A DNA stretch of 64,000 nucleotides, from NCBI GenBank assembly GCA_038496445.1, contig JALMLS010000009.1, positions 1 to 64,000 on the forward strand. Reading direction: 5' to 3'. Source of the DNA: Trichosphaerium sp. ATCC 40318 (lineage: Eukaryota > Protista > Tubulinea). Within the stretch, counting starts at the first letter, position 1, and each line of letters opens with the position of its first letter. The notes beneath the pieces are model-generated. The model worked only from the letters and a program-made list of their open reading frames with translations. It was not told the DNA's origin and did not search any database. A program made the translations under genes and the position numbers. Positions 1 through 64,000 of this stretch are shown one piece after another.

Positions 1-2273
1 TTTCATTTGGTCACCAATTTGCAGAAGGTAGACCTGACTCACATGTTTATACGCTTATTTATCTCAGATGTGGACATCCAAGAAGTAGTCAAAAAGATGA
101 TTATCAAGCACCTATATTTCTACAGTTTTCTAGAGTGTGTTCACTATATCCAAGTGAGTATCCGTTTGCTTTTGAGTTCAACGAAGTACGTATTCTATTT
201 TATTCATAAAACGGGAAAAAAAAGTTGAGCCATACCATTTAATTCGTTATGTCAACAAACAGTTATGTGTTGCGATTTTTTGTCTTACTTCATTCTTTAC
301 AAACAGGAGTACTTGCTAGTTCTTTGTGAACACTGTTATAGTTGTGCTTTTGGTACATTTTTGTGCGACTCAGAGAAGGAACGCAGAGATCGTAAAATAC
401 ATGCAAGAACACCTTCATTGTGGGATTACATAGAGCAAAAGAAGCACCTCTTCAAAAATCCGTTTTATAATCTTTCAAAAACACGTGCGTACCTCTCAGA
501 AATTCGAAAAAAAAGACAAGAACAAAAAAATGCCAGCGCTCTATTTGCTCTTTAAACTACCTCTGTTATGGGTTTGTTTATCCTTTCATGCATATACGGA
601 CTTATATTTAGTGAGTGTAGTTGATAATAGAACGACAAACGAAATGGCTTCACACATTAAGAGCGCACCTCTTTATCCTGCGGTTGATGTAAGAAAGATG
701 AACGTTTGGCAGAAATTCTATTTTAGATGGAACCCTGACCTCAAACCACAAGTATCAGGGGAGCTAGGAATGTATGAAGAATCACTAGTCAAAGTACTTG
801 ATCAGAACGAGAAGCTCAAGAGGACGCTTAAACGAGCTTTTATCCTTTTAAAGAAAAAAGAACAAAAATACAAAGAATTAACAGATGCTTTGTTGAAAGC
901 TACTGGTAAAGTACCTCAGCCGACATCTGATGTACAACAAACAATGCATGATGATGAAACAGATAGACTTATAGCAAAAGCAGCAAGGGCTATGGTAGAA
1001 GAAGAGAAGGTTGCTCCGGGAGATAAAGATGAGAGTACCGATGAGAATGATGATAGTGAGGAAGATAGCAAAATGGTCGGTCATAAACCTCTTAGATCTT
1101 CTTCAAAAGTTGACCCTCCAAGAAGACGTAAAGGTATGTGTCGAAGACATTTAGGTGCCCTTAAAACAAAATCAATCCGTCCACCACGTGTTTTTTTAAC
1201 TTTTTTTTTGCAAAAATTGATATTTCTTGCTATTCAAAAAATCAGTTGTTCCTCTTCCTGCTTATAGCTTTGCATCATGTGAAAACAAAAAGTTGTAAAT
1301 GATCTTTTCTAAGCGCATGAGATGTATCAAAGTGCTTTTGGAAGGAACGAAGAATAGCTGATTTTTTGTTTTGTTTCTGCAGAAAAAAGTTTGTTTGTTC
1401 ATTACTGTGTCTTGCTTGTGCTGACCATTTTATCCTTCAATGTTTAGATAGTATTTCACTAAGAAAGACAAAATACAATAGACAACGTTCTAGAGCACTC
1501 GATGGTGAAGATCAAGAGTCATCATCAATGAAAAAAGATAAGAAAATAAAATCCAATGAAGAAAAAAGTGGTAATCACAGGAGACAGAAATCAGAGGAAA
1601 AGGTTGTTACTGTTTTTGATAGACATGAGCATCTTAAATTGAGCGGAAAAAATAAATCAAGATTAAACAATGTAAGACACAGGAATCAAGACGTTGATAA
1701 AATATCACCTGTGGCAATGGAGCTTAATGCTAAAGGTTTTATGACAGGTAAGCATTAGGGGGTAGGGAGTTTTTTTCAAAAATCAAAATTTATGTTTTTC
1801 TGCTTAGAAGCACATCACGTGACTGAAAATTTTCGAGCATTACTTCATCACATTCTGTTTTTATTTTTAACCTATTTACTACCGTATCTTGTTTTGTAAA
1901 ACAACCGACGGACGTGTAACAATTCCAAAAAAAAAGAACTTAAATTGCTGTTTAAATTATTTTTGGCTCTCCACGACGCCAGAAGAACATCATGAAGATT
2001 CTTTTTGTTTGTTTTCTAAGTACTATATTTATTTTATATTGACACGTGTTATTAGGTAAGGATAACTCCATGCACAGGCGTAGAGTGAAAAGAAAGCCAA
2101 AAAGAGAAATTATAAAGGCTAATTCAATTCCTTTTGAAAAAGTTAGTGATAACGGTAGAACCACTTCACCGCGATCTATTAGTAGGTCACATTCTCAATC
2201 AACATCTACTGTTCCTGTCAAACGAAATGATATAAAATTTGAAGAAGAAGACCAAGATGCTAACTCATTGTAA
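1..2273 (+). CDS. Myotubularin-related phosphoinositide phosphatase, 3' part (multi-exon, starts upstream of window) with coiled coil and basic low-complexity tail
   Basis: Myotubularin C-terminal motifs across exons: SFGHQF..CGH, PIFLQF-LECV, YPFAFEFNE, HCYSCAFGTFLCDSEKER, SLWDYI..FKNPFY, LYP..VWQKFYFRWNP. Three single-base indels in nt 20-160 must be invoked (see findings). Confidence 0.85.
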
Positions 2274-2512
2274 AGAAAAACCTAGTATTAAAGAAAAAAA
2301 AAATAATCTTGTACCAACACATTGTCTTCGATTTTTCATGGACACAATCCACACCGATTTGCTTGAATGTAGTTTAAGCAAATTGACATTAAAGAGAGTT
2401 CTCAGTCGTTAAGATTATGTCACATTCCAAAGACTTTGTTTCAGTCAACCATAAAGGAACATTGGAAAGCTATACACCGTAGGGAATAAAAAATGGAAAA
2501 AAACATGGAAAA

Positions 2513-2633
2513 CTTGGGTTCAGTTTTACTATTGGCAAGACTGCAACAGTGGTACCTAGTTCTTATAGAGTGATATACTATAGGTACCACTGTTGTTTGC
2601 GACAGTCTTGTCAATAGTAAGACTGAACCCAAG
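2513..2633 (+). repeat. 121-nt near-perfect inverted repeat/hairpin (pre-miRNA-like or MITE-like)
   Basis: CTTGGGTTCAGTTTTACTATTGGCAAGACTG pairs with CAGTCTTGTCAATAGTAAGACTGAACCCAAG (31 bp, 2 G-U). After a 7-nt bulge, CAACAGTGGTACCTA pairs perfectly with TAGGTACCACTGTTG (15 bp). Confidence 0.85.
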
Positions 2634-2844
2634 CATTGCAGTCTTCTTCCTTCGCTTCCGCAAGTTTCCTGCAAATTGGCAGGAGAACAGTTCCCAGTGG
2701 CGACATTACTGAACACAACAAAGTCTGTCATTGCAAAGCGTGCACTCATTTATCACGCCGCATAGGAATATTAAACGGTTAGGCAAAGCGAACTGTGAAC
2801 TACCACTTACTTCTTAACCGATTCTGTGCCTATTTGCCAACAAT

Positions 2845-4161
2845 ATGGATCAAGAGCTCCTTTCTACAGCAATTGCGAAAAACCAACAAGCAGACGAGAC
2901 ACAAGAACAGGTATCCGCTCTCCTCGCATTGCCAATTGAAATAATAGCACAAATACTGAAGTGTGGCTCATTTACACTGCGTTCTGCGCTATCATGTCAT
3001 TTACTGCGCGATATCGTACGTAATCACGTTGGATACAATACCATCGTGGTTACTAGAGAAGAAGAATTGTATGAGCTGTCTGGCAGCCCTATGCTTCAAA
3101 ACTCGACTATTTCATTGAAACGCTTTACAAAGGTAACTGATAATCAGTTATCCTTGCTTAAAGGTGTACATACAATTGACATCTCAGGTTGTCGGAAACT
3201 CACAGAAAAATGTCTTATTCATCTCAGAGGTACTCATAGTATAGACATGAGTTATGGCTTTGCTACAGACTCTACACTTCGTAAACTTGCTGGTATACAT
3301 ACATTGAAACTTGAAGGTTGTAAAAAAATTACAGATGAAGGTATAGAAGCATTAGCTGGTATACATGCAATTCATTTATCATGTACAAATGTGACAGATA
3401 GAGGTCTCAAGTCTTTGGCTGGAGTACATACAATAGATATAAGTGAAACCAAAGTAACAGATGAGGGTATAAAGGCGTTGGCTGGTGTACATGAAATTGA
3501 TGTAAGTTTTACAGGGGTAACAGATAAAGGTTTGAAGGCGTTAGTAGGCGTACATACAATCATGTTAAATGGAACAAGTGTGACACATGAAGGTATTAAA
3601 GACTTATCTGGAGTACACACAATTGAGTTGTGGAATTGTGACCATATCAAAGATGCCGGAGTGAAAGCACTAAAGGGTGTTTATTCAATCAATTTAAGTC
3701 ATTGTCGTAATATTACAGCTATGGGTATCAAAGAATTGGCTGGTGTTCATGATATCAACTTAACTTTTGCAGACATAACAGATGAAGGTTTAAAAGCATT
3801 GGCTGGCGTACATACTATTAACTTGCGTCACTGTAAATCAATATCAGACGAAGGCATCAAAGCATTGGCTGGTGTTCATACAATTAATCTATCGCACACT
3901 AAGGTGACAGATGAAGGCATTGAGTACTTGGCAGGGGTACACAAGATTGATTTATCACATACAAGAGTGACGAATGAAGGCTTGAGAGCATTGGCTGGTG
4001 TATACGCTATCAATTTAGATTATTGTTTGTTGATAACAGATAATGGTGTAAAAGCATTGGTTGGTGTCCGTGATATTTCTTTACAGGACACAAATGTAAC
4101 TCAAGAAGGTGTCAAGGTATTGGTTGGCACACATAGCATTCGCCTAAACAATCCGTGGTGA
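2845..4161 (+). CDS. F-box-like / leucine-rich repeat protein (intronless)
   Basis: 438-aa ORF. N-terminal LLALPIEIIAQIL F-box-like start, then about 16 repeats of 21-22 aa, GVHTIdLSxTxVTDEGIKALA. Confidence 0.9.
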   Translation: MDQELLSTAIAKNQQADETQEQVSALLALPIEIIAQILKCGSFTLRSALSCHLLRDIVRNHVGYNTIVVTREEELYELSGSPMLQNSTISLKRFTKVTDNQLSLLKGVHTIDISGCRKLTEKCLIHLRGTHSIDMSYGFATDSTLRKLAGIHTLKLEGCKKITDEGIEALAGIHAIHLSCTNVTDRGLKSLAGVHTIDISETKVTDEGIKALAGVHEIDVSFTGVTDKGLKALVGVHTIMLNGTSVTHEGIKDLSGVHTIELWNCDHIKDAGVKALKGVYSINLSHCRNITAMGIKELAGVHDINLTFADITDEGLKALAGVHTINLRHCKSISDEGIKALAGVHTINLSHTKVTDEGIEYLAGVHKIDLSHTRVTNEGLRALAGVYAINLDYCLLITDNGVKALVGVRDISLQDTNVTQEGVKVLVGTHSIRLNNPW

Positions 4162-4694
4162 GATTAATGGACCGGCTTAACAATTCCCTCAAAATGTACA
4201 AAAAAAAAGCAGAATTCCCAATGATCCTTCGCAACGTTGGTGACTATTTTAAAGCTGTACAACAATTGCTAAACAATTTATACATCAACTTGAGTATTTC
4301 CCAGTGCTTGTTTGCTAACAGAGTTCTATTGTTACTACAATGAGAATCCTTTTCTGCAGTATTTAATAAAGCATGGAACCCATTGTTCAAACGTGACTTT
4401 GTAGGCATTCAACAATATCTTTGATGTAGAAAGTTTCTGACAAACAGAAACAATTTGAGAAGTCAACTTACTGTAAGCGGAATGTCATTGGCCGGTGGCA
4501 ATTAAAGTGAGAGCTTCGGTTTGTTCTACTGCAACAATGGTTGAGTGGACAACGCAGTAAATGTTGTAGTGTAAAAGCAGGAAAAGATGCTTAAGGGACA
4601 GGTAATTTAGAAAAACAAGCAATGTACAACAAAAATGCTGAAAACAAATTACTGTTTCTTCTTTTGCTACTCTACACTAACATAATCATTGCCT

Positions 4695-6035
4695 TCAAAG
4701 CCTGTAATAACGCACAGCGTTACTATAAAATAACTTTCGTCTATCAGCTTTGCTAAAATCCTTTGTAATATCTTTGAACGCTGTCCATAGTTTATCGTAT
4801 GAGGAGAGTAGTTTGTCCACAGGGAAGTTGCTTGCGAACATACATCTATCGACACCAAAAATCTCAATTGTCTTCAATACAAATGGAGAAAAGCTTTCTA
4901 CTGTCCAATCATGGTCAAACATGCCTATGAGGAGTAATTAATGAGAATGATCTAAAAGAGGAAGCTTGAAAACAGTACCTAATCCAGAAATTTTAATACC
5001 AACGTTTGGGAACCTAAAAAATAGCTTAGTACTCTGTTGTCACGTGATTTTATAATACCTAGCAACATTCTTCATAGCGTCTTCCCATTCTTTAAACGCT
5101 TCTGGAGTACGCTCAATACACATACCTATGAGATAATCTTTAGAGCCTAAAGTAACGTTTACGGTCAAAAGAATACTAACCCGTGTGATTTACTATAAAA
5201 GTTAGTTCTGGTAACTTTTCTATTATAGGTACGAGCTCTCCAACTTGGTGAGGGTACAGATGTGTTTCGAAATGTAGATTATACTTGGGTAACAAAGCAA
5301 GACCTTTTTGCCATTGTGGGTCAATAAGAAAATTCTTTGGAGCAAAAGAATATTCTGGCTTCTTTTCATGCCAGTTAAGAAGTTGTCTTATACCCCTAAA
5401 TACAACGTTTCGTGTCATTTCGTGTCACGTGATTTGGTAAAATTACTTATGGTTCTCCATACCTCAAGTTTTTGCACACGGCATGTTTCTTCAATGCATC
5501 TTCAACGCAGGGATCCTCCAAGTTTACTTTGGCCGAAATACCCTGAGGAAAATCATTCTCTCCTAAATAAAAATTAACAACTAAAAAATGACGTGTTACC
5601 AAGCCCTGTGCGAGTGTAAAACCCTATCAACATTACCATACAAGGCGCAAAAAACTTACCTTTACTTTTAGCATCATCGGCAAGTTTTTGGAGCCATAAT
5701 GTCTCTTTTAGCGAGTCCTCTGCTTCTGCTTGTATATGAACTGAATAAAACTGTCAAAAAAGAAGAACTAGACAAAATACAATTCAACTCGCCTGATTTC
5801 GTTACGTTTTGGTTTTTATTATCTTTTTTATAATCACCAGGAAGGTAGTTATCGCGTATATGGACCAGTTTGCCTGCTATATGATCTTCACCTTCAAAAA
5901 AGTTATAAAAAACGTTAAACTTGGCCTTTCGCTTTAAAAAATGCGTAGACTTATACCTTGAAGCCATTTGTACTCATTAGCTTCGTGTGACCAAAAGTGG
6001 TGGTGTGGATCACAAATTTCAAATTGCTCTGCCAT
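4695..6035 (-). CDS. Amidohydrolase_2 family metal-dependent hydrolase (L-fuconolactonase-like), multi-exon
   Basis: MAEQFEICDPHHHFW start; RGIRQLL, IVNHTG, IKISGL, FGVDRCMFASNFPVD and NAVRYYRL motifs in exons bounded by GT..AG. Confidence 0.9.
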
Positions 6036-6543
6036 GTGTAGCGACTTTTCAAAAAAGCTTTTTACGGACAAGGCATTTTACCAAGTTTGACATTTCATTC
6101 GCTTCTTTCTTTACAACATCAACGATCTACGACATCCTTCACGTCACAACAATCTTTGAAGTAGAAGAAATGACGTAACACATCTCATACAGTTATTCAA
6201 ACTACTCAAGGTAGGAATGAGCTTAAACAGCAAACAACAACATTAACTACAAAAAAATACAACACGTGATGCGTGTGTTGATGACACGCTTTTAATACCG
6301 AACCAGAACAAAGCATGTTGAACTCACGGTATGCTCACGCATGTGGTATGGTCAAAGACGCGAGAGTAGTTCAAACGAGAACGGAATGAATACACAACAA
6401 AAAATACTCTCAACAGCTTTGAATATGTTGTTTAACCTGATTATGTTATACGCCACTTGTAGTTGCACTCATTGGACCAAAAAGCGGACAGCTGTTTAAG
6501 GAAAGTTGCTTGTAACTTAAGTATTTTACTCGGATTCACAACC

Positions 6544-9074
6544 ATGTTCGCAAGACTAGCATCACGAAGCACACAGGTATGTATGTATTATACTTGCTCA
6601 AACTCAATGAGTTTATCTATTAGATTTCCGCACGCGCTACAGCTCCAGCTGTCTCTAAAAAGAGCTACGCTACTGTACAAGATGAATCTGTACGTTTGAC
6701 AAGTTGTCGTAAAAATTAAACTCTGGTGTAGGGTCTCAAAGAGCGAGTCCGCGCTTTGATCCCAGAAAAGACTGCAGAGATCGTTGAGCTTCGTAAACAG
6801 GTCGGCAGCACTGTCATTGGACAATGTACCGTTGATCAAGTAAGATCCCCTTTTAGTGATTTAAACACGTTCTCACACTAATAAATAGGCATACGGTGGT
6901 ATGCGCGGTGTTAAGAGCATGGTTTCAGATATTTCTCTACTTGACGCTGAAGAGGTGCGGAAAAATAATCACGGACACATAAATTATGCCTAGAGAATAT
7001 TTCAAAGCACTTTCCAAAACATTCGTCATGTTATTGCTTTTCATTATCTTACGAGTTTTTAGGGTATCCGATTCCGTGGCTTGTCCATTCCACAATGCCA
7101 AGAGCAACTCCCAAAGGCTGCGGGTACGTTGTAGTCTTTTAGCCGTTAGAAAACCCTTCAAGGCAGTTTATGATGCACAACAAGCCACTAGAGTGCTACT
7201 ACTATTTATGGTGGTACACTATGACGGAGGCGCAGGGGCGCTGATTAGCCACTTAGCATGAAAAAGCATATTTTATGTAAATGGTTTAAAAAGTCTTACT
7301 TTATCTCAAGGCGGTAAGGAACCACTCCCAGAAGCTTTGACTTGGCTCCTTCTCACAGGCGAGGTATGTTTTATCATTTTCTCTGTTGGTTCCCAACTTT
7401 AAGCGTAAGGGTCTGCAATTTAGTTCTCACAATGCGCTTTAGGTCCCAACAGTTGATCAAACTAAGGCTGTAACCGCTGAATTGAACAAACGTGCTGGTC
7501 TTCCAGAGCACGTCACCAACATGCTCAAAGCATTCCCAAAGGACTTGCACCCAATGAGCCAATTTTCTGCTGGTGTTTTGGGTACGTATTGACGAGAACG
7601 CCAGGAAATCCTGTTTTTCGAAGACAAAATGCTGACGTTTTCAACTAGCCTTGCAAAGAGACAGTTTGTTCGCAAAGGCATACCAAGACGGTGTCCGCAA
7701 GAGCGAATACTGGGATTCCACTTTTGAAGATTCCCTTAACTTGATCGCCAAGCTCCCAGAGCTCAGCGCAACCATCTACAGGTAAAGAGCCACAAACGTT
7801 CGTCTTTATTGAATACACATTTACTCTTCCGTTTAGAAACGTATACAAAGACGGTGTTGTAGCTCCAGTTGATCCAAACCTTGATTACTCCGCAAACTAC
7901 GCTAGGTAAACTTTTCTTTTGATTTATTTCATTTTATCGGTTTTTTTTGTATCATCTCTAATACGTTTTCAGACAACTCGGTTTCAACGACCCTACCATT
8001 GATGACTTGCTCCGTTTGTACTTGGTTATTCACAGCGACCACGAAGCTGGTAACGTCAGGTAAGATTTCTCCTTCTTTTATTTTTGTAATTTTCACTGTA
8101 GTGCCCACACAACCCACTTGGTCGGTTCTGCTCTTTCTGATCCATACCTCGCATTCTCTGCTGGTCTTAACGGACTCGCTGGACCACTTCACGGTCTTGC
8201 TAACCAAGAGGTATTAAAACCAACCTTATTTACCTACAAAGAACTTACCGATTATTCAAGGTCCTCTCATGGCTCAACGGTGTCCAAAAGGAACTCAACG
8301 GTGCTGAACCAACTAACGAGAACATCTACCAAGCTATCAAGAATACTCGTGACTCAGGTCGTGTTGTTCCTGGATTTGGTCATGCTGTACTCAGGTAAAA
8401 ATGGAAACCCTATCCACAAAAATCAAAAACTGAAAACTTTTCCGAATTTTTTTATTTTTTACTTTTTTCTCACTTGCACTCACTTACATGAACTTTAGAA
8501 AGACTGATCCTCGTTACACTGCTCAACGTGAGTTTGCTTTGAAACATATGGCTGGTACGTATTTATTTGAGAATACTGCAGAAAAGTTTTTTCTAAACTG
8601 ATTATCACAGATGATCCATTGTTCAAATTGGTATCAAAGGTTTACGAAGTTGCTCCTGATGCTCTCACCAAGCTCAGCCGCACCAAAAACCCATACCCTA
8701 ACGTAGACGCCCACAGGTACGAGTTGTTATCTTCATTGATCGCTTTTTGAATCGATTGAAAGATGAAATAGTTTTCTCAAGTTTTATTACTTTAATCTAA
8801 TCGTTTTCGTTAGCGGATGCTTGTTGATGCACTACGGTATCACTGAGCAAAACTTCTACACAGTTATGTTTGGAGTATCCAGGTACGGCTTGAAAAAACG
8901 CTTGCTTATGTGAAAAGCACTGCGATGCGTCAACTATAACTCAACTAACCATCTCCCTTTAGAGCTTTGGGTGTCCTCTCCAACCAAGTTTGGAGCCGCG
9001 CTTTCTCTATGCCTATCGAAAGACCAAAATCAGTCACCACTGAATGGATCAAAAACAACGTCAAGGCCCAATAA
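6544..9074 (+). CDS. CS: Mitochondrial citrate synthase (about 16 exons)
   Basis: Presequence MFARLASRS; [65 protein letters not shown] and FGVSRALG motifs. Confidence 0.97.
7162..7250 (+). ncRNA. Intronic box C/D snoRNA, predicted guide for U6 snRNA Cm62 (SNORD94-like target)
   Basis: Lies in the 187-nt intron 7124-7310. Box C-like ATGATGC 7170-7176, box D CTGA 7241-7244, guide GCGCAGGGGC 7230-7239 (reverse complement of U6 GCCCCUGCGC), C'-like ATGACGG, short GGC/GCC terminal stem. Confidence 0.75.
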
Positions 9075-9861
9075 ATGTATGTTGCAAGTTTTTCTAACAA
9101 TTAGCCGATCAATACGAAAAAAAATAAAAATACCGCGCTTGTTATGCAACAAAAACCTAATACTATGACTTTGTTTTTGTTTTTAGTTGGTTCCAGTATG
9201 TTTCCGGTGGGTTTCGCGCTTTATAGGACAATTTGGAAAATGTACGAAGCCTAAGAAAACTTTCTAAAACGGTTTAAAATCCGTAATTCTATTCTGAATA
9301 GACCCGCAGGGTAGTAGTTGTTGTTAAAATCGCAAAAAAATCGAGTTGTGTTCGGTACATCGTCGTAAAAACCCCATTTGTTTAATTTCTCCTGTTATGG
9401 TTTAGTTCTTGCAGCGGTAATGCGCTTGCACTATTCTGTGCTTACCGTGCAAACGTTTTATGCGTTCGCCTTTGGAAAAGGCGCTAGGAAAAACTGTTTA
9501 GCAACTCCAAGCAAAACTAAGTGCTCCTTAGCATTCTAGTCACATAAAATGATGCGCGCGATGCTTTTTTTACCGCAAAGATTTAGTGCGGTTGCAAGTC
9601 GACTTGTTTTTGTGTTCACCTAGAAAGCTTTTCCTTGACGTCACAAACGATTTCATTGATGAACTTACTTATCAACAGACAAGAAAGCAAAAGTTCTTAT
9701 TTGTCCGTTGATACTCCGTTTTGTCAAGCCATCACTATTGTCCCTTGTTCACTTATCAAAAAGCATCACAAAAACGTTAAAATAAAACTGCATTTTTTGA
9801 CGAATAAGAAAAAACTGGTTTCGGTTTTTTTCTATTCTCGCTCAGCCATAATACAGGGCGT

Positions 9862-12800
9862 ATGGTGTGCATAGCGCTAATCACGAAGGTTTTTTCAGCC
9901 AATGTCAAATTTGTGCGGTCGTTTTTGCTAATTTCTACGTCTTTTTTGAATTTGCCAAATACGCTTACGCAACAAATCGCAAGAGCGAAGATTTTTCACA
10001 ACGCGACATCAGATCCGTTGGTACGTACACGTAGCCTTACAAAGAGGCATCAACAAAAATTTCTCCGTGCCCATAATTTCTCCCGCTTTGCTCTACCATA
10101 CACGCTATTATCACGCCTATATTACGCACAGGCATTTTCACCTCGTAAAAGAAAAATACTCGCCAAAACACGGAACAGCTTCTATTACACCTTCAACGTT
10201 GATTTTAATATGTTTCATAGGAATACATACTACAAACGAAAGAATTAAAGCGTTACAAACGCGAGTTTTTTAGATCTCTCACGAGTAAGTTACTGTTACC
10301 CTAGGCGCTCTTTAACAATATCCGTTTAGATTTTTCGTTAGCTTTGTTAACTTTTGCGCAATGAACACCACAGTTATTAGCGTTCCCGCTGAAATGCGGC
10401 TCAAACCTACGCTACCTAGTCCATGCACCGTAATGGGGGTATCGTTAATGAGAGAAACGCTAGAAATGAACGAAATACGCCAGCATATTTTCCGTCCAGG
10501 TTTGTACTTTTACCACGCTAATAACCTATTTAACGAATTATTAGGCACCTACGAACTAAATAAAAAATCGGCGTTGTACTATGTCCTTACGATTACGCCA
10601 AGAATAATTGGCTGGTCCAAAATAATATCTGTACCATCCAACTGGCGCTTACCAGGTAATTCTAACGTTTTTCGTCTTCGTTGATTGGTTTTTAACCCCT
10701 ACAAGGTAAAGTCACATCAAAACAACAAAACGGCAAAAAGTACAGGCGCGCAGAATACGGCTATTGGCGCTTATTTGAATCACTTGGTTTGGAGCAAAGC
10801 CCAAAGCATCGGGCGACAGGTATGACGCCAACGAATTATTTTTCTTTTTTCGGTTTTGTGTACCTTTAGCATATTCGCAAATTAATCGATTTTCGTCTTA
10901 AGGTCACAACCACGAGTGGCAGATACGCGGCGGACCAGGAGATTCGGATTTAGTACGACAATGGATCGTTAATTTCGAAAAATCTTTACGCGCAATGGGA
11001 GCGACTTGGAAGCCTCCTGAGCCTGGTGGTACGATACTTTTTGGGAGTTATACTTTTCGCTTAAAATAACGTAACCTTTTTTTGACCTATTTGTTGTGTA
11101 GACTTACCCGAACAAAACATCTCGCAATCACAAAAGCGTGGGCGCAAAAGAGGTCCAACGTATCAATCTCGCGAAAGACAAAAGATTTGGCGTCGAAATG
11201 CGAAAAAACATAAACTTGAAGACCAACTACGCGAGTGGGAACAACGCGTTACGTACGTTCTTTTTTTTTTTTGCAGCCTGTTTGATCTTTTTTACTGATG
11301 GTCTTCAGTGTTCTAAAAAAGCAGATCTCTACAGAACAGGCTGATTACGCAAACAAACAAGGTACACATAACGGTTTTTTTGAGACAAGTTTAGTTTGCT
11401 GACGTTTCATTTCAGCCAAGAGAAAGGATGAATCGCTTGAACCATTGGAGCAATTGGTACTCTCTGCTCTCGTTGAGGGCGCAGGAGACCGAAAACGGTT
11501 AACTAGTACATCAACTAGCGAAACAAGCCAAAAAGCTACTACGTACTCTCCACCATGCCAACGCGTTGGAGAAAAGCGCAAGCTTATGGATTCTGGCAAC
11601 TATACACAGCAGCAACCGAAAAAAGTCAGGAAACTTAGCGTAAAGCGACCACACGCTCTTCCAACGGTAAATAATCAAGCAAAGACAGTTTACAACAAAA
11701 CTAAATACTTTTTGTAGAGCAACTTACCTTTTCAGTTCGCTGATCAGTTCTACCTTGCAACGAATAGCGTCCGGGATCAATTTTACTCATCTGTACAGAG
11801 TACGTACAGAAAGTTTTTTTTACTTTTTTTCTTCTTTTTTTAATTGACGGCTTTATGATTAGATACTGTCCCTACAAAGGGCTTTGGTGCTGAGGATTAT
11901 AGATACTGGGCATGGACCCAATATGCTCTTGTAAACAACGTGTATTATGGAGTAAAAGAGGAGGATGACTTGCCTGTGGCTGTCTACTTTTCTGATGCTG
12001 GTGTACGATTTTACATTGTTTTTTCTTGTAGAAAAAAAACATTGCTGATATCAAACCCCTTAGACTAAGGCTCTAGACAAAAAAATTGCGTGGTGGCAAG
12101 ATTATAAAGACTGTCCTCAGGTTATTCGTTATGTTGGTAAACGTGAAGGATGTCTTGCGACTGATCTTCCTTACGCATCGTTGCAGTACGTTTTTTACTC
12201 AATTTTTTTTTTGGATATTTTTCGCCAAAGATTACTCGTAATAACACCGTTTTTGGCATTATTTCTTATTATTTTATTCAAGGCAACTCGCTTCCAGATG
12301 GCGTCAGAAGAACTGGCCAGTAATGGAGCGAGGTATAAAGGCATCTCACCTGTTTTTGTGTAAGATTATGCTTTCGCGTATATTATGTAGTCTGAGCCAA
12401 GTGAATGCTTGGCAAGGTAAATCAGGTACGTATTACTCCTTTTTTGTTTTGGTTTTTTTTATTACTCGTAAAAATAACCCTTTTTAGCGTTTGATTTCGG
12501 CCAAATTAATCCGGACAATATCTTGGTTAGTAACTTTGCTCCTGGGCAGTTTAGAATCAATATTTGTTTTGCTACCTTCAGTACACGAACGGAATGGGCC
12601 TCACCTGAGAAAGAAGGTGGTTTTAAACACCCTAAAACAGATGTATACACTATCGGTGAGTGTTCCTTTATTTTTTTTCGCAGTTTTTTTTAATTGTTCA
12701 CGTTGACTTTGGGAACTTTTTTTTTGATTTTTCTTTAAAGGGTTATTGCTGTTCTGGCTTTTTACTGGTTGTGAACCTGATGCAAATCTTTCAACGGAAG

Positions 12801-13421
12801 CCGCCGAAAATCAAATTCGCCGTCAATTGGACGCTTTAGTAGATTTCGCTATACAATCTGGTTGTGAATACGCTACAGAAGTAGTTAACGCAGCACAAGC
12901 AGTTTTGGTACGTATTTTTGAATCTTTTGTTTTGTTTTGGAATTTGCTTCGTGTAGTTTTACTTATTTTGATCGTAGCTTGCTACACAAAGACAGTCTTC
13001 AAGGAGGCCTTCTGTTAGAGAGCTTAAAAGCCATCCTTTCCTTGCACCTCGTACAACTATTGACAGGCTGTTTATTGCTCTTCATGCTCTTAAACAACGT
13101 CAGGAATCTCATTTTGTTAATCTTGATAAAGAACTAAACGAACAGCGATGGTATAGCTCAGTGGCTCAATCTATTTGTAGACAAAATGGTGTCAGTGAAC
13201 AACAAAGCGCTACTACTTTTCTTGACCAACACAACCAAAACGAAGCAAACAATAATGTATTGCCTCTTGGATGCTTTTTTTGGTATTGGGCAAAACATTT
13301 GCCTAAAAATATGGATACACAAGACGTTTGGAACATACTTGATGAAGTCGTTTTAGATGCTCTAACGCCGGGAGAGGCTTACAAAATTTTACCTGGGCTT
13401 CAATGCTCCTCACATACCTGA
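9862..13421 (+). CDS. Multi-exon protein with a degenerate protein-kinase-like (pseudokinase) domain; 5' end uncertain
   Basis: Spliced reading gives FGQINPDNILV (catalytic loop), WASPE (subdomain VIII) and KTDVYTIGLLLFWLFTGCEP (subdomain IX). HRD and DFG are not conserved. Confidence 0.6.
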
Positions 13422-13721
13422 GAATCCAAAAAAAAAACCAAAAACCAAAAAACAAAAACAAAAAAAAACTGGCGGATTTCTCAAATTGTAAAAATGAAAA
13501 TATGTGTATAAAACTCGTGGGAGAGTCATTAAAGTAACCTAAGCAAATACTTCACGTAGTGGTTTTTTTCGTGCAAAGACTGAAAAACGAATTACACTCA
13601 ACGAAATAAGAACTTGGTTTCGTAAATGTTCGTAACATTTTTTTTTTGGTTGATGGCTTATGGAATTGCAGTTTAAGTGCACGAACTTTTCTATCTGCTG
13701 TTTTATTCCCCTCTATTAGCA

Positions 13722-14117
13722 ATGGACGCCGGTTGTTTGATAAATTGTGACGATAAGCGGGTCTTGAGTGAAGAAGAACTGTTGGAGGGTATTCCTACAA
13801 GTATTGAAAACCAAAACAGTGATGAAACGCACTATATGTATCGCAGAGTGATTTCAGACAGCCCAACTCAAACGAAACAAGAAGAGCCTTCGTGGAAACT
13901 ACAACACTCTAAACAACCCTCAACATCTCGACGAAGCTCATGCCGGCTCTTTAACGCAACCGAGAAAGTTGAAGGCGATAACACAACTTTCGACCCTTTT
14001 AGGGTCCACGAAGAACCACCACCACATCTGCAGCGACGAAAGAGCAGCATAGAAATTTTAAAGCTTTATTCCACCCCTTCCACACTTGAAACCGACAGGC
14101 ACCTCATAAAATTGTAA
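13722..14117 (+). CDS. Hypothetical low-complexity protein (131 aa, intronless)
   Basis: Open frame with coding-like composition from ATG 13722; RRSS and RRKSS basophilic phosphosite-like motifs; no recognisable domain. Confidence 0.5.
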   Translation: MDAGCLINCDDKRVLSEEELLEGIPTSIENQNSDETHYMYRRVISDSPTQTKQEEPSWKLQHSKQPSTSRRSSCRLFNATEKVEGDNTTFDPFRVHEEPPPHLQRRKSSIEILKLYSTPSTLETDRHLIKL

Positions 14118-15516
14118 ATACTTGTACTATAAACACCCTCTGACACAATTTGATGCATGTACATCTTTTTTTACTAAACCACCCAAAAAAAGCGCGCGGC
14201 ATATATACCGCGTTTAAACATAACTAAAATAGCGATCAAAGTGGTACACAAGTTTTTAAAAAGCACCGAAAAGTGTTTTGTACACTACCTCTTCAAATCG
14301 ACCAGAACAAATTCGTTAGTGCTTATACTAGTATCTGGTTCGTTTTGTGCGTTTGTGTCGGCTCGCCGAGATACAAGTTCGTGCAGTTATGTAGCATCCT
14401 AAACAGATAACCACCCACGGCGCATAGGTATTACACTGTGAAGCATTACAGACACTTAGTAGCGCTTGGAAGCAAGGAAAACTAAAAAAAACTCAAACAT
14501 TTACTCGCTCAAGAAAGGCCTCTACGACCTATCATACGCACTGGAGTAGGTTATTCGGTTCCGGAATATATTTCCTAAACTAGTGAGTATGAATGGCACA
14601 AAAAAGCAGCGAAGCCAAAAAATGAGTGATTGTCAAAAATATTTGTCAACTAATGATATAATTTGATTGTACATAGCACAAACCCTATGTTCTATATGCA
14701 TAACTAAATATCAAGCATGAAAGAAAAACGTCAAATGTGTCGCTTTACGAGCCGGAACAAATCATTCTTTTTGTAAAATTATGATTTGCTTTTCGTTTTC
14801 GCTTTCTTATAAAATTACAACTCGGCTATTTGGGTTTTGTCATAAAATAATGATGCTACTAAATATCATTATTTAAAGCTTATTTCGCATTGTTTTGACA
14901 ACTTTGATTATTCGTCAATACAATTAAACAGATCTTTCCATGCAGTTGGTAAATTGGTGCACGCTTCAAACTCCAATCTCTTAGGATAGTGAGCAAAGCA
15001 GCAATGTTGTAAGTACACTGCAAGATCAACTTCATTAGCATGATATTTGACTTGTTCCCAAAAATAAAATCAAGAAGTATTTTTGTCTAAAAAATTCCAA
15101 CTTCTTTTTCACCACTGTCTTTCTCCGACGGTTAGAAGTGAATAAATGAACCCAGTCATCCTTCTTGTTTAATTTGAAGTTTAGGTTATGTACCCCAACC
15201 GCCATACTTCACCTTGCAGTGATCATACTTAAAGTATGTCGGCAAGCCAGTAGCACGTGACCACAGAATCCACTAAAAAAAGCAAGTATGTTAACCCAAA
15301 TGGAATTGCTACTATGCTCTACTTGAAAGAAATTCCAGCTTACATTTGTACAACCGCACGTAGGTTTGTTTCTGCGCATGATTAGAAGAGTAAGGTCATT
15401 AAGAGTCCCAGGGAAACTTGGCGTAATGACAATTCATGCATGGTAGACATTTAAAAATTGACAGTTTTTGAAGATTTGTAGTTTTATGTGACCAAAAATT
15501 ATTTAGGTACTTTGAC

Positions 15517-16499
15517 ATGGCGTGTTTAGCTACGGGTCGGCTCCTGCAGCGTTTTACAATCCAAACGTCACTAAAGCGTACTGTTTCAAGAGATACACGC
15601 GTAGTTGTACGTGCCAGAATTGCTAGAAGATGTTTGAGCACAAATGGCGGTGAGCACGCCAAATTTATGAAATTAGCAATAGAACAAGCTCAAAAGTCTC
15701 TCAATACTGGTGGTACGCCTAGAAAATAGATAGAATTATAATACGGCAGTTAACCGCTGGAATACAGGCATTCCTATTGGCTCTGTTCTCGTAAAGGGCG
15801 GTAAAGTGATAGGCAGCGGTCATAATCAACGTGTACAAAAGGGCAACCCTATTCTTCACGCTGAAGTAGATTGTATGCAAGTGCGCACTTTGAAGACTTC
15901 TGTTCGTTCTCTAATTGGCTATAGAATGCAGGTAGAGTAGGAAACTACAGAGATACGGTATTGTACTCGACGCTAATGCCTTGTCACATGTGTGCAGGAA
16001 GTATGACGTGTTTTTTTTTGGTTTTGATTGTTTCTGACTTCTCTGAAGCTGCTGTACAATTTAAGGTGCCTATAGTAGTAGTTGGTGAAAGTAGAACGTT
16101 TGAGGGTGCTCCAGAATTCATGCGTGGCCATGGTGTGGAGGTACAGCTTGTTAAATTCTGGAAAAAAAAGTCAAAGTTTTTTTCTTGTTTTTAGTCGTCC
16201 ACCCCATAGAGACACCTATTTGGTTTCACTTTTCATATGTGATAAGTATATCACCTAGGCCTGGTGTTTCTAAATAACCATTGTTTTTGTTGCTGTTTGC
16301 AATAACGGAATATCACTCTTTTACTTTTTGTTTTTTTGCAAAGTTTTTCTCTGAGGTTACCATGACGTTTATTTAGGTAATTGATATGGATTTACAAGAG
16401 TGTGTTGATATGATGGAAAGCTTTATTAAGGAAAAACCTAATCTTTGGAATGAAGATATAGGCGAGCCTTGTTCTGTCAGTGGACTAGAAAAAAATTAA
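15517..16499 (+). CDS. Cytosine deaminase (FCY1-like) with Arg-rich N-terminal presequence
   Basis: GGIPIGSVL, GHNQRVQ, HAE, STLMPCHMC zinc motif, VVGESRTF and WNEDIGE across exons. Confidence 0.92.
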
Positions 16500-16782
16500 T
16501 CAGCTCATGCATCAATAAAATCTAGTTAGGCAAGATTTATCACAAATAATGCAAGCAAGCCCATCACGTGTCTATTGATGGGTTCAAAATACCTTGTAGA
16601 TACAGCCACCATACGGCTGTCATAATCGACCGTTAATTTTATTGGTCGTGATTGTTTTCAGGTCTTTGTTATAAATTATGGTTTGTTCTTTGTGTACACA
16701 AAGTGGATGACTCACATGTGATTGAGGAAATAGAAAAAACTTAGTTTGATTCATATCTGGTAAATAGTATAATACCAATACC

Positions 16783-17781
16783 ATGGCTACATGTTGTGGC
16801 GTTTGCGCCACTTTGATAGTAGCTTTGCTTAGTGTATTCGTATATTTTCTAGTGACGACAGCACCTACAGAGGCAAACAAACCTGTAAACACTGAAGACA
16901 TTATCGCTGAGCATGGAAAGTTCCTTAGATTATCTAATGGTCGTATTCTTGAATATTTTGAACTAGGTGATATAACATCAGGTGATACGATACTATTGAT
17001 TCATGGATACGGCCAAACAGGTCGATTCTTTAAGTTTTATTCTAAAGTTTTTAAGAAACTAAAAGTACGCGTTTTATCCCCTAGTTACCCTGGTACTGGG
17101 CGATCAGAGTTCTTTCCTTACGAGTTTAAAGACTTTCATAAATACGCAGAAGAATTATTAAATCACGTGGGAACTTATAAAGTTTATGCTGTGGGTGTCT
17201 CAAATGGAGGTCCTCATGTTGCTGCTGTAGCTGCAGGTCTTGGAGATCGAATTAAAGACATTGCGATGCTCGTACCTCTTTCAGAAAAAGTACCCGGGAA
17301 TGATCCGTTTAAAGAATGTCCCTTGAAGTCTAGAATAGCGATGGCGCTACTACAGCTCCCTTATATTGGTAGTTTTATTAACAATTATGCTATTAAACCT
17401 TCTCTTATATCTGATCCTATCGGTCATTTCGAGAAACTGATTCCAGAAGAATGGGCCATTTTACGAAACGAGGCAAGTAAAGAAGAGATGGAGAACCTGG
17501 CGAACGACCAAGCGCGTGGTGTTGTACAAGGTGTTGATAGCTTGAATCATGTTATGTATCTTAATAGTAAACCTTGGGGTATTGATTATGATAAAGTAGG
17601 GGAGAACAGAAGAGTATTTATTTACTCTTGTTCACGTGACAGAGTTTGCCCTAGTTCTGGTCAGGAGTACTTGGCAAGCCGTATACCTAATAGTCAACTC
17701 ATTAAACACGGCTGTTCTCATATGACATCGTTCTCACATTTAACAGAAATTATACAGAAATTAATGAGCCATGACGAATAA
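16783..17781 (+). CDS. Membrane-anchored alpha/beta hydrolase (intronless)
   Basis: N-terminal hydrophobic anchor, IHGYG oxyanion loop, GVSNGG nucleophile elbow, catalytic Asp (RDRVCP) and His (CSHM). Confidence 0.9.
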   Translation: MATCCGVCATLIVALLSVFVYFLVTTAPTEANKPVNTEDIIAEHGKFLRLSNGRILEYFELGDITSGDTILLIHGYGQTGRFFKFYSKVFKKLKVRVLSPSYPGTGRSEFFPYEFKDFHKYAEELLNHVGTYKVYAVGVSNGGPHVAAVAAGLGDRIKDIAMLVPLSEKVPGNDPFKECPLKSRIAMALLQLPYIGSFINNYAIKPSLISDPIGHFEKLIPEEWAILRNEASKEEMENLANDQARGVVQGVDSLNHVMYLNSKPWGIDYDKVGENRRVFIYSCSRDRVCPSSGQEYLASRIPNSQLIKHGCSHMTSFSHLTEIIQKLMSHDE

Positions 17782-18155
17782 TGTGAAACACGTTTTTGTG
17801 AAGCAGTTTCTACTTGTATCTCCTTGTTTGTTTTTGTCTTTTCAATAAATTAAAGGTGTTTGCATGTACTAGTTCCTTTCGTATTCACAAGTCACTGATA
17901 ACGGATTTTACAGTTTTGCTTGTGTTCATAGTGTTTACTACATTTCGCTACAAGGATGTAAACGTATCACATGATCATGTATTAAGTACCTTGCAGATGT
18001 AAACTGTTAACTTGTCAGGCGAAATGCAACAGATGATTGGCTGTTTCCACTTTCAGCTTTTAAGGCAACAAGATTAAATGGCTACTGTAGGGTTGCATCA
18101 ATGTTACAACTAGTTCTTGAAGAAAAAGATTATCAAAAAACAATAAAAAAAAGAA

Positions 18156-18454
18156 ATGGAACACGTAAAGATATGGTTCAAGAGGGACCTACACTACACC
18201 CAAATAAATGCCATCTGTTAAACCTTCCAGGAGAGATTCAGTTTTATAATATCGATTTGGACCGTTCCGTAAACATAAATTGGACGCTGTTCTCGAAACA
18301 AACGGCAATGGTGACTAGGTTTGATGGTAATTTTAAAAAGCATGGCAAATGACAAAGAAGATTGGTATGACAATGGCCAAAGAAGCAATGTAACTTCATC
18401 AAAGGAGAACTTGAGGGAGAGTACAATGAGTGGGCCAATGATGGCAAGTTGTAA
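18156..18454 (+). pseudogene. Degenerate copy of the F-box-like/MORN-variant (YwqK-like) repeat gene family
   Basis: LLNLPGEIQFYNIDLDRSVNINWTLFS..TRFDGNFKKHGK* matches the N-termini at 30455 and 58396. It is followed by frameshifted fragments DWYDNGQ and CNFIKGELEGEYNEWANDGKL*. Confidence 0.75.
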
Positions 18455-18803
18455 ATGGTAAGTTTGGCTGGCGCATGCTCGGTATTGGGACTACAACAAG
18501 CCATAAGAAAACAGTATATAAGAGAGCCAGGTGCAAGTGTCAGTTTCTATCGTCGAGAAACGAATATGCTCGCTTTAGGCGCTGATATAACTTTCCCTGC
18601 TTGGAACCTGGCAACAACAGAAAGCATGTAGCACAACTTAGTGGAACAAAAAAAATTGTAAACTCACGTTTGTTACGTAACCAAAGAGGAAACTATAAAA
18701 CCCACGCTTACGCGATTTGTGCTTCAGTATTGTACGTTATACGATTCTGAGTATTGTAGATAATTGTTGTTGTAAAACTATTTTATTGTTGCTACGCTGT
18801 GTT

Positions 18804-19117
18804 TTATGGTACGCCAGGGAAGCTGTCAACATACTTGATTGTAAAGTCTTGGCCGCCAGTAACAATTTTGATTTTGTAGTCTGGGAAAGAGTCTACAATT
18901 TGCCATTTGCCCGGACCATCAGGGAAACAGTCGACTTTTTGTACGTTGAGGTCACAAATGCCTGTGTCAACCTACAAAGAAAATACGTTAGTAATGCGTC
19001 TAGTCACTCTCCTGCCTAGAAAACGGCGATTTCGGGATGTGAACTTACTTTTACTTCGTAGTCTGCGAAACTGTCTACGAATTCGATTTTACCGAAGATT
19101 TTAGATACGTCAGCCAT
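18804..19117 (-). CDS. 78-aa 'VDSFPD'-repeat small protein (bacterial 7_1-knot/septoil-like family), 2 exons; missed by the ORF track
   Basis: Exon 1 19117-19049, intron 19048-18972 (GTAAGT..TACTAAC..TTGTAG), exon 2 18971-18804. Protein: MADVSKIFGKIEFVDSFADYEVKVDTGICDLNVQKVDCFPDGPGKWQIVDSFPDYKIKIVTGGQDFTIKYVDSFPGVP*. Confidence 0.85.
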
Positions 19118-19726
19118 TGTTGTTGTTGTTGTACTTGTTTAATATGATATTTGTTCACTTGAGAGTGACTTTAAGTCACTTTTTTGTTGAACATTCACGA
19201 AATCCAAAGATGGCACCTTTTTTTTCAATTTAGGAACTTTGTTGGGTTTGAAAGACGCGCTCAATAATTGCTGTAGATAGCGTTTAACTTAAAAAGGTGT
19301 CAAATGAGGCTATTCAGTGTCTGTTGTTATCAGAATTGGTCAACTACGAAAGTAAGCTTACTTTAAATTAAAAATCAGATTCACTAAATGAAAGAAATCG
19401 GAAGTTCCTTAAGATTTTTTTCATTAAAAGTAAACTGCTTGGTTGTTTTATACAACAAACAGCTGTTTATCTAGTACTTCTACGCGTAGGAGATATGCTG
19501 TGCACATTTTAGGTTGCGAATGTCCTATGAACTGAAACAATATTATAGCACTATGAGGGCGATCGCTAGCATGACGTAACATCCAGAATCATACCAAGTA
19601 CTCCCCAGGACAGAAATTTCGCATATTTAACAAGAAAACTGTAGTCTTTTGTTCTAACTACCAGTGATACACGGCTTTCTATATTAACAATACATATCTT
19701 GAAAGGTGAAGATGGGTATCATTTAT

Positions 19727-21199
19727 TTAAAGCAACACTGAAACAATGAGCAGTACAAACATAAGAAGAACGCTGTTTGTGACGGCGTCTGATGTATCGT
19801 CAAGACTCATAGTAGCACCAAGAGTTGGATCATATGTTATGAGATCAGCACCGGCGGCAAACTCAACCTCAACGATCCTAGCTTCCCAATTTCCATTGAA
19901 TTTTGATTTCAACTGAGCTTCAATTTGAACGTTGTTACCAAAAGCAGCTTCAAAAGTGGTTGTTTTGAACGCCGAAACTGTGACCTAACGCTCCATTAGC
20001 TAATTTGTTGACACATCTTGCTGCAATTGATTTCAAAACGCGACGTGCGGTGGGCAATAGTTGGAGGTCGAAAAGTAATACTCTTCTTTTGTGTGTTTCT
20101 TTGTTTTTTCGGAAGAAAAAAAACGTACTGGTTTAGTTTCTAAATTGTACACGGCTTCTTTGGCTACTTTGAAATATACTGGGTTATCTGTAGTTTGTTG
20201 TGTGACAACACCCAGTTCGCCTTCCCAAGAAGCACTTCCAGAAGCAACGCCCATAGAGAGAACCAAGTTGTTTTCAGCATTAGCGTATTGGTACCCAGAA
20301 AGTTGAATGATACTCTCCTATTGAGGGTTAGCACGATATCGGAATGCCTGTGCATGAGGATGGTTCTGGAAAACGTACGAGTGTTGCTGGACCGACATTA
20401 GTGTCAAAGTTTGAAGTTCCATGTGAGTCAGAAATCATAAAAGTAATAGCAAGATCACCGCGGTAATCAGTATCTGGAGGAATACGACCTCCTTTTCTAA
20501 CCATCCTGGCAGTGTATGTTCCCCATTTAAGAGAGTCTTTAGTTCCAATATCAGTGAGTTGATAGTTGTTTCTCTAATCACGTGTTTAGTAAGCGCGTCA
20601 AATAGAATAAAGTGAAACAACTTCAAGTATGATTCGTACGTTGAGATAGAATGTATCAATGACATGTCCTGTAGTATTTTTTTCTTCTATTTTGAAGAAC
20701 GAAGTAGCCATGAACCCAGCAGCTAGATCGGCTCGAAGTTTAAAAGGCTAATATCGATAGGTTAGACACTGCGTACTCATAGTAAGCACGTACGTCATCT
20801 AATGTTGGTTCTTCTACAGCAATTTGAGCTCCAAAGAAACCAAGAGTAGCAGCTGGGAAACGAGCTATTACCGAACCCAGGACTGGAGCAGCAGATGCTA
20901 AGTGACAATAAGTATTCTACAACGTATTTTTTCCTTTTGTTTTTGCTATGAGTGAAAGAAAGGTTTGTACCTCCGGACATGAAGTTCAAGTTTCCACTTG
21001 ACTTGTCTGCGTTTACTTCAAGAGAAGAGTACCGTAGTCCATTGAAAAAACGTTTCATGCTTGTAGCCCGTAAGGAACCACCGTTGTTGTCAACATTTAG
21101 CCCCCACTGTGTGTCTTTTGTTATTTGCTGTGCACGTGTTACACATACTGCCAAGGCAAGCAGTATACACGAAATAAAAACACTTGATCTCATGGTCAT
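19727..21199 (-). CDS. Secreted protein with C-terminal hydrophobic (TM/GPI-like) anchor, unknown function, multi-exon
   Basis: Signal peptide (SSVFISCILLALAVCVTRA), several spliceable exons, C-terminal LITYDPTLG..SVLLMFVLLIVSVLL*. Confidence 0.7.
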
Positions 21200-22199
21200 G
21201 GTCGTTGTCTTATATTATATTGATTGAGGTGTTGTTGTTTATACGATTGATAGGTATGGTAAATAAAGTAACAAACAGTCGCACAAAAGATAAAATTTAT
21301 AACTTTTCGGAGATTTTGGGATAAAGTTGTGGGCGCCCATGTAACGGAACATTGTAATGTCCCAATATTTAACATTTTATTTTAGATAGTACGTACCTTG
21401 CTTTTGTAATTGGTTACTTCAAAAAAGCTTTTGGCGAAACTCGGAGAACACACAGTAAATTCTTGGCAAAGCAGACACACATTTTCCACTCAGGTGGATT
21501 CTTTGTATTCCCAGTTTTGGTTTAACGTTCGAGTATGAGACAGCGAATGCAAGCTAATATAGAGCACTGTTCGCTTTCAGTCGGGCCCATCGCTTCGCTC
21601 GGGACAAGAACCCGACCTTCGCTCACAAAATGTCATCCATTGGTGGGTATGGCAGCCAGGTTAATATGTGTCTAGTTACCAAAAGCCGCTCGCGTAGATT
21701 TTGCTTCAGATTCAGTAGAAAATCTCTTCCCTGCCTTGGCAAATTCGGGTCTTTGGGCAAGTTGTGGTAATAGAAATTATGTTGCAGTATCCGAAGTTTC
21801 TGTACTTTCGAAACTTTGTTGGTATAATTCTCACAGTGAGAAGTTATAAACTAATTTTTTTGTTACTCACCACAGTGTGAATGCGGAGAAACTTTAACGG
21901 TCTACGAAATCACAACCTGCAGTATGTTTTTGAAACGCTATATCTACTGTATAAGCATAGCTGTTTGTACTAAGTAATTTTCAAAAAATTTTGGTATGTT
22001 CGAGTACAAAAAACTTACTATGCATTGTCACTCTTTGAAGGCACTCTGTGGTGAGTATTGCGCCTTATTAAATAGTTAGTTACCTGATACGTGAGCAAGC
22101 TTGGTTGGTATAAAACAAGTTGTTAGTTCAAGTTGTGTGCATGCTATGCGCTATGCGAGGTAAGTTCTCGCAAAGTGAAAACCGCACGTGTGCTTTTTA

Positions 22200-24192
22200 T
22201 TATTTTTCTAACCATGGTATCCATACACCAGGGTTACCATTTAATGTAGGATTGCAAAGTAAATCAGGTTCATTTTTCCATAGATAAGGAACCTAGAGAT
22301 CATCAATATTAATTTCGGTCATACTTGATGGTGTCATACTTCTTTTTTCAGCTCCTCCTCCAGTTCTTGTTTTAATGAGTTAACAATTTCAGGGTGATTC
22401 AGAGCTAGATTTGTCTGTTCGTATGGATCTTTCTTCTAAAAGAATGTTTTAGATCATGTGAAATCAATTGTAGGAAATTTACTTACCAAGTCAAAGAGCT
22501 GATATACTGTATCATGTAAGTATGTGTTTGGTTCGTCTTGTACTTCTTCAATAAAATCAACAGTTTGTTCTCGACTTGGTGTAGTGATCAGTTTCCAGTA
22601 TCCCCTTCTTATACTCATTGTTCTCGGCTCCCAATCCACTCCATCCATTCCATACCCAAATAGCGATACTATCTACAACAAATAGGAGTGTCATCATAAC
22701 ATGCTAAAGCTCACCTGTCGTTCTGTATGTTCGACATTTTTTAGCGTCAAAAAAGGCCAAATGTTTAACCCATCATTGTCAGGTATCTTATCATGTGGTA
22801 CTGATATTAAATGACATATTGTAGGCAGCCAGTCGGTAACATGAACAAGTAAGTCTGTTTTCGTTCCTCTTGCATTTTGTGGGAGTTTTGGTGATACAAT
22901 AAAAGCTGGTACACGTGTGCCACCTTCAAAGTGAGTACTTTTTTGACCTAGGTGATGTTTTTTAAGACAAATCCTCTTTGATTGGGTGTACCCCTTAATG
23001 GTAAGTTGCTACCACCATATTCTTCATCGCCACCATTATCGCTTGTGAATATAAGTATTGTATTATCCCACATGTTCGCATCTTTGAGGGCTTTTGTTAA
23101 ATTTCTTAATGATTCATCTGCTGCAACAACAAGCGCACAATAATCTCGTCGCTTCTCATTTTCAATATGAGTACACCTAAGAGAAGTAGTTGGTAAGGTT
23201 GGTATTAATGTAATAAGCGTACTTTTCTGAATACTTTGGTGAAGGTTGAAGGTAGAAGTGAGGAAGAATTTGAGAAAACATAATAAACAAAGGTTCTTCT
23301 GTTTGTGCATTGCTATGAATGTACTTTACCGCTTCTTCTGTAAACAGCTCTGGTACATATTGTCCCTTTTTATTTGTAACAGGGTTTTCGTTGTCAAATA
23401 AATCAACAGCGTCCCATCCCTCATATGTCACATTATGACCCCTATAAAACAATCAACTTACTTGCAAAAAAATGAGGCCATGCTGCATTTACCAGTAGTC
23501 AATGTAAGCACCATGGTAGCCATAAAATGTATCAAATCCTCTATGGGTAGGTGTGTGATTCCATGTGTGATGCCCTAAGCTCCTAATCAGCTTGATAATA
23601 TGACAACAAATACCAAGATGCCATTTTCCAAAAAGTGCTGTCTTGTATCCTAAACACATCTTCAACTCGAAGCATAGCTTCCATTCTGCAACATACCTTC
23701 GCTAGATAATATCTCTAATAGACTGTAACCACTATAAATACTTCAACAACATACCTGGTAGAATCTCGATGTCTGTTGGTAAACCCCACCCTTTACATCC
23801 ACTTATTACACCTCTTTGCATACCAATCTTATGTACATATCGTCCAGAGAGTAAACTAGAGCGCGTTGGCGTGCACATTGGCTCCACATAGTATCTGTTC
23901 AATATTATGCCCTCTAAACTATAAACAGTTAGACGTGCTGAAGAACACGTGATTTTGTTTAAAAATCTGAGCCTTTTGCTAGAGCATCTATTGTTGGCGT
24001 TGGTAGCTCGCTGTTTGGGTTGTAACCCACCTAGAGATGAAATAAGTATAGACGCATTGCTTTAGAGGCAATAATTAGTACATCGTTAAATCCCATGTCA
24101 TCAGTAACGAAAAAGATAATGTTAGGTGTATCAGATCCTTTAATTACAAGTACAAATGCCATTGTAGCGATTATGAGCACGTGATTTTGCAT
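22200..24192 (-). CDS. Arylsulfatase (ARSB/I/J-like), secreted, multi-exon
   Basis: PNIIFFVTDDMGFND, CTPTRSSLLSGRY (formylglycine motif), GKWHLG, FTSDNGG, FEGGTRVPAF, VHVTDWLPT. Confidence 0.95.
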
Positions 24193-24403
24193 AGTGAAGT
24201 AGCCAAGAACTACGCTTTTGGCAAAGAAATTACGTCCCAAAAAGTATAGTCTTCTGTTTTCTCGCCACTGTAGTTAGACACACAAACCACAATTACAACA
24301 AAACAACAATAAATACTTCCGTAAAACGATAGCTAAAGTACGCATGTCACTAACATTAGAAGGCTTGGTGAATCACTCACAACATTTGTAAAAAAGATGG
24401 TAT

Positions 24404-26715
24404 TTATTGTGAGGTAAATACCAATGAGGCAAACCGAAAGTAATTAAGTGTAGGGATTCCATCAACGCCAATGCTTGATTCACACGTATTACGCGACCAA
24501 CTGCGGATACAGATTAGTCAATTGCTTTTGTTCAATAAAAAAAAACCAAAAGTACCTAAATTCCGCTTGGACTTGTCCGTTTACTACATTTGATAATGGA
24601 ATAGAGTTAAATCCATCTGCATCTGAAAACGAATGTTCTTTGTTGTTTATGCTAACTTTCCAGGTTGTTGAACAAGCGTCTGTAACCCCAAATCTAAAAA
24701 ACAGTCAGACGACAGTTTTTGGTTTTTGCCGTGCCGAAGAGTCGCAGTTTTTGCGTTTGAAGGGTTGGCGTTTGCTGTACAGTTGACGGTTCCCGAGTTT
24801 TTAGAAGTATCAACCATCACACAATCAAAGAAATATTCGTTAACTGAGTATGTGTCCTTCAAGGTATCCTGAAAGTTCGTGGCAACTGATAGAACCTTTG
24901 AAAAAAAAAGAAATAAGTTGTAGCCTAAAATGTACACGTGCTTACTGTCAATGATTTTGGCGGTACTTGAAAACTTTGTGAACTTTGTAGCGAGTGTCCA
25001 AACTTGTATAAACGCGTTGAATTCAAGACATACATCGTTCCATGGCTCAATGACAAATTTGGTATTGATAGGAAGATTTCTTGAGAGTTTTCTTCAGTAT
25101 TGACGATACCAATGTTTAATGTATTTGAAGTTGTCGAAGCTTCTACTAAAAGAGAATTGCTCTGAGAGGTAGCCATAACACGAGTACCTGTAGTAGGTTT
25201 TTGTTAGAGGTGTGAAATTAATAGATTTTCGTTGTCACCTCTCATTGGTTTCATGGCTTGGTACATTGCCATCTCTGGAGTAATAGGTATGGCAGAGGTT
25301 CCATTGAATCTATCAAGTCCTGAAACGCCAAAATCAAATATTTGGCGAGCAGAGATCTTATCAGGATGACGCAAGAAGTTAAACGTTAAAAGAATAGTTT
25401 CAAAAGTCCGTTGATTGTAGTGCGCTTTCCAGTTATCGAAGTCGGCTTGAGTATCGATCTGCACTTGCGTTTCAGTGATAGCGGAACGTAACCTATCAGG
25501 CAATGAGTAACGGTTGAGTTGTTGTTAAGTTGGTAGTACCATTTGCCATGTTCTGTTTTGGCGTATGCGGTAATAGTATGTATTTCACCTAGAAGATTCT
25601 GGACATTGTTAGGTGTCTTGTATGAATGGAAGTCAATATGATCTAGAGTGTTCAAAGGAAGCGCAGCATCCATCAGTGGTTTCGTATAACCCAACTATGA
25701 CGAGTATTACAACAATGGAGTCACGTGTTTGAAAGTTGTTTTTGTTTTCATAGTACCCATGTTTTACCGTATGTTGGAGGACACCATGTCACAGGACCGC
25801 CAATATTAATACCAGGATTCTCTTGTTTGATAGAAGAAACGACTTGTTTATAAAAACTAGCATAATAATCACCATCCTTTCCAGCACGCCAAAAATGAGC
25901 ATTTGGTTCGTTCCTAAAAAACCGCTTTAGGCATATAAAAAAGTCACGTGATATTTCTTCATCGTACCACAAGTGAAAGTATTTAACGTTTGGGTTAACC
26001 TTACGTATAAGTTTTACATACTGCGTCATAAAAAGAGTCCACCAGTCGAAATCTACTGGGATATTTCCAGTGCTATGAAAATTCTAAGGTCACCAAACAA
26101 ATAAAAACTCTATTTTACCTGTCACATTGTACATTAGAAGAGCAGCTACCGTCAGGTGTCTTTAGATAAGCCTTAAAAAGGGAGAGTAAGACACTTTCAA
26201 GTACTTTTTTGGTGATCCTTATACCCATTGTTCAACATTGCTTCGTGATAGTGCACCGTTTTTAAACACCTGACCCATAGCGTCGTGCTCAGTGAAAGTT
26301 TTTTCGGCACCTTGTCACGACAAAATAAGCCTCGCAAAATGCCGTTTCCAATACATCACGTGTTTGCAGCGTACCATTAGGATCCTCAAAGTAACTCTTT
26401 AGTGCGCTTAGAGATAGTGGGCTTCCTTTAGGCAGCAATTTACCGCTAATAGAGCCAAAACCAATCTAGAATGGGTTCTTAGCCTTAGTCAGAACGTATG
26501 TAGAAGCGTACTGATTCTACACCGTAAGTTGTAACATAGTTTTCAGCATCTTGGCCATTAGTCCAATATCCTGAGCTTCCGTACGTTGTAAGTCCAAATA
26601 TTTGCGGTTGTATCGTTGTATAACCGTTTACATTGACAACAGTATCAGTATTGATTGTTACCGTTGTAGCACATACTACAGCTGCTACAAAAAAGCTCAA
26701 TAAAGCAAACTTCAT
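24404..26715 (-). CDS. Secreted clan GH-A glycoside hydrolase (GH39-like)
   Basis: Signal peptide; spliced FHLWNEPN acid/base motif, INIGGP, DHIDFHSY and AITE nucleophile region. Confidence 0.75.
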
Positions 26716-26956
26716 TGTTGTTTTGTGCACAAAATGTCACTTAAACCATTCTACACTTTTGACTTAACAAAGAAGCACGTGATTGACGTGATTGACTCGT
26801 CCAGATTGCAATAATATTCGCAAGTATGGAATCCTATCGCGCGCATATTAGTCGTTCAGCGCGGTGTTGGGTATTTAAAATGCTTGACTTTCGTTTACTC
26901 TCCAGCTTTCTTTTGTACCATTACTTTGACGAACGAAGACAGGAAAGTTGGAAATT

Positions 26957-29168
26957 ATGCTTCTCTTTGTGGTTGTAGTATCGTTAATAGTATTTGGGAT
27001 ATTAAACGCGTTATACGTAGTAAACTACAAGGTACAACTGTCGATTTGGCCTTTTCCACGCGTAACAATACATTTTAGAGTGCTATGGATGCGCCGGGTC
27101 CTTTTATTCCGTTAATGATATTTGGACCAATAATAACGTTCATTCGAGCGCGAGCCCAAATGAAAAAGATTGGTGTCTATAATTTTGGAACGTTAATGTT
27201 CAAAAAGGTACCTTTGGACAGATTTTTCATATAAAAAGGACTTTTGGACTCAAGTATTCAACTCGTTGTTCTCTTGTACCCGTTAATTCCACCCTCTTTT
27301 GGTAGCAATCACGTGACACAACCATTTATCACGTGACTTGTTTGAATAGTCGTTTTCTTATTACATTAGTATGGTCTTGTGTGGGGCATTAGGGATGTTG
27401 TTGGCAGAAGTATTATGCTGGTTGCTGAGCCTACTTGCTTGGAGCATGTCCTTAAAGGCAGCTTCAGTAACTACGTTAAGGGTATTGGTGGTCGCTTTAC
27501 ATCCTTTTAAGAGTTACTTTAGGACCAAGATACCAGTACTGTTTGAAAGAGTTGTTTGGTGATGGTATTTTCAACGTTAATGGAGAGAGGTGGAAAAGGC
27601 AACGTAAGGTAGCAAGTCACTTATTCAAAACTCGTGAAATTCGACAAATGCTAAATGTGTTCAACCGACACTCTCAACAGGTATGTATTGATTTGTTGAT
27701 AACGCCAACAGAAGGCTAATCTACTTGATTGACTAGGTATTACATATTCTAAGTAAGAGCGCTGCTAGCGGTGATATTGTAGATATTCAAAACTTATTTG
27801 CCAGGTATACACTTGATTCAATAGCTGAAATTGCATTCGGATATGAAATAGATAGCCTTAATGAAGATTCTCAAGATGACACTAAGAGGGAGTTTGCAAA
27901 TGCTTTCAATAAAGCGAGTATGTTAGTCGCAACACACTATGATAACCCTTTCTTTTTTGTACGTTTCAAGTTATAAAGTAATAACAGCAAAAGAATACAA
28001 GACAAGCAATCCACTTCGAATTTTTTAAAGGGTACTAATTGCGTTTTGTTGATAGCTTCTAAGACATGCTCCTTGGCTTCAAAAGTACCTTTTTGGTAAA
28101 ACAATGAAACAACAAACAAAAAGCATTAAGATAATGGAAGATGTCATTTACGAGATTATTAACAAGCGTAAGACAGACAAAGACCTTGAGTCCAAACAAG
28201 CACGTGCTATATTTTTTTTGTTTCTTACAAAAAAGAGAATCGAATGCATTCAACAGCACTGAAACTTATCTTTGATAGGATCTGCTTTCTGGCTTTTTCC
28301 AATACGGAAAAAAAAATGATATGGAGTTCACAGATAAATATCTAAGAGATATAACCCTGAACTTTATGTACACTCTATAACGTATAGAATGAAATCCTTA
28401 CCATATTTTGAGGCTTGCTGGTCGTGATACAACTTCTGCAGCATCTTCTTTTTGTGCTTATCTCTTAGCCAAGAATCCAGATAAACAAACAAAGGTATCA
28501 CAAACACGTGAATTTTGCACTGTTCAGTAGGATTTTTGTTATTAATTTTCTGATGTAGTTGGTTGAAGAGATTGATAGATGTACTGGAGGTAACTTGCCT
28601 GAGTACGACATGATTAAAAAAATGCCATACCTGCGTGCATGTATAGATGAGACTCTAAGATTTTACCCACCTGTCCCTGTTGATCCAAAGGAAGCTGTAC
28701 ATAACGATGTTCTTCCAAACGGTACAAAAGTTAAAGCTGAGGTAAGTAGCATGTGAAAAGCAGCCACTTACATCTTTTTCAGACGGACGTTATTTGGTAT
28801 GCATATGCTCAAGGTCGTATGGAAGAATATTGGGAAGAACCAATGAAGTTCTGGCCAGAACGATGGTTATCACCTGATGGAAAAACACCAATAAAACATC
28901 CGTATCAATTTATTCCTTTCCACGCAGGACCAAGAACTTGTTTAGGAAAACAAATGGTACCACGATTTTGATAGTCTTTACAACCAACTAAATAACTGCG
29001 AACTTGATGTAATTATTTATTAAGGCATACACGGAAACAGCAGCACTTTTGATTTGCTTATTTCAAAAATACCGCTTGAAAGATGTACCTCATGATCCAC
29101 CAAACGTTACCCTGGCAGTGACCCTTATGTCACAAAATGGTGTTAAAGTAAGTGTGATGCCCAGATGA
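26957..29168 (+). CDS. Cytochrome P450 (CYP86/704/52-like fatty-acid hydroxylase type)
   Basis: N-terminal TM, LFGDGIFNVNGERWK, LAGRDTT (I-helix), ETLR (ExxR), PERW and FHAGPRTCLG heme motif. Confidence 0.96.
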
Positions 29169-29280
29169 AATGTTTCTGGTTGATCATTTAACCACGTGTA
29201 CTAAGTATAGAATAAAATAACTAAATCATTAAGCTACATCTCAACAGATATTATTAACGTGTAACATGCTGATCATCTCC

Positions 29281-30550
29281 TTAATCGCCCAGTAGCAACA
29301 CTTCAGTAGGAATATTAGCGGTTTCATGGTGCTCGGTAGCTGGCTTTTCATCAGTATACTTGTATGCATATACCACTTTCCCAGTTCGACTCTTCCTCAT
29401 CTGTGTAACTCTTACACCATGCTCGTATGTTGAGATAACGCTATCATCAGCTTCTTCTCCCGGATTGCACATCCAATGGGCTGTGGTAGTTTTTGTACCA
29501 TGTAACTTTCCATCAAGAAAATAAGCTGTGCTGATAGGCTCACAAGTATCCTTGTCTAACCATTCTTCTTTTCCTTCTTTTTTCCCATCGTCGCCATAAG
29601 TACTAGTCTTACGAATGTTTCCGTTTTTATAGTAATCAGTATACTTACCAACCCAGTTACCATTTTTCATTGTACCACGTGATTTAATGGCTTTAACACT
29701 ATGATAGAATTCAGTGTGATCTCCGTTTTTAAGTCCATTCTGGTAGTGACATATAAGAGTGACTCTGTCGTTATAAGGACCCCATTCTTTATACTCTCCT
29801 TCTATACCACCATTCTTGTAGAAGCAAGAAGCAAGTATTGTTCCGGATCCGCCATAGTATCTTTTGTAGTCTCCGTCTAATAACCCATTGCGGTATGTTG
29901 TGTCAACATAGACAAATCCACTATCATGCCAACGTTTAAATGGTCCATGTAAGACACCATCAACGTAGTTCACCTCAAACTGAAGGATCCCTTTCTTAAT
30001 ACCAACCAATTTACCAGTTTCTGTATCAGCCCATCTAAGATAACAATCAGAAAACTGAACAACAAAGAACTTCTCATTTCTACGTACAAGTTCTTGTTCC
30101 AAATACGTTGCAAGCCGTGAAGCTTTCCATTTTTGTATTGGTATTCTTCTAATCTCAGACCATCAAACCAAGATTTATGAGATACAATCTCTCCGTTTTC
30201 GTAAGTATCAACGGCGATGAGATTTCCGTCTTTGTTGTACTCTCTCCACTCTCCAACGCGTAGATTATTAAAATATAGCGCTTTAAGCTTCAGAACGCCA
30301 TTTTCATGCCATGTTTGGAACCTACCTGTTTTCTCAAGAGACTCGTTGTAGCGAGTGGATACAGCGCTTTTAACACAAAATAGAGGCCACTTTTGGTACA
30401 AATCGCTATCAATATCCCATACTAGGTGAGATATCTCTAATGGGAGCGAAAGCAAGTCTTTACTAAGTTCGCTGCATAAAAGTAAGGATTGCCTCAGGAA
30501 AATAAGCGTACTTACCTTGTATAAATACTATCCACTCCGTGTGTTGTCAT
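29281..30550 (-). CDS. F-box-like N-terminus + MORN-variant (YwqK-like) repeat protein, 3 exons
   Basis: LLSLPLEISHLV start; repeats GxW/YxxW/YxxNGxL..YxNG. The two track ORFs join through an intron (GTACGT..CTGATTGTTATCTTAG) at about 30035-30087. Confidence 0.85.
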
Positions 30551-31304
30551 TACGAGTTCTGATTGTTGTTTGGAGCTCTCAGACTTACTAAAAAGTCTTT
30601 AGAAGTCGACTGATTTCGGACCTTACTAAATATGGAGCTACAAACAACTTGCTTATTATCGCATGAGTGCTTAATAAGCCGTTATTGCATGAAATCCATA
30701 AGATTTGCACGAAACTATGTAAAGAAATACCTTACGTTTTTTGTAAAAGCGTCAGTAGGTACCAAGTTTGACTTTACATTAAAACGGCCTACAACCTCCG
30801 TTTACTAATGTTTGAGACTAAGGAATATGACATAAGTACAAGTCAACAATCGAGCGTTGTAAGCAAGGATTCGAGGTAATAACGCAATGCCTAAGGTATT
30901 GCTTGACTGTGAGTTGCATATTGTTAACGATGTAACAGCAAAAAAAATACATAAACCTTAAAAGAAATAAACACTTTTTTTATACAATTACTTTCAATGC
31001 TACTGTTACTTCTAAAACATTCAATGTCATCCCAAACTCTGGTCCATAATAAATTGTTTAATTTGACCATTGGGAAACCATTGCTTCATATCTTGCTTTT
31101 TACCGTTTACAAAGTTACACTGCATACTTATAATACTTATAGTGTTAATTTTGCGCTTACGTCTTGTTTTGCAGTCATGCGATTTGGTGAAGTAATGTCA
31201 ACACAGGTAAACAGAAAAAAGTTTTCTATTTTCTATGCTGCCCGAAATATAGTTACAAGATTATCGAATAGTTCACGTGAGACACAAAAGTAACTGATTA
31301 TACT

Positions 31305-32509
31305 ATGGAAGCATTGCCAAGCGAAATACATGCGTATTTGCTTCAATTTTTGCCAATAAACGCCGTAACCTCCCTACGATTGGTTACCTCGAGTTTTGCA
31401 GCGTGTTCTTGGCTACACGCGCCTTTTAAGGTAATCTAGCTACAAGTAAGCACTCTAACCCTTAACCTATTGAATAAAGGAACGTGCTACTAAATACCAA
31501 CATGTACAATGGGGCGAAATACTGCATGGAGTCAAAGCAATTTTTTGTGGCGAGCAATCTAAAGTAACACTTTTTCAGTAAAAAAACGTGAAAAAAAAAC
31601 TAAGGTGGCTCATGCGATAATAGGTTTATGCCATGGCTTCAAGCGGTATTCATTGCATCACAGAAGATTGTAATACCTTGATTGTACCAGTTGAAAGAGC
31701 ACAATTTATAGGCTATGGTAAGTGTAAAAGGCTAGAAAGACCTTAGCAAAATCTCATTATTTTCTTAGATAGCGTTGAAAGGAAGGTTTATTGGCGTATA
31801 ATAAGAAGTAGTAAGATGCTTATTCATAGCTGTAATATAGATCATCCTAATGAGGATAGCACTTGCATGGAAGCCGAGGATGGCACATGCCACCTTAAAA
31901 AGTTTAGCTTTGTACGGCCCAAAAATGATAGCATTGGAACTATAAAACTTGGAAGTTGTAGAACTTTTATTTATGCACGTCGAAATGGGAACCTTGAGAT
32001 CGTATCACGTGAAAACCCAAAGAAACTACTGGCAAAAAGAACTATATCTAAACTATCTCCAGAAATAGTGTGCAATAATCAAGGCAAGATATTTACAGCA
32101 ACTGCAATGAATGGATATGAAATACGTCAAATTTTTGAAAGCGCTGATTGGTCATTCACAACTAACATCAAAATGCTATCCATTAACAAATCAAATATAT
32201 CACGTTCTTTACGGAGAGTCGAGAAGATAATAGAGTTTAAAAACTCTCATGCATCACACATAAACGGCGTTACATGTGATGAAAAGGGTAAACGTATTGT
32301 AATCGTTTTCATTTATTGACTTTTTTGTTCAAGGCAACTTTTACTATGTCACACGTACTGGTGTATTCAAAATACTTCCTTGCGGAGATCATTACGAAAT
32401 ACGCACATCATTGTCATCCACGAATGATATAATCAGTGTGTCATGCCATAAAAAAGACTTATTTTTGATTAGTAAACACTCAGTATTGTACAAAATAAAT
32501 CTGACCTAA
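31305..32509 (+). CDS. F-box protein with probable beta-rich C-terminal domain, multi-exon
   Basis: MEALPSEIHAYLLQFLPINAVTSLRLVTSSF is a canonical F-box; downstream exons are spliceable. Confidence 0.7.
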
Positions 32510-32864
32510 AACAAACTTTATTGCTTTGTGTGGCAGCAGCACAGTAAACAACATCACTTGAAAAAGCACCTACTCGATGCCGAAATATGTGCTTTTTTCG
32601 CCTAGGCGAGCGTATTTGGAAGCAACAGTGTGGAAACAAATGTTGGTATTAGCGATTGAGCAAAACAAGCAAAAGAAAGAATACATTTATAAAAATTAAA
32701 TTGATTTGTATTATACCACAAGCGTTACAAACTCTACAAGTACGGTACCTATTGGGTGTACCCAATGGCGCTCTTAACAAAAAAAAAACCAAGATACGCT
32801 TTTTACCCTTTTTCGTCACTTAGTCCATTTGATCACGTGTTGCCAAGCCACACATAAAACGTGA

Positions 32865-34295
32865 TCATTTCTTTTTAATGAAAATGACCACAACAATAAT
32901 GACAATCAGTACAGCAACAACTGTACCAATTGCCAAGATACATAACTTATTGCGGGCTTTCTTTTGATACTTGGCTGCTTTAGATACTTCACTAACAGCT
33001 TCTGTAGTATTCTGGTGTGTATGTTCAACGTTAGTTTCAATGTTATCTAACAAACCAAGTTAGAACGAGCAAGAGACAGAAGAACGTGCAAGCGAGAGAA
33101 GAAAATGAGAAGAAAAAAAAGACCGAGAAAAAATTGATCACGTGATTAGCTGGCGGGGTAAAAAAATTCCGTACCTATCATTTGTCCTTGCTCATTAACA
33201 AGATCAGCGAGATCCTTCATAATTTCATTTACTTGAGCCATTTGTCCCTGTATATGAACAATTTCTTGGTCCCTGTCATTGATCATATTTGACATAAAAT
33301 CGACTTCATTATCAATAGCATCAACTTGTGTTTGTCTAGCAAGTAATCCAACACGTTCTTCAGCAAGATCATCTTCATATGGAATAGCTACAAAATAATC
33401 AGAATAAATAAAAAAAAATAATAAAAACCGCCGACTTGCGCTGCTTCCACACTACTCAAAAATACACGAGTAAATGTGTAACAAGTTTTCAAATAAAATA
33501 CGCAAGCAGGAGGTCTAGGGTCGACCCAACAAAAAATATGATCATTCCAACGCTTTTGATATTACATACCTGTTATTTGACTAGTTTCGAAGGTCTCTTG
33601 TTTCTGTTGCCTACACATCAGACGCAAGTCAGCACAAGCGTTCTTTTTTTTCTTTCACAAAATAATTTATTTGTTTCAATTGTACCTTGGCGCTTGAGTT
33701 TCCATTTGCTCTGTAATAAAAGCAATCTCATCATCTACTTTTGTCTTCAACTTTGAAAAATCGCCGGATATTTTCTGCACCTTTCTACGACTATCCTACA
33801 CGTTTTTAATACGCGTGATGCTATAATTAGTGCGTAACGTACCGATTGAAGCGTACCAGCACTCAGATTTTTAATGTTTCTTACAGTAGCAGCGGACAAC
33901 GTTTTAGTCTCCTGTAATGTGCCTTTACTACCAGAAAATCAGTTTTGTAAATGCGTTACAGGCTACTAAACGTTTTAAGCTTACACGGCCTCTCTGAAGC
34001 TTGCTGTGTCTCTAGCAGAACCAATAGCCTTTGTGTATTGTTGTATTTGACCGTAATTGTAAACTACAGTGTTTATGTTCTTCCTGATCAGATTAACCTT
34101 TGTTTCGAAGTCAGGATCGACGCTGGAGCGGCTGGTGTCGTTGTTGGAGTATGAAGGGGCACCATAACCGCCTGTATTGTTGTATGGAGAATACGGTTGC
34201 TTAGAACGTTGATTTTGATAACCATTTGTAGTAGAAGTGGCTCCCTGTCCCCACGATCTACCACCATCGTTACCGATCTGTTGCCCAAACGACAT
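32865..34295 (-). CDS. Endosomal Qa-SNARE, syntaxin 7/12 (Pep12/Vam3)-like
   Basis: IGSARDT Habc region, SNARE helix (QVNEIMKDLADLVNEQGQMIDNIETNV) and C-terminal TM after YQKKARNK. Confidence 0.92.
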
Positions 34296-34504
34296 CTTTA
34301 AATTATCAGTTTGTGGCGTTTTCGAACGAAAGTAATACAGAAAATTCTAAAGTGCGTGTAAAAATACAAATACCAACCTCGCAATTAAATGGTGTGTTTT
34401 GTAGCTCCCTATCTTTTTGAGACGTTTGCTTAACTTGTAACTTGCTTAACGCAAAACGCGAAATTGTTGCTTTGGCGAAGAGATAGCCTTCTGTATTTAT
34501 CTTG

Positions 34505-37500
34505 ATGTCACAGCAACAACTGAAGCGGGTCTTTGAAGGCCCTGAGCCTGTTGGTTATGTTGCTGGTTTGGGTCGTGGGTACGTTCTAACACTATAATTA
34601 CGCATAAAGAGTGCGTTACGATAGTTATAATGTAACTCTTATTAGTGCGACTGGATTCACCACTCGATCAGATATTGGCCCAGCTAGACGAGCGCAAATT
34701 ATACGTGAAGCTCAAACGTTCATGGGGTACTAATTTTTAAATCATTGATCAAAAACAATTATTCTCGTACTAAATCCGTTTAGACCACCAGGAACAGCGC
34801 CACCAGCGCAAGGATCACAGTATGTCACCTTTATTTAATTCTCTAAAACAAACCGTTTTCTATGCCATCTCACTTTCTTGTAGATTTGGAGTTGCTCCTG
34901 CAGGTTACAGACCAGGTATTGGCCGTGGTGCAGGTGGATTTGGCGACAGCCAAATGGCTATGTCAGAGGGAGGACTAGGAGACGGCGCACCAAACTTAGG
35001 CGAAGGAGACACTGGGTTGTTCGCTAATCTGAAGTATGATAAAGATGATGACGAAGCAGATGAGTACGTTTTGTTCAGTTTCCTTAACGTTGCCTTTTGA
35101 AACTACTAGCCTTGTTTATAGTAATAATGATGAATAGTATATGGTCTATGATAGATAAGAAGATGGATCAAAGAAGGAAAAGACGTCGTGAAGAGCGTGA
35201 ACAGAGAGAGTTAGCAGAGTACAGAAAAGAAAGACCAAAAATATCAGCTCAGTTTGCGGATGCCACAAAAGAGTTAAAGAACGTTACCTATGAGGAATGG
35301 GAAGCTATTCCTGAAATTGGTGATCGTAGTGCTAGGTCCGTGAGTACATAAACAAAATAAGAGATTTTGACATGTCCTGAAAATGTCAAGTGTCAAAGTT
35401 GTTTTTTCTCTAAAATTAAAAGGTTCGCTTTCTTACTTGTTAATAGGACCAAGAAGCAAAAATTAGATCGCACAACACCAATGCCTGATGGAGTACTTTT
35501 GCGTCAGATACAATCTCAAGGCGTTCACTCTTCTTTGGATAATAGACAGATGGGTGGAGGATGGACACCAAGTACGTGAACATTTTGTTTTCACATAACA
35601 CAAAATGCCCAAAAATACTTTGAGTATTTATTTTTTTATAGACGGGTTCGTTACTCCATCAGGTGGAATGCAAACACCTTGGGGTGGTAGAAGTTCTGTT
35701 GTACCTACACCAGGTACTTCGGCTGATTTAACACAGTTCGGAAATGCCAGAAAGTCATTGCTTAGTACGTCTTGGTTTTTTTTGTTATTTTTGTTTCTTT
35801 TTTTTCTCGCTTTGTTTGGATTAAATACTTATATCTTACACCCTAGGTTCAAGACTTACATCTGCATCTGATTCAGTAACTGGACAATCTAATGTTAATC
35901 CATTGGGTTACTTAACTGACTTGAATCAACACAGCAAAGGAAGGAGTGAGGCTGAAATTGGTGATATAAAGAAAGCCACCGTGCTATTGAGCGGTCTTCG
36001 TAGAACAAACAAAACGTATGTGGAGTCATTTGCAATAGCTAATTTTTATTTGTATTTCACGTGTTGCTCTTCAAATTATTTTTTTACTTATTGTGTCCTT
36101 TAGACACAGTCGTGGATGGATAGCTTCTGCTAGGTTAGAAGTTGCTGCAGGAAAGATAACTAAAGCGAGAAAAACTATTATGGAGGGTACAAAGTATTGT
36201 GCACGTAATGAGGATATTTGGCTAGAAGCTGCACGTCTTCACCCACCTAAAGATGCTAAAACAATTCTTGCAAGAGGCGCTCAAAACATACCAACAAGGT
36301 ACCTTTTTTTCCTCTGTTGTTTTCTTTCTATTTTCATTGAAGTTTTTGGAAGACTTTAGATAACTGTTCTTCTTCACTTTATTATTACTGGTAGACTGCA
36401 TACTTACTTATTTTTATAGTTATAGGATATGGATCGCAGCGTCTAAGCTTGAAACAGACCCTAAAAGAAGAAAGACAGTACTTCGTAAAGCATTGTTGAA
36501 TATATCAAACTCTGCCATTCTATGGAAGGCTGCCATAGAGCTAGAAGAGCCTGAAGATGCAAAAATTATGTTATTGAGAGCTACAGAATGCGTTGAAGAT
36601 GATGTAGACTTATGGCTTGCTCTAGCGAGACTTTCTTCTTATGAGAACGCCAAAAAAGTTTTGAATCGAGCTATCAGAAAATTACCAGCAGAAAAGAGGA
36701 TTTGGATTGCAGCTGCTCAGCTTCAAGAGGCAAATGATAATTTAGGACTAGTTGGTGATATTATTACACGTGCTGTTGAGGCACTTGCTACACATAACAT
36801 TAATATAAGTCGTGTTGATTGGTTAAAAACTGCTGAAGTTTGTGAAAAAGAAGGAAGTATTGATACTTGTCAGACTATTGTAATGAAAACGATTGCTCTT
36901 GGATTAGAAAAAGAAGATCAAAAACGAACATGGATAGAAGATGCTGAAATGTGTATTGCTAGACGATCAATTTGTACAGCAAGGTAAGACTATTTTGGGG
37001 TTACTTTTTTTTTAAGTCACTGTCCATTTGTTTTTTGTAGTTTTTCTTACTTTATTCTTAGAGCTATTTATGCATATGCCACCTCTGTGTACAACAAAAA
37101 AAAGTCTCTTTGGTTGCGTATGGCTGATTTAGAACGTCAAGAAGGTTGCAAGGATAAATTGATAAGTGTACGAACAGCAATGCGCTTATGTTTGTTTCGC
37201 TTCTAACCTTTTTTTATAGGTATTACAAACTGCTGTAGAAAATTGCCCTGGCGCCGATATTCTTTGGCTTATGCTTGCAAAAGAACAATGGCTTGGTGGG
37301 GATATTACAGCAGCTCTTGAAACACTAAAGAATGCGTTTAAAGCTATCCCAACTTGTGAAGAGATTTGGCTTGCTGCAGTAAAACTTGAGAAAGAAACTG
37401 GTCGTTTCGATAAAGCAAGGCTAGTACTTACGAACGCACGTAAACAAGCAAACTCAAAACGTGTTTGGATGAAGTCAGCTATGCTGGAGAGATCTCTCAA

Positions 37501-38859
37501 GAATTATGAAGAAGAAGGAAACCTCCTTGACGAGGTACGGCTGGTCAATTGATTTTTTTTATTACCAAACTTTTTTTGCGGAATGATGATAACATCCATC
37601 CTTGCTCGGAAAATACTTTTTGTATTCCATGTGGACGTCTAAGGGGAAGGGTTTATCGTGCCCTTCCTGACCGCTATTTTTTAAAATAACGCCAAAGCCT
37701 CTTCTAGTTAGTGTTGAGTTTTCTGAAACTGACCTTCAACTTACTAGGGTATCAGAAATTTTCCTCGTTTTCCGAAGTTGTGGATGATGCGTGGTCAATT
37801 ATGGGAAACGCTTGGTGACAAAGAGAAAGCAAGAGCAGCATATCAAAGAGGATTGAAACTAAATGCTCACTCAGTTGCTCTATGGCTATGTGCAAGCCGT
37901 CTCGAGTTTACTATGTATGGCGCTGCAAAGGTACAGTTTTGTTCTCTTTTTTTTGCACGTGACTTCATTCTTTTAAAACTCGGTGCTTAAAATTAGTTCT
38001 TTAACTTGTTGAAGTACTATATAGTTGTCTTATGACATGACTACTGGTGTTATATTGTTATTTTCTAATGAGTTTTTTTAGACTCGTGCTTTGCTTGAAA
38101 AAGCGAGACTTCATAATAGAAAAAATGCTCGTCTTTGGCTTGAATCTGTGCGTGTTGAAATTAAGAGCAGTGATAACAAGAACGTGGCTACAAGTGTTCT
38201 CGCTAAAGCGTTACATGATTGCCCTACAAGTGGTATTCTTTGGGCAGAGCGTATAAGACTTGAGAAGGCACCACAGAAACGTGCTAGGTCCTTTGATGCA
38301 CTTAAAAAGTGTGATCAAGATCCTTATGTCATGTTGGAAGTAGCAAAGTACGTACATAGTTTTTTATCTTTAATGCAATTGTACAACATGGAGAACATTT
38401 ATTTGTTTTATGAAAGTATTACTTTGAAGTTTTCTAGTTGTTTTTTAGAACACGTGTTATTTTATTTGAATGATTAGACTTGTGTTTTTTTTGAAATGTA
38501 CTGATGCTTTTTGGTTTAGGTTGTTTTGGAAAGATAGAAAGATCAACAAAGCACGTACTTGGTTCAATCGCGTTATCAACAGACAACCAGATTTTGGTGA
38601 TGCTTGGGCAACTTATTATAGATTTGAGGTTCAGCACGGTACAGAGGTATGCAACAAAGGGAAATCCATTGTGGTGTAAAAAAAAAAGTGTTTGTCTCAT
38701 TTTTCTATTTAGGAGCAAAGAGAAGCGCTAAAGAAAAAGTGTATTGATGCTGATCCACGCCATGGAGAATTATGGATAAATATATCAAAATCTATTGAAA
38801 ATGAAGCACTAAAACCTGGACAATTACTATTAAAGGTTGCTGCCAGTATTAGGATGTAA
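34505..38859 (+). CDS. PRPF6: Pre-mRNA splicing factor PRP6 (U4/U6.U5 tri-snRNP, HAT repeats)
   Basis: [60 protein letters not shown] and DPRHGELW motifs. Confidence 0.97.
37578..37674 (+). ncRNA. Intronic box C/D snoRNA, predicted guide for U6 snRNA Am70
   Basis: Lies in the 213-nt PRP6 intron 37535-37747. Terminal stem GCGG/CCGC, perfect box C ATGATGA 37583-37589, guide CATCCTTGC 37597-37605 (complement of U6 GCAAGGAUG), D' CGGA, C'-like ATGTGGA, box D CTGA 37667-37670. Confidence 0.85.
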
Positions 38860-39519
38860 AAAAAAAACTTGGTAAAATAAATAACATCTTGGTGTCAAAA
38901 AACGTCAACAATTGGTCGCAAAGTGGTTTTCTGCATACGCCAAACACATGTTTGAAAACACTACAATGTATTTGTTGTCATTGAGGCTAAGGCGGGCTAA
39001 AACTCGCAGGAGAAAGCATTCTCTTAGAAACCATCAAACGCTTGTTTATACTATGTTAGCTTTTCTACACCTAGCCACGTTTGAGACTGAAGTTGATATC
39101 CAAATTTTGAATACGGTGAAACTCAGCTAGGAAGACTAAGTCGCTATACATACACAACAAGATGCAGAGAAATTTACCCAAAAGGATCAGCACTAAATAC
39201 CTTTCTGCAACTGAAAGACTTTTCAATGCTAGGTGGCAAACAACAGTATGTACTGGCCTCGGACCTAAGCAAAAAAAAAGATCATAAACGGTCCAATGGA
39301 CCAAAATCAAAGGGAGTAAGTACCCTTGAGATCTGAAAAAAAAGATCCAAAAAACATTGATTGTCATTGAACTTGTAATTCGATTGAATCAAGAGTAACA
39401 GTTGTACAACGTTTGTTTGAATAATAGTATAAATATGCTAATGTATAGCCAAGTGCTAAGGAAGTTGTACATTATCTATGGCGTGTTTGTTCAAAATAAA
39501 TTGACACTCAGTGATTGTT

Positions 39520-40927
39520 TCATTTTTCATTCTGTTCTTTCTCTTGTCTTTGTTGTTCTTGCTGTTGCTTGAACAGCTCAGGCATATCTATTTCCTCCAA
39601 TTCAGGAACAAAATCGTCAGGTAGTGGCTGACCTTTTAATACAATATCAACACCCCTATTAGACATTTGAGATGAAGGAGAAGAGAAGAGAAGTTTAAAA
39701 CTTGTAGATAAATAAAGGTTGTGAAACCGAAAATTATAACATAAACACTTACATGACATCCACAAGTGCTTTATCACGTGCTAATAGAGCTAATGTATAA
39801 TCTACTTTCTTTTTTAAAAATGGCTCATCAACAACAAACCTTGCAGAAACCGCTAAATAAAGGAATAAGAACCAAACAAAAAATGATATACAAACGAACA
39901 TTTTCTGCTGTTTCCATCTTTACCATAGTCTGCTAAAGCATCCGCAAAGTCGACTTGTTTTTCAGGAGGAACCGAGATACTAAACGGCAAGAGATTAACA
40001 TTATTATTCATACCACCACAAAGAAAGCAAACGTACTTTTCAAGTGGGATTTCTTTTTCATCTTTGAACTTTTCATACCAATCTACATAATTTTGATGCA
40101 TGTTTTTTCTTCCATGTTTCCAAAACTCACGTGATAATGGGTAGTACCAGAATGACTTTTTTAAAGTACGCATATATACAGTACGTTGTAACTTATTATA
40201 TATCATTTCTTGTGGCTGTGTGGCCATAGTGGTCGTAATGATACTAAATGAAAATCAGCCAAAAAAAAACCTAGAAAAAACCTAAACAAATTTGGTCTTG
40301 TCATCCCTACGGGCTCTGAATGAGGCTCGACACACTTCGAAAGTGTTGCATTTACTATGTACCTTACTGCAACGTAATCCCAAATACCCTATGTAAGAAT
40401 TAAGGGCATGACAACGCTGTACAAAAAAAAAAAATGCAACACTTTTAACAACATTAAAACGGTGTTAAAGTCGTACCAACAGTCCACACATTGGTATTAC
40501 TGCACTAAAAAACATCTCAGGTGGTGTTACTAGACCCAGAATAATGACTGCAGGAACAGTATACGCAACACCAACAAGCGACATGAAAAGCCTTTAACAG
40601 TCGTTAATATTAACTCTAAGAGCGAAAAGAGTGCCTTAGGAGCCATTAAACGTACCTTGGATCTGGTTCTAACCTACGATAGAGAACGATCCGATTTGGG
40701 TCTTCATTAGCGTATTCGTCTTGTTCTAGGCGTTTTTAAGGGGCTATCAAAAAAAACCGTTTTAACTGACCTTCGCGTATTACTCCGCTGGAGTGAAAGC
40801 CTCTGTTTGGTGATGGTACTCCAACTACCTTTACAATACGTCGCGTTGAACGGCAAAATAGCGTTTTTCGTGTAACTTTGTCATTACGAGCGAAAAATGA
40901 AGAACAGAGTGTTCTACGGGCTAACAT
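39520..40927 (-). CDS. Hypothetical protein with mitochondrial-type presequence and TM segments, multi-exon
   Basis: MLARRTLCSSFFARN..RGFHSSGV presequence-like start; hydrophobic exon (LFMSLVGVAYTVPAVIILGLV); spliceable downstream exons. Confidence 0.6.
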
Positions 40928-41185
40928 TTTATTGACACTTCAGTTAGCATTGACTACGTTGGTTTACTCTGTAGAATTCCTCCAGAGCAAAGTGGCACTT
41001 TGGTATTCACCGAATTCATCAGCGTTGCCTTTATTGTTTTTGCAAACAAGGAGACCCGATCAAGCTCAATGTGTATGAAGCAAAGAGATAATTACACATT
41101 GTGGATAAGACATCATAACGTAGTTGAGCGTTGTATAACTCCAAACAAGAAATAGAAAGAGCAGGACCAAAAGGTGAACCACATT

Positions 41186-42840
41186 TTATTTTTTAGAATT
41201 GTTCAATACAGTATCAAGCCAAGACAAAAAATAAGCATTTGCATTCTCTGTAGACGATACAGCCGAGTGTAATGCAATACCAGTGTCAATATCAGGTGAG
41301 TATAACTCTGTATGAATATTCAAAGGCCTTGGCAAGGCCTCAAAGAATAAAGCAGAGGCATTCTTTGCCAATGTATCCAACTTCGGATTATCAACAATTA
41401 CAGGTCTTGACGCAAATCCTTCAATAACATCACCCATTATAAACGCTTCGGCTTTATCAAGTACTTGACCTACAGTAGACACTTGGAAGCCAAGCGATCC
41501 CCAATATTGGAGGAACTGGAGGCTGTATGAGTACGGCATGGCTTCTCCCATTAAATTGTCAAAAGCTGGTCGGTTGTTGTAGAATAAGTTGCGTATATCA
41601 TCCGGAAGATTGCACATCGTGAGTTGATAGAAGTCAAGAATACCTCCGTCTAGAATCGCTGCAGCTAGTCTTTGCTCCTTCGCATATGCTCTAGCACATA
41701 AATAACCGCCAAAAGAGCGGCACCAGATGGCTATCTTCATGTTTGCGCCTAAACGAACAAGTTTAGAATACAACATGTTTAGCGGACAACTTTTCATTTT
41801 CAGCAAAACCAAGAACACAACTGTTAGTCACACGTCATGTTATATCGCCTTTTCCCTTTCGGGAGCATGCTCATGGTTGCGAGTGTTGTGATAATTGATT
41901 ACAGACTACAAAATTGTAATGACTTACCAAACTTGGATTGTATCCAATCTACTGCTGGTGTAATTGCTGCTTCAAAGTTTGGTATGAATGCTAACTTTTG
42001 AAATCTGCTGGCACTTCCTTGTCCTGGACCTTCTAGTATCAAAACGTTGTATCCTTCATCAAGCGCTGCTACAGCAACTTCGTGAAAAGTAAAAAGATTA
42101 CTCGAGTCAAATCCTCCTACAGCGATGATTGTCGGTGTTTGTAGGTCCCTGCCAGGGCACCAATATCCAGGTAGTGTCGTGTTATCATATGGAATGCGAA
42201 CTGACAAACATCCGTGAGAAATGTTGACAGCCTTTGTAAACAAAGCTACTGACATTGTGTAAAGATCGAGATTGTCAGGATCTGTATGGTCACCGAAACG
42301 ATCAGCGATTTGATAATACGTTGCTGCCATGTGATAATGTTTTGCTGCTATATTTGCTCTACCATTAGCGGCTTGAGTGTCACCACTCGAGGAGTGTCTG
42401 TCAGCGATTCCTTTCCATTGTAATTGCCAAGTGTTTGTTACAACGTTCAACGGTACTGAAACTGGGTCTATCTTCTCTTCAAGTACTCTGAGCGCATATC
42501 TAGCGCCTATTAGCAGGTTCTAAATATCACGTGACGTACATATACTCAGCCAGGTCTACGCCACCAGTACCGCCCAGTGCGAACCCTATTTGAGCTTCAA
42601 ACTGGATAGAACCTCTTCCTTCGCGTTTTGTGGAGTTGCCTTCAGTTTCTTCAAAGTTTTTGAAGGCCACAAGAAAGCGCTGGAGTTCTACAGGGTCTAT
42701 AGGACGGTTGAAAGACGTGCAGTCGACTTGTCGGCTTGCTGATGCAGTTAAAACGGTACATAGCAGTATTGCTGCGAAACCTGTGCGAAACATGTTAAAT
42801 CACGTGTTGTTAGTTGTCACATACCAAGTAAGATGCGCAT
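41186..42840 (-). CDS. Secreted alpha/beta hydrolase (2,6-dihydroxypseudooxynicotine hydrolase/FrsA-like)
   Basis: Signal peptide; IPYDNTTLPGY, GGFDS, EGPGQG and RSFGGY nucleophile motif. Confidence 0.85.
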
Positions 42841-43392
42841 TTGTTTAAAACTGTTTTGGAAACAATTTCGTGAATCTCTTCAAAATATGAGAAAGGTCAA
42901 GAGATTAAGTCTCCAAATGATTTACATCCATGAGATGCAGTGTTAGCCACAAAGCGTAAACAATCACCAAAGCAAGGTACTTCAAATTAGCAAAAGAGCT
43001 GCAACTTAATTCCTTTATTTACAAGACCAACTAATAGCAAAACACTGCCAAGAAGCGATAAAAACTGTCAACCAAATGAACATACAGAGACGCAAAAGCC
43101 AGTGTAAACATACACACCACTGGCATGGATGTTATAGTCTAGAATACCCGTCCTAAGTACAAGACGTAGACCACACCAAAACGAAAGAATAAATAAACCT
43201 ACAAGCTTGTAGAATGTCCACTATCTTGCGTTTATGTTGATGAACTTAGGACTGTGAGAATAAATTCTACTTACGACAAATATCAACAGCAGTGTTCTAA
43301 CATGAAAAGACTTTTCCTAACGAAACCGGCTTGATTTTGTGAACTTATTAATACATTTTATTTGGCTACTGCAACAACTGTTGGCTTTTTTT

Positions 43393-45755
43393 TTATGATT
43401 TTGCAGCTTTTTTGGTTTTATTTGCTTTATAGCAATCTTTACATACTTTACTCTTCCTATCGAGTGCTTCCAGATGTGTAGTCTTATTGCAACAAGATTT
43501 ACAAAATATCTGGCCACATGCCCTACAATGATGACGCCTTCTCATTGTGTTAAAATTGTTGCCACATCTGGTACAACTCTTCACTGCTTTATCAGCCTAA
43601 AATCATATTGTTACTACAAGTGAAAATGTCACGTGATTCTATGATAAAGAATTTTTGACTTACAACCCAGTGATCTCTTTCTTTATCTTTGGACATAGTC
43701 AGGCGCAAACTGTGTTTTTGTCGAGGCTCTGTCGGCGTTTCTACGCGTAATTAAGATAAAGTTTCACAGCAAAATATACGTACGATTGGCAAGTACTTGT
43801 AAAGTACGCCATCTATAAGCATTGACCGCATCAATAATTGATTTAATAAGTTGATACCTAAACAATTCATTAGTTTAAAGCGGTTGTGGCTCTTTTTTTT
43901 TGCTAATATTAACCTTTCTGTTGGTGTATCATTCTTTAACAGATATGTCTTTTCAGCAGACTTTAGATGCCACATACACGTGTATACTACATTGATACAC
44001 ATTAAAATAATGTCATAGCTACGAACAAACTTACTATCAGTATCGTTTACTCTCTTTAATCCAATTTCAGTAAAATCAACTTTCTGCTTGAAGCGATAGG
44101 CACCTTGCTTGTCCTGTATAATTTTTCCTAATATTATTACAGTTAGTTCATATCACTAAACCATTCACAAACGGTTTGGGATTTCAGATTTCGCGCTAGA
44201 AAATAAAGAAAAAGGGAGTAAACAAAAAAAACAAAAAGGTGGTTGTGCGCACCGAGAACAACACAGTCATTGAATAAAAACAAAACACCAGGAGACACAT
44301 AGTTATTTGCAATAAGCGTAACTTCCTTTTGAGCAATAAAAATACGATGAGGATCAACAAGAGATTCGTGTGGGCCAACAAAGCTACAAAACAATCAGAA
44401 TCTTTGACTGTTATAAAAAAAAAATCACGTGATTTCGTTTTACCTGTGCTGTATCGTGTATGTCTTTTGTCTGTTTTCACATTCTTTCATTTTTTGGTTA
44501 ATCTCATCTGCAACACTTCCAACACCTTTAACTGCCTTTGTAAGAGCTTCAAAATCTGGATGATCGTCATCTGTATTTTTTAGAAGCTCCTGAAGGAGTA
44601 GCCTGTATCGAGGAATACCTTTAGGATTAGTACGTCCAAATGGAACTCCGGTAAAAAAAAAGTTATACTTTTCTACTTACGTTGAATTGGCCTACGCTCG
44701 TAATTAGCAAACAGTGCTGTCAAAATCAATTCAATATTAAAATTTTAGTACATGATCATATAAGATGGTAAATTCAATCCTCTTGCTTTTGGCTTCAATA
44801 AACAATCCTACAAAAAAATGTCATGAAAAAAATAAGGAATTTAGGAAAACGCTGGTACCTCCAGAAATTGGCTAAATTCCGATGAATTCGTAGTCTGCAC
44901 ACAAATAAGTATAAATTACTATTAATTAATTAAGAGTGCTACCTTTTCACTAACAAGCGCCATGCTAGCGTTATAACCGTTAGAGTACTCAATATAAACC
45001 TTTAACGTTGGTGCAATACTAAATACAATAGTAAGCAACAATAAATAACTCAATTGTTATTTTCCTCTGTCACATACGTGCAAAATAGAGGTCCAACCAT
45101 TGCATGAGGAGTCCAATTTGTAACAATGTCTTCAAGTTGACCAAGCCAACCTTTATGAAGCTTAAAAATCGTATCAACGTTTATGAAGATAGTCTTGATC
45201 TCTTTCTCCTCGCAAATGCATTTCTTGGTTTTACTACTATCTTGTAGAGGCATCACAAACAACTATTTAAAATATAGTAAGCCAATAGAATGTCATTTTA
45301 AAACAACGCAAAAAAAAATTACGATCACGTGATTTTTTACTGTGAAAAAACCAAAAAGTTGTTCTCACCGTTATGATTCGATTTAGATTATTAATATACT
45401 TCTTTTCCGTTTGTAGGAGTTCCATAGCTACACGATGACGCGTTGACGTTACTTTTACATCAATTTTTGATTGTCTATCGACAAAAGAAGGCTCGGGACG
45501 CCCAACCATGTCATCTTTTGGTGTAGATTCAGGCTCAGGCTTTATTGTAGAGTCAGGACCCGTTGATTGGTTTGCGACGGGAACAGAATAAGTTGTGGCA
45601 CGCGGTTTTGACTTCTGATTCGATACTTGTTGTTCTGGGTGCATAGTACCAACTGAATTACTTCTTCGTGGCGCTACCCATATTGAAGGTATTCCTTCTC
45701 CGCCGGTAGGGCCTTCAGGGAAAGTACTTGCTAACCTCTGCCTGCTGGCAGCCAT
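43393..45755 (-). CDS. RhoGEF with DH-PH-FYVE architecture (FGD/frabin-like)
   Basis: ELLQTEKKYI, PIQRIPRYRLLLQELLK (DH), LFLFND (PH), and FYVE motifs WVADK..CTRC..RRRHHCRACGQIFC..VCKDC. Confidence 0.93.
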
Positions 45756-46026
45756 TAAGATCAAAACCCACAAAGTTGCTTGCGCAAGCAGACTTCAGTT
45801 GTGAAAAAAAAGTCAACGGTTGTTCGTCAACGCTAGTGACGTTATTCTTTAGTACCAACACTTTAGCTTGCTTGCGCGGGTTTTTGCGTAAAGGCGGCTT
45901 TTGTGTTCACACAGAATTCAGTTGCTGTTTTTTGTTTGTTAATGTACAAGTCGCAGCTTCCGCTATATTTTCATCCAAGGCTTACGCCTGTATGCATACT
46001 TGATCGTAGGCGATAATTTCGCTCAA

Positions 46027-48681
46027 ATGGCAGTATTACGCTCAGTGAGCGCCTATGTACACGCAAACGACGTAGTAGACGCTAAAACGCGCACTGGCGA
46101 AAGAAAAAAGCTTTACACTCGGTACGTTTACATTGTTAGTATTTATTTATGACAGGAGCGATAGAAAATCGAATGGATTTTGGACAGATGAGCGTCAACG
46201 GCTGTGGCTCACTAATTTTGCACAAAAATCACGAATATTCTCCTACGACGGATGGTATAACATAACAGGACAATATCTGATAGAATCAGGTTCATCAACC
46301 ATAATTAAAAAGTACAATTGGCACTTTTTATGTAAATCAGTCGAAAATGAAAAATCTAATGGCTATCAGATATGACGGTTCTATCTATCGCGCTCTTTCT
46401 ACTCTTTTCCCAGAGCACCCTTGGAATAGCACAGAATTCGCGTACCGCTTTTGTCGTCCTAGCCATACCTTCTCATTGCTCTGTAGGAACGCTCCTCATC
46501 GATACTGGGATAATAAAGATAATCAAAGAGCAATGTTTGACAAGATTGGTGTTAAATTAGGTGTATCAAAACCAACTGATTGGTACAAGTTCACCTTTCA
46601 AGATCTTATTAAACACGATGCTGGGAGTGTTATAAATAAGTATGTTTCATTTACTCTAGTTTGTTGAGAGTACTTGCTTTGAAACTAACACATTTAAACT
46701 TTTAGATACGGTGGTAGTTACTCACGAACAATAATGTCAATTTATAATGAAGTAGATTGGCAACAAAGCGAATTTGACATGTCGTAAGTGTCAAAATCAA
46801 TTTTCTTCAAAATGACATTTTCAGCAATGATCGACACCTTGTGCGTTTCTGTTTATTTTTGCTTAGAACAAGATTAAAGAGAGTAAAAGCTATACGTAAG
46901 GGAGCCAAAGATAAAACTAAAGATATTTTGTTACGCTACAAAACGAAAACAACAGAAGACTGGAATAAAATTGCTACAAGACTTCGGAACTTAAAGAAAA
47001 ATGGTGTGACTTCATCGTACGTCATGGTTTTCTTAATTTTCTATTACATATCACAAAAATAATATCCTTAAATCTTGTTAGATTGTCTATAAACAGACTG
47101 CTTAATAGACTGTATCCAAGGCATAAAATAGAAAAAGTGCTGACAGCGTACGAAGATTTTGAAAGAAAATGTCACTAAAAGTCCGCTCATTACTCCTTTA
47201 GAAATAGAAGTAACAAACCAAGGTTTCAGAGTATTAGCGAGTTACAACCACAGAAAACAAAAAAGCAAAAGGATCCCGATGTACCCAGAAAACGGTACAA
47301 ACTTTACAGGGTTTTTAAGAACTGTTTTTCAGTTTTAGCCAACTCCGTTAGGAAGAGTATTAAACAACGAAATCTCCGCAAGCTTGGTACTACAACACGA
47401 AATAGCTTAGACCATGTCGTAGCAAATCAACGTGACTACCTGGAAAACGTTGTTAGTGAGCAATTGCGAGTTTTCCATTTAGACGATTGGTATCATGTTA
47501 CTCTATCCAACTTGAGTGCCAAAGGTGCTGTGTGGCTTACAGACAGGTACTATTATTAAACACATGACACCTCATTGAATTTTGTAGGTACCATGGATCA
47601 TTGGTTAGGCTGTTGTCAGCAGTATATCCATCCCATAATTGGGAGGAATGGAGATTTCGGTAAAATTTATTGAACGCTTTATAAAATGTATTAAACTATC
47701 TGTTTTAGTGTAAATACAAGAGAACTCAGTTCTTCCAATGCACTCACAAGATGTATCAATGCTATAGCAGATGATTTACACATTAAAGATATGAACATGT
47801 GGTTAGTTTGAGCAAGTTTTTTTTCGTACTTTAATACATTATAGGTATCGTCTTTCTTTTGAAGAAATTTCTAACTACGGCGGACGTATGCTCTTAAAGT
47901 ACTACCCAAGAATACTGCAAGTAATGTATCCTAATGTAAAGTGGCGTTGGAACGAGTTTGGGATCTACAACAAGAAGTCTAAACAAAGGTACAAACCACT
48001 AACTTGTTGTCTAACCAAACATGATAAAACAAATATCTTTTCACCTTATACTTTGCGTAGATGGCTTCTAGAGTGTATTAAAACCTTATTCCCAAACACA
48101 CGCGTCGAAGAAGAGCACGCAATTGGCGGTAGCTTTAGCATGAATGGCATTATAGCAACAGTGGATGTATTCATTCCACTTTACAACTTAGCTTTGGAAT
48201 ATCAAGGTGCTATTTTTAACTCATTAGAAATATCACGTGTAATTAATTAACAATCTACTTATTTTTAGGAGAACAACATTATCATGATTATCATGTATTA
48301 CCTCCTTCTACATTAACAAAAGCGAGAGATTTAGAAAAAGTTGGGCTTATAAAAGATGCCGGTAAGTTTTGGGTTTTTTACAATGTTTTTGCAGTTTTTA
48401 TTTCAATCTCTTTGATTCACATTAAAATCCTTTCTAGGTTTTACGTTCATTCCAATTCCGTACTGGTGGAATGGAGATATTGAAACAATTGCTGCCACAA
48501 TCTCACAACACCTGCCTGAACTAGAGTTAAGTGTTAACAGCTCCGCAAAGCCTCTAGCAGAGTTCGAAACACACTTGCAATTGCCAGGTACTCTTTTTTT
48601 TGAACAAAAGCGCTTTTTTCTTCACTACATGCTAACTACGACTCTCAAGTATGTAACGTGAACCTCATGACGCCTATGTAA
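46027..48681 (+). CDS. Trp-rich helical-repeat protein with C-terminal PD-(D/E)XK (Vsr/DUF559/RAP-like) endonuclease domain, about 15 exons
   Basis: Four to five repeats W..NQR..F...LG...DWY....L...G...K/R-YxGS...L...YP...W...F; C-terminal VDVFIPLYNLALEYQGEQHY..RDLEK..GFTFIPIPYWW. Confidence 0.8.
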
Positions 48682-49038
48682 AATAGCCACGTAGCATGTA
48701 AGCGACGTGGCAGGAAGATGTAAATAAGTGAATGGTAAAAAACTTCCAAACAGACTCGTAGATTTTATTTACTACGCAAATATACCTCGAATGCGAAAAC
48801 GTAAAATGTTTCAGTTTGGTTTTGGGGTTTTTCCGCAAAAAAAAAACAAATCACGAAAGTGGATCCTGCCTATCTTATACGCGCGTAAGTAATCTAAAGG
48901 AGTGTTTTCTGTTCTTGTATGTCTAAAATAAGGGAGTTTTCGATGACAACAATGTCAACAACTTTAAAATTCCACTCCGAAACAACAATAAACACGTAGG
49001 TTTGTACACGTATTGCATTCTCAACAAATCATTCATTC

Positions 49039-49644
49039 ATGGTACTACTTTCTTGCGTTTCCTTCCTCGTTCAGTGTCGTTTAAACTTTTTTTTACACGT
49101 TACTTCTCATCATTCCAACAGCTTACCTGCGTACTAGTCTGCGATATTTAACTTTCAAAGCCTCCTTGTAGTCATCTTGCTGATTATTTGCACTTGTGCG
49201 TACCTGAGAGAGAAGTATCCAGCCCTTTTAGATCGCAACAAAACAGGGTACGCAGATCTTTCAGCGTGGCATCAAACCGGTCTGATTTACGCTAAAATGC
49301 CTTAACGCCATTCATTAGGTTGATGGGGACATTTTGGAAGGCCGCGAGAGTTGGTAAGCAAGTATTCACATTGACACAAAAAAAAACTGACTCGTTTTAC
49401 CTTGTTGCAATAACCAAACGCGTTTATTCTGACAAGTAAAGAAAAAATAACTAGTTTTATTCAAAAACCTTTCTCTTTTCAAAAGAATTTCTCGTGGAGT
49501 TATACGTGTGGGTTTCTCTTTTCTCCTACTGTATTCCCTTTGTTTGTAAAGCCTTGTATATTCATTGTTTATTTAGGTGAGCGACTGAGTCCCTGGGTGT
49601 CGCTGTGTTGCATCATAATGGGTGTTTCTATTCTCGTAGCTTAG
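49039..49644 (+). CDS. TMEM167: Protein Kish (TMEM167/Ksh1), 4 exons; missed by the ORF track
   Basis: Spliced M|[37 protein letters not shown]|[11 protein letters not shown]|[22 protein letters not shown]. Exon 1 coding part is only the ATG. Confidence 0.93.
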
Positions 49645-50221
49645 ATGCTTTTATAACTTGTTACGAACACTCAGTCACAAAAAAAACCAAACTGGCACTC
49701 ACACTATCATCAAACTTCTTTCAGAAACATTTTTTTTTTCGCATTTTACGAACTGCCAAATGCGTAACCGACAACCTTGTAAAAGACATTCACAAACGCA
49801 CGCAATGGCAACAACACAAGACGACTTGCCCGAAGGAGATGAAATTTTATGGCGATCAAAGATTTTTTTTCAGACTTCAATTACGTATTTGGCAAGTGTA
49901 CTCTACCTAAACATTACGAAACGCCTTTACAACATACAGAACATAGCTACAGTGCTGATGAGTAATTTTATTGTAAGAAAAACGGTTAAAGCCAATTAAT
50001 TTTGGTTCACAGCGTTTTAGCAAACGTTCTGTGTGGTGGCGGCTTGTTTTATGTTATTGAGCCGTATTTAAGGCCTTAAAGATATTGGGCCATTTTCAGG
50101 TTTAGCAGGTCAAACTTTAACTTTTCGTCCCAAGCTAAGAGGATTCGAAAACCTTTCTAGCTTTCTTCTCTGGTGGTAAAGGTTGCCCTAAAGGCGTTTT
50201 GGTGGCTTCCGGACATTTTAC

Positions 50222-53212
50222 ATGGAGATCATGATGGATACGAAAATTCCGTTGAAGAGAAAACCCGCGCACCTCTCAACGCCCGAGGAAACGCGTGCGG
50301 CCAAGAGGAGAAAAACTACCAACTCTTCTAGTTTTTCTGGGGATCTAAAGTTGCATTTACCCCAAAACCCAAACAACACGCAAAACCACAATCACGTTAA
50401 TGGGAGTCTTTCAACAGCGAAGAACGGAAAAATAAACGACGTAGAAGGCTTTTTGGTTAAACTTTTGTCATCTCGTTGCGATACAAAACCGAGCGCTTCG
50501 CCGTCCAGCGGTGATAAAACGCACTTCAAGGAAGAATCGACAACTATGAATGGTTCTAAACTGGCTGATAGCAAAAGCGTTGGAGAAGTTTCGGACCTTC
50601 ACTTTCTTAATGCGCTCGAGAAAAAGCTCTACGTACATCGTTGCCAGCAGTCTACAGGCACGTAATCTTCCATAAGCGGGAAAATACGCAACGTGTTATT
50701 TTAAAAATAAGCCTTACAAATTGCTAATTCGTTGTAGTTATGGGCTTAGACGCAGGATTGTACGGTGTAGATAGTCTGCAAGATATGAAAGTGGGCCTGT
50801 ACATTAATTTACATCGCTGCATGTTTACCATCAATTCTTCGGTACTTTCACTTCCTCCCAATGCTATCATAACACTTTTAAGCCTACTACTTACAAATAC
50901 GACCATCACGTTATGAGATGCATTTCACGATCGATTGATCTTGGTGTTCTCGTCCCAGATCTTGCAGCAATGCTAGAGGACGTCCAATGCCCATTTTACG
51001 AAGGTTCGCTATTTAACCGTTCTTTTTTGTTTTCTTTCTTTAAAAATTAATATTCCTCTCAGGGTGTGTATTGCTTGAAGTACGTGACTACCGTAATCAA
51101 GTGTCCTCTGGGTTTCAACCAACATGTCATCGCGTGTTATTACGTCCTACTCAAGAAACACTCGCTGGTGACTTAGAGCGTATGATGACGCAAAATAAGC
51201 TTGATCTAACTGACGATGAAAAAATTCTTTTTGAGAAAAAACTATTGGTGCGGAAACAGTTAATTTCTTTTGTCAAATTCTGATTGTTTTTTTTTTTCAG
51301 GAAAAATTGAGCCCTCCTGTATGTTTAGAGGTTTCCAAGTCATTAGATGAATGTCGTGTGCTTTATGGACTATCTTACAATATTAATAAATACAACTACA
51401 GGCCAAGACGAGGTACATTTGATTGACTTTTTGGATTTTTTTTTTGATGGATTTTCAATAGGTTTATTGGGTCGTAAGAGTAGAGTGCTTCCTACTAGGA
51501 AGCCAGTTCGCAAAAGGCAGTCTAATCTATACTCATTCCTCAAGAAGCATTGCCGTAGCAACAAAGATATGTATTCCATTCACAATCCAGAGTTTCATAA
51601 AGAACAAGTCAGACACTGCAATCACCCACTACTATCTACCGCTAGTAGGGAAAGTCGTCAAGCAAACCTTCCTCCTGAGAAACAAGAGAACTTTAAGACA
51701 CCGGATATCAATAGTATGCACAAAGAGAATTTTTTAAAGTACTTCAGCTAATCCTTTTTTTTTTAAGTCATGTCGCATCCAATTGTTCCAAGCGGTATAC
51801 CTCGACCTGAGCCATTCATAAAAGACAGGTTAATGATGTATAAAATTCATAGAGATGCCCGAAAGAGCCGTCAGCATTTGCAGCGTGCTAACTATCATGG
51901 TACGTTTTTTTCTTCAGTAAAGCAATATTGGATTTCGCGACTAATTCAAAGTAGAAGTTGTCAGAGTTGAGATTAAAGAGACTAGTCCTGGTATATTCAC
52001 CGGTCTAGTGCGTGTTAATGTCACACCTGCGGGTGGCGCTCGTCAAACTCTCAGTGGGTGAGTAGTATTTTTCTCTTTTTGGTTCAACAATTGATTTTTT
52101 TTCTAAGGCCTCCTATTGTATTTGGTATTGGATCTGCAAGTGCTGTACGCACTTATATTAAAAACTTGTACCTCCTTGAAAAAGACAACCTTCTTATGGA
52201 TAACGCTGTTGTGCTTGATCCTAATCGTAAACGAAGTACGTAGTACATTGTTATGCTTATTAAAATATTCTAATGAAGATTTTAAAGGCATAAGTGTTCG
52301 TAAAAGTCAAGAGTTACATCACCGATACGGCGCGACTGGAAGAGTACGTTTTCTCTTTTTTTTTTTTTTGTTGCTTTCAGACACTTTCTTGGGCTGTCAA
52401 GTTCTTATTGTTGTTAATAGAGTTATGGCTCGTATTCTGCGCAAAATGGACGCGTCCCTATTGGATTCCCAGGATATAACCAAACACGTAAGAACTTTGG
52501 TAGGAAAGTCAGTGGCTAATATATTTTCTCTAGGTTATGCACGTACAGCTTTAACTACAGCGCAAATGAATCCGAGTACCAGAGCTGCTGCCATTGAGCA
52601 TAATAGGCGCTTACAATTGTTACGTGCTCAACAACAACAACAGCAAGCCAAAGGGATCCCAGTTAAACCTGGACCTCATCCTCCTCCTAATCGCTCTACT
52701 TTCTTGCCAAATGGTCATCCAATGTACGAAGTTAATTTTTTCTTTATCTTCTAAAAGCTAATTTCCTCTCAAAGTCCAAGACGCACCAACAGGCACCCAG
52801 GTATGATTAACATGGGCGGTGCTAATGCTGCTACAATGCAGCAGCTCCAAAATGGCGCTACTCGTGGTCCAACAACTAGTAGACCAACCACACGAGGGCA
52901 TAATCCAACGTAAGTCACTGAGCAATATTTTGCGTACCCCACCACTACCAAAAGATTTCCTTTTTCTAATGGATACGGCCATACAACCATGAAAACTCCG
53001 TGTCTCTTTCCGAACCGCGAAGATAAGCATGGTATGGCCCTGCCAGTACTTGGGTCCGTGAGGACCAGGGAACGTAGGGTGCTGTATTCATTTTGCTTTT
53101 TTTTCTTTTCGAATTACAGTAGCATGCTTGCGTGTGGTCCTGTGCCTTTGTGTATGTGATACTGACGTATTTTTTGCTTAGGTCAAAACGAGGAATGAAT
53201 CCTAAACAGTAG
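50222..53212 (+). CDS. SPT20: SAGA complex subunit SPT20-like protein with Q/P-rich tail
   Basis: FYEGCVLLEVRDYR and HRVLLRPTQETLAGDL..FEKKLL..PPVCLE match the Spt20 SEP-domain pattern. Confidence 0.8.
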
Positions 53213-53930
53213 ACTTCTCGATCTGTTGCATTATTTAAGGAAAAACCCTGACCACACGTGTATACTACTCTTTCTCTACTCGCTCGCGGTGCCGATTTTT
53301 TTCACCCTTGTAAATCTGTAAATCAACATCCTTGGTAGCCATACCGAGCGTTCATCAAAAAAAAAGCAACAAACTCGTTAGTGAAGTGGTAATATTTGTA
53401 AAATTGTAATGATAATAAAAAAATGAAAAAAAAAACTTTAGAACAATCTTTGTTGCACGTTTTTTTCAAACTTGAGTAGCTTATTGAAGTCATCGCTCTT
53501 TCCATTTCAAAACAACTACGTTCATTAGTTTTGAACACAACAGAGAGCTCGTTGTTAAATCCATTATTTTCCACTTGTTTAAAACACGTGTGTTTATGCG
53601 TACCTGGGTAATGAGTAAATTGAATAGTGTACATTCATATAAAGGGAAGATGTTTGTTTATTTTTGTTAGTACATATTAACCTGCGCCGATTAGCACGTG
53701 TTACAGGCCGATTACATGGGAACAGCTCAGTTTTGATAGCAGCAAGAGCATCCAGTTATTAAATGTGGCTTGTCACGTTTATTGAAATGTTGAACTCATC
53801 AAAATAACAATGCCTGATACTGCCTCCTATAAACAACACATTTCAGATGATCAAGAACAATGACTCATTCTCACGCTGACTTAGTTTTCTCATTAATTCT
53901 TTTATAATGTACAACATCAGCCAATGGAAA

Positions 53931-54551
<621 letters not shown>

Positions 54552-54764
54552 TTAGCGTTTACAATAATGTAGAGCTGCTGACGTCGTTTATTTAAGTGAA
54601 ATTCTTTTAAGCTACACTATTTCGAATACCAGTATTCCTATTCTAGTAAGAGTTCTATTTGAGCGCGTGTAGTTATATCTAGGCGATGATAAGAAACGAG
54701 TCCACCCTTTGTGACACAAAATCGGTATTTCGTTTTTATTCGTTTGGCGAAACACGGCCATTAA

Positions 54765-56288
54765 ATGGACTTGAGCAAATTTGTCTTTGTAGTGGCATTA
54801 GCCCTTGGTTCAGCGCTTGTGGTAGATGTACCAAAGGGTGATACACTTGTAGACTGGGCTAAACTGAAGAACCCTATATTGGCGTATAGTAAGCAAGCTA
54901 TAAAAGATGTTTACGTACAGTATGATGGCGTTGGGACGTTTTACATGTTTTTTTCGTCTTTCGAAACTAGAACAGATGGCGTATTCAGGTGTAGCGTCGT
55001 AGAGGGTGCGTGAGATAACTAATAAATTGGAAACGGTTTTCTAAACGAAAAGTTCAACTGACTTTTTTGACATCAGTTGCCACCAAGGACTTTAAAACAT
55101 ACTCTACGCCTATACTTAATATTGATGGTACAAGTGAAGGTATGTACAAACGTTTTAGTTGCCTGTGAATGAAACACACGGTAAATAACTTAAAAAAAAC
55201 CAAGGATGGATTGGTATGGCTTCTCCTAGCGTAACTCCACTGAAAATCAACGCTACTTCCACTAAATATATCCTTACTTTTAACGTACGCTGGAAACAAT
55301 TTAAAGAAGAAACAAAGCGGTTGTAGATCACGTTTTTTTAATGGATACAATTTGACACGTGATTTTAGTCTTGGGGAGATAAAACTGGAAAACCTGACTC
55401 TTTATTTTATCTTGAGTCTTATGACCTGGTTCATTGGAACCAAGGTACGTTAAATCTTTCTACCTTTTGGTGCCCACTCGCTGTGATCTTGAGAATTACA
55501 CTACTGACTTGTGCTCAGATGTACTAAAACCGCTTGGGACTGAGGTTACTGGTGGTATTCGTGCGATCGATGCTGATTTAGCAATATCTGTTGTGTACGT
55601 TAAATTTGTCGGTTTGATTGTATTAACATCATTCTAGAAACGGTTCAATTCGGTACTACCTCATGTGGAAAGAAATACAAACTCAGAAGATTGCAGTATC
55701 AGATAATCTTGATAGTGGATGGAAAAAAATCGGTACAAGGCATTGACTGTTTTTTGGTAACCTGATTGTTTCAAGGTGGTGGCACTCCATCGTTTAAACT
55801 CACGAATGGAACAGAGTCTCATTGTGAAAATTACAACATGTTAAAGATTGTAGACACGTGGTATACCCTATGCTCTCTACGTACGTTCCGTTGAAATGTT
55901 TATGGAGTGCTGATAGTGTGAGCAAAGTTGGTTTAAAAGGATATGAGAAAAATTTATATTTGTACGAAATGAGCAAAAGTGGAGTTGAGGATATGGACTG
56001 GCTTGATTGGATACATGGTTATAGTGTGGATACTGCCATAGGGTCTTGGAATGATAAAGGACCCAACAACGCAGGTGCTTTGTCTGACTGGAGTAAGGTG
56101 CGTTAAGACTTTCAGATAAGGTATATTTTTTGATGTTTGTCTCTTAGTATGATGGTTGGATTTATGCATTCTATGCAGGAGAAAATGTGACACGTACTTT
56201 TCATAACCGTGGACACGAGACAATAGGTGTATCTCGTACCAAGAACCTAAAAGATTGGTATCCAGCAGGAACACAGCAACAATTTTAG
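54765..56288 (+). CDS. Secreted putative glycoside hydrolase (five-bladed beta-propeller GH43/32-like)
   Basis: Signal peptide; NPIL..AIKD, SPSVT, RAIDADL, HCENY and IGVSRTKNLKDW blade-like motifs. Confidence 0.6.
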
Positions 56289-56531
56289 CCAAAAAAAATA
56301 AACGTCAAAAAACTGTATGTCCAACTCTCTGCAACCCACAGGATTGTTCACAAAATCATTCACTTTGTAACGAAGCTGTTCTCAAAAAGTACTGATGATA
56401 GACACCAATCATCAGGACTCATCTTGACTTGTCAAAATCAGCCGCTAATTTTCTTGTGAAAATTTTCAGTTAAAGTTGGTGCTTTGCTTTTTTTTGTTTT
56501 AAGCCATTAATCAATTTTATTATTATATCCA

Positions 56532-58081
56532 ATGAGCGAAAGCGATACCAGCAAGCTTCAAGAATTGTTTGACAATGGTTACATTCAAAAACCAGAATAC
56601 AAGCGCAGGTTAGCGCTTATACAGCCAATAGTTAGCAAAAATGACAGCGAACCACCCAAAAAGAGGCAACAAATCGAACAACGCCAAAAGCGCGCTAAAC
56701 GCTTTGGAGTGGTCAGTACGCGAACTATGAAATGTGATTACAGAGTCTAAAGTCGTTGTAGCACCTATTACACCCACTGTGGAATCAGATGTTGATCTAC
56801 TAGATTATGAAAGCGACGGTGAAGCTGAGGGCGAGCCCTATGAAAGTATTGCTCATGTAGGCTTTAAAGAATTGCTTTTTAAGCCGGAGATGCTATGTGC
56901 TATTAGAGAAGCTGGGTGCGTACTTTCTATTTACGTTTCTGATAGCTATGAAGCTCACACGTGATAGGTTTGAGTTCCCAACGGACACCCAAAAAGATAT
57001 TATACCTATGCTAATTCTCGGCTGTGATGGTATTATTACCGCTCCTGTTGGCTCTGGCAAGACGTTATCACTAGTGATGAGTGTTCTACAGCGTATAGAG
57101 TGTTGTAGGAGAACTTACAAGTGCTTGTGTCTTGTACTTTGCCCAACAATAGAGTGCGTTGATCAAATGCTAAGGTCGTTTAAAAAACTCGGAAAATACC
57201 TCCCGTATCTTTCGTATGCTGCTTACTATGGTGGTGTTTCGTTACGCGATAATAAGGATGATATAAAGAGAAATGGTGAGTCAATGATTGTTGTTGGAAC
57301 AATAGGACGTGTTGCACATCTTGTCAAAGAGGGCGTACTTTCTTTATCACATTTAAAGTATGTTTTGGTTGACGATTGTGATGCTTCTATTATGGGTAAT
57401 AATGAAGATACATGGCAGAAGTTATACAGTAAAATGCCTAAAGATAAGCAGGTTGTTATGGCATCAACTTACTTATCAGAGAAAGTTGTCAATAAGTGCA
57501 AAACGTACATGTCTTCGAAGGTGTGTTGTTTTTTTTTTAAAAAGTTTTTCTTACTTCTATCCTAGCCTTTTGAAATTACTATACCCTTATCTAGTACCAT
57601 ACCTTCTTTCATTATACATAACGTTGAACATGTGAGTCAAGGGGGCAAGAAAAAAGCACTTGCGACTTTTCTTGACAATACAGACTTTCATCAAGTTTTG
57701 ATTTTTGTTCAATCAACAGAACGTGCAATATCCCTTGACAAAGAGCTTTTATCTATAAATTTCCCATCGACAGTGTACCACTCTGGTGTTTCAATCAAGA
57801 AAACCGAAAGATTGAAACTACTAAGAGATTTGGAACACTGTAAACATCTCATTGTTGTTTGTACGGATGTACTAAGTCGTGGTATAAAAATAGAACAAGT
57901 TGATGTTATTGTTAATTATGATCTTCCTTATTCTCCTGAAGTTTATACAAATAGATGTGGACGTATTGGAGATATGATGTACAATAAAAAAGGTCTTGTT
58001 AAGACTTTTATTACTGATAGAAACAAAGATGCTTGGTCCAAGATAAAGAAAGAATGTGGCTTTTCAGCACAACATTGTTGA
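56532..58081 (+). CDS. Divergent UAP56/DDX39-like DExD-box helicase with N-terminal SHOCT-like segment
   Basis: LLDYES..YESIAHVGFKELLFKPEMLCAIREAGFEFPTDTQ is UAP56-like; GSGKT, DDCD, FHQVLIFVQS, TDVLSRGI, NYDLP. Confidence 0.85.
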
Positions 58082-58227
58082 TAGTAGAATATCTCTACAA
58101 AACGTAAATAAAAATATCTCATAAGTATTTGATTATTCTCTTTGAGCGAACTACATTACTTAGCACACGTACTCACTGAATGTATTTGACTAATATGGTA
58201 CGTAAATTGTATATATTTGGACACGTT

Positions 58228-58956
58228 ATGGCAGCGAAACGCAAGGTAAGCGTATATTTTATTGTCACGTGTTTAATGCGAGATAACCTATTTTGGTTGT
58301 AATGTCGTTAAATTACCAACACAAACAGGCTGGTAGGAAGAACTAAACCTAACGATGAATCGTAGATACAACCTGAAGAATCAGAACGATTTTGCTTGTA
58401 CAGCCTTCCAATAGAGCTTCACCTCGATATTGTAGAACTAGATTCTGAGGTGTACATGAAGTGGCCGCTATTATCTGCTTACCATGCTACCGCGACCAGA
58501 TTTGATTATGAGTTTAGAAAAACTGGTAAATGGTTTAAGCATTGTACAGCTTTCGATGTTAGATATAGTCCAAGCAAAAAAAGTCAATTGTTCGTGAATG
58601 GTAGAGCAGAAGGAGAGTTCAAGAGTTGGTACTACAACGGGCAAATACTTGAAAAAGGCTATAGGTTAAATAGACGACTAGAAGGGGAATACACCTCTTG
58701 GTATGCTAATGGTCAATTAAAGACACAGTGCCATTATCGCAAAAGTAAACTTGAAGGCAAGTATAGGTGTTGGTATTCACATGGTCAGCTGAGATCAAAA
58801 GTTAATTATGTAGATGGTAAAGAGCAAGGAGAGTATCGAGAATGGCATAAGAACGGTCAATTGATGACAAACTGTAGACGTAGAAAGTTTAAGCAGTCAA
58901 CTAATGATATAGAACATTATTATTATACTTATTACGAAACGCCGGGCGAGACATAA
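58228..58956 (+). CDS. F-box-like N-terminus + MORN-variant (YwqK-like) repeat protein, 2 exons
   Basis: Micro first exon MAAKRK, intron 58246-58365, LYSLPIELHLDIV.., repeats EGEYxSWYxNGQL..Y. Confidence 0.8.
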
Positions 58957-59179
58957 AACTATTCTCATGCTGACAAGTATGAGAATTGCCATAGGTTGAT
59001 TCTATAAAGTAAGGAATCGATGGTATAGGAATCATCTCCTTTTACTTCAGACACAAGGGTACGTTAACAAGAGACGTCTTGGGGTATTTGAAAACTACTT
59101 GTTTTTTTTTTAGATGTAGTAAACTCAAGTCTTTATTTAGCCTTCTCCTATCTTTGTGGGTATTCGTTTCTCCAATTTT

Positions 59180-60320
59180 TTACTTCAGCCATTTGTATCC
59201 GTTGGCTATAAAAGATTGCACACAGTCTCGCATCATTTCGTTAAGTGATAAGTTCTTGTAAGTCATGCCAAGTTCTTTTAATCTTGTGTCATCAATATCT
59301 CCTTGGCTAAAGTCTCCTGGGCGTCCTAATAAAGGTCAATTTTATTTCATAGGTTTTATTGTACCTTTAACAAAATCGTATCGAAGACAAGGTAGCTTTG
59401 GGTCTTTCAATTCATCCAAAATGTCAGACAAACTTTGACACATTTCAAGTACAGTGTACGATCCTGGTGATCCAATATTAACAATATCGTACTCCCTGGA
59501 AGACTTGTACGTAGTATAAATTCCTAACGGAGGAAAAAACAATCAGAAAACAATAAGAGTGTCGTTGTATTACCTTCAGCAATATATTTGTAATGAGCAT
59601 AGCATCTTCCGAGTTTTCCTGTTCCAAACACGTGGAATGGCTCTTTCTTCGCCACCTTAGATATCATCACACCTGGTACTAAAGCACCTCTCATATCTCT
59701 TCCACCAACAAAAGTAGCGAACCTCATACATACGTGGCCAAGTTGATGTTCTAGTAAAAAATCAGTTAAGAAACAGAAAATCTGAAAAGCCGGAAATGAT
59801 TCATTGAATGAAAGGAGCCTTCTGAATTACTACACGTGGGGTACTTACTTTGTTTGCTTGCTATTATATCCTTCTCCGATAGCAATTTAGAACGAGCATA
59901 CCCTTCCGTCGGACAAACGGGGCCGTCTTCTTTATTTACTTTACACTTGTTACCTCCGTAAATACAACACGTGCTAGCAAATAACATGGAAAGCCCTAGG
60001 GCTTCACACACTTGTAGTACGTTCTTTGTTCCTCCAACGTTTATTTTACTGTCTTTGTACTTGTTGAGGTTGGATACAGCCGCTAGGTGAATGATGTCTG
60101 TCACTTGCTCTTTAACGCATACTTCTTCAATCGATTTTAAACTTAGAATGTCTTGGCCGTCTACAATGTCGAAAGGCACTGTTTGTACGCCACGTGACTC
60201 GAAAATACGCGTTACTTCGCACCCTAGGTATCCTTTTGCTCCTGTAATTAGAACTATGGTTATAGTAAGCGTTTGATAAAGATAATTGTGCAAGAAGCGT
60301 TACGAACCCTTTTTAATCAT
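59180..60320 (-). CDS. NAD-dependent epimerase/dehydratase (extended SDR, GalE-like)
   Basis: VLITGAKGYLG, IIHLAAVS, FASTCCIYG, YARSK (YxxxK), VNIGS, RPGD. Confidence 0.92.
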
Positions 60321-61374
60321 TTTGTAATGGGGATACGTAAGTTATGTTAAAATGGCTTTCTGTTTTTGTACACATTTTTAGCTCACCAGAAACACGTGAA
60401 AATACCTGAAAGCAGAATTCATTAATTCTCTTAGTTAGATTTGAGATACATCTACTCTGTAGATGACACCTTAACTCCGTTAAAATGCTTTCTTCATGTT
60501 GGCTTAACTGCTACAACGGAAAAATAACCTAAATACCCGTTGGAGGTAGTATTATACGTTGCGACACTTTTCTATCAGCTACATAAGTCAAAAGAATGCG
60601 AGTGAAGATGTGGCTGTATTTGCTTTTTCTAGAGGCAGAAAAATACTTGAAGTTCATTCTGCTTAACAAAGAATGTACAGTTTCTCAGTGTTGCTATAAA
60701 TCAATCAAGTACTGATGTAAATACTTTCACCACTGCTAACAACAGTACACCGAATTTAATACATTGAAAAGGTTGTGTAAGATGACTATCGCAACTTATA
60801 TTCCCGTAACAAAGGCATGTTAACTCTGTGATGATGGAGGAATTGATACTTCAAATGCCTCAGCTATTTTAATGTAATTTCCTAACCAACCACTACGGCG
60901 GCCTACCAACGCTGTATTTCTAACTAAAATACCGACGAGTCAGCGTCAAATAACACTAGCTCCAACTACTCTAATAGTCGATGTTTAGCTATTAGTCCAT
61001 CTATACAATTTGATAAAGCGGTACAGCAACTACAATAAAAGAAGAATAAAATACGAAACCTTGTTATGGTACATACCTACGGTTACAAGTATTAGCGAAA
61101 TATTAGGAAACATAAAGCAGAGCTCAAGCATTATACGTGCTGCGACTATTTTATACATGTTTGACATGATTATTCCTGTGCTTATGTTTGGTGAAGTGAC
61201 TTCTTATTGTGACACAGGTACTGTAGGAACCTCCTGAGCAAAGGGATTAGTTACGAGTTTCATTCCATAATAGTAGTCAGCGCAAAAAGCTCATAAGTAA
61301 CTAAGGTTAACTGCATGGTTCAATGAATGCAACAATGCTTAAAAAAAAACACAATATTAGTAGGAACGCCACAA

Positions 61375-61720
61375 ATGGAAGCAACATACAGAAAAGAAGA
61401 ACACTATGGCCCTTTTACGCAGGTAGTAGTTTATTCTTTATTTAGCACTAATATACCCTCAGTCGGCTCAAATGGCGCTGCGCAAGGAAGAAAATACATT
61501 TATGTACGAAGAAGACGACACCGAGGAAGGTAGATGCGAAATTAGAACAGGCACTTATACACTCTCTAACGATGGTAAAACACTCAAATTCAAATACGAT
61601 AAGTGTTATTACACGCATCCAAGCTGTAGAGGCGAAATCGCAACTACTTGCTCTTGTGAAGAAGGGACGATAGCTGAAAATGAACTACGTTACGACGGTA
61701 ACGTACTTGGAAAGGTGTAA
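61375..61720 (+). CDS. Small hypothetical beta-rich protein (2 exons)
   Basis: MEATYRKEEHYGPFTQ|SAQMALRKEENTFMYEEDD..GTYTLSNDGKTLKFKY; in-frame intron GTAGTA..CCTCAG. Confidence 0.6.
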
Positions 61721-62882
61721 GCGCCTGATGCATCCATCATAAATAAACGTGTTTGAAAGTACATCTGCTACACAGAAAAAGATTCCGCTCCGTATGGTAT
61801 TTATATGCGTGGGTGTGGCGAAGGAAGGTACCGGTTTGTGTTTTGGTGCTTGTTTAAGCCAGAGGTCTATGAAGACTAATTTTATGCGAGTTTTCGTTGT
61901 AACGCATTACAATGACATGAAAATCCGCATAATTCTAGTCTTCGTTGTCAAGAAAGCGGGGACTTTGAGTGGAAGTAGACGTAAAGGCATTCCACGGTGG
62001 ATACCAAACTCAGTCACATAGCACATTGTTTTTAGGAATATTGGACAACAATGAGCTTGATACTTAAATACTAGTATTTATGTATGGAATTTTACAAGCG
62101 CTGAAAGGATTTCTACAAGTAGTATGATAGAATTTTCTAACTTGAAAATGTTGCACAACTTTCATTTTGTACCAAGTTCGTTCCGGTTCTGTCGACAGAT
62201 TTCATATTTATTATCCACAAAAAAATAGTACTTTCGCCCGACTGGGGAAAAAAGGACGTGAAAAGAGATGGGTAGGAAACTGAACTCTGAAATACAAATC
62301 TGTTTAACGGAAAAAAAACCCGCGAGTTTGTGAACTCGTTTTTTCAAACTGATACAAAAAAGGTTAGTGATCACTCTTGAGACAGGCTCAATTATGTGTT
62401 ATAGATTTTCTGAAGTTTGTCATCATTATCATCCATGATATCATAGCGTAACAGTAATACGGCAATCATCTCAAATTTCTGATTGGTGTTTGCATATGAT
62501 TGTATTGTTTTCAATCTGAGAAGCCGCGAACTTGCAGGTAGCCCTATTTTGTTACATCACCGGGTTAGAAAGTAGACAACAAACAGGGTTTTGCCTTATG
62601 ATATGATCACTCTTTGTGTACATGGACTCTATTGCACTTACTTCACTACATAAAATAACTCTTTCTGCTCTTACCACATGTACCTAAAGTAGGTGTGGGG
62701 TTAGGGTTTGTCCAAAAACTTATGGTCGGCGACAGATTTTCTCCCTTTCGATTTGGATTCTTCGTATCGAATTAATACTAGCAAAACCCTATTCGGTTTG
62801 TAACTCACAAAGTAAATGTTCGCAATCAATACCAACATTGTGATTTAGTAAAAAACTGCTAGCTATCACATCACCTCCTATA

Positions 62883-64000
62883 ATGTCATTCAAAGTAGCT
62901 CTTGTTATCCACAGCGCCAACGAGCTGAAGGCAGGAGACAGAAACGGTAAATCAGACCCGTTTGTAATACTGTTCGCTTCTAACTCTCCAAAAAAGCATC
63001 ACAAGACTCGCGTACGCTTGATCATATGCCCTTTAATAATTTAAAACTAATTACACCTCTATAGGTTCGCCCAGCAACTCTCTCCCCAACTTGGAATGAG
63101 TTTTTCGAAATAACTAATCTTGGAGCTGATGAGGACCTTGTTTTTCAAGTATGGGATAAGGATGCTTTTGGAAAAGACTTTCTGGGTGTGGTGACTATAA
63201 ACGCGAAAGATATCCCAGAGGATAGAGAAATGATGAAGCTTTTATTGAAGCCACGAACAAAGAAAGATAAACATATTACTGGATATATCTATGTTAGCAT
63301 GAGAAAGAACTCTGTTGATACTGTTTATTCCGAAGAAGCTAAGCCATTTGTGAAAAAATACACTATGTCTGTTGAAATCCTTGAAGCTGTATTCAAAAAC
63401 GAAGGCACGTGATAAAAATACGCTATTTTTTTTTATACCTTTCTTGCTTTGTTGTTTTGTCTGTTCAGTTTTTCAGTACCCTAATGCTATGTCATTAGAA
63501 TCAAGTCCATTGAAGGTACCTATAGAACACTGTAAAGATAGTTGTCGAACGAATTGGGACGAGATTATTGCATTTGGGAAAAATGTTAAGAAAGTACTCA
63601 ACCCTTTTGATTTACCTCCAGTTGACCCAAACGCACCACCACCTCACCTCAATATCTGGCCAACAATAGATTTCTTTACGTACCAAGCACACAAGTTTGT
63701 ATTCGATGTTGAAATGAAAGATGGAAGCCATAAGAGAGTGCGTGCACTAGTAAAGTTTGTACGGCTTCTATGTTATCCGATAGAAATTGCCATAGAAAGA
63801 AATTAGTTCGAATAAACTATTCTGGCGTTTGCAATAAGACTTAGCCAAGATTGAAGTGACGTTTTAGTCTTTAAAAACATTTTGAAGGAACTAGGTAGCT
63901 TGGCGTTTGGCTTATAGCAACATGTAGTTTACATGTTCGCTTCATAAATAAAACGCAACCAAGGATTTATCAATTTGGTGCCAAGATACCGTGCGAGTTT
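62883..64000 (+). CDS. C2-domain protein, continues beyond window
   Basis: HSANELKAGDRNGKSDPFV..TLSPTWNEFF..VFQVWDKDAFGKDFLG, a Ca2+-binding-type C2 domain. Confidence 0.9.

Follow-up and report, generated by a model that had tools for sequence, protein, structure and literature searches.

The longest intron of PRP6 in this amoeba raises the question of whether it encodes a box C/D snoRNA directed at the U6 snRNA, and whether the presence of such an RNA in the gene of a tri-snRNP protein has any function. The locus was studied in the window, which is the whole 64-kb stretch of DNA that was analysed, and the coordinates of the features are collected in Table 1.

Table 1. Positions of the features in and around the snoRNA-bearing intron of PRP6, and of a second candidate elsewhere in the window
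Feature	Position	Strand	Description
PRP6 host gene	34505..38859	+	about 15 short introns; pre-mRNA-processing factor 6, U4/U6.U5 tri-snRNP protein
U6-like stretch CGCAAGGATCACAG	34807-34820	+	last nucleotides of PRP6 exon 3, abutting the GUAUGU 5' splice site
Host intron	37535..37747	+	213 nt, GT..AG, GTACGG...CTTACTAG; longest in PRP6
Candidate box C/D snoRNA	37578..37674	+	97 nt; sense to PRP6, inside the 213-nt intron
Terminal stem 5' arm GCGG	37578..37581	+	pairs with 37671-37674
C box AUGAUGA (AAUGAUGA)	37583..37589	+	perfect RUGAUGA
D'-side antisense element CCAUCCUUGCU	37596..37606	+	37597-37605 Watson-Crick complementary to U6 GCAAGGAUG
D'-like box CGGA	37607..37610	+	one change from CUGA; putative assignment; aligned to CUGC in the ceN47 consensus
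Hairpin between D' and C'	37608..37628	+	GGAAAAUAC / GUAUUCC, 7 pairs, 2-nt bulge; MFE and centroid folds
C'-like box AUGUGGA	37629..37635	+	two changes from RUGAUGA; degenerate, putative assignment
3'-half hairpin, 7-9 bp	37644..37668	+	GGGAAGGGU / GCCCUUCCU; last two nt overlap the D box; MFE and centroid folds
D box CUGA	37667..37670	+	perfect consensus
Terminal stem 3' arm CCGC	37671..37674	+	immediately 3' of the D box
Probable branch site CUGAC (A37732)	37729..37733	+	putative; 58 nt past the snoRNA 3' end
Second intronic C/D-like candidate	7162-7250	+	within a citrate-synthase-like gene; citrate-synthase-type motif in the downstream ORF

The start codon of the host gene was read from the sequence as the ATG at 34505 and the stop codon as 38857-38859. 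The translated exon 36421-36981 was found to match residues 399-559 of human Prp6 (E 3e-64) and also yeast Prp6 (E 2e-15) in a PDB sequence search, and the product was found to contain TPR/HAT-type repeats (Pfam). By the likeness of its product, the host gene is PRP6. Logan contigs from four public runs were aligned to 35000-39200, and all four were found to be spliced transcript assemblies, which contained eleven GT..AG joints of PRP6 in this region. An exact skip of 213 nt, from 37534 to 37748, was present in the contigs of two runs (X1 and X2) that are labelled as two different organisms. Runs X2-X4 represent sister organisms, with an exon identity of about 99%. The other ten confirmed introns were found to be 52-172 nt long with a median of 82 nt, so that the snoRNA-bearing intron is 2.6 times the median, and each of the few 5' introns that were without transcript support (34505-35336) was found by inspection to be shorter than 100 nt. 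Because of the eleven confirmed lengths and the short inspected 5' introns, the 213-nt intron is the longest in PRP6, as the initial annotation had described it, and the spliced contigs of the two runs together with the lengths of the remaining introns uphold that description. A T-rich low-complexity run at 35780-35817, which lies in another PRP6 intron, was found to draw hundreds of unrelated contigs with less than 95% likeness from runs X2 and X3. This pile-up is a mapping artefact and not expression.

The remaining PRP6 introns were found to carry, 10-20 nt upstream of the AG, motifs of the CUUAC/CUAAC type, and on this basis the CUGAC of the snoRNA-bearing intron was read as the probable branch site. 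The distance from the 3' end of the candidate to the 3' splice site was 73 nt. In mammals, Hirose and Steitz are said to have found in 2001 that a spacing of 70-80 nt is optimal for the splicing-coupled processing of box C/D snoRNAs, and the spacing in the amoeba was counted in favour of the snoRNA reading because it lies within this reported optimum.

The candidate was found to contain the full layout GCGG-A-AUGAUGA-UAACAU-CCAUCCUUGCU-CGGA-(hairpin)-AUGUGGA-(spacer and hairpin)-CUGA-CCGC, in which the two arms of the terminal stem form 4 bp. The 5' arm of the stem is followed by the nucleotides A37582, A37583, and U37584, which leave exactly three nucleotides before the G.A pairs and would form the bulge of a kink-turn, followed by the possible pairs G37585.A37670, A37586.G37669, U37587.U37668, and G37588-C37667. 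The class of box C/D RNAs is recognised by an RUGAUGA near the 5' end, a CUGA near the 3' end, a terminal stem of 4-5 bp, and kink-turn geometry, and all of these were found in 37578-37674. Members of the class accumulate as stable RNAs of about 60-150 nt in complex with fibrillarin, Nop56/58, and Snu13. The C/D'/C'/D layout with a 4-bp terminal stem, which had been proposed at the outset, was recovered element by element, with putative D' and C' boxes. Degenerate internal C' and D' boxes are common in box C/D snoRNAs. A guide upstream of the D box was considered and discarded, with the region tied up in the 7-9 bp hairpin at 37644-37668. The 3' half of the candidate, as judged by the predicted folds, probably holds no free second guide, and since this hairpin occupies the position of a D-side guide, the candidate was read as a single-guide snoRNA. 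The fold z-score of the candidate was found to be -2.2.

The layout was compared with the expectation from chance by a strict scan of both strands of the 64-kb window, in which an RTGATGA had to be followed 40-160 nt later by a CTGA and the sequences flanking the two boxes had to form 4 or more Watson-Crick pairs. The segment 37578-37674 was found to be the sole match on either strand, against a mean of 0.07 matches in first-order Markov-shuffled windows. A search that tolerated one mismatch still found the 12-mer CCATCCTTGCTC of the guide region at a single place in the window, with 0.15 occurrences expected. The layout is taken to be beyond chance because of the sole match of the scan and the single occurrence of the 12-mer, each set against its expected number.

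The guide region was found to contain, 6 nt past the C box, the 12-mer CCAUCCUUGCUC (the guide followed by C37607), which is the guide of the SNORD23 and ceN47 consensuses of Rfam. The consensus of SNORD23 reads UGAUGAcAC-CAUCCUUGCUC and that of ceN47 reads AUGAAGAAAUAcCAUCCUUGCUCUGC, whereas the amoeba candidate reads AUGAUGAUAACAUCCAUCCUUGCUCGGA, and in all three the 12-mer stands soon after the C box. The guide is followed by the presence of a box that is one change off CUGA, which is CUGC in ceN47 and CGGA in the candidate.

The target segment used for pairing was U6 CGCAAGGAUGACACGCAAAU, which is implied by the published primer for mouse U6 (PMC11863803) and is not the amoeba's own U6. 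Against this mouse-derived segment, the nucleotides 37597-37605 were found to form nine perfect Watson-Crick pairs with GCAAGGAUG. The duplex of the guide with the mouse-derived segment (CGCAAGGAUGACAC) was found to have an energy of -16.2 kcal/mol over 9 bp, and 0 of 2000 shuffled guides were as good. A pairing of 9 bp is at the short end of the range for guides, and the duplex is short because the guide nucleotides on either side are unpaired with the U6 segment. When CGGA is taken as the D' box, the fifth upstream nucleotide is U37602, which stands opposite the second A of CAAGG in the mouse-derived U6. This second A is A70 when counted on the full human U6 sequence. Guides of this class should carry, immediately before D or D', an antisense element no shorter than 9-10 nt whose fifth position faces the target nucleotide, and on the mouse U6 segment 9 Watson-Crick pairs were found with U37602 facing A70. 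The earlier placement of the methyl group by the +5 rule on the A70 equivalent is therefore reproduced, with CGGA as the D' box and with the mouse-derived segment as the target. The U6 of this amoeba is assumed to carry the target, given the conservation of U6; no U6 gene was found in a viral-contig scan, in the 64-kb window, or in the fetched metagenome loci.

The site itself has a documented history. Human U6 carries eight 2'-O-methyl (Nm) sites, A70 included (PMC8599867), and Am70 lies within the internal stem-loop, where it acts with Cm62 and Cm63 to promote the installation of m2G72 (PMC13109388). SNORD23, which was an orphan for years, was positioned with its D' box at U6-Am70 by chimeric eCLIP, with a high RiboMeth-seq score, whereas a different U6 site had been proposed for it by an earlier study (PMC11863803). 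In S. pombe, the deletion of sno530 abolishes Am64 of U6, which is the equivalent site (PMC10484740). What the initial annotation had stated of A70 methylation, of sno530 and Am64, and of SNORD23 agrees with these reports (PMC8599867, PMC10484740, PMC11863803).

The candidate was also compared with the known families. The whole window, searched at the gathering thresholds of Rfam, was found to contain nothing but a 5S rRNA, and no snoRNA family was found. The 5S rRNA gene lies at 52971-53090 on the forward strand and matches over its full length with 93.7 bits. In E-value mode, the intron was found to give sub-threshold matches to SNORD23, ceN47, SNORD116, and snoZ122, which were used to read the consensus guides. 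The match to SNORD23 (RF00603) scored 15.7 bits (E 0.3 on 109 nt) against a gathering cut-off of 64 bits, in a low-score alignment that mis-registers the C box, and the match to ceN47 (RF01637) scored 12 bits (E 3.3 on 301 nt) against a cut-off of 35 bits. Because these scores lie below the Rfam thresholds, the candidate was filed under the box C/D guides of U6 and not under a named family.

Like the candidate, SNORD23 is a box C/D RNA that is encoded in an intron and contains CCAUCCUUGCUC a few nucleotides past the C box. However, nothing aligns beyond the boxes and the guide, the 3' half is different, and the spacer between the C box and the guide is 6 nt in the candidate and about 2 nt in SNORD23. 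The host gene of vertebrate SNORD23 is not known to be a splicing gene. The consensus of ceN47, AUGAAGA-AAUAc-CAUCCUUGCU-CUGC, was found to contain the same guide followed by a D'-like box at the same place as in the candidate, whereas its length is about 155 nt compared with 97 nt. The box C/D guides mgU6-47/snoZ30, mgU6-53, mgU6-77, and U94 also act on this Pol III snRNA, at other positions of U6. The fission-yeast sno530 (SPNCRNA.530) guides A64 of U6, the counterpart of the site that is predicted for the candidate (PMC10484740). It contains an imperfect C box and no terminal hairpin flanking the C and D boxes (PMC10484740), whereas the candidate is canonical in its architecture.

Relatives of the host gene and of the guide were searched for more widely. 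When the 187-aa exon was used as the query of a word search, no close relative was found, only distant PRP6 fragments with at best 56% identity, and an exact look-up of the ORF adjoining the intron gave no record. A metagenome scan with the pattern TGATGA-N(2-9)-CCATCCTTGCTC returned 120 loci, which were mostly bacterial coding sequence matched by chance. The loci that resemble C/D RNAs were L064/L085/L086/L087, L115, L075, and perhaps L012. The group L064 (274-440), L085, L086 (1933-2100), and L087 was found to contain a C box followed by CCATCCTTGCTC, a D box, and the terminal stem GAGCCC/GGGCTC, and the locus L115 (2870-3000) was found to contain the same module with the terminal stem CAGTCC/GGACTG; the stems in these five loci are 6-8 bp. 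The locus L075 was nematode-like and L012 contained a canonical CTGA as its D' box. Among these C/D-like loci, none reached a gathering score of Rfam and none was found beside PRP6-like exons. Judged by their layout, they show that the module of C box and guide recurs in apparent C/D scaffolds of unrelated eukaryotes.

The evidence has to be weighed against two other readings of the RNA. The intron may hold a real box C/D snoRNA for which U6 A70 is not the substrate, or not the only one, so that its short guide would be directed at rRNA or some other RNA, or its RNP would serve as a chaperone and methylate nothing. This would agree with a pairing of only 9 bp, with the non-canonical D' box, and with the history of SNORD23, which was long an orphan and was given a different U6 site by an earlier study (PMC11863803). 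Against it stand the identity of the 12-nt guide with two families from distant animals and the position +5, which coincides with an Nm site already on record; that a 9-mer should line up in this register by chance with any of the roughly 140 Nm sites known has a probability of about 5e-4 by our own estimate. A different substrate is for these counts considered unlikely, although some weight was left to it. The other reading is that short motifs have clustered by chance in a long intron from which no stable RNA arises. All transcript contigs are spliced and none covers the intron, no family of Rfam was found at the gathering score, and the fold z-score of -2.2 is modest, as this reading would have it. 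But chance would yield 0.07 such scaffolds per window even before the guide is considered, the identity of the 12-mer at the correct offset is expected at about 1e-6 per scaffold, and the intron is enlarged by roughly the size of the insert, and a chance cluster is regarded as quite improbable.

The best explanation, which we hold to be likely on the strength of the boxes, the guide, and the host intron, is that 37578-37674 is an intron-encoded box C/D snoRNA gene guiding the 2'-O-methylation of the A70 equivalent of U6. The RNA, which would be roughly 97 nt long and reside in the nucleolus (or the Cajal body), would be transcribed within the PRP6 pre-mRNA. The 4-bp stem would bring its C and D boxes together in a kink-turn, to which Snu13, Nop56/Nop58, and fibrillarin would bind during splicing, followed by debranching and by exonuclease trimming of the intron down to the protein-protected stem; the general route by which intronic snoRNAs are made is described elsewhere (PMC4696412). 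The 9-nt element CAUCCUUGC upstream of the D'-like box would then pair with GCAAGGAUG in the region of the U6 internal stem-loop, and fibrillarin would methylate the 2'-OH of the adenosine opposite the fifth guide nucleotide, which is the equivalent of human A70 and of S. pombe A64. The candidate would be a functional counterpart of SNORD23, ceN47, and sno530, and possibly an ancient orthologue of them.

The remaining part of the question is whether the host matters. It had been proposed that the supply of U6 modification is tied to the splicing of the transcript for the tri-snRNP bridging protein, possibly with pairing of the guide to exon 3. Such a function would fit the presence of guide and host in one pathway and the known cis effects of snoRNAs on host splicing, for example those of SNORD2 (PMC11028025). 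It would also draw on the stretch CGCAAGGATCACAG at 34807-34820, which resembles the U6 stem-loop segment with 12 of 14 nucleotides identical and offers 8 bp to the guide of the snoRNA. However, a U6-like stretch of this kind was found in 20 of 100 shuffles, the expected number for one window is 0.24, and the stretch at 34807-34820 is for this reason probably a chance occurrence.

A further count against a function of the host is the second candidate of the same window (Table 1), which lies in an intron of the citrate-synthase-like gene. It was found to contain an imperfect C box ATGATGC and a D box CTGA preceded by GCGCAGGGGC, and in Rfam it gave only a weak match to TtnuCD20 with 13.8 bits. 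The element GCGCAGGGGC is complementary to nucleotides 59-68 of human U6 and would predict Cm62 as the target of a U94-like guide. The choice of host looks arbitrary because this U6-directed candidate lies in a metabolic gene. In addition, no fetched metagenome homologue was found in PRP6, and in the literature no precedent and no paper reporting a snoRNA hosted by PRPF6 was found. A functional role of PRP6 as the host is thus very doubtful, and the spliceosome co-regulation loop of the initial annotation was left unsupported by the citrate-synthase-hosted candidate, the homologues elsewhere than beside PRP6, and the literature. That guide and PRP6 would form a unit, in which splicing-dependent output and pairing with 34807-34820 let U6 maturation and PRP6 expression feed back on each other, is to be rated as highly improbable. 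It is not surprising that one of several snRNA guides should lie in one of many splicing-factor genes, and most likely PRP6 hosts the RNA incidentally, being a housekeeping gene that is well expressed and offers an intron of a suitable kind. The hosting is a curiosity, which would gain weight only through conservation in sister species.

The mechanism by which the candidate would act is already known, and the amoeba is probably a new lineage for it. SNORD23 was tied to U6-A70 as late as 2025. If the candidate is confirmed, the group of U6-A70 guides, which contains SNORD23 in vertebrates, ceN47 in nematodes, and sno530 in fission yeast, would be extended to an amoeba, and the atypical guide of fission yeast would gain a canonical-looking counterpart. 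The methylation of this site in the catalytic stem-loop of U6, together with a dedicated C/D guide for it, would then predate the split of animals and fungi from the amoebozoans.
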